Assembly: GCA_934101575.1 (NCBI GenBank)
Contig: CAKORJ010000001.1
Location: forward strand, 474,519-538,518
Origin: an uncultured Bacilli bacterium
GTDB lineage: Bacteria; Bacillota_I; Bacilli_A; RF39; UBA660
Length of the DNA stretch: 64,000 nucleotides
Direction: 5' to 3'
This document shows positions 1 through 64,000 of the stretch, in pieces. The stretch's first letter is position 1. Every line of letters begins with the position of its first letter. The translations under genes and the position numbers were made by a program. A model generated the notes under the pieces. That model searched no databases. It was not told where the DNA came from and saw nothing but the letters and a program-made list of their open reading frames with translations.

Positions 1-339
1 TGCTAGTTCTGAGTAACTTAATTTGTTACTTCCTATATTCATGTCTAATACAGAGTTTTGTTCTTCTATTTTGATTATTTTATATCCATCATTTTGAAGA
101 TATGATATTACTTCGGCTTTTGAATAAGCATCTAAGTACCCATAAAACTTCTTTCCTTTTTGGTTTTCTACTCTATATTTATATTTTGTTTTTTTACTTT
201 TTAATGTGTCTGCTTTTAAACCATCTTTTGTTGATGTTAATACTTTTTCTTCTTTCTTAGTTTGTGTATTGGTTTGTGTTTGATTGTTATTATAAGTTGG
301 TATGTCGTCCATACCTTGATTTTGACCTTGTCCGTTCAT
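1..339 (-). CDS. Type IV pilus / type II secretion platform protein (PilC/GspF/ComGB family), N-terminal 113 codons; gene runs out of the window
   Basis: Partial, so absent from the ORF track. My translation starts at the ATG at 339..337, with GGAGGTG 6 nt upstream: MNGQGQNQGMDDIP..KYKYRVENQKGKKFYGYLDAYSKAEVISYLQNDGYKIIKIEEQNSVLDMNIGSNKLSYSELA. The frame stays open to position 1. The Y-R-V-x-N-x-x-G-K-x-x-x-G-x-x-x-A-x-S-x-x-E-V-x-x-x-L block resembles the conserved N-terminus of GspF/PilC proteins (recollection, not searched). Confidence 0.5.
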   Translation of the reverse strand, partial: MNGQGQNQGMDDIPTYNNNQTQTNTQTKKEEKVLTSTKDGLKADTLKSKKTKYKYRVENQKGKKFYGYLDAYSKAEVISYLQNDGYKIIKIEEQNSVLDMNIGSNKLSYSELA

Positions 340-457
340 AGTACACCTCCACTATTTTCATATTAATTTTACCTTACTTCTTACAACTTGTAAAGAATAA
401 ACGATTTTAAATGTCAATTTTTTTGTTTTTTGCATAGATTATATTAGGAGGTTCACT

Positions 458-856
458 ATGAATAATAATTATACTTATTTTAATCCTAATCCTTCTTTTA
501 TGAGATCTGTTCCTGCTAGTAGTATTCCTGTTAGGAGTGCTCCTCTTCCTAGATTTAGTTCTCTTCTTGGTGGTTCTAAAGTAGCTAGTGCAGCGGGTGC
601 GGCTGGAGCTTCTAAGGTGACTTTTTCTGGTATTTTAAATGGTGCTAGTAAGACACTTGGTGTTATTAATCAAGCTATACCAGTATTTTATCAAGTAAAA
701 CCTATTTGGAATAATGCTAGAACTATGTTTAGAGTTGTAAAAGAAATTAATAATAAGGATACTAGTAGTAATTCTAGTGTTAATAATAGTACTAGTAGTA
801 ATGCTTCTGTAAAAGAAAACAAAGAACAAGGAAATAGTCCTACATTCTTTGCTTAA
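458..856 (+). CDS. Small Ser/Asn-rich protein, YqfQ/VrrA-like (spore-associated family), function unknown
   Basis: ORF track, 132 aa, with AGGAGG 6 nt upstream of the ATG. The core GILNGASKTLGVINQAIPVFYQVKPIWNNARTMFRVVKE resembles the conserved core of Bacillus YqfQ/VrrA proteins (recollection). Low-complexity S/N tail. Confidence 0.4.
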   Translation: MNNNYTYFNPNPSFMRSVPASSIPVRSAPLPRFSSLLGGSKVASAAGAAGASKVTFSGILNGASKTLGVINQAIPVFYQVKPIWNNARTMFRVVKEINNKDTSSNSSVNNSTSSNASVKENKEQGNSPTFFA

Positions 857-2843
857 GTTTTTCTATTATTTCTTTTGTTATTGTATCTTGATCATATGAT
901 AATCTGTGAAGTACTGAGTATTTGTTTCCACTTTTCATATAATTTGTTACGTTAAATACTAAATCATTTTGATCTAAGTATTTATAATAACTTGTGCATG
1001 ATGATAGTTCTATTACTACCTTAAGTGTGTCTTTTGGTAGTATTTTTTCTTTTTCTTCTGGTTTTAATTTTTCAAATTCTTCTAGAGATGGCATACTTAT
1101 TACTCTTGATGGTATCATATGTTTTTCTAGAGAACTATTTATATCTAGGGCTAGTGATACTTCTGAACCACTTGCTATTATTGATACTTTATCTTGCTCT
1201 CCTTGTTTTAAGATATATCCTCCTTCTAGGGTTTTATTTATATCTGTATGTTCACACATTGGTAATATATCTTTACTTAAGATAATTGCTGTTGGGCCTT
1301 TTTCAGTGAAGGCTTTTTTGTATGCTCCTATTATTTCGTTTCTATCACATGGTCTTATTACTGTTAAATTTGGTATTTGTCTTAACATTTCTATTTGTTC
1401 TATTGGTTGATGAGTTGGGCCATCTTCTCCTACTAAAACACTATCATGGGTAAATACATATATATTACTTAGGTTCATGAGTGCTGCCATTCTTATACTT
1501 GGTATCATATAATTTGAAAATGATAGGAATGTTGAGGTTATAGTTCTTATTCCCATTAGTTCTATTCCATTTGCTATAGCACTTGCTCCTATTTCTCTTA
1601 TACCACATTGCAAGTTTTTGCCTTTTGGATTTTTTGCTGAGAAGTTTTCTATATCTTTAAAAAATGCTTTTGTTGAACTTCTAGTATCTGCGGTAAGACA
1701 CATTATGTCTTTATCTTTTAATTTATTTATTACATGACTTGAAGCATCTCTTCCTGAATAATCTTTTTCTGGGTTAAATTTAAATATACTTTTTTTTAGA
1801 TCTATGTTTGTATTTAATGATTTAATTCTTTCAAAGTCTTTGACTAATTTTTTATCAAATTTGTTTATTAATCTTTCATGTGTTTTATTCCATTTATTTA
1901 TTACTGGTTTGTTTCTTTCATCTATAGATGTTTTCATATAATTACAGGCATCTGATAGTACTGTGAAGGATACATCTCTTATACCTAATTTCTTTTTTAT
2001 TTTTTTTATATCTTCTTTTGTTAATGGTTTTCCGTGTACTATGTTAGTATTTTGATATTTTGAGTCTTTTCCTAGAATTGTTTTTATTTCTATTATTGAT
2101 GGTTTATCTTGGGCATTTTTACTTTTTTCTATTAGGGTATCAAATGTTTCAAAATCATATGGGTCTTCTAGTAGATGAGTGTCCCAGCCCATTGATTTAA
2201 ATCTATCTAAGGTTTTGTCTTCAAATATTCCTTCTGTTTTTCCGTCTAGACTTATATTATTCGAATCATAAAGTACTATTAGTTTTCCTAGTCCTAGTGT
2301 TCCGGCTAGGGATGCTGCTTCTTGAGATATTCCTTCCATTAAATCTCCATCGCTTACTAAGGCATATGTGTAATGATTGATTAGACAACTTTTTAAGTTT
2401 TTGAATTTTTGGTTTAGATAGGCTTCTCCTATTGCCATACCTACTGCTGTTGCTAAGCCTTGTCCTAGTGGACCAGTTGAAGCGTCTACTCCTGGGGTTG
2501 TTCCCACTTCTGGATGTCCTGGAGTTTTTGATCCATATTTTCTAAATTCTTTTAGATCTTGTACTGTTAAATTAAATCCGCTCATAAATAGTGTTGCATA
2601 TAAAAGTGCTGAACCATGTCCACAAGACATTACAAATCTATCTCTATTTATCCATTCTGGGTTTTCATAATCAAATACTAGATGTTTATTATATAATCTA
2701 TACATAATTGGTGCTGCTCCTAAGACTATTCCTGGATGTCCTGATTTTGCTGTGTCTATCATGTCTATTCCTAGTGCTTTTATGTTGGTTATTACTTTTA
2801 GATCTAGTGTATTATCTTTTAGTTTTTTATTTACAAAAGTCAT
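840..2843 (-). CDS. tkt: Transketolase
   Basis: 667 aa. TPP-binding motifs are present: SGHPG, GSALLYA, SDGDLMEGISQEAASLAG, and THDSVLVGEDGPTHQPIEQ. Full-length, transketolase-like throughout. Confidence 0.95.
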   Translation of the reverse strand: MTFVNKKLKDNTLDLKVITNIKALGIDMIDTAKSGHPGIVLGAAPIMYRLYNKHLVFDYENPEWINRDRFVMSCGHGSALLYATLFMSGFNLTVQDLKEFRKYGSKTPGHPEVGTTPGVDASTGPLGQGLATAVGMAIGEAYLNQKFKNLKSCLINHYTYALVSDGDLMEGISQEAASLAGTLGLGKLIVLYDSNNISLDGKTEGIFEDKTLDRFKSMGWDTHLLEDPYDFETFDTLIEKSKNAQDKPSIIEIKTILGKDSKYQNTNIVHGKPLTKEDIKKIKKKLGIRDVSFTVLSDACNYMKTSIDERNKPVINKWNKTHERLINKFDKKLVKDFERIKSLNTNIDLKKSIFKFNPEKDYSGRDASSHVINKLKDKDIMCLTADTRSSTKAFFKDIENFSAKNPKGKNLQCGIREIGASAIANGIELMGIRTITSTFLSFSNYMIPSIRMAALMNLSNIYVFTHDSVLVGEDGPTHQPIEQIEMLRQIPNLTVIRPCDRNEIIGAYKKAFTEKGPTAIILSKDILPMCEHTDINKTLEGGYILKQGEQDKVSIIASGSEVSLALDINSSLEKHMIPSRVISMPSLEEFEKLKPEEKEKILPKDTLKVVIELSSCTSYYKYLDQNDLVFNVTNYMKSGNKYSVLHRLSYDQDTITKEIIEKLKQRM

Positions 2844-2923
2844 TTTACTTCCTCCTATCGTATAAAATAATTATAACAAACATGGTTATAAAACAAAAGA
2901 TAAGATGTAAACTATTTTACATC

Positions 2924-3676
2924 TTATAGGTTTATATCTTTATGTCTTAATATATCTCTTATTTCATCATTTTTTTCTTGTCTTACATTGTTTAAATAAC
3001 TATTTTGGAAGTCTTCATCGGAGAATTCATGTATTTGATCATCGTTTTTAAAGTCGTGCATTTCATTTCCTATACTATTTCTTTCTTTATCTTTGCTATC
3101 TAGTTTTCCTGCTATTTTTCTTACTGCTAAGTTCATAAGAAGGATTCCTATCCAGACAAAGAATATACACATACTTGCTTGTAATAGAATCATTAGTGTT
3201 TCGTTTGAATAGACTTCTTCGACTTCATAGAAACTTATATTTTCTCCTTTTGCTACGTCTAGTATTAGTACTGAAAAGAACCATATTATTATAAAACAAA
3301 AGACGTTACATATTTTTGTTACTTTTGAATAGTGCGGATTTATAAAGTTTATTGCCAGTAGTAATAATGATATTAACAGCATGGATAGATATACTACTAG
3401 ATTAGGAAAATACATTGCTGTGAAGAATTTTTCTACTACACTGTCGTTCATTGAAAAAGCATAAGTTCCATATCTTGCAAATACTAAGATCATTAGAAGT
3501 GCATAACAGATAATTGAGGCATATCTTGGTGCTTTACTTTTTACTTTTACATTTATAATTAATATTACTATTGTTAGAATTATGATTACAAGAAGGGTTA
3601 TGAAAAATGATGATGAGAATATTGTATCAAAAATTGTTTTTATTCTATCCCAAAGTGAGAACTCTGCCATTTTCAT
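2924..3676 (-). CDS. Hypothetical polytopic membrane protein
   Basis: 250 aa with about 6 hydrophobic segments and an acidic/charged C-terminal tail. GGAGGG SD upstream. No recognisable family. Confidence 0.55.
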   Translation of the reverse strand: MKMAEFSLWDRIKTIFDTIFSSSFFITLLVIIILTIVILIINVKVKSKAPRYASIICYALLMILVFARYGTYAFSMNDSVVEKFFTAMYFPNLVVYLSMLLISLLLLAINFINPHYSKVTKICNVFCFIIIWFFSVLILDVAKGENISFYEVEEVYSNETLMILLQASMCIFFVWIGILLMNLAVRKIAGKLDSKDKERNSIGNEMHDFKNDDQIHEFSDEDFQNSYLNNVRQEKNDEIRDILRHKDINL

Positions 3677-3701
3677 CCCTCCTTTTTATTCTTTTTTCTT
3701 T

Positions 3702-4352
3702 TTATAGACTTTTTTCTTCTGTTAATTCAAATATCAATACTAAATAATAAGTTCTATAGTCTGGTCTAGCACAGGTTATTAGAGTTAATTGTTTTTTTTG
3801 ACTGTGTCTGTATACGTCTACTCCATCGCCTTGTCTATCTTTATATTTTTTTACTAATTGATATGTGTATCTTTTTTCTTTATATGTTACATATGCTAGG
3901 TCTCCTAATGATAGGTTATCTAGTCTTGTAAAGTATCCATTCCATCCTGTTCCACTGTGTCCTGCTAGGATAAAGTTACTGTATTTATCATCTGGATATG
4001 TTGATCCTTCCATAATGGCTATATTTTGATCTACATTATTTCCAGAAGTTCCATATTTTACAAATCCCCTATTTAAATTTATTTTTGATATGTTTAATCT
4101 TCCTATATAGTTATAAGTTATTTTTTTCTTTTTTACTCTTCCTGATGTATCTCCAGTTGGTATTGTTTTATTACTTTCTGTAGGTGTTACTGCTTCGACA
4201 TACTCTGGTTCTTGTGATAATAAAATACTCATTTTTTCATAGACATTTGCTCTTTTTTCCATGAAATAATTGTGTCCTACTATAGCTATACCACAAATTA
4301 TTATGATAAGAGCAATTGTTACAAATTGTTTATTATTAAGTCCATCACTCAT
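3702..4352 (-). CDS. Sortase-family transpeptidase (membrane anchored)
   Basis: N-terminal TM segment. Catalytic His context ILAGHSG, catalytic Cys in the TLITC motif (QLTLITCARP), and a downstream Arg. Met5 is preferred as start (GAGGTG just upstream); the track ORF begins at 4364. Confidence 0.8.
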   Translation of the reverse strand: MSDGLNNKQFVTIALIIIICGIAIVGHNYFMEKRANVYEKMSILLSQEPEYVEAVTPTESNKTIPTGDTSGRVKKKKITYNYIGRLNISKINLNRGFVKYGTSGNNVDQNIAIMEGSTYPDDKYSNFILAGHSGTGWNGYFTRLDNLSLGDLAYVTYKEKRYTYQLVKKYKDRQGDGVDVYRHSQKKQLTLITCARPDYRTYYLVLIFELTEEKSL

Positions 4353-4428
4353 AATACACCTCATTATAGTAATATTATAACTATATTTTTTTAAAATCTC
4401 AATATTTTTGTAGAAAAAAAGATAGAAA

Positions 4429-5559
4429 CTATTTGCTGGTTTTGATAATTTTGTTTTTGTTTCTATCGTAAACTGTTGATGTTGTTATATATAAATTATT
4501 TTCTTTTGTTATTTTTTCTTCTTTTCCATCTATGTAAATAATGTGTACTTCTTTTATTGAGTTATCTTGTGTATCATATTTTATTTGTTTTACTTTTTTA
4601 TCTGCGCTTTTTAATGCTGTTGGTATTTCTTTTGACTTTATTACGTTACTATTTATTTCTATTTTATATAATTCATCCTCTTTATCTACTATATATATTG
4701 TATATAAGTAATCTGTTTTTTTATTTAGTTTTTTATATGTTAGACTGGTTATTTCTGTATCTTTTTTTAACTTTAGGACTGAGAACATTTCTTTTACTAC
4801 TATTTCTTTTTTTAGTTCATCTCTTATAGTTTTTTCTTTATTATATCCTAACATGATGTTATCATCAAATGTTTGGTAGACAATAGTTTTTTTACATATA
4901 TCATTTTCCTCTAATGCGCATATATAATTAAAATATGGTCTTTCTTCATTTAAGCTTTTATGTGTTTCATATTTATTCTTGCTATATGTTATATATTCTA
5001 AAGTTTTATTCTCTTTAGCTATTATAAAGTTTGTTTTAAAATTTTTTGTTTCATACACGTATACTTTTTCTTTATCATAGGTTGTTTTATATACATCTTG
5101 GACGTTTTGTCCTATTTCTTGGAATTTGTTATTATCTTTGCTATTTATATTTATTCTGGCATAGTATAAACTATTTTGTTTAGAGACTGCTGCGAGTTCA
5201 TATGTTTCATCATCTATTTTACTATAGTATACATTTAGTACTTCTTTTGGAAGATCTGTTACTGTTTTGTTTAATTCTTCTTTATTTTTTATTTTTATGT
5301 GAAGAGTATTTGTTTTATCTAAATACATATAGATAGTTTTATTCTCATCACTAGAGTTTTTTATATTATCTGCTTTTTTTATGTAGTCATTGTTAAATAA
5401 ATAATCTATGTTGTAGTAATTATCTACTTTTGTTTCGATTTCTTTGTTTTCTTTTTTTGATTTATAACTTTTATATGTACAGTATCCTATTGTTAAAAAT
5501 GATGTTAATATTAATAAGATACATGTTATTTCTAGGACTTTTTTCTTTTTTAAGTTCAT
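4429..5559 (-). CDS. Hypothetical N-terminally anchored extracytoplasmic protein
   Basis: 376 aa. One N-terminal TM (VLEITCILLILTSFLTIGYC), then a K/N/E/Y-rich soluble region. No family recognised. Confidence 0.5.
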   Translation of the reverse strand: MNLKKKKVLEITCILLILTSFLTIGYCTYKSYKSKKENKEIETKVDNYYNIDYLFNNDYIKKADNIKNSSDENKTIYMYLDKTNTLHIKIKNKEELNKTVTDLPKEVLNVYYSKIDDETYELAAVSKQNSLYYARININSKDNNKFQEIGQNVQDVYKTTYDKEKVYVYETKNFKTNFIIAKENKTLEYITYSKNKYETHKSLNEERPYFNYICALEENDICKKTIVYQTFDDNIMLGYNKEKTIRDELKKEIVVKEMFSVLKLKKDTEITSLTYKKLNKKTDYLYTIYIVDKEDELYKIEINSNVIKSKEIPTALKSADKKVKQIKYDTQDNSIKEVHIIYIDGKEEKITKENNLYITTSTVYDRNKNKIIKTSK

Positions 5560-5609
5560 TATATCACCAATTAAATAATACTATAGTAATTTCTTTTTTT
5601 CAAGATAAT

Positions 5610-5930
5610 TTAATCACTTACTACGGAGGATGCTCCACTAAAGATTAGTTTTATAGCATCATCTAAGGCATTTTCTAGTTTTAATGATACTTTATAAATA
5701 TTTGATGTTACTTTATTTTGATAGTTTTTATCTTCATATAGTACATATTTTTTTATATCAATGCTTTTTCCTTTACTGATGTCTTGTTCAAAGTTTTCTA
5801 TTTGCTCTTCTGTTAAAATTTTTGCTTTTTCATTTCTATTTTTATAGTATCCTTGAGACTCAGCTAATAAAAGGATTATAAAGAAACAAAACAGTGAAAG
5901 GAATATACAGAGGAATATTTTATTTTTCAT
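5610..5930 (-). CDS. Small membrane-anchored protein downstream of spoIIP (YqxA/DUF3679-like by position)
   Basis: 106 aa with an N-terminal TM. It overlaps the spoIIP stop by 11 nt, suggesting translational coupling. Bacillus has yqxA in the same position after spoIIP. The assignment rests on position and size only. Confidence 0.4.
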   Translation of the reverse strand: MKNKIFLCIFLSLFCFFIILLLAESQGYYKNRNEKAKILTEEQIENFEQDISKGKSIDIKKYVLYEDKNYQNKVTSNIYKVSLKLENALDDAIKLIFSGASSVVSD

Positions 5931-6732
5931 ATGAGACTCCTATATAATAGTTTATGGCTTCGGATAATGCTTTGGTTGTGTTATAAACTTCTTCTAGGGT
6001 GTTTTCTGGCCCGCCTATTTCAACAAGGAACATATTTTGGCTGTAGCCTTGGTTAAAGTTACTATGTTTTTGATAATAAGTACTACGTACTAAGTTTTTA
6101 TAGTGTTTATTTAGATAACTTTCCATTATTTTTAGATTATTTACATTTTTTTGATAGTTTTTATTTTTAGTTCCTACTAGAAACATCATAGTTGCATATT
6201 TTTTACCTTTTATGGTTGTAACTGATGGTGGGCCTGTCACTGAATCTCTATGTACATCGAAGAAATACTTTATTGTTTTATGTCTTTTTTTTGTATCTTT
6301 TAAATATTCAAAACTTACTGTATAGGTATTTGGATAATCTAGTCCTCTTTTATTTACTTCTTTTGTTATACTTCTTGTTTCTAAAATAGAGCTCACTCCT
6401 AAAGTTTTTAATTCTTCTTTTAATATGTTACTTGCTGTTTTTACAGTCGGTGCTATATTATAAGGAGTGCTTCCATATTCTTCTGTTTCATGAGTATTAT
6501 ATATATAAACAAGTGGTGATTTAGTTTTCTCTTGTTTTTTTTCTGTAGTTTTTTTTATGGGTTTTTCTATGGAGTTACTTAGTTTTTGATTTTTTACTGT
6601 ATTTATTACTACAGACTGCTTATTATCTTTTAAGACAAAATCTATGATGTTGATATCTTTAAAAATCTTGTTTATATAGATTAAGGATATTATTAATAAA
6701 AAAAGACAAAAGAGATTCTTTCCTTTACTCAT
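5920..6732 (-). CDS. spoIIP: Stage II sporulation protein P (engulfment peptidoglycan hydrolase)
   Basis: 270 aa with an N-terminal anchor. SpoIIP signature blocks VYIYNTHETEEY and YFFDVHRDS are present. It sits directly downstream of gpr, as in Bacillus (rpsT-gpr-spoIIP neighbourhood). Confidence 0.8.
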   Translation of the reverse strand: MSKGKNLFCLFLLIISLIYINKIFKDINIIDFVLKDNKQSVVINTVKNQKLSNSIEKPIKKTTEKKQEKTKSPLVYIYNTHETEEYGSTPYNIAPTVKTASNILKEELKTLGVSSILETRSITKEVNKRGLDYPNTYTVSFEYLKDTKKRHKTIKYFFDVHRDSVTGPPSVTTIKGKKYATMMFLVGTKNKNYQKNVNNLKIMESYLNKHYKNLVRSTYYQKHSNFNQGYSQNMFLVEIGGPENTLEEVYNTTKALSEAINYYIGVSYEK

Positions 6733-6771
6733 ATCTTCATCACCATAATTAGTATAAGCTTTGGAATGTTA

Positions 6772-7797
6772 CTATTTTGTCGATATATTATGTATACTTT
6801 TATTTATTGCTTTGCTTAATAGATCTGTTAGTTTTAAGACTATATAATCTATTTCTTTTGGGGTTACTATTAGATTATATCCTATTGGGGTTAATACGTT
6901 ATTTATTAAGAGTTTTTGTTCTTCTTTTGAAAGGTTTCCTAGTGCTCCTAGAAAGTATGTTGTCTCTTCTTTTGATAGGCTATAATTATTATTTTTTAAA
7001 TAGTTTATTTTGTTTTGTGGTACTAGTTTATTTACTAAGTTATCTTTATTTTTTATGTTATAACTAAAATGTTTTTTCATGAAGTTTAATGTATCATTTA
7101 CTATTGTTGTAGCATCTACGACTGTTGGTACTCCTATAGCTATTACTGGGATATTAAATATATCACTTGATATTTCTTTTCTGTTATTACCTATTCCACT
7201 TCCTGGATTTATTCCTGTGTTTGTTATTTGAATTGTTTTTAGGAGTCTATCTATGGAGTCACTTGCTAGAGCGTCTATTATTATTAGAAAATCTGGGGAT
7301 ACTTCTTTTACTACGGATGATATTATATCACTTGTTTCTATTCCTGTTGTACCCATTACTCCTGGTATTAGACATGTACTTATTCTATAACCTTCTTCTA
7401 AGGTTCCTGTTAAATCATATATGTGTTTTGTTACTGTTACTTTTTTTGCTGTTGTTACTCCTAGTTCATCCGCGGTACTTTTTTCGTTTCCTAGTCCTAT
7501 TATCATACATGAATCTTTTTCTTTTATACCACTTTCATTTATTATTTTAGTTAGTTCTTCGACCATTACTTTTAATACATCTTTATAATTTGTTTTATCT
7601 GTTATGTCTTCAAAATGTATTGTTGTATAAAGCCCTTCTTTTCTTTTTAGAAGATTGCTGTTTTCTTTATCTAGTTTTATGTTACTTACTGTTATGTTTT
7701 TATACTTATATTTTGTTTCTAGTTTTGAGTCTTTTTCTATTAAGTCTACGACTAAATCTGTTCTTATTTGATATTTTGATAAGTCTATTTCTCTCAT
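6772..7797 (-). CDS. gpr: Germination protease GPR (SASP-degrading endopeptidase, peptidase A25)
   Basis: 341 aa. Motifs YQIRTDLVVD, IIGLGNEKSTADELG, and ITNTGINPGSGIGNNR are typical of GPR. Divergent from rpsT, as in other spore formers. Confidence 0.9.
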   Translation of the reverse strand: MREIDLSKYQIRTDLVVDLIEKDSKLETKYKYKNITVSNIKLDKENSNLLKRKEGLYTTIHFEDITDKTNYKDVLKVMVEELTKIINESGIKEKDSCMIIGLGNEKSTADELGVTTAKKVTVTKHIYDLTGTLEEGYRISTCLIPGVMGTTGIETSDIISSVVKEVSPDFLIIIDALASDSIDRLLKTIQITNTGINPGSGIGNNRKEISSDIFNIPVIAIGVPTVVDATTIVNDTLNFMKKHFSYNIKNKDNLVNKLVPQNKINYLKNNNYSLSKEETTYFLGALGNLSKEEQKLLINNVLTPIGYNLIVTPKEIDYIVLKLTDLLSKAINKSIHNISTK

Positions 7798-7935
7798 TTT
7801 ATCACCATTTATAGTATGATATTTATAATAAATTTAATACTATTTTTAAAAAAACAGAGAAAATTAACGATTTTATTTGCTTTTTTCTTTGATATTTGTT
7901 AAAATTTAAAGTGTTAAAAAAAGTGAGGTGAAAAA

Positions 7936-8199
7936 ATGCCAAATATTAAGAGTGCTAAAAAAAGAGTAAAAACAGATGCTATTAAAAAAGAAAGAAATAA
8001 GGATAAAGTAGCTAGCATGAGAACTGCTATTAAAAAGGTTAAGTTAGCTTCTAAACAAGGTGATGCTAAACTTGCTGAAGAAAATTTAAAAGTTGCTAAT
8101 AAGAAAATTGATAAAGCTGTAAAAAGTGGTTTAGTTCATAAAAATAAAGCTGCTAGAGATAAATCAAAGCTTACTAAAGCTGTTAATAATATAAAGTAA
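7936..8199 (+). CDS. rpsT: 30S ribosomal protein S20
   Basis: 87 aa. MPNIKSAKKRVKT.. is the canonical S20 N-terminus. GAGGTG SD. Confidence 0.95.
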   Translation: MPNIKSAKKRVKTDAIKKERNKDKVASMRTAIKKVKLASKQGDAKLAEENLKVANKKIDKAVKSGLVHKNKAARDKSKLTKAVNNIK

Positions 8200-8224
8200 T
8201 AAGTTGATTACTTTATTTTTTTTT
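8194..8224 (+). terminator. Rho-independent terminator after rpsT
   Basis: Stem AAGTAAT / ATTACTT with a 6-nt loop, followed by a T-run of more than 10 T. Overlaps the rpsT stop codon. Confidence 0.5.
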
Positions 8225-8249
8225 GTTAGAATATAGTTGGTGATTAATT

Positions 8250-9173
8250 TTGAAAAAAGCAATAATTATTTTGACTATTACTTTGTTGATAGTCGGGGGT
8301 TTTTATTATATAGGGACTCATTATCAAGATGAGATTTATGTTTTTTATAGGGAGAATGTTTTAAAAGTTAAAGATGATATTAAGTTAGAAAAGAATGAAT
8401 ATTATAAAGATAAGGATTATTCTTATGTACAGAATACTAATGATTTTGTTGCTAAAGATAAGAAACATTTACTTAATATATTTTATACTGTTATTAATAG
8501 TGGTATGAATAAGTTTACTTTTTATTGTGATGAGAGTTATAAATCTTGTACTAATGATGTTATTGAACTTGTTAGTAATAAGGAAACTTTATCTAATGTT
8601 AATAATTTTGTTCATCCTTATAATTCTTTTGAAACTATTAATGCTTCTTATGATGATTATGGACAAATTGATTTAACTATTAATAAGGTTTATTCTGAGA
8701 AAGATATTAAGATTCTTAATAATGAAGTTGATAAGATTATAAAATCTAAGATTAAAAAGAAGATGTCTGTTGAGAAGAAGATAGAAGTTATTCATAATTA
8801 TATTATTAATAATGGAAAGTATGCTACTGATAAGATTAGAAAGAAATATCCTGATAAAAGTTATAATAAAGCTGGAGATATTTTAATAAATAAAGTTGGA
8901 CTTTGTAGTGCTTATTCTGATGCTATGGCTTTGTTCTTATATGAGTTTGGGGTTGATAACTATAAGATTGCTAGTGATAGTCATATTTGGAATTTAGTTA
9001 ATATTAATAATAAATGGTTACATCTTGATTTAACTTGGGATGATCCTGTTACACAGACTGGTGTACAAAAGTTAGAAACTATATTTATGCTTATTGATAA
9101 CGATGAGCTTAATAAGTTAAAAGTTTCTAAGCATAAATTTGATAAGACAATATATAAGGAGGCCTTAAATTGA
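8250..9173 (+). CDS. Transglutaminase-like cysteine protease-fold protein, membrane anchored
   Basis: 307 aa with a TTG start 6 nt after GGTGA and an N-terminal TM. Cys-His-Asp core: GLCSAYSDAMALFL, SHIWNLV, WLHLDLTWDD. Confidence 0.7.
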   Translation: MKKAIIILTITLLIVGGFYYIGTHYQDEIYVFYRENVLKVKDDIKLEKNEYYKDKDYSYVQNTNDFVAKDKKHLLNIFYTVINSGMNKFTFYCDESYKSCTNDVIELVSNKETLSNVNNFVHPYNSFETINASYDDYGQIDLTINKVYSEKDIKILNNEVDKIIKSKIKKKMSVEKKIEVIHNYIINNGKYATDKIRKKYPDKSYNKAGDILINKVGLCSAYSDAMALFLYEFGVDNYKIASDSHIWNLVNINNKWLHLDLTWDDPVTQTGVQKLETIFMLIDNDELNKLKVSKHKFDKTIYKEALN

Positions 9174-9180
9174 CCTCCTT
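9156..9180. terminator. Hairpin between the convergent transglutaminase-like gene and dtd (possible bidirectional terminator)
   Basis: AAGGAGG-N11-CCTCCTT perfect 7-bp stem spanning both stop codons. T-rich on the plus side. Confidence 0.35.
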
Positions 9181-9616
9181 ATTTTTCTAATATTATAGTT
9201 ATTGGACCATCATTTGTTAATGATACTAGCATATCTTCACCAAATATGCCCTCTTCTACTTTTAGTCCTGTTTCTTTTAATTTTTTATTGAACTTGTTAT
9301 AAAGTATTATTGCTTCTTCACCATTTAGTGCTTTTATATAGCTTGGTCTATTTCCTTTTTTTGAATCAGCATATAATGTGAACTGTGATACTGAGAGGAT
9401 TTCTCCTTTTATATCTTTTATAGAAATATTCATTATTCCATCTTGATCATCAAATATTCTAAGGTTTGTTATTTTTTTTACCATCCAGTCTATGTTTTCT
9501 TGGGTTTCATTTTGAGTAAATCCTACTAGAAGCAATAATCCTTTGTTTATTTCTCCTACTTTTTTATCTCTTACTGTTACATTTGCATTTTGTACTCTTT
9601 GAACTACTACTTTCAT
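9179..9616 (-). CDS. dtd: D-aminoacyl-tRNA deacylase
   Basis: 145 aa. Motifs MKVVVQRV, GLLLLVGF, SQFTLYADSKKGNRPSY, and a C-terminal NDGPITIIL. Start overlaps the relA stop by 1 nt. Confidence 0.9.
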   Translation of the reverse strand: MKVVVQRVQNANVTVRDKKVGEINKGLLLLVGFTQNETQENIDWMVKKITNLRIFDDQDGIMNISIKDIKGEILSVSQFTLYADSKKGNRPSYIKALNGEEAIILYNKFNKKLKETGLKVEEGIFGEDMLVSLTNDGPITIILEK

Positions 9617-11760
9617 TATCTCATGATCCTTTCTACATCGTTTACATATTTTATTTTATTTAGGTTTGTCATTAGTTTGGTTAAGTCTTCTAGATTTTTT
9701 ACTAGGACATCTATTGAATAGACATTATTATTACTTTTATTTATTAAGTTTACATTTTCTATTGTTATTCCTAAAGATGCGGATGTTTGGACTATGTCTA
9801 CAATTATGTTTTCTTTTGAAGTTGTGTGAATTATTAGTTCGCTATTATATCTGTTATCTGATTTCTCGTTCCAACTTGCATTTATTTTTCTTTCGTCAAA
9901 GAATTCTACATTACTACATTCTTTTCTATGTATTCTTATACCATTTGATTTTGTTATGTACCCTATTATTTCATCACCTGGGACTGGAAGACAACAGTTT
10001 GCTATATGTGTTTCTATGTTTTTTGTATCACCTACTACTATATCATTGTCTGTTGTTTTTATTACTAGTTTTTGTTTTTTGACTTTTACTTCTTCTTTAT
10101 CTTCATGTTTTATGATACTTTTTGGAGAGAATTTATTATTTCCTATGTTTAGATATATGTCTTCTAAGGATGTTAGTTTAAACTGGTTATATATTCTTTC
10201 AAGGTTTTCTTCTTTCAAAAATTCTGTATTTGATATTTTTCTTCTTCTTAGTTCTTTTTCTAATAGGTCTTTTCCGGCATTTATATAGTCTTCTTTGGTT
10301 GTTCTATTGAAGAAGCTTTTTATTTTGTTTTTTGCTCCGGTTGTTTTTACTATGTTTAACCATTCTCTAGATGGACCTTTGGAATTATTGCTTGTTATTA
10401 TTTTTATTATGTCGGCATTTTTCAATTCATAAGTTAATGGAACCATGTTGTTATTTACGATTGCTCCGGTCATTTTATCTCCTATTTGAGAGTGAACTCT
10501 ATAGGCAAAGTCTATTGGTGTTGCCCCTTTTGGCATTTCCATTACGTCACCTTTTGGAGTGTATACATATATATTATTACTTAGTACTTCATTTTTTACT
10601 TTGTCTACGAAGTCTTCACTTGTTAATTTATCATCTTTTAATTCAATTATTGATTTATAAAATTGTAGTTTTTGTTCTGTTATATTTTGCATTTCTACGG
10701 CAGCGTTTTTATGTTCTTTATAGGCCCAGTGGGATGCTATTCCATTTTCTGCTATTTCATCCATATCATATGTTCTTATTTGAATTTCAAATAGATTACC
10801 TTCTAGACCAAATACTGTGGTATGAAGAGTTTGATATAGATTAGTTTTAGGCATTGCTATAAAGTCTTTAAATCTTTTTGATACTGGTTTATATTTTGAG
10901 TGAATTAAACCTAGTGCTAAGTAGCATTCTTGTTCTTTGTCTACTAGTATTCTTATTGCAAGAAGATCATATATATCATTAAAGCTACGTCCTTTATCTA
11001 GTTTTTTGTATATACTATATATACTTTTAGCACGTCCTTTTATTTCATGTTTTATTCCGTTTTGATTTAGAAGATTGCTTACTTCGTCCATCATCTTTTT
11101 TACGCATTCTTCTCTTTCTTTTTTGGTTTTATTTAATTTTTCTACGACATCTCTATAGGCTTCGGGTTTTAGGTATTTAAGTGATAGTTCTTCTAACTCA
11201 CTTTTTATTTTATTCATTCCTAGTCTATGTGCTATTGGTGCTAGTATTTCTAATGTTTCTTTGGCTTTTCTTTTTTGTTTTTCGTGATCTAAAGCATAAA
11301 GAGTTCTCATGTTATGAAGACGATCTGCTAGTTTAATTATTATTACTCTTACATCTTCACTCATTCCTACTATTATTTTTTTGTAGTAGCTTGTTAAGTA
11401 TTCATTATCTGTGGATACATTTATATTATTTATTTTTGTTACTCCATCGACTAGATTGGCCACGGTTTCTCCAAATTTTTCTTTTATGTCATTTTTGCTT
11501 GTTTCAGTATCTTCGACTACGTCGTGAAGGAGCGCTGCTATAATTGTATCTTTATCGGCATTTATTGAAGTTAGGATATATGCTACAAAAAGTGGATGTA
11601 TTATGTACTCTTCTCCGGTTTTTCTATATTGACCTTTATGTTTTTCTTTAGCGTATAAATATGCTTTTTTTATTTCTTTTTGATCTTCTTCGGATAAATA
11701 CTCCTTTATTCTTTTTTCTAAATCTTCGTAATCTATTGTTCTATTTGTCAAGCTTATCAC
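9616..11760 (-). CDS. relA: Bifunctional (p)ppGpp synthetase/hydrolase, RelA/SpoT (Rel) family
   Basis: 714 aa. HD hydrolase domain (HPLFVAYIL, HDVVEDT), synthetase block (RAKSIYSIYKKL, DLLAIRILV, FEIQIRT), then TGS and C-terminal ACT-like regions. Conserved rel-dtd gene pair. Confidence 0.92.
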   Translation of the reverse strand: MISLTNRTIDYEDLEKRIKEYLSEEDQKEIKKAYLYAKEKHKGQYRKTGEEYIIHPLFVAYILTSINADKDTIIAALLHDVVEDTETSKNDIKEKFGETVANLVDGVTKINNINVSTDNEYLTSYYKKIIVGMSEDVRVIIIKLADRLHNMRTLYALDHEKQKRKAKETLEILAPIAHRLGMNKIKSELEELSLKYLKPEAYRDVVEKLNKTKKEREECVKKMMDEVSNLLNQNGIKHEIKGRAKSIYSIYKKLDKGRSFNDIYDLLAIRILVDKEQECYLALGLIHSKYKPVSKRFKDFIAMPKTNLYQTLHTTVFGLEGNLFEIQIRTYDMDEIAENGIASHWAYKEHKNAAVEMQNITEQKLQFYKSIIELKDDKLTSEDFVDKVKNEVLSNNIYVYTPKGDVMEMPKGATPIDFAYRVHSQIGDKMTGAIVNNNMVPLTYELKNADIIKIITSNNSKGPSREWLNIVKTTGAKNKIKSFFNRTTKEDYINAGKDLLEKELRRRKISNTEFLKEENLERIYNQFKLTSLEDIYLNIGNNKFSPKSIIKHEDKEEVKVKKQKLVIKTTDNDIVVGDTKNIETHIANCCLPVPGDEIIGYITKSNGIRIHRKECSNVEFFDERKINASWNEKSDNRYNSELIIHTTSKENIIVDIVQTSASLGITIENVNLINKSNNNVYSIDVLVKNLEDLTKLMTNLNKIKYVNDVERIMR

Positions 11761-11966
11761 CTCATTTTACTTATTTCTAGTTTTAAAATATCATTTACTA
11801 TTTCATTTAACGACAGGTTTTTACTGTGCATCCATTTGTTTTGTTTTAAATATAGCCAGATATCTTCTTCACTAATGTTATGTCCTAATGTTTTAAAATC
11901 ATTTGCTCTTTTGCTTAAAGCAGGCATTACTCTTTCTTTTAGTTCTTCTAATGAATTAAAGTTCAT
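11757..11966 (-). CDS. ComN/YrzD-like post-transcriptional regulator family protein
   Basis: 69 aa. LEELKERVMPALSKRANDFKTLGHNISEEDIWLYLKQNKW..LNEIVNDILKLEIS parallels Bacillus ComN (recollection). 4-nt overlap with relA. Confidence 0.5.
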   Translation of the reverse strand: MNFNSLEELKERVMPALSKRANDFKTLGHNISEEDIWLYLKQNKWMHSKNLSLNEIVNDILKLEISKMR

Positions 11967-12007
11967 ATTATCACTCCTAATATTTATTTAATTATATATT
12001 AATTTAT

Positions 12008-12865
12008 TTAATTTTTAAAGTTTAAATAGGGTTTCATTTTATCTTTATATGGTCCATATAGAAATAAATCTTGTTGGTCTTTTGTAAATAGGATGTAATT
12101 ATTACTTAATTTAGGAATTATTCCGCCATTTGTTATTATTTTTTCTAACTCTTTAGGAGGAGTCATCTCTTCTAAATTAAATATTTCTCTTATATCTAAC
12201 AATTTATATCTATCTTGTTTTATGTCTTCTAGAGTGCAGGCTTCTTCTATATTAAATGGTCCTTGTGCTACTCTTTCTAGATTACTCATACAAAGAGGCA
12301 CTTCTAATTGTTTGGATATATCATTTATTAGACTTCTTATATAGGTTCCTTTACTGACATGGCATGTAAATGAAAAATATTTTTTATGTTCTTTTTCATA
12401 TGTTTTTATTTCATTTATATCATAGATTGTTACTTCTTTTTTTGGAAGTGATACTTGTTTATTTTCTCTTGCATACTCATATAGTTTTTTACCATGTAGT
12501 TTTACTGCACTATAGATTGGTACTTGTTGATTGTAAGTTTTTATAAAACTTTTTAGGGTTTCTTCTATTTTATTTTGTGTTATGTTTATGTTTTCTTTTG
12601 TTTCTAAGACTTTTCCTGTTATATCATAGGTATCTGTACTTGTTCCTATTAATACTTCGGCTTTGTATTTTTTGTCATCGAATAAATTAAAGTTTCCTAT
12701 TTTTGTTAGAGCTCCTATTCCTATTATTAGGAGCCCTGTTGCTAAGGGATCTAATGTTCCTAGGTGCCCTACTTTTTTTGTATCTAGTTTTTTTGATATT
12801 ATGTTTACTATGTCTCTTGAGGTGTAGTTTTTTTCTTTGTTTACTAATATTACTTTATTTATCAT
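12008..12865 (-). CDS. truB: tRNA pseudouridine(55) synthase
   Basis: 285 aa. Contains the catalytic-Asp block KVGHLGTLDPLATGLL. TruB length and layout. Confidence 0.9.
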   Translation of the reverse strand: MINKVILVNKEKNYTSRDIVNIISKKLDTKKVGHLGTLDPLATGLLIIGIGALTKIGNFNLFDDKKYKAEVLIGTSTDTYDITGKVLETKENINITQNKIEETLKSFIKTYNQQVPIYSAVKLHGKKLYEYARENKQVSLPKKEVTIYDINEIKTYEKEHKKYFSFTCHVSKGTYIRSLINDISKQLEVPLCMSNLERVAQGPFNIEEACTLEDIKQDRYKLLDIREIFNLEEMTPPKELEKIITNGGIIPKLSNNYILFTKDQQDLFLYGPYKDKMKPYLNFKN

Positions 12866-12923
12866 ATGATCACTTCCAAATATATATAAATTATATCAAA
12901 AAAAAGAAGATTTTTAAACCTTC

Positions 12924-14681
12924 TTACATTGCTCTTTTAAATAGTTTTTCTAGTTCATAGAATGTATAATTTATTACTGTTGGTCTTCCATGAGGACATG
13001 TATAAGGGTTTTCACACTTTAATAATGTTTCTAATAGTTGTTCTGCTTCTTCTAGGGAAATATAATCATTTGCTTTTATGGCCATTTTACATGATAGATT
13101 TATGGCTACTTTTTCGTTAAATTTTTCTTTAGAAAAGCTTTTTTCTTTTATTACTATTTCTAATATTTTTCTTAATGATTCTGTTATATATCTTGGATTT
13201 ATCCATTTTGGATGTTTTCTTATTACTACTGTGTTATGACCAAATTCTTCATATTCTATTCCTATTTTTTCTACTACTTCTTTTTTGTCTTTTAGTTCTA
13301 GAAATTCTTCATTTGTGAACTCTAGTTTTATGGGGATTAGGACTTCGGTTAACTCTTTTGTTTCTTTTCCTAACTCTTTTTTGTATTTTTCATAATTTAT
13401 TCTTTCTTGCGCTGCATGTTGGTCTATTATATACATTCCATCGTCATTTTCTCCGACTATATATGTATTGTGAACTATTCCTACTGGTGTTATCTTTTTT
13501 ACTGTTTCTTTTTCTTTTGGAGTTTCTACACTATATATTTGTTGTTCTTCTTCTACATTAAAGTCAAATGATATTTCTTCATATTCTGGTTTTACCTGTT
13601 CTATACTTTTGTCTTTGAAATCTAGTGCTGTGTTTATGGTAGTTATTTTATCTATGTTTGATACTACTTTTTCTGATGATTTTATTTCTGGGACTAATAC
13701 TAGTTTTAGTAGTGCATTATTTATTGTTTTATATAATAGATCTTGTAATTCTTCTTGTTTTGAGAACTTTATGTCCATTTTTGTTGGGTGGACGTTTACA
13801 TCTATTATTGATGTGTCTGCTTCTATGTTTATTACTACTATTGGGTTTCTTCCTATTCCTAGATAAGTATGATATGCTTCTAATATTGTTTTTATTATAC
13901 TATTATTTCTTATATATCTTCCGTTTACAAACATTGTTATAAAGTTTCTTGATGCTCTGTTTACTTCTGGATATGATATGTATCCATTTATTTCATAGTC
14001 ACTGTTTTCAGCATTTATTTTTATCATTTTTTTTGTTACATCTAAGCCGTATATACTATTTATTACTTTTAGGAGATTCCCTGAGCCATCTGTGTTTAAT
14101 AGTGTTTTGTCATTGTTTAGTAGAGTAAATTTAACATTTGGATATGATAGAGACATTTTGTTTACATATGATGTTATGTTAGCTAGTTCTGTATGAAGGT
14201 TTTTTAAATATTTTAATCTTGCTGGGGTGTTATAGAAAATATCTTTTACTGTTATTTTTGTTCCTGTTCTTAAAGATGACGATTCTACTTTTTCTATAAT
14301 TCCTCCATTTATTGTTACTGTTGTACCTTCATTATTATCTGATGTTTCTATTTGCATTTTGGCCACTGATGCTATGGAAGGAAGTGCTTCCCCTCTAAAA
14401 CCTAGAGTGTCTATATGAAATAGATCTTCATCTTTATATAATTTACTTGTTGCATGTCTTTTTAAACAGTTTTGGGCATCTTCTCTACTCATTCCTATTC
14501 CATCATCTGATACACATATTTCTCTTGTTCCTGCGTCTATTAATGATATTTTTATATTTGTTGCTTCGGCATCAATACTATTTTCTACTAGTTCTTTTAC
14601 TACATTCATTAATGTTTCTACTACTTCACCAGCGGCTATTTTATTTGATAGATTGATGTCCATTACTTTTATTTTGTTCAT
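12924..14681 (-). CDS. mutL: DNA mismatch repair endonuclease MutL
   Basis: 585 aa. GHKL ATPase N-domain (IAAGEVVE, ELVENSIDA, DDGIGM, GFRGEAL). C-terminal endonuclease motif DQHAAQERINYEK, plus CPHGRP. Confidence 0.93.
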   Translation of the reverse strand: MNKIKVMDINLSNKIAAGEVVETLMNVVKELVENSIDAEATNIKISLIDAGTREICVSDDGIGMSREDAQNCLKRHATSKLYKDEDLFHIDTLGFRGEALPSIASVAKMQIETSDNNEGTTVTINGGIIEKVESSSLRTGTKITVKDIFYNTPARLKYLKNLHTELANITSYVNKMSLSYPNVKFTLLNNDKTLLNTDGSGNLLKVINSIYGLDVTKKMIKINAENSDYEINGYISYPEVNRASRNFITMFVNGRYIRNNSIIKTILEAYHTYLGIGRNPIVVINIEADTSIIDVNVHPTKMDIKFSKQEELQDLLYKTINNALLKLVLVPEIKSSEKVVSNIDKITTINTALDFKDKSIEQVKPEYEEISFDFNVEEEQQIYSVETPKEKETVKKITPVGIVHNTYIVGENDDGMYIIDQHAAQERINYEKYKKELGKETKELTEVLIPIKLEFTNEEFLELKDKKEVVEKIGIEYEEFGHNTVVIRKHPKWINPRYITESLRKILEIVIKEKSFSKEKFNEKVAINLSCKMAIKANDYISLEEAEQLLETLLKCENPYTCPHGRPTVINYTFYELEKLFKRAM

Positions 14682-14693
14682 GATTTATCCCTT

Positions 14694-15260
14694 CTATTTA
14701 GTAAAGTATCTACATAGGCTATTTGAATTCTCATAGTCATTTATTACTTCTTCACCGTTTACTTTTAATATTATACATAATAGTTCTTCTTTAGATGGTT
14801 CTATAGCTCCATTATTTTTTTGACATGATTTTATTATTTTATTATCTTTTACTGTTGTAGTTACTAGACATGTTCCATCTGCAATTTGTTTTTCTTCTGT
14901 TTGGCTTTCATTTGTATAGTTTGTTTTGTTTAGCAAATCTCCTTTTATTTTTAGGTTAAACTCACTGCCATTTATATCTTTTAGGCTTAGCCTTTGACCA
15001 TTGAAGCTTAATTCTTCAAAGTATGAGTTGTAGGCTTTATTATTATCATTACTTATTGTTATATTTTTTTCATACTTTCCCATTTGTCCTTGTCTATATG
15101 TATCGTATGCTGCTTCTATAGTTGAATGAAGCTGGATTAGTTCTTTGTCTCTTACTTCTTTTCTATATCTTGATACTCCGACTATTGCTATTGTTGATAG
15201 TATTCCTAATATTACTATTATTGCCATTAGTTCTACTATTGTAAATCCTTTATTCTTCAT
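14694..15260 (-). CDS. Prepilin-type N-terminal cleavage/methylation domain protein (type IV pilin or pseudopilin)
   Basis: 188 aa. MKNKG|FTIVELMAIIVILGILSTIAIV is a textbook class III signal: G-F-T-x-x-E followed by a hydrophobic helix. It lies 12 nt upstream of mutL on the same strand. Confidence 0.8.
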   Translation of the reverse strand: MKNKGFTIVELMAIIVILGILSTIAIVGVSRYRKEVRDKELIQLHSTIEAAYDTYRQGQMGKYEKNITISNDNNKAYNSYFEELSFNGQRLSLKDINGSEFNLKIKGDLLNKTNYTNESQTEEKQIADGTCLVTTTVKDNKIIKSCQKNNGAIEPSKEELLCIILKVNGEEVINDYENSNSLCRYFTK

Positions 15261-15313
15261 AGTTAAACACCTCTATTAGTATTTTAACATAAAAAAAAAT
15301 AAAAAAGAAGATT

Positions 15314-16012
15314 CTAGTAATTTATTTCTCCTTTTCTTATAAATTCTCTTAATATTTTAGTTATTGCTCTTTTTTCTATTCTTGATACATAACTTCTTGA
15401 TATATTTAGGTCTTTTGCTATTTCTTTTTGCGTTTTTTCTTCTTCGTTGTTTAGTCCATATCTTTTTATTAGTATTTCTTTTTCTCTTGGTGTTAGTTTT
15501 TTGATATATTCTTTTAAATCTTTTATGTTGTCTTTTAGATGCATTTTTTCTATATAGTCTGGTTTTGGTGTTTTTAAAACATCTAGTATTGTTATATCGT
15601 TTCCTTCTTTATCATATCCTATTGAATCATCTAAGGATATGTTATTGTTATTTTTTTTGTTACTTCTAAAGAACATTAATATTTCATTTTCTATGCATTT
15701 GGCACAGTATGTTGTTATTTTTGTTCCATGTTTTTTGGAATATGAATCTATTCCTTTTATTAATCCTATGGTTCCTATGCTTATTAAATCATCATTATCT
15801 ATATTAGTGTTTTCATATTTTTTTGTTATATGGGCAACTAATCTTAAATTATGTTCTATTAGTTTATCTCTGGCTGTTTTATCTTTTTTTAGTAATAGAT
15901 TTATATATTTTTCTTCTTCTTCTTTTGATAATGGTTCTTTAAATACGTTATTTGAATATGATGTTTTGAATAACATTAGTGTTTTTAGTATTGAAAGAAT
16001 ACTTGTTAACAT
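15314..16012 (-). CDS. sigK: Sporulation sigma factor SigK (pro-sigma-K), uninterrupted
   Basis: 232 aa with a pro-sequence-like hydrophobic N-terminus. NNVFKEPLSKEEEEKY, LIEHNLRLVAHITKKYENT, DLISIGTIGLIKGIDSY, CIENEILMFFR, ISRSYVSRIEKRA are near-collinear with B. subtilis SigK. Confidence 0.8.
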   Translation of the reverse strand: MLTSILSILKTLMLFKTSYSNNVFKEPLSKEEEEKYINLLLKKDKTARDKLIEHNLRLVAHITKKYENTNIDNDDLISIGTIGLIKGIDSYSKKHGTKITTYCAKCIENEILMFFRSNKKNNNNISLDDSIGYDKEGNDITILDVLKTPKPDYIEKMHLKDNIKDLKEYIKKLTPREKEILIKRYGLNNEEEKTQKEIAKDLNISRSYVSRIEKRAITKILREFIRKGEINY

Positions 16013-16094
16013 ATTATCACCTAATTAATAATATGAGTTTTGTTTTTTTATATGTTTTTATTTTTTTATGTGATACAATTATTGTGGTGATAGT

Positions 16095-16508
16095 ATGAAG
16101 AAGGAAAAATCTTGTGGGTGTGTTGTTTATAAAATTATTGGTGAGGATATTTATTTTTTAATTATTAAGCATCTTGCTGGGCATTATTCTTTTCCTAAAG
16201 GACATGTAGAGAGTAATGAGTCTGAACATGATACTGCTTTAAGAGAAGTAAAAGAAGAAACTGGTTTTGATATTTCTTTTACTGGAGATTTTCGTGATGT
16301 TATTACATATAGTCCAGATAGTAATACTTTAAAGGATGTTGTGTTTTTCTTAGGTTGTGTTTCTGGGGGCGCTTTATCTATTCAAGAGGAAGAAGTTTCT
16401 TTTGCAGATTGGTTTGATTATGATTCTGCGTTTAACATTATTACTTATAATGAAGATAGAAATGTTTTAAAAAGGGCATATAATTATATTAGAGAGAATA
16501 ATCTTTAG
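16095..16508 (+). CDS. NUDIX hydrolase
   Basis: 137 aa. Nudix box GHVESNESEHDTALREVKEETG, matching G-x5-E-x7-REVxEETG. Confidence 0.8.
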   Translation: MKKEKSCGCVVYKIIGEDIYFLIIKHLAGHYSFPKGHVESNESEHDTALREVKEETGFDISFTGDFRDVITYSPDSNTLKDVVFFLGCVSGGALSIQEEEVSFADWFDYDSAFNIITYNEDRNVLKRAYNYIRENNL

Positions 16509-16559
16509 TTTTTTGGAAAGTTATTCTTTTTTTTACATATAAATATATAGGTGAAGAAA

Positions 16560-17093
16560 ATGAAAGATAAATTTAATAGTGATTATTATAATGTTTTTAG
16601 AAAAGATATTGATGATATTTTTGATAAATTTGATTCTTATATTGCTAATTTGGATGATTGGTATTTTGATCAGAGTGTTATTTTAGAAGATGATAAGAGT
16701 ATTGTTTTTAAGTCTATTTGTGATGGTGATAAAAAACTTGGTAATCAGATTATTACTAAATGTTTTGGAGATAATGCATCTTATAATCTAATTATTTTAG
16801 ATAATTTTATTAGTTTAACTGTTTCTTCTTATGAGAATAATAATTTGGTCAAAGAGTCTAGAAAAATAACTTTTGAGGATAATGTATGTATTAGAGAGTG
16901 TTCTGTAAGTGTTAATGATAATGATTTTAAATATAGAGAAATGCATGACTTTAACGGTGGTAATACTTGTGTTATTGATAGTGATTTTTCTTATGAATGT
17001 CTTTTTGATAAATCTTTAGATGAGATTATTGGTGTTATTAAAAATTCTTGTGATATTTTGAAGAAGTCTAAGATTCTTAAAAGATCTTTATAG
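16560..17093 (+). CDS. Hypothetical protein
   Basis: 177 aa from the ATG 5 nt after AGGTGA (the track ORF starts 9 nt earlier at a GTG). Acidic, Cys-containing, with no recognised family. Confidence 0.45.
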   Translation: MKDKFNSDYYNVFRKDIDDIFDKFDSYIANLDDWYFDQSVILEDDKSIVFKSICDGDKKLGNQIITKCFGDNASYNLIILDNFISLTVSSYENNNLVKESRKITFEDNVCIRECSVSVNDNDFKYREMHDFNGGNTCVIDSDFSYECLFDKSLDEIIGVIKNSCDILKKSKILKRSL

Positions 17094-17102
17094 GTCTTTT
17101 TA

Positions 17103-18227
17103 TTATAGTTTTATCATTTTTACTTTGTTTTTATCTAGCTCTAACTTATCTTTATTTAGGGAGAAGACAAAGTTTTTACCACTATGGTTATATCTTCCGT
17201 TTGTTTCTCTTTCTTTTGTTATGATATTTTTTTCTAATAAGGGATCTAGCATTTCTTCTTTTATGTCTTTTATTCGTTTTTTTTCGTTTTTTTGATTATA
17301 TAGATAAGTATAATCTTTTAGAGTTCTTAATCCTTTCATTGATAATATATCTAGAACTGTAGTTATTTCTGTTGTAGATAAGTTTTTATTTTGAGTACTT
17401 TGTATTACTTGCATTATATATTCTTTTTCTAGTTCTTGTTTTACACTTTTTAATAAATAATTTATAAAGCTTGTTAGATTGTTGCTTTGTTTTGCTTTTA
17501 GTATTTCTTTATAGTATATGTTTTTGGTGTTTCCTATTCCTCTATTAAATATTATATAGGGATAGGCTTCGTTTTTTAAAAGATGCCACATTGAGGTTGT
17601 TCGGGCTGTTCTACCATTTATATCAAAGTATGGATGAATATATATGAAGTAGAAATGAGCTATTTGAGATTTTATATAGTGATCGGTCATTGTTTCTTCT
17701 TTTTGATTATTTAAAAACTTAAAGTAATTATTCATATGCTCTTCTATTTGTTGTTTTTGTATTCCTTTATCTGGTGGTATTTGAACATTGTCTGAATAGT
17801 ATATAAAAACATCGTCATCTCTATAGTAAGGTCCCATATGGTCTAAATCATATTTTGATAATAAGTCTTTTGATAGAACTTTATATAGTGTTTTTAGGTT
17901 TTCTTTACTTATTTCTTGTTTTGTTAATATATATTTGTATCCTTTATATAGATTTATTATTCTACTTCTTTTTTCTTTGTCTTTTATACTTGAATCGTTT
18001 TTTATTATTTCTTCTATTTCTTCTATGTTATCGAAGTACCCTTCTATGTTATTGTTTGTTTTTACTTCTTGAGATTGCATTACTTTTTTTGAGAAGGACA
18101 ATGTTTTCATTTCTTTTTCGTCTTTTAGAAATGTTTCTAGTTCTTCTTTTATTGGGTTTAATCTTTTTAAATCTATGTAAAAGTTTGTGTTTTTGTCTGT
18201 TTTTATTCCTTGTATTTGTTCTATCAT
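17103..18227 (-). CDS. Fic/DOC family protein (probable AMPylase-type), Fic_N-containing
   Basis: Fic motif variant HPYFDINGRTARTTSMW (canonical HxFx[D/E]GNGRxxR). N-terminal NNNIEGY resembles the Fic_N / inhibitory-helix region. Start placed at the ATG 4 nt after AAAGGAGGA (Met48 of the track ORF). The longer ORF would overlap the divergent tmcAL gene. Confidence 0.8.
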   Translation of the reverse strand: MIEQIQGIKTDKNTNFYIDLKRLNPIKEELETFLKDEKEMKTLSFSKKVMQSQEVKTNNNIEGYFDNIEEIEEIIKNDSSIKDKEKRSRIINLYKGYKYILTKQEISKENLKTLYKVLSKDLLSKYDLDHMGPYYRDDDVFIYYSDNVQIPPDKGIQKQQIEEHMNNYFKFLNNQKEETMTDHYIKSQIAHFYFIYIHPYFDINGRTARTTSMWHLLKNEAYPYIIFNRGIGNTKNIYYKEILKAKQSNNLTSFINYLLKSVKQELEKEYIMQVIQSTQNKNLSTTEITTVLDILSMKGLRTLKDYTYLYNQKNEKKRIKDIKEEMLDPLLEKNIITKERETNGRYNHSGKNFVFSLNKDKLELDKNKVKMIKL

Positions 18228-18317
18228 ATGTCCTCCTTTTAGTTTTTTATTATATACTATATTTTGCTTAATTGCTATATTATTTCTTTTATTGTATAAT
18301 AATTTCAGGTGATTTTT

Positions 18318-19439
18318 ATGGATGTTATTGGTATTGTTGCTGAGTATAATCCTTTTCATAATGGACATTTATATCATATTAATAAAATTAAGGAGATGTA
18401 TCCGGATTCTGTTTTAATAGCTTGTGTTTCTTCTTCTTTTACTCAACGAGGAGAAGTTAGTGTTTTAAACAAATGGGATAAAACTAGTATTGCTCTTAAA
18501 AATGGAATTGATATAGTCGTGGAACTTCCTTTTGTTTATTCTACTCAAAGTGCGGATATTTTTGCTTATGGTGCTCTTAAAATCCTTAATTTTCTTGGCG
18601 TTAAGAAGATTGTTTTTGGTAGTGAATGCGATGATATTGACAGACTTTATGAAATAGCAAATGTACAAGTTAATAATAAAGAGTTTGATGATTTAGTTAG
18701 TAAGTATGTTAGTTTAGGTAATAATTATCCTACTAGTATTTCTCTTGCTTTAAAGAATTTTAATATAAAAAAAATTGATAGTCCTAATGATTTGCTTGGA
18801 GTTTCTTATATTAAGGAAATTATTAAGAATGAATATGATATTGTTCCTGTTTCTATAAAAAGGACTAATAATTATCATGGTAACAATATTGGTAATGTTC
18901 TTAGTGCTAGTGAGCTTAGAAATATGATTAATGATGGATGTGATATTAGTAAATATATCAATTATGATTCTAGTATTATTTATAGTGGTGCTAATTATAT
19001 GAAGTTACTTAGATATCAAATTATCAGTAATTATAACTGTTTAGATAAGTTTTTGACCGTGGATGAAGGGATTGAAAATAGAATTCTTAAGTATGTTAAT
19101 TCTGGTTACTCTATTTCTGATATTGTTAATCATATTAAGACTAAGAGGTACACGTATAATAAAATCAATAGGATGCTTATTCATATTCTTTGCTCTCTTA
19201 AGAAAGATGAGGCTTCTTTAGATATTGATTATGTTAGAATTCTTGGTTTTAGTAGCTTTGGAAGATCATATTTAAATAAAATTAAGAAGGGGTCTAATGT
19301 TCCTATTATTACCAGGTATAAAGATATTGATAGTCCTTTGCTTGATATTGAAAAAAGAGTTACTTTTATATATTCGTTAATTGTTAATGAAGATAACTTA
19401 ATAAAAAAAGAATTTAGTAAACCTATTTTTTGGGACTAA
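18318..19439 (+). CDS. tmcAL: tRNA(Met) cytidine acetate ligase (YlbM/TmcAL, HIGH nucleotidyltransferase)
   Basis: Near-collinear with B. subtilis YlbM: MDVIGIVAEYNPFHNGHLYHI, RGEVSVLNKWDKTSIAL, GIDIVVELPFVYSTQSA, FGSE, TKRYTYNKINRMLIHIL. Start placed at the ATG 6 nt after AGGTGA. Confidence 0.8.
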   Translation: MDVIGIVAEYNPFHNGHLYHINKIKEMYPDSVLIACVSSSFTQRGEVSVLNKWDKTSIALKNGIDIVVELPFVYSTQSADIFAYGALKILNFLGVKKIVFGSECDDIDRLYEIANVQVNNKEFDDLVSKYVSLGNNYPTSISLALKNFNIKKIDSPNDLLGVSYIKEIIKNEYDIVPVSIKRTNNYHGNNIGNVLSASELRNMINDGCDISKYINYDSSIIYSGANYMKLLRYQIISNYNCLDKFLTVDEGIENRILKYVNSGYSISDIVNHIKTKRYTYNKINRMLIHILCSLKKDEASLDIDYVRILGFSSFGRSYLNKIKKGSNVPIITRYKDIDSPLLDIEKRVTFIYSLIVNEDNLIKKEFSKPIFWD

Positions 19440-19445
19440 GTTCTT

Positions 19446-20603
19446 TTAATTTACTTCTCCTGTTAGAAAGTTTTTTATTACTCTTATATATTGTTTTAAG
19501 ATGCTTGCTTTTTCTATATTTTGATCTGTTGTTAAAGGAACTTTTTTTATTGTTTTATTTGTTGTTTGTTCTTTTAGGTATAAATACCCTATTGTGTCTC
19601 CTTTTTTTACTGGATATGATAGTTTATTTAGTTTTATGTTATATGTATATTTTTTTTTGAATTCTCCTTTTTTAGTTGTTATTGTAAGATCATCTTTTAA
19701 GAATAAATTTACTTTATTTATATTTGATTTATCTAGTTTTATTTCTTTTATTTTTTTTGTTTTTTCTATTAATGTTTTACTTTCGTATTGATGGAATCCA
19801 TAATCTAACATAGCTATTGTTTCACTGTTTCTTGTTTTTGTGTTGTTGTATCCTAATGATATGGCTATTAATCTTAGTCCATTTTGTTTAGCTGTTACGG
19901 CAAGGGAAGATCCGGCTTGTTCTGTATATCCTGTTTTTAATCCATCTACTCCTTTGTAGAATTTTACTAGTTTATTTGTATTCACTATCCATGTTTTATT
20001 ATCTGTATTTTCTCTTATGTAACTTTCATATTCTTTTGTATAGTTTAGTACTTTTTTATGTTTTATTAGTTCTTTGGCTATTATTGCTGTATCGTATGCT
20101 GTGGAGTAATTTTCTTCTTCATCTAGTCCTGTTGAATTTACAAAGTTTGTATTTTTTAAATTTAGTTCTTTGGCTTTTTTATTCATTTCTTTTACAAATT
20201 CTTGTTCTGTTCCACTTACTCTTTCTGCCATTAGTACCATTGCATCATTGGCACTTGCCATTGTTATTCCTTTTATTAAATCTTTTACGCTTATTTTTTC
20301 TCCTTCTTCTAACCATATTTGTGTTCCGCCCATTTCTTTAGCATTTTTGCTTGTTGTTAATATTTCATCTTGTTTTAATGAACCATTTTCTATTTTTTCA
20401 AATATTAAGATTAATCCCATCATTTTTGTTAAGGATGCTATGCTTGTTTTTTTATCTTTGTTTTTTTCATAAAGGATTTCTCCAGTATCATAATCCATTA
20501 AAATTGCTTTGCTAGCATTTGGTGTTATATCTAAAGTATTTGCTTTTACTACAGTTGGAATAAAAATTAAACTTATTATTAAAGGAATAAATATTTTTTT
20601 CAT
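19446..20603 (-). CDS. D-alanyl-D-alanine carboxypeptidase (peptidase S11, PBP5 type, with PBP5 C-terminal domain)
   Basis: 385 aa with a signal peptide. Active-site motifs SxxK (SIASLTKMM), SxN (SANDA), and KTG (LKTGYT). Confidence 0.88.
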   Translation of the reverse strand: MKKIFIPLIISLIFIPTVVKANTLDITPNASKAILMDYDTGEILYEKNKDKKTSIASLTKMMGLILIFEKIENGSLKQDEILTTSKNAKEMGGTQIWLEEGEKISVKDLIKGITMASANDAMVLMAERVSGTEQEFVKEMNKKAKELNLKNTNFVNSTGLDEEENYSTAYDTAIIAKELIKHKKVLNYTKEYESYIRENTDNKTWIVNTNKLVKFYKGVDGLKTGYTEQAGSSLAVTAKQNGLRLIAISLGYNNTKTRNSETIAMLDYGFHQYESKTLIEKTKKIKEIKLDKSNINKVNLFLKDDLTITTKKGEFKKKYTYNIKLNKLSYPVKKGDTIGYLYLKEQTTNKTIKKVPLTTDQNIEKASILKQYIRVIKNFLTGEVN

Positions 20604-20746
20604 TTGATCACCTACTTAAAAATATGTCTAAATCTGTTAGATAGAATTAAAAATATAATTTTTTGTTTTTTTAATTTTGGTTTTTTCTTTATGATTTTTA
20701 TAAAATATTTCTATTTTATATACATATTCTTTATTAGGTGATTGTT

Positions 20747-21610
20747 GTGTTTAATGGGAAAAGACTTACTCTTATATGTGTGTTGATTTTGATTGGTGTT
20801 TTGATTTTTGGTATTACTAAGATATATGAGAAAAGGTTTATATCTAAAAATGAATTTAGCAATATTAGTCCTTATGCTCCATATGAAAAGATTTATTCTT
20901 ACGAGGTCCAAAACAGGGAAAGATATGTTAGATATCATAGTAAGAATAAAGATTTGAGTTATGAGGATGTTGTTGTTAGGGTTAATATTGGACTAGATTA
21001 TGATTTTTATAAGTTTATCAATAATGCTAATTATGATAAAGATATTTTTATTTTGGTTAATAAATATACTAGACTTGGAAGTGATTATGTTCCTAATGAT
21101 TTAGAAAAGATTGATGATAAGTATTTTATTAATGGTAATAAGAATGTTAGACTCATGAGAAAAGAAGCTAAAGAAGCTTTTGAAAGACTGAGTTTGGCTT
21201 CTGCTAAAAGTGGATATCCTGTTTATGGTCAAAGTGCCTATAGGGATTATAATAGACAGGAAGAAATTTATAACTTGGAGGTTAAGAATTATGGTGTTTC
21301 TGGGGCGGATAAGGATGTAGCAAGGCCTGGACATTCAGAACATCAAACTGGGCTTTCTATTGATGTTAGTTCTAATAAAAGTGGGGATATGTTAAAGTTT
21401 GATAAGACTCCTTCTTTTAATTGGATGATGAATAATGCTTATAAATATGGTTTTATTTTGAGGTATCCTAAGGGTCTTGAGAATATTCATGGTTTTATTT
21501 ATGAGTCTTGGCATTTTAGATATGTTGGAGTTAAGGTAGCTAGTGATTTGCATAATAAGCATAGTAATTTGACTTATGATGAATATTATTATACATTTTT
21601 ATATAAATAA
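20747..21610 (+). CDS. LD-/DD-carboxypeptidase of the VanY/LdcB (peptidase M15B) family, membrane anchored
   Basis: Zn-ligand blocks SAYRDY, RPGHSEHQTGLSIDV, ESWHFRYVG. N-terminal TM. Start ambiguous: GTG at 20747 (5 nt after AGGTGA) is preferred over the track start at 20738. Confidence 0.8.
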   Translation: MFNGKRLTLICVLILIGVLIFGITKIYEKRFISKNEFSNISPYAPYEKIYSYEVQNRERYVRYHSKNKDLSYEDVVVRVNIGLDYDFYKFINNANYDKDIFILVNKYTRLGSDYVPNDLEKIDDKYFINGNKNVRLMRKEAKEAFERLSLASAKSGYPVYGQSAYRDYNRQEEIYNLEVKNYGVSGADKDVARPGHSEHQTGLSIDVSSNKSGDMLKFDKTPSFNWMMNNAYKYGFILRYPKGLENIHGFIYESWHFRYVGVKVASDLHNKHSNLTYDEYYYTFLYK

Positions 21611-21626
21611 AAAAGGACTATTTGTC

Positions 21627-22265
21627 CTAGTGTTCATATAATCCATGTATTTTTTGTCTTGTTGTATCATCTATGTCATTTAATGTCCATACATTGTCTA
21701 CTTTTGTTAGTTTAAAATCTATTGTGTATTTTACTCTATCTTTTGCATCTTTTAGTTTGCCTAGTCTGTACTCTACAAATTTTGAATCTGAGTTTGTTCC
21801 TGTTACTGCGTCTTTGGCGTCTTTGGTTGCATCTTTTGCTCCTTCAATGATATCTTCTGTTGCATTTTTTGCATCATCCACTATGCCATTTCCTGTTACT
21901 GATTTAAATTCATCTGGATTCTTATTGTAGTAATCTTCGGCATCTTTGTTTATTTTGTAGTAATCATAGACTTCTATTTCTGCTGTTACAGTTGCAGTAT
22001 CTCCATCGATAGTTTCATCTTTTATTTCGTATGACATGTCTTTGTATTGTTTTTTTATTATGTCTTGATATGTTTCTTTTTGTGTGTCGTCCATTAATGA
22101 ATCTGTATCTACCATGTCTTTTAATTGATTTAGTACTGTTTCATCTTGATTTTTATAACTATCTAGAAATTTTTCTACTTTTTTAGTTGGAGTATTATCC
22201 ATGGTGCAACCGCTCAATAATACAATAGCCATAATACATGAAAAACATAATAATATTTTTTTCAT
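21627..22265 (-). CDS. Putative lipoprotein (acidic), function unknown
   Basis: Lipobox LLSGC after the MKKILLCFSCIMAIV signal. Start placed at the ATG 8 nt after GGGAGGA (the track ORF is 5 codons longer). Last gene of the 28862..21627 minus-strand string. Confidence 0.6.
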   Translation of the reverse strand: MKKILLCFSCIMAIVLLSGCTMDNTPTKKVEKFLDSYKNQDETVLNQLKDMVDTDSLMDDTQKETYQDIIKKQYKDMSYEIKDETIDGDTATVTAEIEVYDYYKINKDAEDYYNKNPDEFKSVTGNGIVDDAKNATEDIIEGAKDATKDAKDAVTGTNSDSKFVEYRLGKLKDAKDRVKYTIDFKLTKVDNVWTLNDIDDTTRQKIHGLYEH

Positions 22266-22312
22266 AATAAATCCTCCCATTTCTATTATGAGAGGATTAT
22301 TATTTTTTTATA

Positions 22313-23086
22313 CTAGATTTTGTTTAAACTATTTTTTTTGTTTTTTAAAACTATTATGATTATTATTGCTACAACTGAAAGGAGAATGAATACTGATGCT
22401 ATAATGATGCCTGCATATGGATTTTGATCTTTTGTTTCTGGTGTTTGTTGATCTTCTGTTTGATCTGTTGTGTTGTCTGATGAATCATCAGCTTCAGGAT
22501 CTTCACCAACTATTTCATCCATTGATTTGTTTTCTTTGCTTTTATTTTGGGATACGCCGAAATAAAGATTAAAACTATCATCTGTAGGGTACCAAGTATA
22601 TACATTATTATTGTGTTCTTTGGCATTATTACTTAAAACTGCTAAGTTTGTTTTTATATTTATTGTTATTGAATCTGCTCTGGAAGAACAATAGAATGGT
22701 GAAGTGGTTTTTATTGATATTTTTGCTCCATCGTTAACTATATCATATTTACTAAAACATTCTTTTATAATTCTACTACCTGCCAAAAATGATGGATTGT
22801 AATCATTTTTTAATGTAATAGTATATACTCCATTACTTTTTTTTGATGTTTTTTTGTATTTTACTTGTCTGTCTTCATCAAAGTTTATTTTATCTTTGAC
22901 TACTGATGTCATAAAATCGTAATATCCGGTTTTACTTAACTCACTTTCTTTTACTGTGTATATATTATTTTCATGAAAGTTCATATCATCATCTATTGTT
23001 AGATTGTACTCTATACTACTTGCATATGTATTAATAGTAGCTAGCATAAAGCATATTGCAAAAAAGAATATATATTTTAATTTCAT
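22313..23086 (-). CDS. Bitopic surface protein: signal peptide + ~190-aa domain + acidic/Thr-rich stalk + C-terminal TM anchor; paralogue of 23096..23878
   Basis: 257 aa. Signal ..TINTYASS, stalk EDPEADDSSDNTTDQTEDQQTPETKDQ, C-terminal TM IIIASVFILLSVVAIIIIIVL followed by KNKK. Shares blocks with its neighbour (N[IL]TID.., NN[VI]YTW). Confidence 0.55.
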   Translation of the reverse strand: MKLKYIFFFAICFMLATINTYASSIEYNLTIDDDMNFHENNIYTVKESELSKTGYYDFMTSVVKDKINFDEDRQVKYKKTSKKSNGVYTITLKNDYNPSFLAGSRIIKECFSKYDIVNDGAKISIKTTSPFYCSSRADSITINIKTNLAVLSNNAKEHNNNVYTWYPTDDSFNLYFGVSQNKSKENKSMDEIVGEDPEADDSSDNTTDQTEDQQTPETKDQNPYAGIIIASVFILLSVVAIIIIIVLKNKKNSLNKI

Positions 23087-23095
23087 AATTACCTC

Positions 23096-23878
23096 CTATA
23101 GTTCTGATGCCTTATGTTTTTTTCTTATGAAAATAATTGTTGTTATGATTGCACCTGATAGTATTACAATTACTAATATTATACTTAATACGTTGTTTTT
23201 TTTACTTTCAGGTTCTTTTATATTTTTATTATCATTTGTTTTATTAGAATCATCTTGGTTGGATTTTTCTGTTTCATTATATTTTTGTCCATAATCTATT
23301 GTTATATTTATACCTTTGCTTTGAGAATTTTTATTATTAAACTCCCATGTATATATGTTATCATCATTATTTATTTTATCTGCATTATTATAAATAACTT
23401 TGTATGGAGTTTTTACATTTACTGAAAAATTATTAAATTCGCATGTAAGGCCTTTACTTGTTGCAAAAGTAATAGCATTTGAATTATCTTCTGACTCTGC
23501 TATGTTATAGTATTCAAAACAATTTCTGATTGCTGATGATTTTGTATGTTCTGATAATGGAAAGTTTCCTGTGACTATAACTTGTCTTTTTGTGTCATCT
23601 GCTCTTGAATTATAATAATCTATTCCAGATTCTTTTTCTCCAGTTGTAGAATATGGATTTTTTAAATTTGCATCATAATATAATGGTGTAGGATATGTTG
23701 CATTTTCTTTTATTTTACTGTAATCTGAACTACTACCATATATTATATATTCTTCTTTTATATTGTTTTTATCTATAGTAATATTAGCTGTTGCTGTGCA
23801 TCCTGTCATAAGGAAAACTGCTATTACTAATAATATGATTTTTTTCAAACTATCACCTATCCTTTTGAAATGATCCAA
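23096..23878 (-). CDS. Bitopic lipoprotein-like surface protein with C-terminal TM anchor; paralogue of 22313..23086
   Basis: 260 aa. Lipobox LMTGC, a domain of about 190 aa, a K/N/D-rich linker, and a C-terminal TM (LSIILVIVILSGAIITTIIFI RKKHK). Its start overlaps the upstream hydrolase gene by 22 nt. Confidence 0.55.
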   Translation of the reverse strand: MDHFKRIGDSLKKIILLVIAVFLMTGCTATANITIDKNNIKEEYIIYGSSSDYSKIKENATYPTPLYYDANLKNPYSTTGEKESGIDYYNSRADDTKRQVIVTGNFPLSEHTKSSAIRNCFEYYNIAESEDNSNAITFATSKGLTCEFNNFSVNVKTPYKVIYNNADKINNDDNIYTWEFNNKNSQSKGINITIDYGQKYNETEKSNQDDSNKTNDNKNIKEPESKKNNVLSIILVIVILSGAIITTIIFIRKKHKASEL

Positions 23879-26376
23879 TATTGTTTTGATGCTGGTACTA
23901 CAACATCTTTGAATGAATACATTTTTGATGGATTATTTTTATTTGGATCTTGAACGAATACCTCACCATCTTTATGTGATGTTAGAACTATATAATGTCC
24001 TTTGCTTGTAAATGGTTTTTTATCTGTAGATGCAATAACTAATTTTTTACCGCTATTTAAAGCTATTAGAACTTCTTCTTGTCCTTTTTTATCATTTGTT
24101 ACTTGTTGTACTGTTAAACCATATTTTTTCCCTGCTGCTGCAAAGAATGAGTAAGCTGTTCCTTGTCCTTGAACTCTATGTCCATTATCGCATGAGAATT
24201 TTGCAAGTTCTACTGGATCATGTTCTTCGCCTAATAATGATGATGTAACTATGGCCATAGCAGTTGGTCCACATCCACTTGTGGCTATTGTATTACTTCC
24301 AGAACAATATGCATTTTTATAGTCATTTTGATAATATGGATAAATTTTACCTGAATAACCATCTCCGCCAACTGTACATGTTCCTCCAGTTACTCCTGTT
24401 ATTTCTATTCCATCAGCATAGAAATATTTTAGAATTTCATCGAATTTTTTTCCTTCGTCTTGCATTTGTCTTGCTACATATTGACTCATTCCATGAGCAT
24501 GACCTGCTCCATTTAAACCACCACTATATGCTGCTCTGCTATGTGGGGACTTTACTGTTATTTTATGTTTTTCTTTCGAAGGAACTTTTGTATATGTTAC
24601 TGTACATGTTGTTCCACTACAACTTGCATCTGGACAGTCCTCGTCATGTATACAAAATGCGTCATACTGAGCTGAGAAAACTTTTCTGTTGTATAGCATT
24701 ACTGAACCTGCTGTTTCTTGAGCTGCTTTTTTTGCTCTTTCATTTGCTTTTTGATATACTTGAGCTGATTGACTATTTCCAATTGATTTTGAACAGTTAC
24801 TAGTTGAGTTTACTGCATAAGTTCTTGCTGCTATAGCTTGAGCTTTCATTGCTTCTATATTATCTGGATCTTGGGAATTTTTATATGAATTTTCTGCTGA
24901 TACTACTCCGGCTATATAATCTTCTAAACTTATTGTACCCGTTCCACTTACTGTTATTCCATTTGGACAGTAATTTCCTGTTTCTCCTGTTGAAATAGAA
25001 CTACTTGTGTCGCAACATTTTTCTTCCCCAGATGTACTACTATCATTTTGATAATCTGTAGCATCATTTGCAGCATTGGCACTGTCTCCAGCTGGCTCTC
25101 CATCCCATTTACTACCACAACTTGTTTTAAATGCTTGATAGTTCATGAAATAATCTACATAGCCATATACAAGAGTGCCATTTACTTTCATACCGAAATG
25201 TAAATGATTTCCTGTTGATCTTCCAGAGCTTGCTACATTTCCTATTAGTTGTCCTTTACCGACTTTGTCACCTTTTTTTACTTTGATTGAATTTTTTACC
25301 ATGTGGTAGTAGTGAGTTTCTATTACTCCACCATGTTTTATTGCTACGAAATTTCCTCTTGATTCACCACCGCAATTGGTACTACTTGCTACGGTTTCAT
25401 TATCTTTACAACCATCATTAACTTCTGTAACAACACCAGCTTGCGCTGCATATATTGGAGTTCCTCTTCCTATTGCTAAGTCGATTCCTCTATGGGTACT
25501 TCCCCACCTTGGACCTGGTTTTGATGTTATTGTATAGTTAAATTTTTTCCCTAATGGATTTTGCATTTTACATAAAAAATCTGTTTCAGAGGCTGACCCT
25601 GAATAATCTGCTCCATTATATGTACTTCCAGATGTAGTACTACCACCATCATCACTACAAATTGAAGCTATTACTCCAGCGCTTACTCCACCAAATAATG
25701 CAGCTATTACAACAAATGCTAGTAAGACTAATACTAATATTCCAGTTACAATTACTGCTACTTTTATTTTTATTGTTATAGGTAAGGCAGCAAATGACTG
25801 TTTAATTTTTGAGGTAGCCATTTGTTTTCCAGCGCTTTGTTCTTTTTCGCCACCTTTATCTGTTGAATTTTTACTTCCTAATCCTAATTTTGATTTTATT
25901 CCTTGTCCAACTCTATTAAGTGGATTTAATTTTGAACCAAGTTTTTTCTTTGTCTCTGCATCTTTGTTATTGTTTTGGTTTTTTTTGGTGTTATTTTGGT
26001 TATTTTCCTTATTATTTTGCCCATTATTTTTTTCTTTATTGTTTTCATCGTTTTTACCATTTTTATTGTTTTGGTTCTTTTTTTTGTCTCCTGGGCCACC
26101 CTTTTTTCCTATATTCTTATCTGGTTTGTTTTGACCATTCATTAATTTATTCTTAATTTTTTCGCCTACCCCTGTGGCTAGACTTTTTTTATTGGGATTT
26201 CCTACATTTCCTTTTACACCTTGAACGAGTCCTTTTCCAAAGTCTGTTACTCCATTGGCAATGCTCCCCATAGATGATTGTCCGCTTGCTCTCGGAAATT
26301 GTCCATTTCCTGCGGGTTCTTGAGGCTGAGTTTCAGAACCAACATTAATATCTTCTTGCTCATTATTTTCGTTCAT
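23857..26376 (-). CDS. Membrane-anchored triple peptidoglycan hydrolase: M23/LytM + SpoIID/LytB + papain-like C39-type domain
   Basis: 839 aa. Residues 1-195 form a K/N/G-rich low-complexity tail, with a TM at about aa 196-238. M23 has intact HxxxD (STHRGIDL) and HxH (GNHLHFG). SpoIID blocks: LEDYIAGVVSAE, KAQAIAARTYAV, SAQVYQ, GHAHGMSQYVARQM, EILKYFY. The C-terminal domain has SGCGPTAMAIV (Cys), KGHYIVL (His), and VQDPN (Asp). GGTGATG SD. Confidence 0.85.
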   Translation of the reverse strand: MNENNEQEDINVGSETQPQEPAGNGQFPRASGQSSMGSIANGVTDFGKGLVQGVKGNVGNPNKKSLATGVGEKIKNKLMNGQNKPDKNIGKKGGPGDKKKNQNNKNGKNDENNKEKNNGQNNKENNQNNTKKNQNNNKDAETKKKLGSKLNPLNRVGQGIKSKLGLGSKNSTDKGGEKEQSAGKQMATSKIKQSFAALPITIKIKVAVIVTGILVLVLLAFVVIAALFGGVSAGVIASICSDDGGSTTSGSTYNGADYSGSASETDFLCKMQNPLGKKFNYTITSKPGPRWGSTHRGIDLAIGRGTPIYAAQAGVVTEVNDGCKDNETVASSTNCGGESRGNFVAIKHGGVIETHYYHMVKNSIKVKKGDKVGKGQLIGNVASSGRSTGNHLHFGMKVNGTLVYGYVDYFMNYQAFKTSCGSKWDGEPAGDSANAANDATDYQNDSSTSGEEKCCDTSSSISTGETGNYCPNGITVSGTGTISLEDYIAGVVSAENSYKNSQDPDNIEAMKAQAIAARTYAVNSTSNCSKSIGNSQSAQVYQKANERAKKAAQETAGSVMLYNRKVFSAQYDAFCIHDEDCPDASCSGTTCTVTYTKVPSKEKHKITVKSPHSRAAYSGGLNGAGHAHGMSQYVARQMQDEGKKFDEILKYFYADGIEITGVTGGTCTVGGDGYSGKIYPYYQNDYKNAYCSGSNTIATSGCGPTAMAIVTSSLLGEEHDPVELAKFSCDNGHRVQGQGTAYSFFAAAGKKYGLTVQQVTNDKKGQEEVLIALNSGKKLVIASTDKKPFTSKGHYIVLTSHKDGEVFVQDPNKNNPSKMYSFKDVVVPASKQYWIISKG

Positions 26377-26456
26377 TTACATCACCACATTTCTTAAGTA
26401 TCTTCTATATTACTATATCATAAAAAACGACAAAAAAAAAGGAAAACTTAGTTTCC

Positions 26457-28862
26457 TTAAATCATTTTATACTTTCTATAAATTATATAACTTCCTCCAC
26501 CAATTAGTAATAATCCTCCAACTATTGTTGAAATAGCTACTACACTTCCTGTGTTTGGAACACTGATTTTTTTAGGACTATTGTATATTTTTAAGTGGTC
26601 TAGGTCAGTATCATCTTTTTCTTTTGATTTTTCTAATTTATATAAGTTTGATTTTGCACTTATTAATTTGATATTACCATCTGTTAATACTCTGAATTTA
26701 ACTTCTGTTTTTAATGTTTGATATCCTTTTGGTGCTAGTGTTTCAGTTAGAGTATAATCACCAATTGGAATTGCAAAGTCTTTTGGAGTTCCATCAGATT
26801 TATATTTTAGGAATGTTTCTCCTTTTTCATTTTTTATTTCTATTTTTGCACCTTTTATTTCTTTTTCGTTAGTAATATCAACTTTGCTTATTTTCATATC
26901 GATTGGTTTATTTGTTAGTGATATTGTTACTCTTTTTTGATATGTTTCATATTCAAATTCTTTTAATGCATCAGGTATTACTGTGTTATCACCATCTATA
27001 TATTTTTGTAATAGTGCTTTATCATTTTCATCTACTTTGTTATCTTTATTAACATCCGATGCGTAGAATTGAATCTTTGTTTCTTCTATTTTTTTAGCTA
27101 TAATGTCTTCGATTACTTTTATATCCTCTGCATCAATCTTTCCATCATTTGTTGGATCTCCTAAACGATATTTTTCATTTTCTATCATGATTTCGTCTTT
27201 TTCTGGAACAGCATTTGTTCCTTGTGATTTATATTTTAAAGCATCATTATCTTTATTTAATGTAAATTCATATGGCTCTTCTAAAATTTTATACCATGAA
27301 TCTGCTTTTACTTCGACTAATATATAATCTCCATAAGGGATGTCTACAAATTCAGCAATTCCTCTTTCATCTGTTTTTACGTTTTTAACTACATTACCAT
27401 GAATATCTACTGCTGGTTCTTTTTTAGGATTATTCTTTAATAATTGGAATTCTACTCCTGGAATTACTTTCTTTGTTTCAACATCTGTTTTAAGTATTGT
27501 TACATTACCATATGGTATGTTATAAACAGCTTGTACTACTTTTTCGTGATCTTCTAATATTTGTGCTCCTAGTGGGGTTCCAGAAGTGTTTTCTTTCCAA
27601 TCAGCTGTTACTTTTACTGGAATACAATTATTTTTTGCTCCTAGTTTTTCTAATTGATCACTATCTAATGCATAACCTTCAAGAATTGGGTCTATTTCTT
27701 TTACATAATATGTTCTTGATTCACCAAGTTTTAGTGGATAGTATAAATCATTCCATTCTATTATACCATTTTTGTCAGATTTTTTTGCTGGGAGTTCTTT
27801 TCCAAGATAATTTACAGCTTTTTTACTACATGTATCATCACTAAATATTCCAAATGTTGCACCTTTCATATTTTTACCTGTATACTTATCAATTTTATGA
27901 ATCTTAACTGTTCCTTTACCAATTTTTTCATATTGATATGGTGCATAACCTACTACTGTTTTATATTTAGGTACAAAATATTTTGTAGTTTGTATTCTTG
28001 TTCCTTTTCTTGTGTAAACTGTTCCGCCATCACTATATGTTCTTGACATGCTTATTGGTGTAGTAACACTGTCATCTTTTGAAGTGATTGTTAACGTATT
28101 TCCACTTTGTGTTGCTGTTACACTTGTTGGGTTAGAACCTAATTTAAATTTAGAAAATACTGCCTTTGTATCGGTCATACTTCCTGAAAAGTTTCTATTT
28201 GCCTCGCTATATTTTAGTATTGGTTTATCAGTAACTTTTTGTGCTGCTTCAACTGATGCATAGGCGAAACTAGGTATAACTTCATGATTTCTCATTTCTG
28301 TTAATAAATTGTATGCTAAGTCAACTACTGCCGATGCACTGCTTCCTGCAACTAAACTTGATATTGTTGATTTGCTAACTGAACTTTCAGATAGAATATT
28401 AAATCCACCATCAGCTTGTTGTTTTGTAGCCATCCATACAATTAACTGTGTAGCTAAAAAGTTATTGTTACATGTTGGTGTTGAAGTATTTGCTTGATAT
28501 CCGTATGCTAATGCTCTTGCAACCAAGTCACTATTAACATTTGCTGCGGATGCTATATAACTAGGATTATCACTATTGTTTAAATAATGTGCACTTCTTT
28601 CAACACAATATACTAAGTGTCCACTATTAGATACATAACCAGTAAAGTGGTCTGATGGGGTATTGTTGTTTTCTTCTTTCCACTCGTTCCAAACACTATT
28701 TATTATAAAGTATTGATGTTGGATACTACCGCTTGCTGGTCTTATTACACTTTTATCGCATTGTTTAACTGAGATTTCAGCTGCATCTACCTTTCCTATC
28801 CCTATTATACTTACTAACGCCATAAGTAATAACGCCATAAATATATTTATTTTTTTTGACAT
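26457..28862 (-). CDS. Sortase-anchored adhesin: thioester (TQxA-type) domain + Cna-B/SpaA-like repeats + internal dockerin-like module + VPNTG sorting signal
   Basis: Start placed at Met7 of the track ORF (AGGAG 7 nt upstream), followed by a signal peptide. Thioester motifs are LVYCVERSAH (Cys) and LATQLIVW (Gln), with ALAYGYQ between them. Three Ig-like repeats: GTVKIHKIDKYTGKNMKGATFGIF, GNVTILKTDVETKKVIPGVEFQLL, MKISKVDITNEKEIKGAKIEIKNEKG. C-terminus is VPNTG + hydrophobic stretch + RKYK. Confidence 0.8.
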   Translation of the reverse strand: MSKKINIFMALLLMALVSIIGIGKVDAAEISVKQCDKSVIRPASGSIQHQYFIINSVWNEWKEENNNTPSDHFTGYVSNSGHLVYCVERSAHYLNNSDNPSYIASAANVNSDLVARALAYGYQANTSTPTCNNNFLATQLIVWMATKQQADGGFNILSESSVSKSTISSLVAGSSASAVVDLAYNLLTEMRNHEVIPSFAYASVEAAQKVTDKPILKYSEANRNFSGSMTDTKAVFSKFKLGSNPTSVTATQSGNTLTITSKDDSVTTPISMSRTYSDGGTVYTRKGTRIQTTKYFVPKYKTVVGYAPYQYEKIGKGTVKIHKIDKYTGKNMKGATFGIFSDDTCSKKAVNYLGKELPAKKSDKNGIIEWNDLYYPLKLGESRTYYVKEIDPILEGYALDSDQLEKLGAKNNCIPVKVTADWKENTSGTPLGAQILEDHEKVVQAVYNIPYGNVTILKTDVETKKVIPGVEFQLLKNNPKKEPAVDIHGNVVKNVKTDERGIAEFVDIPYGDYILVEVKADSWYKILEEPYEFTLNKDNDALKYKSQGTNAVPEKDEIMIENEKYRLGDPTNDGKIDAEDIKVIEDIIAKKIEETKIQFYASDVNKDNKVDENDKALLQKYIDGDNTVIPDALKEFEYETYQKRVTISLTNKPIDMKISKVDITNEKEIKGAKIEIKNEKGETFLKYKSDGTPKDFAIPIGDYTLTETLAPKGYQTLKTEVKFRVLTDGNIKLISAKSNLYKLEKSKEKDDTDLDHLKIYNSPKKISVPNTGSVVAISTIVGGLLLIGGGSYIIYRKYKMI
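26547..26561 (-). other. Cell-wall sorting motif VPNTG of the adhesin
   Basis: GTT CCA AAC ACA GGA on the minus strand, followed by 23 mostly hydrophobic residues and RKYKMI. Confidence 0.7.
26991..27161 (-). other. Dockerin-like double EF-hand module inside the adhesin
   Basis: GDPTNDGKIDAEDIKVIEDIIAKK and SDVNKDNKVDENDKALLQKYIDG. These are two D-x-N-x-D-G/N-K-[IV]-D-x-x-D calcium loops, each followed by a helix, spaced as in type I dockerins. Confidence 0.6.
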
Positions 28863-28940
28863 TATATCACTCCTATTCATATAATCTAGACTAATTATAA
28901 CTTATTATTTTTAGAATAGCAATGATTTTTTTGATTATTT

Positions 28941-29573
28941 TTATTTTTGTTTTTCTTTTGACAAATGGAGTATTTTGAATATTTTTATATGTTTATCATT
29001 AAAATCTTTCAAGCTGTTTGTTAATGTTTTATATATATATTCTATGTTGTTATTTTCTTTGTTTGTAAACTCATAATATATATATATTAGTTTTTCTATT
29101 TCATTATTTTTGTACAGCTCTTTTATTTCTTTTTCTAGGGTTTCTTTTATTATATTTTCTTTTCTTGTTAAATTATTTTGTTTTTCTCTTCTTTTTTCTA
29201 ATATTTCATAACTAAATGTTATCATGTTTATGTTTTCTGATATTTCTAGGGTTTCTTCTTCTTCATCTAATAATAGTCTTGATACTTTTTCTACTTTGTT
29301 TTGTTTTATTAGGAGTCCTATTACTATTAACCCATCTGTTAATAAGCATATACTTCCAGCATTTTTTTCTCCATTCATTTCATACTTTGGTATTTTGTTT
29401 GTAAAGTTTGTGTCTAATAATACTTTATTTTGTGCTATGTCTTTTATTATTTTATTTGGTACTTTAAAGAGTATTACTTTTTTTACATATTTTATTTTAT
29501 CTTTTTCTTCCCATTCAAAATGTTCTATTAAATTGTTATTAAAGTTTAGCAATATATCATAAATATAAGTCAT
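28941..29573 (-). CDS. UPF0736/YjbA-like (DUF3603) cytoplasmic protein
   Basis: MTYIYDILLNFNNNLIEHFEWEEKDKIKYVKKVILFKV parallels Bacillus YjbA ([26 protein letters not shown]..; recollection). Start placed at Met22 of the track ORF (GAGGGA 6 nt upstream). Confidence 0.45.
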   Translation of the reverse strand: MTYIYDILLNFNNNLIEHFEWEEKDKIKYVKKVILFKVPNKIIKDIAQNKVLLDTNFTNKIPKYEMNGEKNAGSICLLTDGLIVIGLLIKQNKVEKVSRLLLDEEEETLEISENINMITFSYEILEKRREKQNNLTRKENIIKETLEKEIKELYKNNEIEKLIYIYYEFTNKENNNIEYIYKTLTNSLKDFNDKHIKIFKILHLSKEKQK

Positions 29574-29667
29574 ATTTGATCCCTCAAAAATAGTATATAC
29601 AATATTTTTAATTTTAATCTGTTTAATTTTTGACAAAAATAGTATATAATTAATTGTGGTGATTATA

Positions 29668-30477
29668 ATGATAGAAATAATTCAATATATAGTTTTGGGA
29701 ATAATACAAGGTTTTACGGAACCTATTCCTGTTTCTTCTTCTGGACATGTTATGATTTTAAACAATTTACTTAATACTAATATTGATATTGGACTTCTTG
29801 CTGTCCTTACTAATTTTGGTAGTTTAATTGCTATTATTGTTCTTTATTGGGATAGAATTAAGACTTTGTTTTTAGATTTTTTTAATTATCTTAAGAACGA
29901 TGATCCTTCTTCTAAGGAAAACTTTAGGTACTGTATTTTACTTATTGTTGCTACTATTCCTGCAGGGGTTATGGGACTTGTTGTTACTAAACTTGGACTT
30001 TTTGATGTTTTAGAGAAGAATATTAAATTTATTGGAGTTACTCTTCTTATTACTGCTGGTTTCTTATTTTTAATTAGAAATATTAAAGGTAAAAAAGATA
30101 ATAAACATATTACTTTAAAAGATGCTATTATTATTGGTTTGTTTCAGGTTATAGCTCTTGTTCCTGGTATTTCTAGAAGTGGTTCTACTATAGTTGGGGG
30201 TATGCTTAGAAATTTAAAACGTGATACAGCTTTTGATTTTTCTTTTTTACTTTATATTCCTATTAGTGTTGCTACTACTATGCTTGGTTTTAAAGATTTA
30301 TTTTCTAGTAACTTATCTTTTATTATTATTATTTATTATTTGATTGCTACTGTTATTGCTGGATTTGTTACTTACTTTGCTACTAAGTGGTTTAGGAATG
30401 TTGTTAAGAATGGAAAACTTATTTATTTTGTAATATATTGTCTAGTTGTGGGATTACTTGTTATTTTATTTCTATAA
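29668..30477 (+). CDS. uppP: Undecaprenyl-diphosphate phosphatase
   Basis: Motifs GIIQGFTEPIPVSSSGH and PGISRSGSTIVGG, with about 8 TM segments. Start placed at the ATG 5 nt after GGTGA (the track ORF is 4 codons longer). Confidence 0.9.
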   Translation: MIEIIQYIVLGIIQGFTEPIPVSSSGHVMILNNLLNTNIDIGLLAVLTNFGSLIAIIVLYWDRIKTLFLDFFNYLKNDDPSSKENFRYCILLIVATIPAGVMGLVVTKLGLFDVLEKNIKFIGVTLLITAGFLFLIRNIKGKKDNKHITLKDAIIIGLFQVIALVPGISRSGSTIVGGMLRNLKRDTAFDFSFLLYIPISVATTMLGFKDLFSSNLSFIIIIYYLIATVIAGFVTYFATKWFRNVVKNGKLIYFVIYCLVVGLLVILFL

Positions 30478-30505
30478 AAGTTCTAATTTGTAGAACTTTT
30501 TTTAT
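30477..30505 (+). terminator. Rho-independent terminator after uppP
   Basis: AAAGTTCTA-ATTTG-TAGAACTTT hairpin followed by TTTTTTATTTT. Confidence 0.55.
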
Positions 30506-30550
30506 TTTATTTTTTTATTTTTAGAATAGAGTTATCTAGGAGATGATTTT

Positions 30551-31456
30551 ATGACTATTGGTATCCCTAGATCACTTTTTTATTATAGGTATCAGACTCT
30601 TATTAAGGCTTTTTTTAATGAACTTGATGTTGATTATATTATATCTGATCCTACTACTAAGAAGACTTTGGAGGATGGTATTAAGCTTGCTCCTTCGGAA
30701 TCTTGTATTAGTATTAAGCTTTTTTTAGGACATGTTAATAATTTAGTTTCTAAATGTGATTATGTTTTTATACCTAGAATTGCTAGTATTAGAAAAAATG
30801 AGAAGATGTGTACTAACTTTTATGCTATTTATGACTTAGTTAATAATTTGTTTGATGTTAATATACTGGATATTAATATAGATGAGGATAACTCTAAACA
30901 TGAGAGGAATGCTTTTATAGAACTTGGTCTTTTTTTAGGTTTTTCTTTTAATAAAGTTTCTTCTTCTTATAAACGTGCTAAAGAAAAAGAAAAGAAGGTT
31001 CTTAATAATTTACTTCTTAAACAGACTAATATGTTAAATGGTAATAACAAGAAAGTTCTTTTAGTTGGACATCCTTATAATATTTATGATGAACTTATAG
31101 GTAAACCTATTATTAATATTTTAAAGGATAATGGTATTGATGTTATATACTCGGATATATATGATAGAAAGGATACTGATAAGGATTGTTTTATGATTTC
31201 TGATGGCGTATACTTTTCTATTAATAAAGAACTTATGGGTGCTACTTATAAATATAAAGATAATGTTGATGGTATTATTTTGGTTTCTTCTTTTCCATGT
31301 GGTCCTGATTCTATTTGTAATGAGATTATTATTAGAAAAGTTAAAGATATTCCTATAATTAATTTAATTGTAGATGAAGAGATGAGTGTTACTGGTCTTA
31401 TTACTAGACTTGAGAGTTTTATAGATATAATTAATAAGGAGGATGTTTATGAATGA
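30551..31456 (+). CDS. Acyl-CoA dehydratase activase-related protein (DUF2229 / HgdB-like subunit)
   Basis: 301 aa. MTIGIPRSLFYYRY, APSESCISIKLFLGH, MCTNFYA, and SSFPCGPDSICNE are typical of the DUF2229 halves of 'CoA-substrate-specific enzyme activase' proteins. Overlaps the next gene by 14 nt. Confidence 0.7.
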   Translation: MTIGIPRSLFYYRYQTLIKAFFNELDVDYIISDPTTKKTLEDGIKLAPSESCISIKLFLGHVNNLVSKCDYVFIPRIASIRKNEKMCTNFYAIYDLVNNLFDVNILDINIDEDNSKHERNAFIELGLFLGFSFNKVSSSYKRAKEKEKKVLNNLLLKQTNMLNGNNKKVLLVGHPYNIYDELIGKPIINILKDNGIDVIYSDIYDRKDTDKDCFMISDGVYFSINKELMGATYKYKDNVDGIILVSSFPCGPDSICNEIIIRKVKDIPIINLIVDEEMSVTGLITRLESFIDIINKEDVYE

Positions 31457-32510
31457 TAGAATAATATCTTTTCCTCATTTGGGTGATTATTCTTATTTTA
31501 TTAAACCTTTACTTTATAACGTTACTGGGTTTAAAGTGATGGTTGCTCCGCCTATTACTAAGAAAACTGTATCTTTAGGTAGTAAGTATTCCCCGGATTT
31601 TATATGCCTTCCTTTTAAATATAATTTGGGAAACTATATTGAAGCATTAGATAATGGTGCTAACGTTTTGTTTCAATTTGGTGGGGGTTGTAGATATGGT
31701 AATTATGGAACTTTACAAAAGACTATTTTAGAGGATTTAGGATATAATTTTTTGTTTTATGAGTTTATTAAAAATGGTAAAACTGGTTCTAATTATGTAT
31801 ATAGAATGTTTAAGGAAATTAATCCAGATTTATCTAGAAGTTGTTTGTTTAAGAATTTAGTTGTTATTTTTATAAAGATTATGTTATTTGATAAGTTAGA
31901 CGATTATAGGAGAAGAAAGGTTTTTTGTGATAATAAGGAAGCTAAGAGACTAAAATATAAGTTTATAAATGATGTTAAGGATGAGATAAATTTATTTAAA
32001 ATATTTAAGATTTGGAATAGATATTTTAAGAAGTTTAGGAAACTTAAGAAGAAGAAACCTATTTTAAAGATTGGTGTTATTGGAGAGCTTTATACTGCTA
32101 TGGAACCTTTTTCTACTTATAATTTAGAGGATGTTTTAAAAGATATGGATATTAGTGTTAAAAGGTTTACTGATGTTTCTTTTTTACTGATTTATAAGAA
32201 GATTTTATGGCCTTATGTTAAGTTTAAGACTCGTGATTATTTAAAGTATAAACAGGGAGCGGATGCTAGTTTTAATGTTTATAGGACTTTGTTTTTGAGT
32301 AAAAAGAAATATAATGGTATTATTCATACTAAACCTTTTGGGTGTACTCCGGAGGTATCTGTTATTCCTATTATTGATAAGATTGCGTGTGAGAAAAAAA
32401 TGCCTATTATGTATTTATCTTTTGATACTCAGTCTAGTGGTACGGGAATTAGGACTAGGCTTGAAGCTTTTATTGATATGCTTGTTATGAGAAAGGAAAA
32501 TAAAAAATGA
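31443..32510 (+). CDS. Acyl-CoA dehydratase activase-related protein (second DUF2229 / HgdA-like subunit)
   Basis: 355 aa. Motifs FPHLGDYSYFIKPLL, SPDFICLPFKYNLGN, GGGCRYGNYG, KPFGCTPEVS. ATGA overlap with the downstream ATPase gene. Confidence 0.7.
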   Translation: MFMNDRIISFPHLGDYSYFIKPLLYNVTGFKVMVAPPITKKTVSLGSKYSPDFICLPFKYNLGNYIEALDNGANVLFQFGGGCRYGNYGTLQKTILEDLGYNFLFYEFIKNGKTGSNYVYRMFKEINPDLSRSCLFKNLVVIFIKIMLFDKLDDYRRRKVFCDNKEAKRLKYKFINDVKDEINLFKIFKIWNRYFKKFRKLKKKKPILKIGVIGELYTAMEPFSTYNLEDVLKDMDISVKRFTDVSFLLIYKKILWPYVKFKTRDYLKYKQGADASFNVYRTLFLSKKKYNGIIHTKPFGCTPEVSVIPIIDKIACEKKMPIMYLSFDTQSSGTGIRTRLEAFIDMLVMRKENKK

Positions 32511-33451
32511 AAAAGAAAGCTTATTTGGGGATAGATATTGGTTCTATTTCTACTAAAGGTGTTATTATTGATAATGATAATAGGATTCTTGCTAAGGATT
32601 ATATTTGGACTAAGGGTGATCCTATTTGTGCTGTTAAGATGCTTCTTAATAATTTAAAGAGTCAGATTTCTGATGATTTTGTTGTGGTTTCTTCTGGGAC
32701 TACTGGGAGTGCTAGAAGATTAATTGGTATAATGATTGGTGCTAATGTTATTAAAAATGAGATTACTGCTCATGCTATTGGTACTTCTTCTTTTTACAAG
32801 GATGTTAGGACTATTTTTGAGATTGGTGGTCAGGATTCTAAAATTATTCTTGTTGAAAATGGTATTGTTACAGATTATGCTATGAATACTTTGTGTGCGG
32901 CGGGAACTGGGGCTTTTCTTTCTAGTCAGGCTAAGAGACTTGAGGTGGATATAAGGGATTTTGGAAAGATTGCTCTTACTTCAAAGAGTCCTACTAAGAT
33001 TGCTGCTAGATGTACTGTTTTTGCTGAATCTGATTTGGTTCATAAAGCTCAAATTGGTCATAAGAAAGAAGATATTATTGCAGGGCTTTGTGAGAGTGTT
33101 GTTAATAATTATTTAAATAATGTTGCTAAGGGTAAAAAAATAAAACCCCCCATTGTGTTTCAAGGCGGTGTTAGTAAAAATATTGGAGTTGTTAAAGCTT
33201 TTGAAAAGATAACTGGCGAGGATATTATTACTGATAATAATGGTCATTTGATGGGGGCTATCGGGGTTGCTATTTTGTCTAAGTCTTGTAAGGAAGAAGA
33301 ATTTGATTTTAATGTTTTGGATTTGAATTTTGAAACTAAGGGATATGAGTGTAAAAGATGTCCTAATCACTGTGAGATTATTGCTATAAAGAAAGATAAA
33401 AAAATTATTGATTCTTGGGGAAATCGTTGTGAAAGAGGTTCTCTTATTTAA
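32507..33451 (+). CDS. BadF/BadG/BcrA/BcrD-type ATPase (HgdC-like activase / archerase)
   Basis: 314 aa. ASKHA ATPase motifs YLGIDIGSISTKGVI and EIGGQDSK. Cluster-bridging Cys contexts TLCAAGTGAFL and AARCTVFAESD. C-terminal CxxCxxxC..C (ECKRCPNHCE..NRCE). Confidence 0.85.
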   Translation: MKKKAYLGIDIGSISTKGVIIDNDNRILAKDYIWTKGDPICAVKMLLNNLKSQISDDFVVVSSGTTGSARRLIGIMIGANVIKNEITAHAIGTSSFYKDVRTIFEIGGQDSKIILVENGIVTDYAMNTLCAAGTGAFLSSQAKRLEVDIRDFGKIALTSKSPTKIAARCTVFAESDLVHKAQIGHKKEDIIAGLCESVVNNYLNNVAKGKKIKPPIVFQGGVSKNIGVVKAFEKITGEDIITDNNGHLMGAIGVAILSKSCKEEEFDFNVLDLNFETKGYECKRCPNHCEIIAIKKDKKIIDSWGNRCERGSLI

Positions 33452-33477
33452 AAAGAGTTTTTTAAACTCTTTATTTT
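33451..33477. terminator. Hairpin between convergent genes (bidirectional terminator candidate)
   Basis: AAAGAGTT-TTTT-AAACTCTTT, flanked by A-run and T-run. Confidence 0.45.
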
Positions 33478-34073
33478 ACATCTATATGAATACTTGATGC
33501 CATGGTTGGTACTTTTGGGTATTCTTTTCTATATTTCCATCTTGCATAACCATTACAGTATGAGTAATACATTTTTAAACAATTATTAGCATACCAATTT
33601 ATTATTTTTTTTCTGTTTGCTAATCTTTTTACTGAGTAATTGGTATAGAAATCTATGGCTTTTCCTTTTGTATGTTTAGAACCTCTTATTCCTCCGATTA
33701 GGGTATTATATTTTGTACATCTTATTCCACTTGTTATATACACTGCTCCATATTTTTTTCTTATCTCTTGAGTATATTTCAATAGATTTATATCTAATAT
33801 TTCTGGGTATCCTGTACAATATCTTTCTGCACATCCACATTTAAATTCTTCTAATTTAAAGTTTTTGGTATATGTTTTTACTCTGTAAGCATTTATTAAA
33901 AGTTTTTCTGTGTTACTTCCATATATTCCATCTATATCTTTTTGCCTTTTAAAATACTTTTTTTGGAGTTTTTTATAGGCATTTTTTGTTTCTTTTCCTT
34001 CTATACTATCTATTTTTCCTTTATAAAAACCTAGTTTTTTTAGATATTGTTGTCTTTTCTTTATACTTAACAT
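33471..34073 (-). CDS. Peptidoglycan-binding domain + peptidase M15A (YcbK/DUF882-like) metallopeptidase
   Basis: 200 aa. PG_binding_1-like N-terminus (RQQYLKKLGFYKGKIDSIEGKETKNAYKKLQ). M15A blocks: EEFKCGC, ITSGIRCTKYN, GSKHTKGKAIDF, SSIHIDV. Confidence 0.7.
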   Translation of the reverse strand: MLSIKKRQQYLKKLGFYKGKIDSIEGKETKNAYKKLQKKYFKRQKDIDGIYGSNTEKLLINAYRVKTYTKNFKLEEFKCGCAERYCTGYPEILDINLLKYTQEIRKKYGAVYITSGIRCTKYNTLIGGIRGSKHTKGKAIDFYTNYSVKRLANRKKIINWYANNCLKMYYSYCNGYARWKYRKEYPKVPTMASSIHIDVK

Positions 34074-34139
34074 TTTATCCCTCCTAGTATATTTTATTAT
34101 ACTTATATATTTATAAAGATAGATTTAACCTAAAAAGAC

Positions 34140-34168
34140 TTGAAAACTTTTTAATATTATAGTATAAT
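34140..34168 (+). promoter_or_regulatory. Sigma-A-type promoter for tRNA-Arg
   Basis: TTGAAA (34140..34145), a 17-nt spacer, then TATAAT (34163..34168), 16 nt upstream of the mature tRNA 5' end. Confidence 0.55.
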
Positions 34169-34184
34169 TTATTTGTTGTTTGAA

Positions 34185-34261
34185 GCGCCCATAGCTCAAT
34201 TGGATAGAGCGTTTGGCTACGGACCAAGAGGTTGAGGGTTCAAATCCTTCTGGGCGCGCCA
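34185..34261 (+). tRNA. tRNA-Arg (anticodon ACG)
   Basis: Cloverleaf folded by hand: acceptor GCGCCCA/TGGGCGC, D-arm GCTC..GAGC, anticodon stem TTTGG/CCAAG with loop CTACGGA, T-arm GAGGG-TTCAAAT-CCTTC, encoded CCA. Confidence 0.92.
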
Positions 34262-34271
34262 TTTTGTAAGT

Positions 34272-34294
34272 AAAACCATTTGTGGTTTTTTTTT
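34272..34294 (+). terminator. Rho-independent terminator after tRNA-Arg
   Basis: AAACCA-TTTG-TGGTTT followed by a T-run. Confidence 0.55.
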
Positions 34295-34310
34295 GTACAA
34301 AAAAAATAGA

Positions 34311-35009
34311 CTATTTGTCTATTTCAAAATAATTACCACTATCGAGGAAGAGTTTTCCTGTTTTTCCTTCTAGTTTTGTTACCATTTCATCATATTTGTT
34401 AAAACTTTTAAACTTTGGTAAATTTATATATACTCTATTTGAATCGTTCATATATAATATGAATCTATCTTCATCGTATTTTGTTGGGGAATACATTATT
34501 TGAGATATTTTTTTTATTAAGATATAGTCTATTTTATTTAGTTTTTCTATTAGTTCTTTATATTTTGTATCTGGAACATAGTTTATTAATGATGGTATGT
34601 TTAGATCATACTCTTCTTTGTTTTCTATTTCTTTTCCATTTGATAGAACTATTTTGTTTTGGTCTTCTCTTATAAAATATGGTTTGTATTCTTCTATATA
34701 TATATTTATTTCAAATAAGATGTTTTTTGTTGTTTTTACTTCTTTTATGAAGGGGTTTTTCTTGAGTGTTTTAGTTATGTCTACTGTACTTGTTAAAAAG
34801 AAATTTGGGTTTTCTTCTAGATTTATACTATCTAATATTTCTGACTCTGGTAGATAACTATTACCGTGTACTATTATTGATTTAGCTGGAATTTTAAAGA
34901 CATATGCTCCGAGCATTATTATTATAAATGTTAGTAATAGTAAGAATCCTATTATTAATATAAATATTCTAAATTTTCTTTTACCCTTTTTTTCTTTTTT
35001 CTTACTCAT
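34311..35009 (-). CDS. divIB: Cell division protein DivIB/FtsQ (POTRA domain)
   Basis: 232 aa with a basic N-terminus and one TM. POTRA-like IIVHGNSYLPESEILDSINLEENPNFF. Immediately downstream of murG-murB, as in Bacillus. Confidence 0.7.
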   Translation of the reverse strand: MSKKKEKKGKRKFRIFILIIGFLLLLTFIIIMLGAYVFKIPAKSIIVHGNSYLPESEILDSINLEENPNFFLTSTVDITKTLKKNPFIKEVKTTKNILFEINIYIEEYKPYFIREDQNKIVLSNGKEIENKEEYDLNIPSLINYVPDTKYKELIEKLNKIDYILIKKISQIMYSPTKYDEDRFILYMNDSNRVYINLPKFKSFNKYDEMVTKLEGKTGKLFLDSGNYFEIDK

Positions 35010-35010
35010 A

Positions 35011-35916
35011 TTATTTCTCCCAATTGAATAATTCTTGCTCTCTATGTAAATCTATATCATATTTTTTTAATACTTCATCGTGTGCTAGATCCATTAGATG
35101 TTTTATGTCTTTGGATGTAGCATCTTTTTTATTTATTATGAAGTTTGCATGTTTACTACTGATTTCTCCTCCGCCATGGTTATATCCTTTTAAGTTACAG
35201 TCTTCTATTAGTTTTCCGGCATACATTCCTTCTGGATTTCTAAATACTGAACCTGCGGATGGGTATTCTAGTGGTTGAGATTTTACTCTTCTCATTTTTC
35301 TATCTTCTATTAAATCTATTAGATCTTTTTTGTTACTTTTTGTTAGTTTTAAATATGCTTTTAACACTATCCACTTTTTTTTCATTAGTAATGAATTTCT
35401 ATAATTATAGTCTAAATCTTTTTTTTCTATTGTTCTTATATTTTGATTTTCGTCTAATACTTCTATTTTTTCTAAAACATTACTTATATCACTTAGGTAT
35501 GCACCGGCATTCATATAGACTGCTCCACCTACTGTTGCAGGTATTCCACAGGCAAAGTCTAATCCAGAATAACCTAGTTTTGTTACTTTGTTTGCTAATA
35601 GTCCTAGATTATATCCTGCTTCTACTTCGATGTTTCCATCTATTATTTCTAATTTATTTAAGTTTTTTAGTTTTATAATTACTCCATTATAATCATTATC
35701 ACTTGCTAGTATGTTAGAACCATTTCCAAATACTTTGAATTTTATATTATTTTCTTTTATATATAAAAGTGCTTTTTTTAGAGATTGTACATCTTTAGGA
35801 TAGAATACTAACTTAGCATTTCCTCCGGTTCTATATGTTGTTAATGTCTTAAATGATACGTTTTCTTTGTAGTCTCCTAAGTTTTCTTCTTTTATATAAT
35901 TTATCAAGTTTTCCAT
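35011..35916 (-). CDS. murB: UDP-N-acetylenolpyruvoylglucosamine reductase
   Basis: 301 aa. FAD-binding block TYRTGGNAKL..GNGSNIL, plus GIPATVGGAVYMNAGAY and SAGSVFRNP. Confidence 0.93.
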   Translation of the reverse strand: MENLINYIKEENLGDYKENVSFKTLTTYRTGGNAKLVFYPKDVQSLKKALLYIKENNIKFKVFGNGSNILASDNDYNGVIIKLKNLNKLEIIDGNIEVEAGYNLGLLANKVTKLGYSGLDFACGIPATVGGAVYMNAGAYLSDISNVLEKIEVLDENQNIRTIEKKDLDYNYRNSLLMKKKWIVLKAYLKLTKSNKKDLIDLIEDRKMRRVKSQPLEYPSAGSVFRNPEGMYAGKLIEDCNLKGYNHGGGEISSKHANFIINKKDATSKDIKHLMDLAHDEVLKKYDIDLHREQELFNWEK

Positions 35917-35924
35917 TTAATCAC

Positions 35925-36998
35925 CTATTTAATCAATTTTTTTATTTCGTTATATATTTTTGTTGCACTATCAGATATTCCTATTTTTTTAGAGGCATCA
36001 CTCATTTTGTGATATACTTTTGAGTCATTTATTATTTCATCTATTTTATTTATTAGTTCTTTACTGTCAAACTTATCTTCATATTCTATGTATGCTGCTC
36101 CTTTTTCTTCTAGATCTTTTGCATTTATCACTTGATGATTATTCGCAACATACGGACTAGGTATTAGTATTGCAGGAAGGCCTAGTGCTGTTATTTCTGC
36201 TATTATGGTTGCACCTGCTCTTGTTATTATTAGATCTGTATATTTTAATACTTCACCCATTTTTTCTATGTATGGTACTACTTTTATATTTTTTGGAAAC
36301 TGATTAGTAATTACATTTTCATAGTCTTTTTTTCCTGTTACTAATAAAACTTCATAGTTTTTATTTTCTAGTTCTGGTAACATGTTTATTATTTTTTGAT
36401 TTATTGTTGATGCTCCTAATGAACCCATTGTTATTAAGACTAATTTTTTTGTTATTTTTAGTTCATAGTCTTTTTTATTTCCTTTTTTTACTTTCAGTAT
36501 TTCTTCACTTCTTGGATTTCCTGTTAGTACTATATTTTTATGATTAAAGTACTTTCTTGAGTTTTCCATAGATATGCATACTGTATCGGCATATTTACTA
36601 AGTCTTATATTTGCTTTTCCTGGTATGCTGTTTTGTTCATGTAATACTACTTTTATTTTTAAATCTTTAGCTGCTAGGACTACTGGTACTGTTATGTATC
36701 CTCCTACTCCTATTACTACATCTGGTTTGAATTTTTTCATTATTTTTTTACATTTTTTTATACCTGTTAGGGTATTAAAGACAAAACCACATATTTTTTT
36801 TATGCTTTTCCCTAAGCCATTCATTTTTATTCCATAGTATTCTATTCCTAAATTTGGTACTATATCTTTTTCCATTCTATCTGTTGTACCTATATATAGG
36901 ATTTCTGCTTGTTTATCTTCTTCTTTTATTTTATCTATAATGCTAAGGGCAGGATATATGTGTCCTCCTGTACCTCCTGCTGAGATAATATACTTCAT
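35925..36998 (-). CDS. murG: Undecaprenyldiphospho-muramoylpentapeptide beta-N-acetylglucosaminyltransferase
   Basis: 357 aa. Motifs GGTGGHIYPALS, VIGVGGYITVPVVLAA, HEQNSIPGKAN, ITRAGATIIAEI. Confidence 0.93.
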   Translation of the reverse strand: MKYIISAGGTGGHIYPALSIIDKIKEEDKQAEILYIGTTDRMEKDIVPNLGIEYYGIKMNGLGKSIKKICGFVFNTLTGIKKCKKIMKKFKPDVVIGVGGYITVPVVLAAKDLKIKVVLHEQNSIPGKANIRLSKYADTVCISMENSRKYFNHKNIVLTGNPRSEEILKVKKGNKKDYELKITKKLVLITMGSLGASTINQKIINMLPELENKNYEVLLVTGKKDYENVITNQFPKNIKVVPYIEKMGEVLKYTDLIITRAGATIIAEITALGLPAILIPSPYVANNHQVINAKDLEEKGAAYIEYEDKFDSKELINKIDEIINDSKVYHKMSDASKKIGISDSATKIYNEIKKLIK

Positions 36999-37055
36999 AA
37001 ATTATCACTCCTATTTAATTATATCATTAAATTTGTATAGTATTAAGATTTTTTG

Positions 37056-37643
37056 TCAATTTCTTACTGAGTATTTACACCCACAATAGTCTTGTCTATA
37101 TAAATTATACTTATTTGATAGGATTATGCTTTGTTTATAACCATCTTTCTTTTTAAAATCAGAATATAAATATGGCATATTAAACTCTTTTTCTAGTCTG
37201 TATCCTATTTCATTTATCATTGTACTGTTTTTATGAGGGCTTACTGATAGTGTTGTGGTGTAATAGTCATAATTGTGTTTTTTAGCATATATACAAGCTT
37301 TTTTCATGCGAAGTTCTATGCATTTTTTACAACGAAGTCCTCCCTCTTTTTCTTGTTCTAGACCTATTACTTCTTTTTGATATTCTTCTTCATTGTATTC
37401 TTCTTTGATTAGTCCTACGTGCTCACTTAACTTTTTTATTAATCTTTCTTGTTCTTTTTCTCTTTTGTTATACTCTGATTCTGGATAAATATTTGGGTTA
37501 TAATAATATACATCTACAGTAAAATATTTTGTTAATAATTCTAATACTGAAGTTGAACAAGGTGCACAACAACTGTGTAATAATAATTTTGGTTTTGTTT
37601 TTAGACTTTTTAAGAATTGTTCAAATTCGTTATAAGAGTTCAT
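37056..37643 (-). CDS. queH: Epoxyqueuosine reductase QueH (DUF208)
   Basis: 195 aa. Motifs LLLHSCCAPCS, YYNPNIYPESEY, RCKKC, and a C-terminal YCGC. Confidence 0.8.
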   Translation of the reverse strand: MNSYNEFEQFLKSLKTKPKLLLHSCCAPCSTSVLELLTKYFTVDVYYYNPNIYPESEYNKREKEQERLIKKLSEHVGLIKEEYNEEEYQKEVIGLEQEKEGGLRCKKCIELRMKKACIYAKKHNYDYYTTTLSVSPHKNSTMINEIGYRLEKEFNMPYLYSDFKKKDGYKQSIILSNKYNLYRQDYCGCKYSVRN

Positions 37644-37654
37644 ATTATCGCTTC

Positions 37655-38302
37655 CTATTTTCTAATTTTTACTTTTTTATTACTTGTATTACTTTCTATA
37701 AATGAATCATTTTTACAATTATGATAGTCTATTTTTAATACTATTTCTTTTATTTCTCCTAGTTTAAAATCATTTATTGTGTTTAATGATAAGTTTTCTC
37801 TTTGTACTTTTTTTAGTTTTTCCTGTAGTTTTTTTGATAATTCTTTACAGAAGTTATCACTTGATAGATATAGTTTTATTTGTTGCATATTTTCTACGAA
37901 CATTAAGTCTTTTTCATAGTCTTCTTCGGCTTCTTTGGCTTTTGTTGTTCCCATTAGATAATATGTTGCTGCGCCGGCTCCTACTCCTATTAAGGCTCCC
38001 ATTTTGGCAGAGTTACTTAGTTCTAGACCATTTGCTACTCCTTCTTGAGTCATTAATAGCCCTGATGCTGCTGCGACTCCCAATGAAGTTATAGTTGTAG
38101 ATAATGAACCTGATAAGACTTTATCTATTTCATATTCATAGAATTGTTCTAACATTAATTCATCTAAATAATTTATATTTTCTTTACTATTTTCTATTTG
38201 TTTTAGGGAATTGTCACCTAGTACTAAATTTATTTTATCTCCTACTACATGATATTCCTTTAAAAAACTTTTATTATTTTTATCTATTAGATATTTTTTC
38301 AT
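37655..38302 (-). CDS. Hypothetical protein with central Gly/Ala-rich membrane-associated segment
   Basis: 215 aa. SLGVAAASGLLMT and MGALIGVGAGAATYYLMG look like glycine-zipper segments. No family recognised. Confidence 0.45.
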   Translation of the reverse strand: MKKYLIDKNNKSFLKEYHVVGDKINLVLGDNSLKQIENSKENINYLDELMLEQFYEYEIDKVLSGSLSTTITSLGVAAASGLLMTQEGVANGLELSNSAKMGALIGVGAGAATYYLMGTTKAKEAEEDYEKDLMFVENMQQIKLYLSSDNFCKELSKKLQEKLKKVQRENLSLNTINDFKLGEIKEIVLKIDYHNCKNDSFIESNTSNKKVKIRK

Positions 38303-38372
38303 TTAACCTGTTCCTCCCTGTTACTAGGTAAGAATATATTACTATAATTTTTGAAAAAACACAAGAAAAGAG

Positions 38373-39074
38373 TTAATTTGTGATAACTCTTGTCCCTTCT
38401 TTTCCTTTTAATACTTCATCTATATTTTTTATCATATTAGAATTATACACATACATTGGAACTTTGTATTTTGCTAGTTTTGCTAAAGCTTCTATATCTA
38501 ATATCATCAGTGATGATGCTCCTTGTTTTAGGGACATTTCAAGTAATTGTTCATGAGTTATTTCATCTAGTTTTTTAGCATCTTTTTCTTTTGGATCTCT
38601 ATCATATATTGCATCTATGTTTTTAGCCATTAATATTAAGTCGGCACTATACTCTACTGCTTTTGATACTGTTGTCATGTCTGTTGATAGATTGGGTATC
38701 CCTAGGCCTCCGCCTAATATTACTATTTTTCCTTCTTTTAGATCTCTTTCCACATCATATACATTTTGTTTTTTTATGATACCTGGTACTTCAAAGGCAC
38801 TATAGCATGTGGTTGATATATTATTCTCATTAAAATAAGAATTTATAGCAATAGAATTCATTACTGTTGATAACATTCCTATTTGATCTGAGATAGCACT
38901 TTTTATTGCTAAGTCATTTCTACCTCGCCAAAAGTTTCCTCCTCCACACACTAGTATTAATTCATTGTTTTCTTTTATTTGTTTTATTTCCTTTAGTAGA
39001 TTATTTAGGTTGTTACTGGAGATATTATTTTCATTTTTTAAAGCTTCTCCACTTATTTTCATTATTATTCTCAT
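38373..39074 (-). CDS. pyrH: UMP kinase
   Basis: 233 aa. Motifs KISGEAL, LVCGGGNFWRG, and ILGGGLGIPNLSTD match amino-acid-kinase-fold PyrH. Not flanked by tsf/frr here. Confidence 0.85.
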   Translation of the reverse strand: MRIIMKISGEALKNENNISSNNLNNLLKEIKQIKENNELILVCGGGNFWRGRNDLAIKSAISDQIGMLSTVMNSIAINSYFNENNISTTCYSAFEVPGIIKKQNVYDVERDLKEGKIVILGGGLGIPNLSTDMTTVSKAVEYSADLILMAKNIDAIYDRDPKEKDAKKLDEITHEQLLEMSLKQGASSLMILDIEALAKLAKYKVPMYVYNSNMIKNIDEVLKGKEGTRVITN

Positions 39075-39259
39075 ACTTCCTCCAAAAAAAATTCAAGAAC
39101 TTGGTCCTGAATAAATTAAAATAAAATAGTAAAACTAAAGGATAAAAAATATTCTTTTATTTTTTGTGAATAATTTTTTGTTTCTTGATCTTTTAGTTTC
39201 ATATTATTACCTCATTAAAATTATATTATTTTTATTTTGTTTTTTCAATATTTTAAATG

Positions 39260-39985
39260 TTATTTACTTTCATTTATTGCTAAATTATATAACTGTTTTA
39301 CTTCTTTTGGGGTTAAGACTCTATATTCTTTAGAAGCTAAACCATCTAATGTAAGAAAGGCTATTCTTTCTCTTTTTAGTTTTAATACTTTATGTCCTAC
39401 TTCGTTAAACATTCTTTTTACTTGATGATTTCTTCCTTCAGTTATACCTATTTCTATAATACTTGTGTCTGTCTTTTTATCGTATTTCTTGATTTTAACT
39501 CTAGATTTTCTTGTTTTTTTACCATCTATTATGACTCCTTTTTTTAAGGCCATCATTTCATTAGGTAGTAGTTTTCCATTTATTTTTGCTATGTATACTT
39601 TTTCTATTTTGTTTTTCGGACTTGTCATTAGGTTTGCAAATTCTCCGTCATTTGTTAGAATTATTAGTCCTGTTGTATCATAGTCAAGTCTTCCTACTGG
39701 AAATACTCTTAAATCTGTATCAATTAAAGAAGTTATTATTTTTCTATGTTTATCATCTTCGGTTGTACATACTACTTCTCTTGGTTTATTTAATAAGAAA
39801 TATACTTTATTTTCTTTTTCTAGTAAAACTTCATCTATGTGTATCTCATCTTTTGATTCTACTTTATATCCTAATTCTGTTACTGTTTTTCCGTTTACTT
39901 TTACTCTTCCTTCTTTTATTAACTCTTCAGCTTTTCTTCTTGATGTATATCCAGAAGAGGCTATTCGTTTTTGTAATCTTTCCAT
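39260..39985 (-). CDS. rluB: Ribosomal large-subunit pseudouridine synthase B (RsuA/RluB family)
   Basis: 241 aa. S4 domain (RLQKRIASSGYTSRRKAEELIKEGRVKVNGK) and catalytic block VGRLDYDTTGLIILTNDGEF. Confidence 0.85.
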   Translation of the reverse strand: MERLQKRIASSGYTSRRKAEELIKEGRVKVNGKTVTELGYKVESKDEIHIDEVLLEKENKVYFLLNKPREVVCTTEDDKHRKIITSLIDTDLRVFPVGRLDYDTTGLIILTNDGEFANLMTSPKNKIEKVYIAKINGKLLPNEMMALKKGVIIDGKKTRKSRVKIKKYDKKTDTSIIEIGITEGRNHQVKRMFNEVGHKVLKLKRERIAFLTLDGLASKEYRVLTPKEVKQLYNLAINESK

Positions 39986-40018
39986 AAAATCACCTGGATA
40001 AATTATAGACTATTTTCT

Positions 40019-41092
40019 TTAATTAAGCAAGTGTTTGAAGAATGATTTTATCTTATCCGCTAATGAAACTTTTTCTTGTTTTAGATATAGTTTTTCTCTA
40101 TGAATTATATCATCTTTTAAATATATTAATATCTCTCCTACTTGGTCTTCTTTTTTGCCGTTATATACTATCTTTTTGGATATATTTTCTTTTTCGTTTT
40201 TTGTTAGTGGATAAGAAAATGAGTTTCCTATATAAGGTTTTCCTTTTAGATTGGTTTTTAGTTTAAGGTTATTTTTGTCTAGTAGTTTATAGTTTTTATA
40301 GTTTGAAAATATTTTATTGTATAAGTCTATATGATTTTGATAGCCATAGTCTATTTTACTTATGGAGGCTATTACTAGATTTAGGTTATTGTTTGTGGCA
40401 CTTGATACTAGGATTCTTCCTGCTGTGGGGGTGTATCCTGTTTTTGCCCCGGTTATTCTATCGTCCATACTTAGTATTTTTGATCTATTTTTAAAATAAT
40501 AACTTTTAGTGCTACTGGTTGCTTTATATGTTTTTGTTTTTAGAATATCTCTAAAGGCTTTATTTTTATAGCCATAACTGTATATTAGACTTAGGTCATG
40601 GACTGTTGAGATATTTTTTTCATTATCATCTAGACCAGTTGGATTATTAAAATGAGTGTTTTTTAGATTTAGCTGTTTTGACTTTTGATTCATTAACTTT
40701 ACGAAGTTTGATACTGTGTTACCTGTGTGCCTTGCTATTGTCATTGCTGCGTCATTGCCACTTCTTAGGATCATTCCATATTCAAGGTCTTGCATTAATA
40801 TATTTTCATTCATTTCTAGATATATATTAGAACCATCTATTGTTAGGATTTCATCTTTTACTGTTACTACATCTTCTTGATTTGAGTTTTCTAGTGCTAC
40901 TATAAGAGTCATTATTTTAGTTGTAGAAGCTGGTAGTTTTTGCTCATCTTTATTTTTTTCTTCAAATATTCTTTTACTATCTATGTCCATGACTATATAA
41001 TTATCAAATATATTGTTTAGAGCAGATATTTTAGTTGGAATTAATATAAGTGTTAGTGTTATTAAAAATAGTAGTTTTTTCAAATTTATCAC
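40019..41092 (-). CDS. D-alanyl-D-alanine carboxypeptidase (peptidase S11), DacB-like by neighbourhood
   Basis: 357 aa with a signal peptide. SxxK (ASTTKIMT), SxN (SGNDA), KTG (AKTGYT). Adjacent to rluB, as is sporulation dacB in Bacillus. Confidence 0.82.
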   Translation of the reverse strand: MINLKKLLFLITLTLILIPTKISALNNIFDNYIVMDIDSKRIFEEKNKDEQKLPASTTKIMTLIVALENSNQEDVVTVKDEILTIDGSNIYLEMNENILMQDLEYGMILRSGNDAAMTIARHTGNTVSNFVKLMNQKSKQLNLKNTHFNNPTGLDDNEKNISTVHDLSLIYSYGYKNKAFRDILKTKTYKATSSTKSYYFKNRSKILSMDDRITGAKTGYTPTAGRILVSSATNNNLNLVIASISKIDYGYQNHIDLYNKIFSNYKNYKLLDKNNLKLKTNLKGKPYIGNSFSYPLTKNEKENISKKIVYNGKKEDQVGEILIYLKDDIIHREKLYLKQEKVSLADKIKSFFKHLLN

Positions 41093-41176
41093 CTATATAT
41101 TTATATGAAGGATGTTTTTGTTTTATTCTTTAGAAAAAAGTATGGCAATTAACCATACTTTATAAGAGTTATTTTG

Positions 41177-43201
41177 TTAGGGTGTTATTATGAGACGAGA
41201 GGAAATACTAGCTACCGATGCGCCTCCGCTATAATTGGAATAAAATATACCAGAACTTGCACCATTTCGGTAATAACCTCCACGAAGAAACCAGGAATTA
41301 TTATGGTTGGCAAGATTGGAGCCATCACTATACCAGCCACTCGAACTACTTTTATATACCTCTTTTATTCCATCTCCTAACTTGCTTCTTATTCTAGTGG
41401 TATTGCTTGTGCTAAAACTGTATTTATCATAATATTTGTTATTTGGATAATCTATTCCAGTATATGATGTGTAATTGCCTGAATCATAAATTATTCCTTT
41501 ATATCCTGAATTTCTAGATGAACTATAACCACTCATCATTGTTGTTCCATCATTACTTACTATGTTTGCCATCGTATATTCATAGGATCCTCCGTTCACA
41601 TCATATACTCCGTATATATTATGTGTTGTTGAAGCACTTGGCCCATCTCTACTTTCTCCTATTAATGTTTTACTTTCTTTTATTGTTGGACTATCTAATA
41701 CTTTTATATTTTTTATATATCCTGTATCTGTTCCTTTTGTCCCTGAACTATCTTTTCTATATGTAAATGTTAATTCATATGTTCCTTTATCTAGTTTTTT
41801 TGATACATTATTATAGATTAATGCACTTTCTGTTGTTCCTAAATCTGTTCCTCCTATTTTTGTACTTGTTCCTGTATCTGATAAAGTTGTTCCATCTTTT
41901 GTTATTGTATAATATAAATAATCATAACTTGCACTTTCACTTGATACACTCCAGTCAAATGATATATATGTATTATTAGTTGGTGCTGTAAAACTAAATT
42001 TTAGATTAGTTGTTGTAGAATCTTTTCCTTGATTTGAACTTTTATATAAACCATCTGAAGAAGTCCACGGATATGTTGTATCATTTGTTACTGTTGCTGC
42101 TATTGCAGTTCCCCCAGTCATTGTTGTTGTATTTTTTTTAGTTTCATTATATTTATATGTTCCTTCTGCAGAACTTGATGTGCTTGAGGTTCCTCCACTT
42201 CTTCCTGTATAATAACTAGAACTATTATTTACATTTACTTCTTTACATGTACCATCTGTACATGTTCCATATTTTGAGTGTGATAGGTACGCTACTGCTC
42301 CCCATTCACTATTCTTTATCATATGTGTATCGGTAGTTGTGTTTAAACCATACTGATTACCACTATTTTTCATATTCATTATATTTGTTTCAAATGTACT
42401 TACACTTTGTTCTCTTACACTACTTAAATTTGGTTTTGTTGTTATATTACTTACTGTTCCTGTAAGTTCAAACTTTCCTATCCAGAATCCCTTTATTTCT
42501 TCATTTCCAAATGTAAATGCTGGATGGGTATATGTTTTATTATTACATGTATCATCAGTACATGTTGCATTAGTACTTTTTAATTTACATGTTTCTGAGG
42601 CTGCTCCATCTGTTCCACTTATTGAATCTTGACATGTTATTTCTCCAGTTGTTCCTGTACCATTTTCCCATGTTATGTCTATTTGTTGCGGATTGCTAGT
42701 CTTTGTTCCATCTGCATTATAATTCCATACTTTATATTTATATCTTGGTATCCAAACCTCCATTGTTAATATATCATCCATTGGTATTTCTGTTCCTACA
42801 CTTGCTGATAAGTATTTACTTCTATTAGTGCTACTTACTGTTACACTATTTGCCCATATTTTCTTATCATAATTATACCATCTATATTTTTCATTTGAAT
42901 TTTTTTTGTCAGCTTTCTTCCATGTTTCTGTATTTTCATCATAATATACTGGTATCATTCCTTCGTCTAGTTCTGGTTCATTTGCTCCACTTGTGTCTAC
43001 ATTATTTGCTTTCACTATTAATTCTATTGTTTTAGTTCCTAATTCAGTGTCTGAAAATATTGCATATGATGAGTTTATTTTATATGATATGCATCCTACT
43101 GTTAATAGGAATACTATACATAATATTGATAACTTTATTTTATTAAACTCTTTTATATTTTTATTTAAGAGTATATATATTGACTCCCTCGTTTGTTTCA
43201 T
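41177..43201 (-). CDS. Large secreted Thr/Ser/Asn-rich protein with SipW/TasA-type signal peptide; lectin-like folds suspected; function unknown
   Basis: 674 aa with AAGGTG SD. N-terminus is ..LSILCIVFLLTVGCISYKINSSYAIFSDTELG. Blocks include MIPVYYDE..W.KAD..YRWYNY..IWANSVTV, VWIPRYKYKVW, THPAFTFG..GFWIGKFE, and NSEWGAVAYLSHSKYG. The C-terminal WFLRGGYYRNGASSGIFY..ISSRLII is reminiscent of the end of FGE-sulfatase/C-type-lectin-like domains. A beta-sandwich-looking insert covers NLKFSFTAP..YIKNIKVLD. Confidence 0.65.
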   Translation of the reverse strand: MKQTRESIYILLNKNIKEFNKIKLSILCIVFLLTVGCISYKINSSYAIFSDTELGTKTIELIVKANNVDTSGANEPELDEGMIPVYYDENTETWKKADKKNSNEKYRWYNYDKKIWANSVTVSSTNRSKYLSASVGTEIPMDDILTMEVWIPRYKYKVWNYNADGTKTSNPQQIDITWENGTGTTGEITCQDSISGTDGAASETCKLKSTNATCTDDTCNNKTYTHPAFTFGNEEIKGFWIGKFELTGTVSNITTKPNLSSVREQSVSTFETNIMNMKNSGNQYGLNTTTDTHMIKNSEWGAVAYLSHSKYGTCTDGTCKEVNVNNSSSYYTGRSGGTSSTSSSAEGTYKYNETKKNTTTMTGGTAIAATVTNDTTYPWTSSDGLYKSSNQGKDSTTTNLKFSFTAPTNNTYISFDWSVSSESASYDYLYYTITKDGTTLSDTGTSTKIGGTDLGTTESALIYNNVSKKLDKGTYELTFTYRKDSSGTKGTDTGYIKNIKVLDSPTIKESKTLIGESRDGPSASTTHNIYGVYDVNGGSYEYTMANIVSNDGTTMMSGYSSSRNSGYKGIIYDSGNYTSYTGIDYPNNKYYDKYSFSTSNTTRIRSKLGDGIKEVYKSSSSGWYSDGSNLANHNNSWFLRGGYYRNGASSGIFYSNYSGGASVASISSRLIITP

Positions 43202-43308
43202 ATGATCACCTTAGTATTTTATAGATTAATTATACTATACTTATTTTGTTTTTGGAATAGTGTTTTTTTGTATTTATAAAAAAAATAGCTAAGATTTTTA
43301 TTTCTTAA

Positions 43309-45681
43309 CTATTTGTCTCTTATTTCACAGTTAAATTTTGTTGTTACTTTTGTTATTATATTTCTGAATACTTTGTCTACTTCTTCTTCTGTTAGGGTTT
43401 TGTTATAATCATTGAATGTTAGACTGTATGCTATTGACTTTTTGTTTTTATTTATTTTTTCTCCTTGGTACAAATCGAATACTTCTATATTTGTTAATAT
43501 TTTTGTTCCTTGTTTTTTGATTTCTTTTTCTACATCACTATTCATTATATTTTTATCTAGAATAAATGCTACATCTTTTGTTATGTCTGGGTACTTTGAT
43601 GCTTCTTGGTACTTTAATGTTTTTGCTTTTTTATTATATAGCTTTGTTAATGATAGTTCTGCTAGGTATATTTCATCTTTGTTTATTGATGGATGGATTC
43701 TTCCTATTACTCCTACTTCATCTCTATCTATCATTATTTTTGCGCTTATTCCTGGATGCATATCTTCTATTTTTTCTTCTATTAGATAATGTCTATTTTC
43801 AAATCCTAGATAATCTAATAAGTTTTCTATTATTCCTTTTAGATGATAGAAATCACATTTTTCTGTTGTATGCCATTTGTTTGTTATATAGTTTCCTTTT
43901 GTTAATATTGCTATTTTTGTTTCTTCATTATATTCTTTGTCGTATGTTTTTGCTATTTCATAGATGTTTATATCTTTTACATTTCTTTTTTTGTTATAAC
44001 TATATACATTTAGAAGTGATGGTAGTATTGTTGTTCTTATTACTGACTTATCTATACTCATTGGATTTGGTAATACTACTTTTGCTTTGTGTTCATAATT
44101 AAACATTTTTGACATTTCTGGACTTGTTAATGTATATGTTTTTGTTTCGTTTAATCCAAGTGTTCTTAGTCTTTTTGATATTTGTTTTCTTAGGGCTATA
44201 TCTTTTAGATACATTCCTCTTTTTGTTTCTACTCTTGGAAGTGTTGATTTTAAGTTTTCATATCCATATAATCTTCCTATTTCTTCGGCTATGTCATTTA
44301 CATTTGGATCTATATCTAATCTTCTATATGGTATTGTCACTAGGAAATTATCATTTTCTTTTTTATATGGAAACATTAATCTATTTAGTTCTGTTTCTAT
44401 GTCTTGATCTGTTAATTCTAATCCTAATAAGGTACTTACTTCTTTTGTTTTGAAGGTTACTTGTTTTTTGGTTTTATCTATTTTGTCATATTTTATTGTT
44501 CCAGATAGGACTTTTGCATTTGCATATTTTTCTAATAAATAGCATGCTCTTTCTATGGCTTTGTCTGTGTATTCAAATGATAGTCCTTTTCCATATCTTA
44601 TTGAGGCTTCACTTCTTAGATTCAATTTACTTGATGTATATCTTATGCTTACTGGATCAAATATTGCACTTTCTATTAAAATATTTTTTGTGTTTTGGTC
44701 TACTTCAGTGTTTTCTCCGCCCATTACTCCGGCTATTGCTACTGGTTTTTTGGTATCTGTTATTACTATATCATTTGTTGTTAGTGTTCTTTTTTGTCCA
44801 TCTAATGTTGTTATTTCTTCATTTTGTTTTGCGTCTCTTACTAGGATGTTATTTCCTAATTTGTCTTTATCAAAGAAATGAAGTGGTTGTCCATATTCTA
44901 ACATTACATAATTTGATATATCTACGACATTGTTTATTGGTCTCATTCCTGCGGATATTAGTCTTCTTTTTATAAAGTCTGGGGAATCTTTTACTGTTAT
45001 ATCTTTGACCATTTTTGCTGTATAATATGGACATTTATCTGTTTGTACTTCTATATTTATTTCATCTTTTACATTTTCTTTTAGTTCTTTGTGTTTATCT
45101 TCTGGAAGTGTTACTTTTTTATTTAGAATACTTGCTATTTCATAAGCAAAACCTATGTGATAATAACAATCATTATTTCTATGTTTATGAATATCTAATT
45201 CGTATAGAGTGTCTTCTGTTCCTAGGTATATATTGGCATCTGTTCCTGGTTTTAGATCTGTTTTTAATACTTCTATTCCTTTGTCATAGTTTTCTTTTGT
45301 TTTTTCTTCTAGGCCTAGTTCAAATAGTGCACATATCATTCCATTTGATTCTTGTCCTCTTATTATTCCTTTTTTTATTTCTATATTTCCTGGCAAGATA
45401 CATCCTGGTAGTGCTACTAGGACTTTTATTCCTTCTTTTACATTTGATGCTCCACATACTATTTGTACTGTTTTTTCTCCTATGTTTACTTTACATATAT
45501 TTAAATGATCACTATCTGGGTGTTTTGTGCACTTTTCTATTTGCCCTATTACTAGGTTTTCTATACGATTATCTATTATTTTTTCTATGTTTACTCCGGC
45601 TTTAGTTATTTTTTCTGCTAATTTATGTAGGTCCTCATCTTTTATATCTACGTAATCTTTTACCCAATCTAAGCTCATCAT
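43309..45681 (-). CDS. pheT: Phenylalanine--tRNA ligase beta subunit
   Basis: 790 aa with the tRNA-binding domain, B3/4, B5 and FDX-ACB layout. It follows pheS with a 1-nt gap. Confidence 0.95.
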   Translation of the reverse strand: MMSLDWVKDYVDIKDEDLHKLAEKITKAGVNIEKIIDNRIENLVIGQIEKCTKHPDSDHLNICKVNIGEKTVQIVCGASNVKEGIKVLVALPGCILPGNIEIKKGIIRGQESNGMICALFELGLEEKTKENYDKGIEVLKTDLKPGTDANIYLGTEDTLYELDIHKHRNNDCYYHIGFAYEIASILNKKVTLPEDKHKELKENVKDEINIEVQTDKCPYYTAKMVKDITVKDSPDFIKRRLISAGMRPINNVVDISNYVMLEYGQPLHFFDKDKLGNNILVRDAKQNEEITTLDGQKRTLTTNDIVITDTKKPVAIAGVMGGENTEVDQNTKNILIESAIFDPVSIRYTSSKLNLRSEASIRYGKGLSFEYTDKAIERACYLLEKYANAKVLSGTIKYDKIDKTKKQVTFKTKEVSTLLGLELTDQDIETELNRLMFPYKKENDNFLVTIPYRRLDIDPNVNDIAEEIGRLYGYENLKSTLPRVETKRGMYLKDIALRKQISKRLRTLGLNETKTYTLTSPEMSKMFNYEHKAKVVLPNPMSIDKSVIRTTILPSLLNVYSYNKKRNVKDINIYEIAKTYDKEYNEETKIAILTKGNYITNKWHTTEKCDFYHLKGIIENLLDYLGFENRHYLIEEKIEDMHPGISAKIMIDRDEVGVIGRIHPSINKDEIYLAELSLTKLYNKKAKTLKYQEASKYPDITKDVAFILDKNIMNSDVEKEIKKQGTKILTNIEVFDLYQGEKINKNKKSIAYSLTFNDYNKTLTEEEVDKVFRNIITKVTTKFNCEIRDK

Positions 45682-45682
45682 A

Positions 45683-46714
45683 TTAGTTATCCCTCCTGTC
45701 GAATTGTTTTTCTTCTCTTAGGTCTGTTTGATAAAATGCTCTTATATCATTGATGTCATATTTTAACATTGCTAGACGTTCTGCGCCAAAACCAAAGGCA
45801 AATCCTGACCACTTTTTTGGATCGTATCCACAATTTCTAAGTACATTGGGATGAACCATTCCTGCTCCACTTACTGTTATCCAGCCTGTGTTTTTACATA
45901 AACTACACCCTTTTCCTTTACAGTTAAAGCATGATATATCTGTTTCTACGGATGGTTCTGTAAACTGATAATAACTTGGTCTAAATCTTGTTTTACAGTC
46001 TTCGCCAAATAGTCTTTTTGCTATTACATCAAACGTTCCTTTTAAGTCTGATAATCTTATGTCTTTATCTATCAATAATCCTTCTATTTGCATGAATTGA
46101 TGAGAATGTGTTGCATCGTCATCGTCTCTTCTATAGGTTTTCCCAGGGCATATAACTCTTACTGGTTTGTTTCCTCCGGCTTCTAACATTGTTCTTACTT
46201 GAACTGGAGAGGTTTGGCTTCTTAATAATATTTTTTCATCTTCTATATAGAATGTATCTTGGGCATCTCTTGCTGGATGTCCTTTTGGAATATTTAACAT
46301 TTCAAAATTGTATTTATCTTCTTCTATTTCTGGTCCATCTACTACATCATATCCCATGGACATAAATACTTCTTCTACTTCTTCTATTATTTTTTCTAAG
46401 ATATTTGGTGCTCCTACTTCTATTTTTGTTCCTGGAAGTGTTACATCTATTTTTTCACTTGCTAGTTTTTCTTCTAGTTCTTTTTGTTCTAATTTTGTTT
46501 TTATTTCTTCATATTTGTCATTAAACATATTTTTTAATTCATTTATTTTTTTACCATATTCTTTTTTTTCTTCATTTGGTATTTCTTTCATTTTTGAATA
46601 TAGTTCTGTTATTATACCTTTTTTTCCTATGTATTTTATTTTTAAATCATTTAATGTTTTTATATCTTGTACATTTTCTAAATCTTGTTGTATATCTTTT
46701 TTTATATTTTCCAT
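45683..46714 (-). CDS. pheS: Phenylalanine--tRNA ligase alpha subunit
   Basis: 343 aa. Class II motifs GHPARD, FRPSYYQFTEPS, and GFAFGFGAERLAML. Confidence 0.95.
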   Translation of the reverse strand: MENIKKDIQQDLENVQDIKTLNDLKIKYIGKKGIITELYSKMKEIPNEEKKEYGKKINELKNMFNDKYEEIKTKLEQKELEEKLASEKIDVTLPGTKIEVGAPNILEKIIEEVEEVFMSMGYDVVDGPEIEEDKYNFEMLNIPKGHPARDAQDTFYIEDEKILLRSQTSPVQVRTMLEAGGNKPVRVICPGKTYRRDDDDATHSHQFMQIEGLLIDKDIRLSDLKGTFDVIAKRLFGEDCKTRFRPSYYQFTEPSVETDISCFNCKGKGCSLCKNTGWITVSGAGMVHPNVLRNCGYDPKKWSGFAFGFGAERLAMLKYDINDIRAFYQTDLREEKQFDRRDN

Positions 46715-46717
46715 AAC

Positions 46718-46905
46718 TTCCTCCTTAAAAATAAAAAGATGGTTACCAAAGGACGATTTAATCGTGGTACCACCTTATTTTATAGTTTAACTATCTCTTT
46801 CCTTTAACGCAGGTTTACGATTTTAACTAGAGAGTGAATTCATAAGAATTTATTTTTGAAGTTTTCACCAACCACTTCTTCTCTTTAAAATAAATATTTT
46901 CTTAT
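46718..46905 (-). promoter_or_regulatory. T-box riboswitch leader (Phe specifier UUC) controlling pheST
   Basis: Read on the minus strand: an AGAGA box, GAAUUCA with UUC at 46838..46836 followed by a purine, and the T-box core AAGGUGGUACCACG (46776..46763). The terminator GGUGGUACC..GGUAACCAUC (46774..46738) is followed by UUUUUAUUUUU just before the AAGGAGG SD. Confidence 0.8.
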
Positions 46906-46973
46906 TACTATGTTCTCATCTTGGTTAACTGTTATTATTTTATCACAACTTAATTACTTGTTAAAGTATTTTT

Positions 46974-47801
46974 TTATTTTTTATGTCTTTTTCTTCTATA
47001 TTCTAAGTATTCTTCATTTGATAATTTTTCATCTTTTTTATATAGAGGTTCTTCTTCATAGTCACCATTATATAATTGTTCTGGGTTCTTTATTATTTGC
47101 TTTGTTATTTTATTTTCTTCCTCATAATGATTTTCGTATATTTCTTTTGCTGCTTCACTTAGAAGCATATTTTTTATTCCTAATTTTGAATCGTTAATTG
47201 CCATTTTTACTAGCCATTTTAATTTAGCTAGTGCGGCTAAACTTAAGTTTGTTTCTTTTTGTATTTGTCCTTCTTGATAACCTAGCTCATATAAGCCTAT
47301 TAATTCTTCGTTTTCTAAGCTATATGCATAACAACACTCATCAAAATAACCATCCATATATCCAAATGTGTAAACTTGTTCTTCTGTGTTTTCTGTTAAT
47401 TCATCATCGTACATAAAGATATCTATCATCTCACTATTGGCACATCTTACTTTATAGTAGTTTCTTTTATAAATATCTTTATATTTTTTACTTATTTTTC
47501 TAGGTGCTATGTTGTTTTCTCCATCATACTGAGCTAATTTCATGATTAATTCTGTCTTTTCTATTTGAAGTGTCTCTTTTGTTTCTTTTAATCTATCATT
47601 GGTTCCTGTGGTATATCCTCTTTCATAATTTGCATTGTTATCCTCTGTATACTCAAAATTTCCTATATATATTTCTTCATCAAAGTATCCATCTAGGTAA
47701 CCAAATGCTTTACAATTTCTGGCTATTGCTTGTTTTGATTTTTCTTTTATTTCTGTTTTGTATATAAAATTTTGTAATGGATTTTTGTTTTTTGTACTCA
47801 T
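46974..47801 (-). CDS. Hypothetical protein with two-fold internal repeat (FGY-x-DGYFDE .. GY-x-x-G)
   Basis: 275 aa. FGYLDGYFDEEIYIGNFEY..ERGYTTG recurs as FGYMDGYFDECCYAYSL..ELGYQEG, each followed by a helical charged segment. No family recognised. Confidence 0.5.
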   Translation of the reverse strand: MSTKNKNPLQNFIYKTEIKEKSKQAIARNCKAFGYLDGYFDEEIYIGNFEYTEDNNANYERGYTTGTNDRLKETKETLQIEKTELIMKLAQYDGENNIAPRKISKKYKDIYKRNYYKVRCANSEMIDIFMYDDELTENTEEQVYTFGYMDGYFDECCYAYSLENEELIGLYELGYQEGQIQKETNLSLAALAKLKWLVKMAINDSKLGIKNMLLSEAAKEIYENHYEEENKITKQIIKNPEQLYNGDYEEEPLYKKDEKLSNEEYLEYRRKRHKK

Positions 47802-47862
47802 ATTTTTCCACGCCTTTCTTTAGTGAATTATTATAGGTTTTATCTTTTGTTTTGTCAATTGT

Positions 47863-49278
47863 TTATTTTAAGACTTTTTGTTTTGATGGTTTGCCCTTTA
47901 ATCTTGTTTTTGTTTTATATGTTGGCATTATTGAAATTATATTTTTTGTATTTAGTGGGGTTATTACCATTACTTTATTACTTGGTTTATTATCTGTATC
48001 ATATACAGTTTCATCTATTTCTACTATATATAAATCTTCGGCGGATATAGTGTCATAATAGTTGTCTTCGGTTAATTTTTCTTTTACTTGTTTTAGGATA
48101 CTTTCTATGTTTTTGCTGCCTTTGAAAAACTTTCTTGATATATTTTTTGTTTTTTCTTCATCAAAATCTTCTAATTGCGATACATAGTAAACACTTTTAT
48201 CCAATTCTTCACCATCTTTATATTTTAGATATGTTAATATTCTTCGGTAGTTTTTAAAATCTGTTGTTTCTTTTAGATCACTTAAGCTTATTTTACTTAT
48301 TATTTTTTTTGCTGCGTCTATGTTTTCTTCTTTTAAAAATATATCTGTTAGTGTTAATAATGACTTTATTTCATATCTTGTGTTTATACAGTGTAATAGT
48401 TCTTCTTTTGATTCTTCTTTATTTCCTGACTGTTTTAAAAGAATTGCTAGTCTATAGTTTATTGCAGGGTTTTCTTCTATTTCTTTGGCTTGTTGATATG
48501 TTTGGTATGCTTCGTCATATTTTTTCATCATTTCACATACCATTCCTTTTTCGAGGTATGCTATTGTGCTTTTTTTACTTTTTACTGCTTTGTCTATATA
48601 TTTTTTTGCTTCGTTTAGGTGACCTTGTTCTCTTTCGCACTTACTTAATTCCGTTAAAGCACATATATTATTTGGTTCTATTTTGATTCCTCTTATTAAA
48701 TATTCTTTGGCTTTTTCTATATTTCCTGATTTTAATTCTAATATTCCTATTTTTATTAGTGTTCTTAAATCATATCTTTTTAGGTTTAATACTTTTTGAT
48801 AATACATACGTGCTTTATCTATATCTTGGTTTTCTTCGGCTAAAAGACCTAATTCATAGAGCGCTCCTTTATCTTGTTTTAAATCTGCTAAATCTAAAAG
48901 ATGATATTTTGCTTGCAATTGATCCCCACTTTTTTTATAAGCCTTTGCCATTTCTAGTTTTGATTTTGTTGATAATGGATCTTGAAATAATGATTCCTTA
49001 AAATGTTTTATTGCTTGTTCATAGTTTTTATCATATGTTTCTAACTTTCCTATTTCATAACTTATTTGTGATGGGTCATATACGTCTTTCATAAGTTCTA
49101 GCAATTCTTTTACTCTTTCTCTATTAGATGGATATGTTCCTATTATTTTTAAAATATTGTACATTATTTCATAGTTTTCTTCATGTTTTTTTAGCATTTG
49201 TGATAGTAGTTTTAGTTTTTTGATTCTATCTTTTTCTTTTAGTATTTCGTATAAGTTTTTTCTATCTTCTTTTGTCAT
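47863..49278 (-). CDS. Tetratricopeptide-repeat (TPR) protein
   Basis: 471 aa. Repeated 34-residue A-x-x-Y/F-x-x-A-L patterns: AKAYKKSGDQLQAKYHL, ARMYYQKVLNL, AKEYLIRGIKIEPNN, AKKYIDKAVKS, AYQTYQQAKEIE. The C-terminal ~120 aa are non-TPR. Confidence 0.65.
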   Translation of the reverse strand: MTKEDRKNLYEILKEKDRIKKLKLLSQMLKKHEENYEIMYNILKIIGTYPSNRERVKELLELMKDVYDPSQISYEIGKLETYDKNYEQAIKHFKESLFQDPLSTKSKLEMAKAYKKSGDQLQAKYHLLDLADLKQDKGALYELGLLAEENQDIDKARMYYQKVLNLKRYDLRTLIKIGILELKSGNIEKAKEYLIRGIKIEPNNICALTELSKCEREQGHLNEAKKYIDKAVKSKKSTIAYLEKGMVCEMMKKYDEAYQTYQQAKEIEENPAINYRLAILLKQSGNKEESKEELLHCINTRYEIKSLLTLTDIFLKEENIDAAKKIISKISLSDLKETTDFKNYRRILTYLKYKDGEELDKSVYYVSQLEDFDEEKTKNISRKFFKGSKNIESILKQVKEKLTEDNYYDTISAEDLYIVEIDETVYDTDNKPSNKVMVITPLNTKNIISIMPTYKTKTRLKGKPSKQKVLK

Positions 49279-49390
49279 GTCATATTTTCCCCCTTTTTTA
49301 GATTAGTTGTTATTATACTATGTGAATCTATAAAAAGCAAATAAAAAAATATTTATATTTTAGCTTTATAAATATCTTATATTATATATT

Positions 49391-50326
49391 TTACTTTAGT
49401 ACTTTGTTTAGTAATTTTTCTTTTTTTACTCCATTTAAGTAATCTTTTACTGGTACTTGTTTTTTTCCTGGTACTTGTATCTTTGTTATTGCTATTTCTT
49501 TATCTTTACAACATACATATATTTTATCTTTATCTATTTCTGATATTGTTCCTGGTTCTTTTTTTGCTTCTTTATCTGTTTTTTCTGAAAGTAATATTTT
49601 AATTCTATTGTTTTCTAATAATGCATATGTTCCAGGGGTGCTTGATAATGCTCTTATTTTATTATGTACTATTTCTTGACTGTTATTAAAATCTATGTGT
49701 TCATCTTCTTTCTTTATTACTGGTGCTAGTGTTTTTTTGTTATGATCTTGTTTTATTCTTGGGGCTGTTTGGTTAAATATATCTGGTAATGTTTGTTTTA
49801 AGAGTTTTGCTCCTAGTTTACTCATTTTTTCGCTTATTATGTCATATGTATCATTTTCTTTTATTTCTAGTGTTTCTTCGGTTATTATATCACCACTATC
49901 CATGCCTTTATCTGTATACATTATAGTGATGCCTGTTTCTTTTTCTCCGTTCATTATGGCGTGCTGAATTGGTGCTCCTCCTCTATATTTTGGAAGTAGT
50001 GATCCGTGAACATTTACTGTATTGTATTTTGGAGCATATATTAATTTTTCTGGGATAATTTGTCCATAGGCACATGTTATTATTATATCTGGATTTAAAT
50101 CTATTATGTCTTGATACTCTTCTCTTAATTTTTTTGGTGATAATACTTTTATGTTATGTTCTAAAGCATACTCTTTTACTTTGCAAGGTGTTAATACTTT
50201 TTTTCTACCTACTTCTTTATCTGGTTGAGTTACTACACCAATTACATCTGTATTTTCTATTAACATTTCTAAAACTGGGATACTATAACTTGGAGTTCCC
50301 ATAAATACTACTTTTTTGTCTTTCAT
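49391..50326 (-). CDS. fmt: Methionyl-tRNA formyltransferase
   Basis: 311 aa. Motifs VVFMGTP, VVTQPDKEVGRKK, NVHGSLLPKYRGGAPIQ. Confidence 0.93.
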   Translation of the reverse strand: MKDKKVVFMGTPSYSIPVLEMLIENTDVIGVVTQPDKEVGRKKVLTPCKVKEYALEHNIKVLSPKKLREEYQDIIDLNPDIIITCAYGQIIPEKLIYAPKYNTVNVHGSLLPKYRGGAPIQHAIMNGEKETGITIMYTDKGMDSGDIITEETLEIKENDTYDIISEKMSKLGAKLLKQTLPDIFNQTAPRIKQDHNKKTLAPVIKKEDEHIDFNNSQEIVHNKIRALSSTPGTYALLENNRIKILLSEKTDKEAKKEPGTISEIDKDKIYVCCKDKEIAITKIQVPGKKQVPVKDYLNGVKKEKLLNKVLK

Positions 50327-50337
50327 AAATTTCCTTT

Positions 50338-50808
50338 CTACCTAGATGATTTACCTTTTTTTACTTGTGATTCGTATTCAAGTTGACTTTCTATGATAAA
50401 TCTTCTTCTTTCTTCAGTTTCTTGTTCTAATAATTCTAGTTTTTTTGATATTGTTTTTAATTCTTCCTCTTCCATATATTCTTTATATTTTGTATATATA
50501 AGATCTCTTAATCTTTGTATTTCTGTTATGGCTAACATATATGGAGTATCATCATCACCATCATCATCTTCATATATAATTTTAAGCATTTTTAATATTC
50601 TTTCATAATGCTTGTTACATTTTTTATCTATTAATTTTTTTATTAAACCGGGATTTATTATTACCATTTCATTTACATTTATCATGTTTTCAAACTCTAT
50701 ATTGTGTTTTGGTTTTACTTTAAATCCTTTTCTTTTGTCATATTCCATATATATTACTGCATCTGTTTTAGCATCTTTTTTTACTACAAATTTTCTTGAT
50801 ACGGACAT
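50338..50808 (-). CDS. Hypothetical acidic protein
   Basis: 156 aa with an acidic DDDGDDD tract and a coiled-coil-like C-terminus. Sits between trmD and fmt. No family recognised. Confidence 0.45.
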   Translation of the reverse strand: MSVSRKFVVKKDAKTDAVIYMEYDKRKGFKVKPKHNIEFENMINVNEMVIINPGLIKKLIDKKCNKHYERILKMLKIIYEDDDGDDDTPYMLAITEIQRLRDLIYTKYKEYMEEEELKTISKKLELLEQETEERRRFIIESQLEYESQVKKGKSSR

Positions 50809-50817
50809 ATTATCACC

Positions 50818-51477
50818 TTACTTTTCTTTACTTTGTTTTTCTTTTGTTAATCTGATTTGTTCTTGTTTTCTATATTCTTCTATTTTCTTATGATTGCCAC
50901 TTAGTAATACTTCTGGTACTTTCATGCCTTTAAAGTCTCTTGGTTTGGTGTATACCGGATAATCAAGCAAATCTTTACTAAATGATTCACTTTCTAAAGA
51001 CTCTTTACTTATTACACCATCTATTAATCTTATTACGGCATCACTTATCATCATTGCAGGTAATTCTCCGCCAGTTAAAATAAAATCTCCTATTGAAATT
51101 TCTTCATCTACTAACAGTTTTATTCTATCATCAAAGCCTTCATAGTGTCCACATATTATGATTATGTGTTTTTTTTGCGATAATTGTTCTGCTTTTTTTT
51201 GATTAAATGTTGTCCCGGTTGGGGTTAATAATATTATATGTGAATCTTTTGTTTTTAAATGTTCTAGAGCATCATATATTGGTTGTATTTGTAAAACCAT
51301 GCCCGCTCCTCCGCCAAATGGTGTGTCATCTACTTTGCCATGAGGATCTGTTGTGTAATCTCTAAAGTTTATTATGTTTATTTTTATTTTTTTCTTTTCT
51401 ATTGCTCTTTTTATTATTGATTCTGTTAGAAATCCATTAAACATTTCTGGAAATAGTGTTAATATATCAATCTTCAT
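50818..51477 (-). CDS. trmD: tRNA (guanine37-N1)-methyltransferase
   Basis: 219 aa. Motifs MKIDILTLFPEMF, DDTPFGGGAGMVL, ICGHYEGFDDR, GDFILTGGELPAM, SGNHKKIEEYR. Confidence 0.93.
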   Translation of the reverse strand: MKIDILTLFPEMFNGFLTESIIKRAIEKKKIKINIINFRDYTTDPHGKVDDTPFGGGAGMVLQIQPIYDALEHLKTKDSHIILLTPTGTTFNQKKAEQLSQKKHIIIICGHYEGFDDRIKLLVDEEISIGDFILTGGELPAMMISDAVIRLIDGVISKESLESESFSKDLLDYPVYTKPRDFKGMKVPEVLLSGNHKKIEEYRKQEQIRLTKEKQSKEK

Positions 51478-51964
51478 TTAATAATCCCTCCACGTTTTTT
51501 AATATTATTCTGTCTTCTTTTATTACTTTTTCTATAAAGTTATCATTTAATGGAACTAAGACTTCTTCTTTGCCTTGTATTTCTAAAACATAATTTTTGT
51601 TTCCACAGTCTATTATATCTTTTACTTTACCTATGTTTTTTTCTTTATAATAACAATTTAAATTTATATAATCTTCAAATACGTATTCATTTTCTTTTAG
51701 ATTTAGGTCTTCTTTGTTTATATATATCTTTTTATTTCTTAGGTTTTCTACTAGATTTATATCTTCTAGATTTTTAAATGTTAATAATATATATTTGTTA
51801 TGTTTCCTTTGTTTTTTTAGTTTTACGTGGTGTTTTTCTTCACCAATATAAAAATTAAAATCTTCTTTTAGAATGTTATCTTTGTACTTAAAATCTGTTG
51901 TTAATTTTAATTCTCCTTTTAGTCCATGTGTACTATGTAGTTTCCCTATATAGATATATTTCAT
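51467..51964 (-). CDS. rimM: 16S rRNA processing protein RimM
   Basis: 165 aa. Contains GKLHSTHGLKGELKL and a PRC-barrel C-terminus. Overlaps trmD by 11 nt. Confidence 0.85.
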   Translation of the reverse strand: MKYIYIGKLHSTHGLKGELKLTTDFKYKDNILKEDFNFYIGEEKHHVKLKKQRKHNKYILLTFKNLEDINLVENLRNKKIYINKEDLNLKENEYVFEDYINLNCYYKEKNIGKVKDIIDCGNKNYVLEIQGKEEVLVPLNDNFIEKVIKEDRIILKNVEGLLNED

Positions 51965-52038
51965 ATAAAAACACCTCGAATCAATATTTATTATACATTA
52001 ATTTTTTGTTTTTTTAAAGAAAAAAAGACCTTATGGTC

Positions 52039-52731
52039 TTATGAATACTTTCTTTTTAATAGTATTGTTGATCCTACTATTATGCAAAGTGGAACTAAGT
52101 ACATTGCATAATCACTTATTCCTGTATTTGGATTTGATTCTGATCGTACTGTTGTTTCATCTTCATCTGTTGTTTGTGATGTTGTTACTGTTTTATCTGA
52201 ATCTAGGAATGCTATTTCTCCTAATGTTGTTGAACTTGTTGATTCTAAAATCATTCTATCTATATATACTTTTGATGTGTCTCCATCTTTAACTGCTGCT
52301 ACTGCTAAAACATATCCGTTATGTTTTCCAGATTCATATGTTAATCCACTTAATGTTATTTCATTATCACTTGATAATGTCCATTTTTCTAGATCTGCGG
52401 CTTTTACTGTTCCTATTTTGCTTTGAAATTGTGATTCATAGTCTCCAACACTTGATGCTGCTTTTGAATATTGATCTGTACTTGAATCAGTATTATCTAT
52501 TGTATATCTTGCTTTTACATAATCACTAAATTGTGTTTGATCTAGTGCTACGTATTTATAATAAAATTTATATTTATTTGCTGTATCTACTTGTACTATT
52601 TCTTTATCGCTACCGCCTATTGTTTTAGATATTGTAGCTACACTTGATAAACCTTGTTCATCGGCATTAACAGAACCTATAAAGCTTAATCCAATTACAA
52701 ATACAGTTATTATTGATAGTATCTTTTTCAT
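52039..52731 (-). CDS. Small sortase-substrate surface protein (NPNTG sorting signal)
   Basis: 230 aa with signal peptide ..SVNADEQ. C-terminus is NPNTG (52134..52120) + hydrophobic stretch + KRKYS. The body is Ser/Thr/Asp-rich with no recognised family. Confidence 0.65.
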   Translation of the reverse strand: MKKILSIITVFVIGLSFIGSVNADEQGLSSVATISKTIGGSDKEIVQVDTANKYKFYYKYVALDQTQFSDYVKARYTIDNTDSSTDQYSKAASSVGDYESQFQSKIGTVKAADLEKWTLSSDNEITLSGLTYESGKHNGYVLAVAAVKDGDTSKVYIDRMILESTSSTTLGEIAFLDSDKTVTTSQTTDEDETTVRSESNPNTGISDYAMYLVPLCIIVGSTILLKRKYS

Positions 52732-52806
52732 ATTATCACTCCTTATAATAATAATATAACTTTAATTTTTAGTTGTGTAAATGTTTTTTGAAATAAGTTT
52801 ACGTTC

Positions 52807-54039
52807 CTATTGTAAACTAGTGTCTAGTGGCAATTTTATTATTACTTTTGTATATTTATTTTCTTCTGATTTATAGATTAATTCTCCATTGTGTTGACTT
52901 ATTATTTCTTTTGATAAGGCTACACCTATACCACAACCTTTTTGTTTTGATGAGTAGAATAAATCCCCTATTTTTTCTAGATTTTCTTTTGAAATGCCAC
53001 ATCCATTATCTTTTATTTCTATTGTTACTGTTTTTTTGTTTTGTTTTATACTTATTTTAATTAATCCTTGTGTTTTTATTGCTTCACTACTATTTTTTAA
53101 TATGTTGATAAGTACTTGTTTTAATCTTTTGTAGTCTCCATTTATATATATTTCATCTACTGATTTGTATTCTATTTTTATATTTTTTGTTTTAAATATT
53201 GGCATTAGGCTATCTATAGTATCATTTATTAAATAGTCTATATCCATTATATCTTTTTTTATACTTATTTTTGTGTACTGACTAAAGTTATCCATTATAT
53301 CTAAAGCTCTATCTATTTCACTTAGAATTATTTCATTATATTTTTGGGATTTTTCTTTATTATCATAGTCTATCATTGATAGATATCCTTTACAGACTGC
53401 TATTGGGTTTTTTACTTCATGTGTTATTTTAAATAATGAATTTTTTAGATTTTTTTCTTTTTCTAGTTCTTTTAGGGTTTGATTTAATGATATAGTCTCC
53501 TCTATTTTACTTATTATATTTATTACTAATATTCCTATTAAATAGAATACTGTTAATGATATGATTATTTTTATTATTGTTTCTATATTTTGATTATTTG
53601 ATATGTAGTACTCTTCTATGGTCATTACTATTCCTTTTATACAGGTAAATGTTAGTATTATTGTTTCTTGTTTTTTTATTTTTATTGTTAATACTACAAA
53701 TATTAATATATAAAATAAATACTCTAGGACTGTTATTATTGTGTTTTCTCCCATACTACAGTTAAATATTATTAGTATTAGTGATATTACTATTGTTGTG
53801 TGTTTTCTGTTATATAATATTGATATTATAATAGGCATGTTTACTAATAGGACATCATAAGGCATTTCTTTATTATAGTACTTTATTAATAAAAATAAAC
53901 TTGTGATGCTTGCTATATCTATTAGGGTATCTTTTTTTAACTTTCCTATATTTTTATAATAAGCTTTTAATATTGTTACTGCTAAAACTGGAAATATTAT
54001 TAATATTACATCTAAAATTATTGTATCAAAAAATGACAT
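52807..54039 (-). CDS. Orphan sensor histidine kinase with polytopic N-terminal membrane domain
   Basis: 410 aa with about 6 TM segments. H-box ITHEVKNPIAV, N-box LINILKNSSEAI, G1 IKDNGCGI, G2 GCGIGVALSKEI. No response regulator is adjacent. Confidence 0.82.
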   Translation of the reverse strand: MSFFDTIILDVILIIFPVLAVTILKAYYKNIGKLKKDTLIDIASITSLFLLIKYYNKEMPYDVLLVNMPIIISILYNRKHTTIVISLILIIFNCSMGENTIITVLEYLFYILIFVVLTIKIKKQETIILTFTCIKGIVMTIEEYYISNNQNIETIIKIIISLTVFYLIGILVINIISKIEETISLNQTLKELEKEKNLKNSLFKITHEVKNPIAVCKGYLSMIDYDNKEKSQKYNEIILSEIDRALDIMDNFSQYTKISIKKDIMDIDYLINDTIDSLMPIFKTKNIKIEYKSVDEIYINGDYKRLKQVLINILKNSSEAIKTQGLIKISIKQNKKTVTIEIKDNGCGISKENLEKIGDLFYSSKQKGCGIGVALSKEIISQHNGELIYKSEENKYTKVIIKLPLDTSLQ

Positions 54040-54101
54040 ATTATCACCTGTTTATATAATATAGGAAATAAATGTCATATTTTGTCGAATTTTGTCTTAT
54101 A

Positions 54102-54413
54102 TTATTTTATTTCGTCGATATATTTTTTTAATTGTTTTGAGTTTGGACCTAGTATTATTTTTAACTGATTGTCTAATTCTACTATTCCTTTTGCTCCTAG
54201 ATTTATTATTGCATCTTTATTTACTTTTTCTATATCTTGTAATGTTACAATAAATCTTGATAAGTTTACTTCTGTATCTATTATGTTATCTTTTCCTCCT
54301 AGATACTCTACTAATTTATTCATATCTAGTTTTACATCTTTTTTGTTTATTTTTAGTATTGCTAATAATACTATAACAAATACTACAATAATTATAAAAT
54401 ATTCATAAGTCAT
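54102..54413 (-). CDS. Membrane-tethered PTS EIIB(Glc)-like domain lacking the phospho-accepting Cys
   Basis: 103 aa. N-terminal TM, then LVEYLGGKDNIIDTEVNLSRFIVTLQD..INLGAKGIV. This matches the EIIB pattern l..lGG..NI....hCaTRLRf, with Cys replaced by Asn-Leu. Confidence 0.55.
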   Translation of the reverse strand: MTYEYFIIIVVFVIVLLAILKINKKDVKLDMNKLVEYLGGKDNIIDTEVNLSRFIVTLQDIEKVNKDAIINLGAKGIVELDNQLKIILGPNSKQLKKYIDEIK

Positions 54414-54555
54414 AAAATCACCTATAGTAATTATACAATAAAACTGTCAAAAATAAAACATTTTTTCATACTATTTAGTAAATAGGTATTAGTAGTGTTT
54501 TTGTTATGTCATTATGAATATCTTATATTAGAAAGAAAAAAGGGGCGTGATATAT

Positions 54556-54960
54556 ATGAATAATAGCTCATGTTGTATTAATGACATTTTAGAAGTTATA
54601 AATGTTTTGCAGAATCAAGCTGAAAAAATTGATGATATTCCTAGTTCTTGTGATAGACCTTTTTTAGGAGGGGTTAATAGTTCTAATACTTTTGTTTATA
54701 ATACTAGACCTGTTACTTTGTATACTTCTAATAATACATTATTTAGTGCACCTTATAGTTTAAATGGTGTTGATGGTACTTCTAATGTATTTAGGGTTGA
54801 AAAAGTTACTGATAGTACTGCTACTTTGATGGTTCTTGCTAATAATCCTGATGATACTAGTGTTTTTCCATATGTGAAGACTGATTCATACATAATTGTA
54901 AACAGTAATTGTGTTTGTGCTATTAGATGTTTGGCTGATACATTTGTTGATTGTGTATAG
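54556..54960 (+). CDS. Spore coat/exosporium protein, CotY/CotZ/ExsY family (copy 1)
   Basis: Cys-rich. Motifs CCINDILEVINVLQ, SCDRPFLGG, NTRPVTLY, FRVEKV, and the C-terminal CVCAIRCL (compare B. subtilis CotZ CFCAINCL). Start placed at the ATG at 54556, since the track GTG is too close to the SD. Confidence 0.72.
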   Translation: MNNSSCCINDILEVINVLQNQAEKIDDIPSSCDRPFLGGVNSSNTFVYNTRPVTLYTSNNTLFSAPYSLNGVDGTSNVFRVEKVTDSTATLMVLANNPDDTSVFPYVKTDSYIIVNSNCVCAIRCLADTFVDCV

Positions 54961-54975
54961 AAAGGAGGTTAGTCT

Positions 54976-55377
54976 ATGTGTTCAAATGATAATAACTGCG
55001 ATGGTTTAAGAGATACTTTATGTACTATTATAAATCTTCAAAAACAAGGACAATGTATAGATGATGGAATTAAATCTTGTGATAGACCTTATTTAGGGCT
55101 TAATAATAATACTGCATATAATACTAGGCCTATAACATTCTACACTTGTCCTAATAACACATTATGGTCTATGCCATATACACTTAATGGTACTGATGGT
55201 GTTTCTAATGTTTTTAGAGTTGAGACTGCTAATGATTGTTGCTGTACTTGTAGGGTTTTAGCTCCTTCTGATGATGCTACTAATCCTTATCAAGCTACTG
55301 ATTCATTCTTTACTATTAATCTTAACTGTGTTGGAGCTATTAGATGTCTTAATGATACGTATGTTTCTTGTATTTAA
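54976..55377 (+). CDS. Spore coat/exosporium protein, CotY/CotZ/ExsY family (copy 2)
   Basis: 133 aa with GGAGGT SD. Motifs SCDRPYLG, NTRPITFY, FRVETA, CVGAIRCL. Tandem paralogue of the preceding gene. Confidence 0.72.
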   Translation: MCSNDNNCDGLRDTLCTIINLQKQGQCIDDGIKSCDRPYLGLNNNTAYNTRPITFYTCPNNTLWSMPYTLNGTDGVSNVFRVETANDCCCTCRVLAPSDDATNPYQATDSFFTINLNCVGAIRCLNDTYVSCI

Positions 55378-55400
55378 AAAACTTCAAAAAGAAGTTTTTT
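55376..55400. terminator. Hairpin terminator between convergent genes
   Basis: AAAAACTTC-AAAAA-GAAGTTTTTT. Confidence 0.5.
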
Positions 55401-55704
55401 ATTTTTGATAAATCTTAATTATGTCATTTATATTTATTGAATCATTATCTAGTGTTATTAACCTGTTTCCTATTTTGCCTGCTATTCTTGTTTCATACTT
55501 TTTGTCTTTTGTTACGATTACTACGTCTTTGTCAAAGATATAGGTTCCACTCTTTGATAATTTATTTATAAAATCTATTGGGGATTCATTTATTGATTCT
55601 TCTTTTCTTTCTATATCTAATCTATCATCTAAAAATGAATAATAAGCTTTTGTGTTATTGTTTATGTTTCCTATATTTGGTTTATATATCTCTGGTTTTT
55701 TCAT
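55399..55704 (-). CDS. Hypothetical small protein
   Basis: 101 aa with GGAGGA SD. No family recognised. Its position next to the coat genes is only suggestive. Confidence 0.45.
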   Translation of the reverse strand: MKKPEIYKPNIGNINNNTKAYYSFLDDRLDIERKEESINESPIDFINKLSKSGTYIFDKDVVIVTKDKKYETRIAGKIGNRLITLDNDSININDIIKIYQK

Positions 55705-55773
55705 AAGTCCTCCTTTATTATTATATTTTATGTTTTGAGGAGTAAAAAATTCTAAAAAAGATATAATAATACT

Positions 55774-56862
55774 ATGAAAACAAATAAATCTTTTATATAC
55801 GTATTATTAATTTTTTTTGTTATAAGTATTAATTCTATTTATAGTTTTTCTTCTTTTTTGACTTATGATACTTATAGTTTTATTATTAGACAGGCTTGTT
55901 TTTATCTTGTTGGGATTATTTTTATTTTCATTTGTATTAAGATTGGTCCTAATAGGATTCTTAAATATTCTTTTTTTATATATTTATTTAATGTTTTAAT
56001 ACTTGTTTTAGTTCTTTTTATTGGGAAGGAGGTTAATGGTACTAAAGCATGGTTTAATGTTCCTTTTATTGGAACTTTTCAACCTAGTGAGTTTATGAAA
56101 ATTGGTATTATTTTGTTACTTGCTAAGGTTATTAGTAAACAAAAGATTAATTGTTTTAAGGATGAACTTGTTCTAGTCGTTAAGGCTTTTGTTATTTTAT
56201 TAATTCCTTCTTTTATTACTTTTTTAGAACCTGATACTGGGGCTGTACTTATATATATTGTTATTACTTTTGTTATGTTATTTACTTCTAAGATTAGAAT
56301 AAGATGGTTTTTGATTCTTTTTGGAATTGTTTGTGTGTTAGGATTTGGTTTGTTTTATATTTATATTTTTAATACTGATTTATTTATTAAGATTTTTGGT
56401 AATAGCATGTTTTATCGTTTTGATAGGATATTTGATTGGAGTAAGTCTTCGGGAATGCAACTTGAAAATTCTGTTATTTCTATAGGTTCTAGTGGTTTAT
56501 TTGGGCATGGTATTAGTAATATTTTGTTATATTTTCCGGAAGGTCATACTGATTTTATATTTGCTTCTTTTGCTTCTATATATGGTCTTACTGGGATGAT
56601 GATTCTTGTTTGTTCTATTGTTTGGTTTGATATTTTACTTATCAGAACTAAGACTAAGAATTTAGAATATAAGTATATTATTTCTGGGATGTGTGCGGCA
56701 CTTTTTTATCAACAGATTCAGAATATTTCTATGACTATTGGACTTATGCCTATTACAGGGATTACTTTGCCTTTTATTTCTTATGGTGGTAGTAGTTTAA
56801 TATCTTATATGATTCTTTTAGGAATTGTACTTAGTATTAGAAAAGAAGAAGGTAATAATTGA
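55774..56862 (+). CDS. FtsW/RodA/SpoVE-family peptidoglycan glycosyltransferase (SEDS)
   Basis: 362 aa with about 10 TM segments. Motifs FQPSEFMKIGIILLLA, EPDTGAVL, HTDFIFA, GLMPITGITLPFISYGGSS. Confidence 0.87.
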   Translation: MKTNKSFIYVLLIFFVISINSIYSFSSFLTYDTYSFIIRQACFYLVGIIFIFICIKIGPNRILKYSFFIYLFNVLILVLVLFIGKEVNGTKAWFNVPFIGTFQPSEFMKIGIILLLAKVISKQKINCFKDELVLVVKAFVILLIPSFITFLEPDTGAVLIYIVITFVMLFTSKIRIRWFLILFGIVCVLGFGLFYIYIFNTDLFIKIFGNSMFYRFDRIFDWSKSSGMQLENSVISIGSSGLFGHGISNILLYFPEGHTDFIFASFASIYGLTGMMILVCSIVWFDILLIRTKTKNLEYKYIISGMCAALFYQQIQNISMTIGLMPITGITLPFISYGGSSLISYMILLGIVLSIRKEEGNN

Positions 56863-56873
56863 TGCTTTTATAG

Positions 56874-56917
56874 AAAAAGATATAAGAAGTTTTAATGATT
56901 TCTTATATCTTTTTTTA
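56874..56917. terminator. Bidirectional rho-independent terminator (copy 1 of a duplicated hairpin)
   Basis: Perfect 12-bp stem AAGATATAAGAA (56877..56888) / TTCTTATATCTT (56900..56911) with A-run and T-run on either side. Serves the convergent SEDS gene and the glycine-rich protein gene. Confidence 0.65.
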
Positions 56918-59449
56918 TTCTATATTAAACTTTTGTTTATCATAATTGTAATTATGAGTTATTTCTTCTTCTGTTAGTGCTTTTCCATATAATTTCATTT
57001 GATTTATTTTTACATTTGAATAACTTGATGTTTGATATCTTCCTATTGTTAAGGGATTATTCGAATGAGAAAACGCGCTTGATGTGTTTGTTCTTCTATT
57101 TTTTAATACACCATTTATGTATATACTTTCTACGTTATCTTTATAAGTTGCTACTACATTATAAGTCTTTTTTAACTGTATTGTTCCGCCGGATAGATAT
57201 GGAAAATCTGAAGTTGATTGTCTTGTTCCGAATACTACTGTATTATCAGCATTTAATTCTATTGTGTAACCGAACCATTTAACAAATAGTACACTTCTTG
57301 AATTTTTTACTATAGATTGTTTTGAAAATGTTAAGTCTATTGTGAATTCTGTTGGGGCAAGTGTTTGAGAATATGGTATTGTTGCATAATCATCTACCCC
57401 ATCTAATAATAGATAGTTTTTATACCAACTTGATCCCGTTACTGTAGCATTTCCACTTTTACCACTTAAATCTTTCCATGTTGATGTTGAGGATAAATGA
57501 TTTTCTCCTGAATTTGAGAATCCATCTAACCAAAGGTTTAGATTATCCTGAACATATCCATTTATGTTGTTATCGTATGCTGTTATTCTTCTTCCATTTG
57601 ATGTTTGTACTGTGTCTTCTTCTGTTATTGCTGTAAAGTTTTTATTGTCACTTGATACATATGTTTTTGTGTTATGATATACTCTACTATCTCCAAAATA
57701 ATTCCATACTGCTACTTCATCTAAGTCATATGTCTCTTCTAAATCTACTGTTATGCATTGATTAGTGGATGAACTTGATGGCATTGAGTAGTTTCCGTAT
57801 GTTATATCTCCGTCTGTTATTTGTGAATATGCTCTGGTTGTATCATTATATTGAGAAGTTGTTCCTGTTACGGTCTTTCCTTTTGCTATGTTTACTCCAT
57901 CTTTTATTGCCTGTAATTCTATCCAATGATTATCATTATTACTACTATTATAGCCACTACAGTCTTTTATATATCTCACATTATTTAATTTAGTATTTAC
58001 TTTTTTGGGTTTACGTCCTATGTAAATGATTTTTGCATAACCATCTTTTTTAGTTTGATCTTCTTTTATTTTTCCGTTTAGGAAATATTTATTACTATAA
58101 TGCATTGTTGCGTTTGTATGAGTTATTGTTGTGGAATTTTTTACTGAATTCACTCCGGCATAGCCACTTATATATGAGGATCCTCCACAGGAATAGGTTT
58201 CTGAAGTCCCTCCGCCATAGTAGCCTCCACCTCCGCCTGGACCGTATTTTGAGCTTACTATTGCTCCTACCCCAAATCCAGAATCTGTTCCGCTTGTTCC
58301 TGTTCCACCAGCTGTTTGTGAACCGCCTGTACATGTATAACTTCTATCACTTCTTGTATAATAGCCTTGACTTCCGTATAGATATCCGCCTGCTCCACCG
58401 TTATAACTGTATCCAGAACTTGCTGTTCCCATATAGTTACTTGATCCTGCTCCGCCTCCGGCTACCATTATTCTTGAAATCAATGATTTTGTATCATTCC
58501 ATGTTCCACCTACTAATCTAACATCTGTTGCTCCTCCGCCTGAACCATAGTATGTGTTTCCTCCAGTATACTGAAGACTTTTTCCACCACCATTATAGCC
58601 ACCGTTTTCTCCACAACATGTTTTTGAGGAACTACAAACGCACCTTTTTCCAGCACCACCTACATAAATATATAATTTTTCTCCTTCTTTTAGATTTATA
58701 TAGCCTGATGTTATTGATCCTTTTCCACCTTCGTATAATTCATTATCTTCTTGGTAAGATGCTCCTCCTTGAGCCCCTCCTAATTCTACATAATAATATC
58801 CATCTCTTAAAACTGTATACTCTTGAGCATTTCCAGTATAGGTAAATGTTTTAGGCTCTCCTTCTCTATCCATACTTTCTGGTCTTTGTTCTGCTTCTAT
58901 TTTTAGTTTTAAGAAGGCTTTATAATCCTCAAGTTTTGATATCTCTTCTTCTTTAGACTTATCAAGCCATATTCTTAATTTATAGTTTATTATTTCACTT
59001 GCATATATTACATCACTGTCAATTATATTTTTTATTTTTTCCAAGGACATTGGTCCATATTCTTCACCATTTATTTCAAGTCCTACTTTTATGTATTTTG
59101 TATCAAGTACTTTTCCTGTATAGGTACTTGGTACTTCATTTATTAATTTTAAATCATATTTAGCTGGGGATGATCCAATATTTTTTAGATTGAAATCATA
59201 TGTTTCCTCTTGTAACAAGCCTTCTTCATCACCCATAATAGATATTTTTTTATTGATTGTTTCGTAGTTTTCGGTTAGTTTTAATTTTACACTTCCTGTT
59301 TTTATTACTTGTTCATTACTATCGCTATTAACTTCCTTTAAAATAGCATAACTAGTACCACAAAAAAGAGATACTATTCCAAAAAGAGCAATAAAAAGAC
59401 TTATTATATATTTTTTGTTCTTAATGACCCCCCCCCCCCGAGAAAACAT
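56915..59449 (-). CDS. Secreted glycine-rich-domain / discoidin / LamG-like protein, paralogue 1; poly-G tract in codons 4-7 (phase-variation candidate)
   Basis: 844 aa from the ATG at 59449. Signal-like IISLFIALFGIVSLFCGTSYAILKE. An N-terminal ~170-aa beta-rich domain (VIKTGSVKLKL..AFLKLKIEAEQ) is TasA/camelysin-like in pattern. The Gly-rich domain includes FTYTGNAQEYTVLRDGYYYVELGGAQGG, LYIYVGGAG, GGGATDVRL, and SRIMVAGGGAG. The F5/8-type-C-like domain includes NVRYIKDC..HWIELQAIKDG..QCITVDLEETYDLDEVAVWNYF. The LamG-like C-terminus includes LNLWLDG..LLLDGVDDYATIP..YGKALTEEEITHNY. The SD (AAGGAG) actually serves a GTG at 59462, which is out of frame with 12 G. Confidence 0.85.
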   Translation of the reverse strand: MFSRGGGVIKNKKYIISLFIALFGIVSLFCGTSYAILKEVNSDSNEQVIKTGSVKLKLTENYETINKKISIMGDEEGLLQEETYDFNLKNIGSSPAKYDLKLINEVPSTYTGKVLDTKYIKVGLEINGEEYGPMSLEKIKNIIDSDVIYASEIINYKLRIWLDKSKEEEISKLEDYKAFLKLKIEAEQRPESMDREGEPKTFTYTGNAQEYTVLRDGYYYVELGGAQGGASYQEDNELYEGGKGSITSGYINLKEGEKLYIYVGGAGKRCVCSSSKTCCGENGGYNGGGKSLQYTGGNTYYGSGGGATDVRLVGGTWNDTKSLISRIMVAGGGAGSSNYMGTASSGYSYNGGAGGYLYGSQGYYTRSDRSYTCTGGSQTAGGTGTSGTDSGFGVGAIVSSKYGPGGGGGYYGGGTSETYSCGGSSYISGYAGVNSVKNSTTITHTNATMHYSNKYFLNGKIKEDQTKKDGYAKIIYIGRKPKKVNTKLNNVRYIKDCSGYNSSNNDNHWIELQAIKDGVNIAKGKTVTGTTSQYNDTTRAYSQITDGDITYGNYSMPSSSSTNQCITVDLEETYDLDEVAVWNYFGDSRVYHNTKTYVSSDNKNFTAITEEDTVQTSNGRRITAYDNNINGYVQDNLNLWLDGFSNSGENHLSSTSTWKDLSGKSGNATVTGSSWYKNYLLLDGVDDYATIPYSQTLAPTEFTIDLTFSKQSIVKNSRSVLFVKWFGYTIELNADNTVVFGTRQSTSDFPYLSGGTIQLKKTYNVVATYKDNVESIYINGVLKNRRTNTSSAFSHSNNPLTIGRYQTSSYSNVKINQMKLYGKALTEEEITHNYNYDKQKFNIE
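59428..59439 (-). repeat. Homopolymeric G(12) tract (C12 on plus strand) in the 5' coding end of paralogue 1
   Basis: Counted directly: plus-strand C at 59428..59439. Confidence 0.97.
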
Positions 59450-59567
59450 TTGTTCGTTTCACTTTGATCACTCCTTAGTATTATTTATACATTTATTTTA
59501 TAACAAATTTGTTATTTATTCAAGGAATAATTCACCTTTATTTTTCTAGATATGTTAATAATTTTTT

Positions 59568-59854
59568 TTAAATAGTTTTGTCTTCGACTTTGTTTATAAC
59601 AAAACAGCTTTTGCCTAAATCTTTAAAGGATGCTCCTGAGTGATATAATATTTTTTTATCTATTATTATAAATATATCATATAGATTATCTTTTTTATTA
59701 TTGTTAGTTTATTATACTGAGTTTGATATTTTCTTATTAGTTCTTCGTTTGTATTTTTTTTGTGTAAAGTGTTATTTGGTTTTTTTGTTTTTGTTAGGAT
59801 ATCTAATAGTTTTTTCTCTGCATAGTTATCTATTATGATTATTTCTTGTTTTGA
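59568..59854 (-). pseudogene. Decayed 3' fragment resembling the C-terminal region of ORF6N-domain (KilA-N-related) proteins
   Basis: My minus-strand translation: SKQEIIIIDNYAEKKLLDILTKTKK..NSV**TNNNKKDNLYDIFIIIDKKILYHSGASFKDLGKSCFVINKVEDKTI*. It has two in-frame TAA stops, no start and no N-terminal part. The IIDNY.. and DRFLIID..VYHIGASLKDLGKK.FAF blocks are remembered from ORF6N-family C-termini (not searched). Confidence 0.35.
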
Positions 59855-59954
59855 TTATATTATTCGTTTGTTATCTCCTTTTTTGTTTGTAACTATACTA
59901 TATACTAATTGATTTTTATTGTAAAACTGGGAATTTTGTGTTTTGTATTAAAAA

Positions 59955-59989
59955 AAGATATAAGAATTTTTAATATTTTCTTATATCTT
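59955..59989 (-). terminator. Rho-independent terminator downstream of paralogue 2 (copy 2 of the duplicated hairpin)
   Basis: Same perfect 12-bp stem AAGATATAAGAA / TTCTTATATCTT as at 56877..56911, with an 11-nt loop differing at a few positions and flanking A- and T-runs. Confidence 0.6.
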
Positions 59990-60046
59990 TTTTTGTTTTT
60001 GATGTGTTTATTTGTTTTGAAATGTTATAAAGTAATAAATTTGTTT

Positions 60047-62217
60047 TTATTCTAAATTAAATCTTTGTTTATCGTAGTTGTAGTTGTGTGTTATTTCTTC
60101 TTTTGTTAGTTCACCACTAAAGATTTGGAATAGTTTTATATTACCTTTAAAGTATGTTCCACTTGGCCTTTTTCCTATATATGATTTTGATTCTGTCCAA
60201 CTCCAATATTCTGTTGAAGATAGTTTTGGTATTTCTTTGTTATTTACATATATTGTTTTATCAGTTAAACTTCTAAATATTACATCTACTTTGTAATATT
60301 TATCTAAAGTTATTGTTCCTGCGTCATACATATTTGTTGCGCTTACTAATGATGTGATAAATTTGTTATTTTGATATAGTCCTATTGCGGCATTATTTAA
60401 GTTATGTCCAAATATTATTTGACTGTCTGTACTATTAGTTTTATATATGAATGAATATGTCATTGGAAATGTATATTCTTTGTTTGTAAATGCTACATAG
60501 TCGTTGGTTCCATCGAAGGATAGACTATCATTTATCCAAGTTGCTCCGGATACTGTTGCTGTATAACCAGAAGAATTTGTAGATAGATTTTTCCAAGTTG
60601 TGGTTGTATTATTTCTTGTTGTTCCTGTATTTGCTAGTCCATCTAACCACATTGTCATTTTATTTCTTGCTGAATAACCATTTATGTTATCTATATAGGC
60701 ATTTACTCTTATTCCATTTGATGTTTGTATGACATTTTCATCAACTATTTCTGTGAAATTTGTATTATCACTTGATACGGAAGTTATTGTATTGTGATAT
60801 ACTCTTGTATCTCCAAAGTAGTTCCATACTGCTACTTCATCTAAATCATAGGTGTTTTCTAAATCAACTGTTATGCATTGATTACTATTGTCTTCGGATG
60901 TAGTTGTTGCAACATAATTTGAATTATCAATGTCCCCAGTTGTTAGAATTAGAAAATTACTAGTATCTGTATGTTGTGGGGTAAATGTTCCTGTTACTGT
61001 TTTTCCTTTGGCTATGTTTACTCCGTCTTTTATAGCCTCTATTTCTATCCAATGCTTACCTGGATTAGCACTATTGCTTGTACTACAATCTTTTATATAT
61101 CTAACGTTATTAAGTTTTGTGTTTTTTCTTTGAGGTTTGTTATGAGCATAAGTTATTTTGGCATATCCGTTTCCAGAGTTTTGTCCTTCTATCATTTGTC
61201 CACCTACAAAATATTTACTGCTGTAGTGGATTGTTTGATTTGTATGAGTGATTGTTGTTGATTCTTTTACCGAATTTACTCCGGCATAACCTGATATATA
61301 TGATGAGCCTCCGGCTCCTCCACCATTTCTTCCACTTGCTCCAGAGCCACCATAGTATCCACCACCTCCAGCACCAGAGCCATGAGAATAATCAGAATCG
61401 TATCCACCGTTTCCTCCTTTTGCTAGCTGTCCTTTTGTTCCTAAAACAACATATTGCGATTGATAACTATCGGCCTCTCGTTTCCCTGAGCCTATTGGAC
61501 CACTTGTTTTTTGTTGGCCGCCATGACCACCACCTAAAAAGTTTTCTGATAGATCTCCTCCGTCGGTTCCATATAAGGTCCCTCCGTCTCCTCCGGTTAC
61601 ATAATCATTAAATATTGCTCCGCCTCCGCCTCCTCCTGCTACCATTATTCTTGATATTAGCGAAGACATATCATCCCAAGAACCGCTTGTTAATCTTACA
61701 TCTGTTGCACCACCACCTGTTCCTGCTTGATGATTAGCAGAACCTCCACCATTAAATCCTCCTGATGTGTATTCTACATTTGATGAGGCTGTTGTTCCTT
61801 TTCCTCCAACATAAAAATAAAGTTTTTCTCCTTTTTTTAGTTTTATGTAACCACTTGTTTTTGCTCCTAATCCAGCATATGCTTTTGAAGCTCCTCCTGA
61901 TGCTCCTTCTAATTCTATATAGTAATAACCATCTTTTGGAATTGTATATTCTTGTGGTTTTCCAGTATAATTAAATGTTTTTTCATATTCAAATAGGGGT
62001 TCTATTTCTATTGTTTTTGTTCCTGTTATTTCATCTGAAAATAATGCATAAGAATTAGTTATTTTATATGATATAAATCCTACACTAAAAAGAAATATTA
62101 TTATAAATAAAGATAAAACTACCGTATTTAATTCTCTTATATCTTTATTTAATAGATTATAAAAATACCCCCCCCCCCGAACGAATGTTCACTGTCTTGA
62201 TTTTGTTCTTTCTTCAT
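60047..62217 (-). CDS. Secreted glycine-rich-domain / discoidin / LamG-like protein, paralogue 2; frameshifted at a poly-G(11) tract in this sequence (phase OFF or pseudogene)
   Basis: The ATG at 62217 (AAGGAGG 10 nt upstream) encodes MKKEQNQDSEHSF, followed by 11 G. The frame that is open from 62167 to the stop at 60047 encodes YFYNLLNKDIRELNTVVLSLFIIIFLFSVGFISYKITNSYALFSDEITGTKTIEIEPLFEYEKTFNYTGKPQEYTIPKDGYYYIELEGASGG.. and continues into the 540-aa track ORF (MSSLISRIMVAGGGGGG..). That frame is +1 relative to the ATG. Confidence 0.8.
62168..62178 (-). repeat. Homopolymeric G(11) tract (C11 on plus strand) in the 5' coding end of paralogue 2
   Basis: Counted directly: plus-strand C at 62168..62178. 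Confidence 0.97.
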
Positions 62218-62292
62218 ACTTTTACGTCCTCCTTAGTATTTTATATATTAATAATACATTAAAAATACTACTTTTTCAAGCAGTATTATTTT

Positions 62293-62994
62293 TTATACTT
62301 TAGTTTCTATTTTTGATACTTTATCTATTTCTTTTACTGCACTTACATATAGAATTATTATAAATCCTAGAAATACTATTAGATACCATATATTTTCTTT
62401 CATTAAGAAAAAGTTATATACTGTATGTAATAGTGTTGGAACTAATATACTTAGAGTCATATATAATTTATATTTTGTTTTGTCTTTTTTTTCTACAGTT
62501 TTTGCAAGGCCTAGATAATAACCCATGAATACTCCAAATGCTACGTGTCCTGGGACTGAGAATATTGCTCTATATATTCCTAAAGTTATACCTCCTTGAA
62601 GTACATATAGGGCATTTTCTATTGCTGCAAAGCCTAGTGCTACGAAAGTTGAATACACTATTATGTCATAGAACTGGTCAAAGTCTTTATGATGATATCC
62701 TATTGTTCTTATCATTACCCATTTACTAAGTTCTTCGACTAAGGCTATTTCTAGGAATATTAAAATGAATAGTTTAAAAAAGCCAAAGTTTTGATAATTG
62801 TCTGAAAGGTATAAATCTGGGATTATAAGTGCTGTTAAGATATTTATTATTACTACTATGAATGATGATATTAATCCAGATACAAATAGGATTAATAAAA
62901 GTGATTTTGGTTCTTTTACTGTGTCTTTATTATATATATATAGTCCTAGTAATATTACTGGTATCATTGATATTGTTATTAGTAAGAATTTCAT
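62293..62994 (-). CDS. PrsW-family intramembrane metalloprotease
   Basis: 233 aa with about 7 TM segments. Motifs ALVEELSKW (EExxK), FAAIENALY, PTLLHTVYNF (HxxxN). Confidence 0.7.
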   Translation of the reverse strand: MKFLLITISMIPVILLGLYIYNKDTVKEPKSLLLILFVSGLISSFIVVIINILTALIIPDLYLSDNYQNFGFFKLFILIFLEIALVEELSKWVMIRTIGYHHKDFDQFYDIIVYSTFVALGFAAIENALYVLQGGITLGIYRAIFSVPGHVAFGVFMGYYLGLAKTVEKKDKTKYKLYMTLSILVPTLLHTVYNFFLMKENIWYLIVFLGFIIILYVSAVKEIDKVSKIETKV

Positions 62995-63034
62995 ATTATC
63001 ACCAATATCATTTTATCATATTATTTTAGAAAAT

Positions 63035-63066
63035 TAAAAAAAGATTAACTTTTTTTGTTAATCTTT
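63035..63066 (-). terminator. Rho-independent terminator after the cold-shock gene
   Basis: Minus strand: AAAGATTAAC-AAAAAAA-GTTAATCTTT followed by a T-run. Confidence 0.5.
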
Positions 63067-63072
63067 ACATTT

Positions 63073-63285
63073 CTATATATGTTGTTTTTCTTTTAGTGTT
63101 ACATTTTTTGCTTGGTAACCTTTATTTGTTTCAATTAGATCAAATTCTACTAGTTGATCTTGTGAAAGTGTTTTGTATCCGTCTCTATTTATTGCTGAAT
63201 AATGAACAAATATATCTTCCATCTCTCCATTATCTAGAAATCCATATCCTTTCGCGTCGTTGAACCATTTGACTTTTTTTATCAT
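63073..63285 (-). CDS. Cold-shock protein (CspA family)
   Basis: 70 aa. KVKWFNDAKGYGFL (RNP1) and DIFVHYSAI (RNP2). Confidence 0.92.
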   Translation of the reverse strand: MIKKVKWFNDAKGYGFLDNGEMEDIFVHYSAINRDGYKTLSQDQLVEFDLIETNKGYQAKNVTLKEKQHI

Positions 63286-63455
63286 AGTTTTTACCTCTCT
63301 TTCTTTTTTATACTGCTATTAAAATATAGCACATAATGATGTCTTTTTTTGTCAAAAAATGCTTAAGGATTAGTTTTTTAGGATTTTTCGCTTTATTGTA
63401 GTTGTTCGTTTGTTGTTTTTGTTTGTATGGCGGGATTTTTATTTGTTTTTAGCAT

Positions 63456-63481
63456 AATAAAAAACCCTTAAAAATAGGGTT
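63456..63481 (-). terminator. Rho-independent terminator closing the tRNA cluster
   Basis: Minus strand: AACCCT-ATTTTTA-AGGGTT followed by TTTTTTAT, immediately after tRNA-Phe. Confidence 0.55.
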
Positions 63482-63494
63482 ATATTCTCTTCAT

Positions 63495-63570
63495 GGTGGC
63501 TCCAGTTGGAATCGAACCAACGACACCAGGATTTTCAGTCCTGTGCTCTACCGACTGAGCTATGAAGCCA
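63495..63570 (-). tRNA. tRNA-Phe (anticodon GAA)
   Basis: Hand-folded: acceptor GGCTTCA/TGGAGCC, anticodon stem CAGGA/TCCTG with loop CTGAAAA, T-arm GTTGG-TTCGATT-CCAAC, encoded CCA. Confidence 0.9.
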
Positions 63571-63579
63571 AAAATAATT

Positions 63580-63655
63580 GGCGGTTCCGACGGGACTTGA
63601 ACCCGCGATCTCCTGCGTGACAGGCAGGCGTGATAACCACTACACCACGGAACCA
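63580..63655 (-). tRNA. tRNA-Asp (anticodon GUC)
   Basis: GGTTCCGTGGTGTAGTGGTTATCACGCCTGCCTGTCACGCAGGAGATCGCGGGTTCAAGTCCCGTCGGAACCGCCA. Anticodon loop is CTGTCAC. Confidence 0.92.
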
Positions 63656-63656
63656 T

Positions 63657-63734
<78 letters not shown>

Positions 63735-63750
63735 TATAAAAATTTTTCAT

Positions 63751-63843
63751 GGCGGAGGAAAAGGGATTCGAACCCCTGCGCCGCTCGCACGACCTCCCGG
63801 TTTTCAAGACCGGTCCCTTCAACCAGACTTGGGTATTCCTCCG
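63751..63843 (-). tRNA. tRNA-Ser (anticodon UGA)
   Basis: Acceptor GGAGGAA/TTCCTCC, anticodon stem CCGGT/ACCGG with loop CTTGAAA, long variable arm, encoded CCA. Confidence 0.9.
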
Positions 63844-63867
63844 TATAAATAACTAATAAAAATAAAT

Positions 63868-63956
63868 GGTGCCTAAGGCCGGACTTGAACCGGCACGAGG
63901 TTTGATCCTCGCAGGATTTTAAGTCCTGTGCGTCTACCAATTTCGCCACTCAGGCA
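63868..63956 (-). tRNA. tRNA-Leu (anticodon UAA)
   Basis: Acceptor GCCTGAG/CTTAGGC, anticodon stem CAGGA/TCCTG with loop CTTAAAA, long variable arm, encoded CCA. Confidence 0.9.
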
Positions 63957-63965
63957 ATAATAAAT

Positions 63966-64000
63966 GGTGTCCCGCAGGCGACTCGAACGCCTGACCCTTT
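63966..64000 (-). tRNA. 3' portion of a further tRNA (identity not determinable; anticodon lies outside the window)
   Basis: Minus strand reads ..AAGGGTC AGGCG-TTCGAGT-CGCCT GCGGGAC A CCA, giving the T-arm, the 3' acceptor strand and CCA only. Confidence 0.7.

Follow-up and report, generated by a model that had tools for sequence, protein, structure and literature searches.

What is an uninterrupted run of eleven G doing thirteen codons into a gene for a putative exported protein, and why does it leave that gene out of frame? The window, by which we mean the whole 64-kb stretch of DNA analysed here, is only 27.7% G+C. It contains one such run of eleven and another of twelve, near the starts of two paralogues that we call gene B and gene A, respectively, and no other G/C run of seven or more. 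This agrees with a previous sequence-only reading, in which these were the only two long runs, located at equivalent sites of two paralogues. Under an i.i.d. model, 4e-5 G/C runs of eleven or more are expected in 64 kb, and GGG is the rarest glycine codon, accounting for 4.8% of glycine codons. The tracts therefore show one of the hallmarks of an SSR translational phase-variable locus, an uninterrupted tract of about eight or more G/C inside an ORF and far above compositional expectation.

The elements around the start of gene B, all on the minus strand, are the following.

62251..62279, minus strand: predicted promoter, with -35 box TTGAAA (62279..62274), a 17-nt spacer and -10 box TATTAT (62256..62251)
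62228..62234, minus strand: Shine-Dalgarno sequence AAGGAGG as read from the sequence, with a 10-nt spacer to the ATG
62179..62217, minus strand: ATG (62217..62215) and 13-codon leader MKKEQNQDSEHSF, of which the 3' end is the conserved box AACATTCGTTC
62168..62178, minus strand: homopolymeric G11 tract (C11 on the plus strand), the putative hypervariable switch, out of frame; on at G9 or G12
62149..62151, minus strand: TAA closing the ATG frame at G11, the product being a 22-aa abortive peptide, MKKEQNQDSEHSFGGGGIFIIY
60047..62167, minus strand: gene B body of 706 codons plus stop, its frame opening straight after the tract (TAT at 62167)

The promoter is the best sigma-70-like match of the region (10/12), and its hexamers coincide with blocks conserved in at least 20 cassettes of the family. 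The Shine-Dalgarno block TACTAAGGAGGAC is almost invariant across the family alignment. The 39-nt leader directly abuts the tract and is found before G(n) in most family members. From the ATG, the frame at G11 continues as GGG GGG GGG GGT ATT TTT ATA ATC TAT TAA, while G12 or G9 gives a protein of 723 or 722 aa, respectively; gene calls of the 723-aa form exist for loci L004, L006 and L008 and on eight contigs. The ORF list for the window contains only a 540-aa remnant of gene B starting at an internal Met (60047..61669). The sequence-only reading had described the tract, the ATG with its Shine-Dalgarno sequence, the off frame at G11, the open frame of about 2.1 kb, its restoration by 12 or 9 G and the 540-aa remnant, and all of these hold. 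It had also likened the tract to homopolymer switches inside the region coding for a signal peptide; the tract is indeed 5' coding, but its position corresponds to the cytoplasmic n-region, ahead of the hydrophobic segment and within a conserved promoter-leader cassette. For gene B products of 714/715 aa, gene callers use a GTG at 62204, which comes into frame at G10 or G13. As a designed second start it was rejected: it has no Shine-Dalgarno sequence, and most family leaders have AGCAAAC at this place, not AGTGAAC.

Gene A has the same arrangement, also on the minus strand.

59495..59523, minus strand: predicted promoter, with -35 box TTGAAT (59523..59518), a 17-nt spacer and -10 box TAAAAT (59500..59495); a 9/12 match, aligned to the conserved family blocks
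59440..59476, minus strand: Shine-Dalgarno sequence AAGGAG (59476..59471), canonical GTG (59462..59460) and leader (M)KRTNVFS
59449..59447, minus strand: internal ATG without a Shine-Dalgarno sequence, in a different frame from the GTG and the only start in frame at G12
59428..59439, minus strand: homopolymeric G12 tract (C12 on the plus strand), out of frame with the canonical GTG; on at G11 or G14
59423..59421, minus strand: TAA closing the GTG frame at G12
56915..59449, minus strand: ORF from the internal ATG, with the tract at a position equivalent to that in gene B
56915..59427, minus strand: gene A body, following the tract

Read from its canonical, Shine-Dalgarno-linked GTG, gene A is also off in the window, so the neighbouring paralogue is not intact. 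The internal ATG may allow a low-level state at G12. In L016 (P0054) and L009, the (M)KRTNVFS leader begins with ATG and, followed by G11, is in frame; locked paralogues read MKRINVFS/F... Mutually exclusive expression of the two genes was considered and set aside: no sample has both on among ten joint states, but this is not significant.

The lengths of the tracts differ between natural populations. Among ten same-species contigs from different human-gut metagenomes, 98.6-100% identical over the locus, both tracts range from G10 to G13 on identical or almost identical flanks; comparison of the orthologous locus thus reveals no single invariant length. In the eight near-identical loci spanning both tracts, indels over about 8.7 kb occur solely at the two tracts (leaving out a divergent tRNA stretch at the end of L006), alongside 0-17 substitutions, and A/T runs of 7-9 are constant in length. 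Three contigs (L005, L007 and L010) have 0-1 substitutions with respect to the window, yet have other tract lengths. Counted by exact protein, contigs with an identical gene B body comprise 13 with G10, 12 with G11, eight with G12 and one with G13. For gene A, the three frame classes contain about 13, 15 and 12 contigs, and the cluster length classes of 848, 844 and 773 are about equally frequent. At the PrsW-anchored locus, ten configurations are present among 23 contigs. A near-equal spread over three frames is also expected if tract length mattered little, for example with RNA polymerase or ribosome slippage on the run.

Sequencing or assembly error might create such variation from one true, fixed and probably in-frame length, the differing calls being short-read consensus errors. 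Long G runs are error-prone in sequencing, the data are all consensus assemblies from short-read or unknown-technology metagenomes, and one variant contig, L010 (G13 and G10), has a coverage of only 4.9. We nevertheless regard this explanation as very improbable. Lengths run from 10 to 13 and the commonest is not in frame; for this reason the more specific suggestion that 11 G is a miscall of a fixed, in-frame 12 G is unsupported. The variation appears under two assembler naming styles (k141_ and NODE_/scaffold), other homopolymers are indel-free in each of the eight full-length loci, and paralogues with broken tracts are uniform in the same assemblies. The control paralogue P0397, for instance, shares the leader but has a broken tract (TTT GCG GGT GGG GTC), and its gene calls are uniform in all 23 of 23 contigs. 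Likewise, protein clusters with an uninterrupted tract contain several length classes, while those without are nearly uniform (one length in 14/15 members, two clusters). The tract is also kept uninterrupted across species, despite the rarity of GGG.

Since tract length differs between otherwise identical strains, we regard the G11 tract as very probably an on/off switch of the classical slipped-strand kind, currently off and one of a whole family. Two further hallmarks of an SSR phase-variable locus are present, namely tract-length polymorphism in close relatives on identical flanks, and length changes that shift the ORF in and out of frame with a genuine start while off alleles are otherwise intact. 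We consider it likely that the run is a hypermutable homopolymer acting as a translational phase-variation (contingency) switch of a gene for a secreted or surface lectin-like protein.

The gene B body encodes a charged n-region, a hydrophobic segment (62066..62122), the motif SYALFSDE (62030..62053) and then three domains: ALK/LTK-type glycine-rich, discoidin-like and a lectin-like C-terminal domain. Gene A starts with a signal segment, ..GTSYAILKE, followed by an additional N-terminal beta-rich domain and by ALK/LTK-type glycine-rich, discoidin-like and Laminin_G_3 domains. Both proteins match PF12810 (ALK_LTK_GRD; cut-off 24.5 bits), gene B with 140 bits (1.6e-40) and gene A with 128 bits (6.5e-37). 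The F5_F8_type_C_2 match of gene B is weak. A search of the PDB by sequence gave no match, and only the fold search was informative: the best Foldseek matches of the gene B AlphaFold model (pLDDT 73) are to the ALK/LTK TG domain (7nx1, 7nx3 and 7lrz; E about 1e-8). Laminin_G_3 is matched by gene A (PF13385, 2.8e-18) with 66.9 bits against a gathering threshold of 27.6. The C-terminal part of gene B has no Pfam match to it at E<=0.01, but the modelled beta-sandwich resembles trans-sialidase and BoNT lectin domains (Foldseek). The segments ..SYALFSD and ..GTSYAILKG presumably echo the SipW (TasA/camelysin-type) signal motif, a resemblance from which we claim no membership: neither protein has any NCBIfam match even at E<=1, the models for SipW-dependent signal peptides included, and no S26B peptidase was found among the window proteins scanned.

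That these are decaying pseudogenes, with ordinary inactivating frameshifts in dispensable surface-protein genes and a drifting tract length, would fit the out-of-frame state of both copies in the window, the L002 strain, from which gene A is missing, and the degenerate cassettes and gene remnants that occur (L033, L038 position 6741). It is hard to reconcile with the gene bodies, and we give it very little credence. The 706-codon frame is whole in every allele, without a second lesion, and alleles with the same body are found in frame in other samples. The dN/dS, computed for gene B only, is 0.12 between the window and L002, two off alleles without secondary lesions; by this measure, off alleles are under purifying selection. 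Promoter, Shine-Dalgarno sequence and leader are conserved across species.

A different possibility is that the run acts as a slippery site at the RNA level, by polymerase stuttering or by -1/+1 ribosomal slippage on G GGG GGG. Every allele would then yield some in-frame product, and DNA length would tune expression or be near-neutral. A G run is a formally perfect slippery heptamer, and a -1 shift at G11 would restore the gene B frame. The three frames are about equally common in nature and most alleles are formally off, as near-neutrality of length predicts. Against this, every paralogue without a tract is fixed in the on frame, which means that the frame matters. Neither a stimulatory structure nor a known RNA element was found (in Rfam, the window contains only tRNAs, with no match in the leader), and the documented cases of efficient slippage in transcription mostly concern A/T runs. 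We think RNA slippage unlikely as the explanation; it is, moreover, compatible with DNA-level phase variation and not exclusive of it.

The cassette formed by promoter hexamers, Shine-Dalgarno sequence, leader and tract is conserved in more than 20 genes. At least 12 copies occur in one genome-coverage class of a single sample (ERZ857965), ahead of different mature proteins, and a third switchable copy (G10) and locked copies are present elsewhere in the species of the window. The frame rule holds over 38 cassettes: eight are on, and all eight have exactly the length required by their leader. Three of the off loci (L018, L027 and L028) are off by the combination of leader length and G10, their contigs ending just past the tract. 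This minority of on alleles, together with the 9/12 copies in ERZ857965 that are G10 and off, requires either selection for the off state or a mutational optimum at G10. The bodies of the family are mosaic and recombinant. As DNA, the box AACATTCGTTC adjoining the tract is conserved in each of two different frames, so that its role could be in cis, in slippage or recombination, and not as a peptide. Five of the 21 metagenome pattern matches (L020, L022, L024, L026 and L036; 33-60% G+C) were discarded as chance matches, and a scan of a genome collection with the protein found only four fragmentary, probably mis-binned loci (L011-L014). On balance, we lean towards a wider reading, with the tract at the heart of a modular export cassette of about 110 nt (-35, -10, Shine-Dalgarno sequence, leader, G(n) and signal peptide) that is phase-variable and lineage-wide in widespread, uncultured, spore-forming human-gut Bacilli. 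Duplication or gene conversion would have spread this cassette, so that in each genome it precedes at least a dozen different secreted proteins of lectin-like, adhesin-like and enzyme-like kinds. If so, it would constitute an SSR phasome that is combinatorial and comparable in type to those of Neisseria or Campylobacter.

Every family member carries a predicted sigma-A-type promoter of its own, a strong Shine-Dalgarno sequence, a short leader (13 codons in gene B, eight in gene A), the G run and then a hydrophobic export signal. In the proposed switch, slipped-strand mispairing at replication would add or remove single G:C pairs, presumably reversibly. Of the three length classes, a single one puts the Shine-Dalgarno-linked start in frame, namely 3k in gene B and 3k+2 in gene A; at any other length, translation would end 6-11 codons past the tract and no protein with an export signal would be made, turning the protein itself on or off. 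From the canonical starts, both copies in the window are off, B at G11 and A at G12. Paralogues in which point mutations interrupt the tract would be locked on. As the same cassette precedes many different exported proteins across the lineage, a cell population could display many combinations of surface proteins. The selective agent may be host IgA, phage or niche glycans. To our knowledge, the genus Campylobacter lacks MutS and MutL; the window contains mutL, so that a deficiency in mismatch repair like that of Campylobacter is not obvious in this lineage.

The mechanism is classical, like that of opa or of the Campylobacter poly-G genes, while neither the family nor its lineage, known as MAGs of uncultured, spore-forming gut "Bacilli", appears to have been described. 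We found no description of either in the literature searched on them, and no report there of repeat-driven switches in gut commensal Firmicutes. Phase variation in the gut microbiota has been mapped mainly as DNA inversions, in Bacteroidales and Clostridioides. Public assemblies alone indicate that an uncultured, widely detected, spore-forming gut lineage varies an exported lectin-like family, probably via slippage on poly-G. This has consequences in practice. Gene callers report split or truncated products (540, 680, 714, 723, 773, 844 and 848 aa for two loci), inflating pangenomes; assembly breaks occur at the cassette; and the fastest-evolving sites will escape strain-tracking tools. The family members are candidate targets of pressure by IgA or phages in a bacterium that cannot yet be cultured, and tract lengths in deep metagenomes would provide a direct read-out of such selection.

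Among known systems, the opa genes of Neisseria have CTCTT repeats in the region coding for the leader peptide, with 11 phase-variable copies per gonococcal genome; the number of repeats determines the frame, so that copies switch independently of one another (PMC3960869, PMC11868660). Opa and the present family are both multigene surface families with a promoter per copy, a hypermutable 5' coding repeat in the leader or signal region and mosaic recombinant bodies. They differ in the repeat, a pentamer versus a mononucleotide G, and in the product, a beta-barrel outer-membrane protein versus ALK-type glycine-rich and lectin domains. The host of the putative switch here is a monoderm spore-forming gut Firmicute.

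In the poly-G "phasome" of Campylobacter jejuni and Helicobacter, tract lengths vary among otherwise identical isolates (PMC6321876, PMC2823697). As here, uninterrupted G/C runs of about 8-13 occur in very AT-rich genomes, many per genome and mostly in genes for surface structures (PMC6321876, PMC2823697). The Campylobacter tracts, however, are at varied sites of unrelated genes, whereas here they are part of one conserved promoter-leader cassette.

The poly-C tract of the Gardnerella sialidase gene nanH3 ranges from 8 to 14 and is on only at 9 or 12, its length differing within and between strains (bioRxiv 10.1101/2020.09.16.300947). There, within-culture variation has been shown experimentally, whereas here variation is known from between-sample assemblies. 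It is a single gene, with the tract after the signal peptide rather than before the hydrophobic segment, so that its off alleles still make the signal peptide. Both cases share a Gram-positive commensal host, a homopolymer near the signal-peptide-coding region and the on state at 9 or 12.

The vlp genes of Mycoplasma hyorhinis have a conserved 5' expression cassette with a homopolymeric tract and signal peptide, divergent mature regions and independent on/off control per gene (PMC10502178). Their tract is a poly-A in the promoter spacer, acting on transcription, whereas the poly-G tract here lies inside the ORF and would act on translation; their products are lipoproteins, unlike the large folded lectin-like proteins encoded here. 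Both are low-G+C families from Bacilli in the broad sense, in which a shared 5' cassette with a homopolymer and a signal peptide is followed by divergent mature regions.

The start of gene B, a lectin-like gene, comprises the following elements.

62279..62251, minus strand: putative promoter hexamers, from the family alignment
62234..62228, minus strand: SD AAGGAGG, read from the sequence, with a 10-nt spacer to the ATG
62217..62215, minus strand: start codon ATG, opening AAG AAA GAA CAA AAT CAA GAC AGT GAA CAT TCG TTC
62178..62168, minus strand: G11 tract, directly adjoining this leader

At G11, the ATG frame reaches a TAA at 62151..62149 after 22 residues (MKKEQNQDSEHSFGGGGIFIIY), and an open frame of 706 codons extends from the TAT at 62167, right past the tract, to the stop included in 60047. 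The sequence-only reading was correct here in every detail: the SD-linked ATG, the eleven G and the TAA-ended frame lie where it placed them, its open frame of about 2.1 kb is these 706 codons, and the 540-aa internal-Met remnant (60047..61669) is all that the mechanical ORF list gives for gene B. Its claim, made by eye, that such runs are limited to two equivalent sites in paralogues is borne out by a homopolymer census of the 64 kb, in which the sole other G/C run of at least 7 is the C12 at 59428..59439, at the equivalent site in the paralogous gene A (56915..59449). The window has a G+C content of 27.7%, at which runs of at least 11 G or C have an i.i.d. expectation of 4e-5, and GGG makes up only 4.8% of the glycine codons in its genes.

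Downstream of the tract, the gene B product starts with a charged n-region (YFYNLLNKDIRELNT), continues with a hydrophobic segment roughly 19 residues long (62066..62122) and then carries the motif SYALFSDE. This predicted export signal, the only one in gene B, thus follows the tract, and no ATG, GTG or TTG is present between the tract and the hydrophobic segment; an off allele, with the SD-linked start out of frame with the body, should therefore give no exported product from that start. The G tract very probably acts by classical slipped-strand mispairing: the reading frame would switch stochastically, in a heritable but reversible way, in a gene whose product needs its N-terminal export signal.

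Both products match the ALK/LTK glycine-rich domain PF12810 (Pfam; 1.6e-40 for gene B, 6.5e-37 for gene A) and, weakly, discoidin-like domains; gene A also matches Laminin_G_3. In an AlphaFold model of the post-tract gene B protein (31 sequences; mean pLDDT 73, pTM 0.74), the N-terminal half resembles the ALK/LTK TG domain (7nx1, 7nx3 and 7lrz; E about 1e-8) and the C-terminal half lectin-type beta-sandwiches, such as those of trans-sialidase and botulinum toxin Hc. The homologues P0002 and P0003 (87% identity over 57% of the length) are almost identical to gene B in their N- and C-terminal parts and differ in the glycine-rich domain, a comparison that suggests mosaic recombination between paralogues, by which the family would vary in a second way.

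The ORF list shows gene A as an uninterrupted ORF of 844 aa, starting at an ATG without SD at 59449. The elements at its start are:

59523..59495, minus strand: putative promoter hexamers, from the family alignment
59476..59471, minus strand: SD AAGGAG, serving the GTG at 59462, which opens (M)KRTNVFS
59447..59449, minus strand: internal ATG in the leader ..ACA A ATG TTT TCT C.., with no SD, in frame at G12

The same leader is in frame at G11 in two metagenome loci, starting with ATG in L016 (protein P0054, MKRTNVFSGGGAIYNKK) and with GTG in L009 (848 aa), and the locked paralogues, proposed to be fixed on by interrupted tracts, begin MKRINVFS.. or MKRINVFF... At the G12 of the window, the GTG frame runs into a TAA at 59423..59421; gene A is therefore, like gene B, off from its canonical start. 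Gene callers start the 844/848-aa 'MFSRGGG..' products at the internal ATG, which is conserved as part of the leader DNA; speculatively, at G12 it might provide a low third level of expression, comparable to that of contingency genes with several ATGs.

An exact match to the upstream PrsW protein served as anchor to retrieve 23 human-gut metagenome contigs (Hadza, MERR22 and the k141 MEGAHIT series), shown as ten distinct places, L001 to L010.

Tract lengths, as assembly consensus, in the window and at ten same-species loci
Locus: gene B, gene A
Window: G11, G12
L001: G10, G13
L002: G10, absent
L003: G11, G12
L004: G12, G10
L005: G10, G12
L006: G12, G10
L007: G10, G12
L008: G12, G13
L009: G11, G11
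L010: G13, G10

Over the shared region, these loci are 98.6–100% identical to the window. Both sites range from G10 to G13 in near-identical contigs, so the suspected length polymorphism exists and a single invariant length does not. Among the eight full-length near-identical loci, indels in about 8.7 kb fall only at the two tracts, except at the end of L006, where the contig end is aligned to a divergent tRNA stretch; none of the many A/T runs of 7–9 varies. L005, L007 and L010 have 0–1 substitutions relative to the window, yet other tract lengths. L002 (Hadza NODE_3, 708 kb; 98.6% identical) lacks gene A and the ORF6N remnant, and ftsW/spoVE comes immediately after gene B; the second paralogue is polymorphic for presence or absence.

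Contigs per state were counted from exact sequence matches to the alternative gene products. With an identical body, gene B occurs as 714 aa at G10 (13 contigs), 540 aa at G11 (12), 723 aa at G12 (8; the product of roughly 720 aa foreseen for twelve G) and 715 aa at G13 (1). The three frame classes of gene A have similar counts, with about 13 contigs for 844 aa, 15 for 773 aa and 12 for 848 aa. The mode being G10, not the in-frame G12, the G11 is not supported as a miscall of a fixed G12. That the length variation as a whole is an assembly artefact is highly improbable: the off-frame mode and the spread of up to 3 are not those of noise around a fixed functional length. Paralogues with broken tracts point the same way. 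P0397, a same-species protein, has the same leader and a tract broken by substitutions (ATG AAA CGA ATA AAT GTT TTC TTT GCG GGT GGG GTC), and its gene calls are identical in 23/23 contigs. Within 90%-identity clusters, uninterrupted tracts go with several product lengths (853, 852, 848, 845 and 820 aa in P0054; 734, 704, 701 and 677 aa in P0015; seven length classes in P0032), whereas interrupted or tract-less clusters are uniform or nearly so (P0082, 859 or 861 aa in all listed members; P0028, 872 aa, and P0071, 867 aa, with 14/15 members of one length). Slippage at the RNA level, with tract length only tuning expression, is unlikely: the flat distribution of frames would fit it, and it could coexist with DNA switching, but the tract-less paralogues are all fixed in frame.

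Between two off alleles of gene B, those of the window (G11) and L002 (G10), 706 codons show 23.5 synonymous changes against 10.5 non-synonymous ones (dN/dS 0.12), with no stops or indels in the bodies, and on alleles with an identical gene B body are found in other samples. Both observations make decay into pseudogenes a very remote explanation, and slipped-strand phase variation, as originally proposed, is supported by the tract-length differences among near-identical natural populations.

The evidence also supports widening the proposal from a single switch to a cassette that recurs across the family. Metagenome contigs were scanned for an exact pattern (ACATTCGTTC followed by eight G), which gave 21 loci, 16 of them relevant. 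More than 20 aligned cassettes share, in order, a -35 TTGAAA, a 17-nt spacer, a -10 TAGAAT/TAAAAT/TATTAT, a short 5' UTR, TACTAAGGAGGAC, the start codon with a 13-codon leader, the box AACATTCGTTC and G(n). Paralogues read the box in two frames (..KHSF-GGG.. or, in L015, ..NIRS-GGG..), so it is conserved at the DNA level. With the signal peptide, the cassette heads diverse mature proteins of 333, 411, 488, 706, 923, 1232 and 1338 aa. Judged by the SD-linked start, 8/38 cassettes are on, and in all eight the tract has precisely the length that fits the leader; 30/38 are off, three contig-end cases having been assigned by hand. The SPAdes assembly ERZ857965 contains twelve cassettes (one G9, nine G10, two G11) on ten contigs, whose shared coverage (10.9–12.2x) leads us to infer a single genome. 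Elsewhere in the species of the window there is a third switchable copy, with a type-1 leader and G10, yielding the 819-aa remnant P0453, also recorded on the 706,636-bp NCBI contig on which the proteins of the window itself are found. After this third copy come two locked paralogues, whose tracts include GGGGGGCGGG.

In L032, tandem genes at 2121 and 6297 have identical cassettes (both G11) and agree completely in their first ~200 residues, which include a long n-region rich in Asn and Lys, then diverge into proteins of 1338 and 923 aa. Decayed cassettes are present in L038 (6696..6770; SD, ATG AAA TGA.. and G6) and L033 (about 4200..4275; box and G10, no promoter or SD), so cassettes also die or are recombined away. 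Contigs from ERZ857965 and other assemblies often end at a cassette (L017, L018, L027, L028 and L030, within 10–60 codons of the tract); the cassette behaves like a dispersed repeat, breaking short-read assemblies.

The neighbourhood is ordinary chromosome of an endospore-forming monoderm, with genes for PrsW, SpoVE/FtsW, CotZ-like proteins, SpoIIP, Gpr, SpoIID, MurB, MurG, PheST and RelA nearby. Homologues of the housekeeping proteins come only from metagenomes and MAGs labelled 'Bacilli bacterium', the organism being uncultured. Two features bear on the tracts or their surroundings:

12924..14681, minus strand: mutL, with no adjacent mutS
59571..59912, minus strand: decayed ORF6N-family remnant in the 600-bp gap between genes A and B

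The gene just upstream of mutL (14694..15260) encodes a pilin-like protein that bears an N-methylation motif, and the next one a sigma factor (15314..16012). With mutL present, the lineage is not obviously repair-deficient; mutL without adjacent mutS neither supports nor refutes slippage, and the presence or absence of mutS in the genome bears on repeat instability. The translation of the ORF6N remnant ends ..DNLYDIFIIIDKKILYHSGASFKDLGKSCFVINKVEDKTI, with stops upstream, and intact copies (Pfam ORF6N) adjoin family cassettes in L027 (13375..14235) and L038 (5799..6641). A second kind of surface protein (807 aa; 26457..28880, minus strand) combines a thioester domain with three SpaA-type domains and a dockerin, and a sortase gene lies at 3702..4364 (minus strand); neither gene contains a homopolymer tract. 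Strand asymmetry is extreme, with 46% T against 26% A on the plus strand and long ORFs mostly on the minus strand.

The mechanism itself will not surprise a specialist, but the evidence from natural populations is cleaner than usual, and repeat-driven phase variation appears to be new both for this host lineage and for this protein family. The literature searched for this family or lineage contained no description of it, and for Clostridioides a 2025 phase-variation review cites inversion systems alone. Closest in design is Neisseria opa, whose reading frame depends on a repeat within the sequence coding for the leader peptide and whose 11 copies per genome switch independently (PMC3960869, PMC11868660). 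The poly-G phasomes of Campylobacter and Helicobacter are similar to the present poly-G family (PMC6321876, PMC2823697), and M. hyorhinis vlp genes likewise have a conserved 5' cassette, although their tract is a poly-A in the promoter (PMC10502178). The gene B tract resembles that of Gardnerella nanH3, a poly-C of 8–14 that is on at 9 or 12 (bioRxiv 10.1101/2020.09.16.300947). The cassette family works like opa, the poly-G phasomes, vlp and nanH3, but its proteins are not members of any of the families found there.
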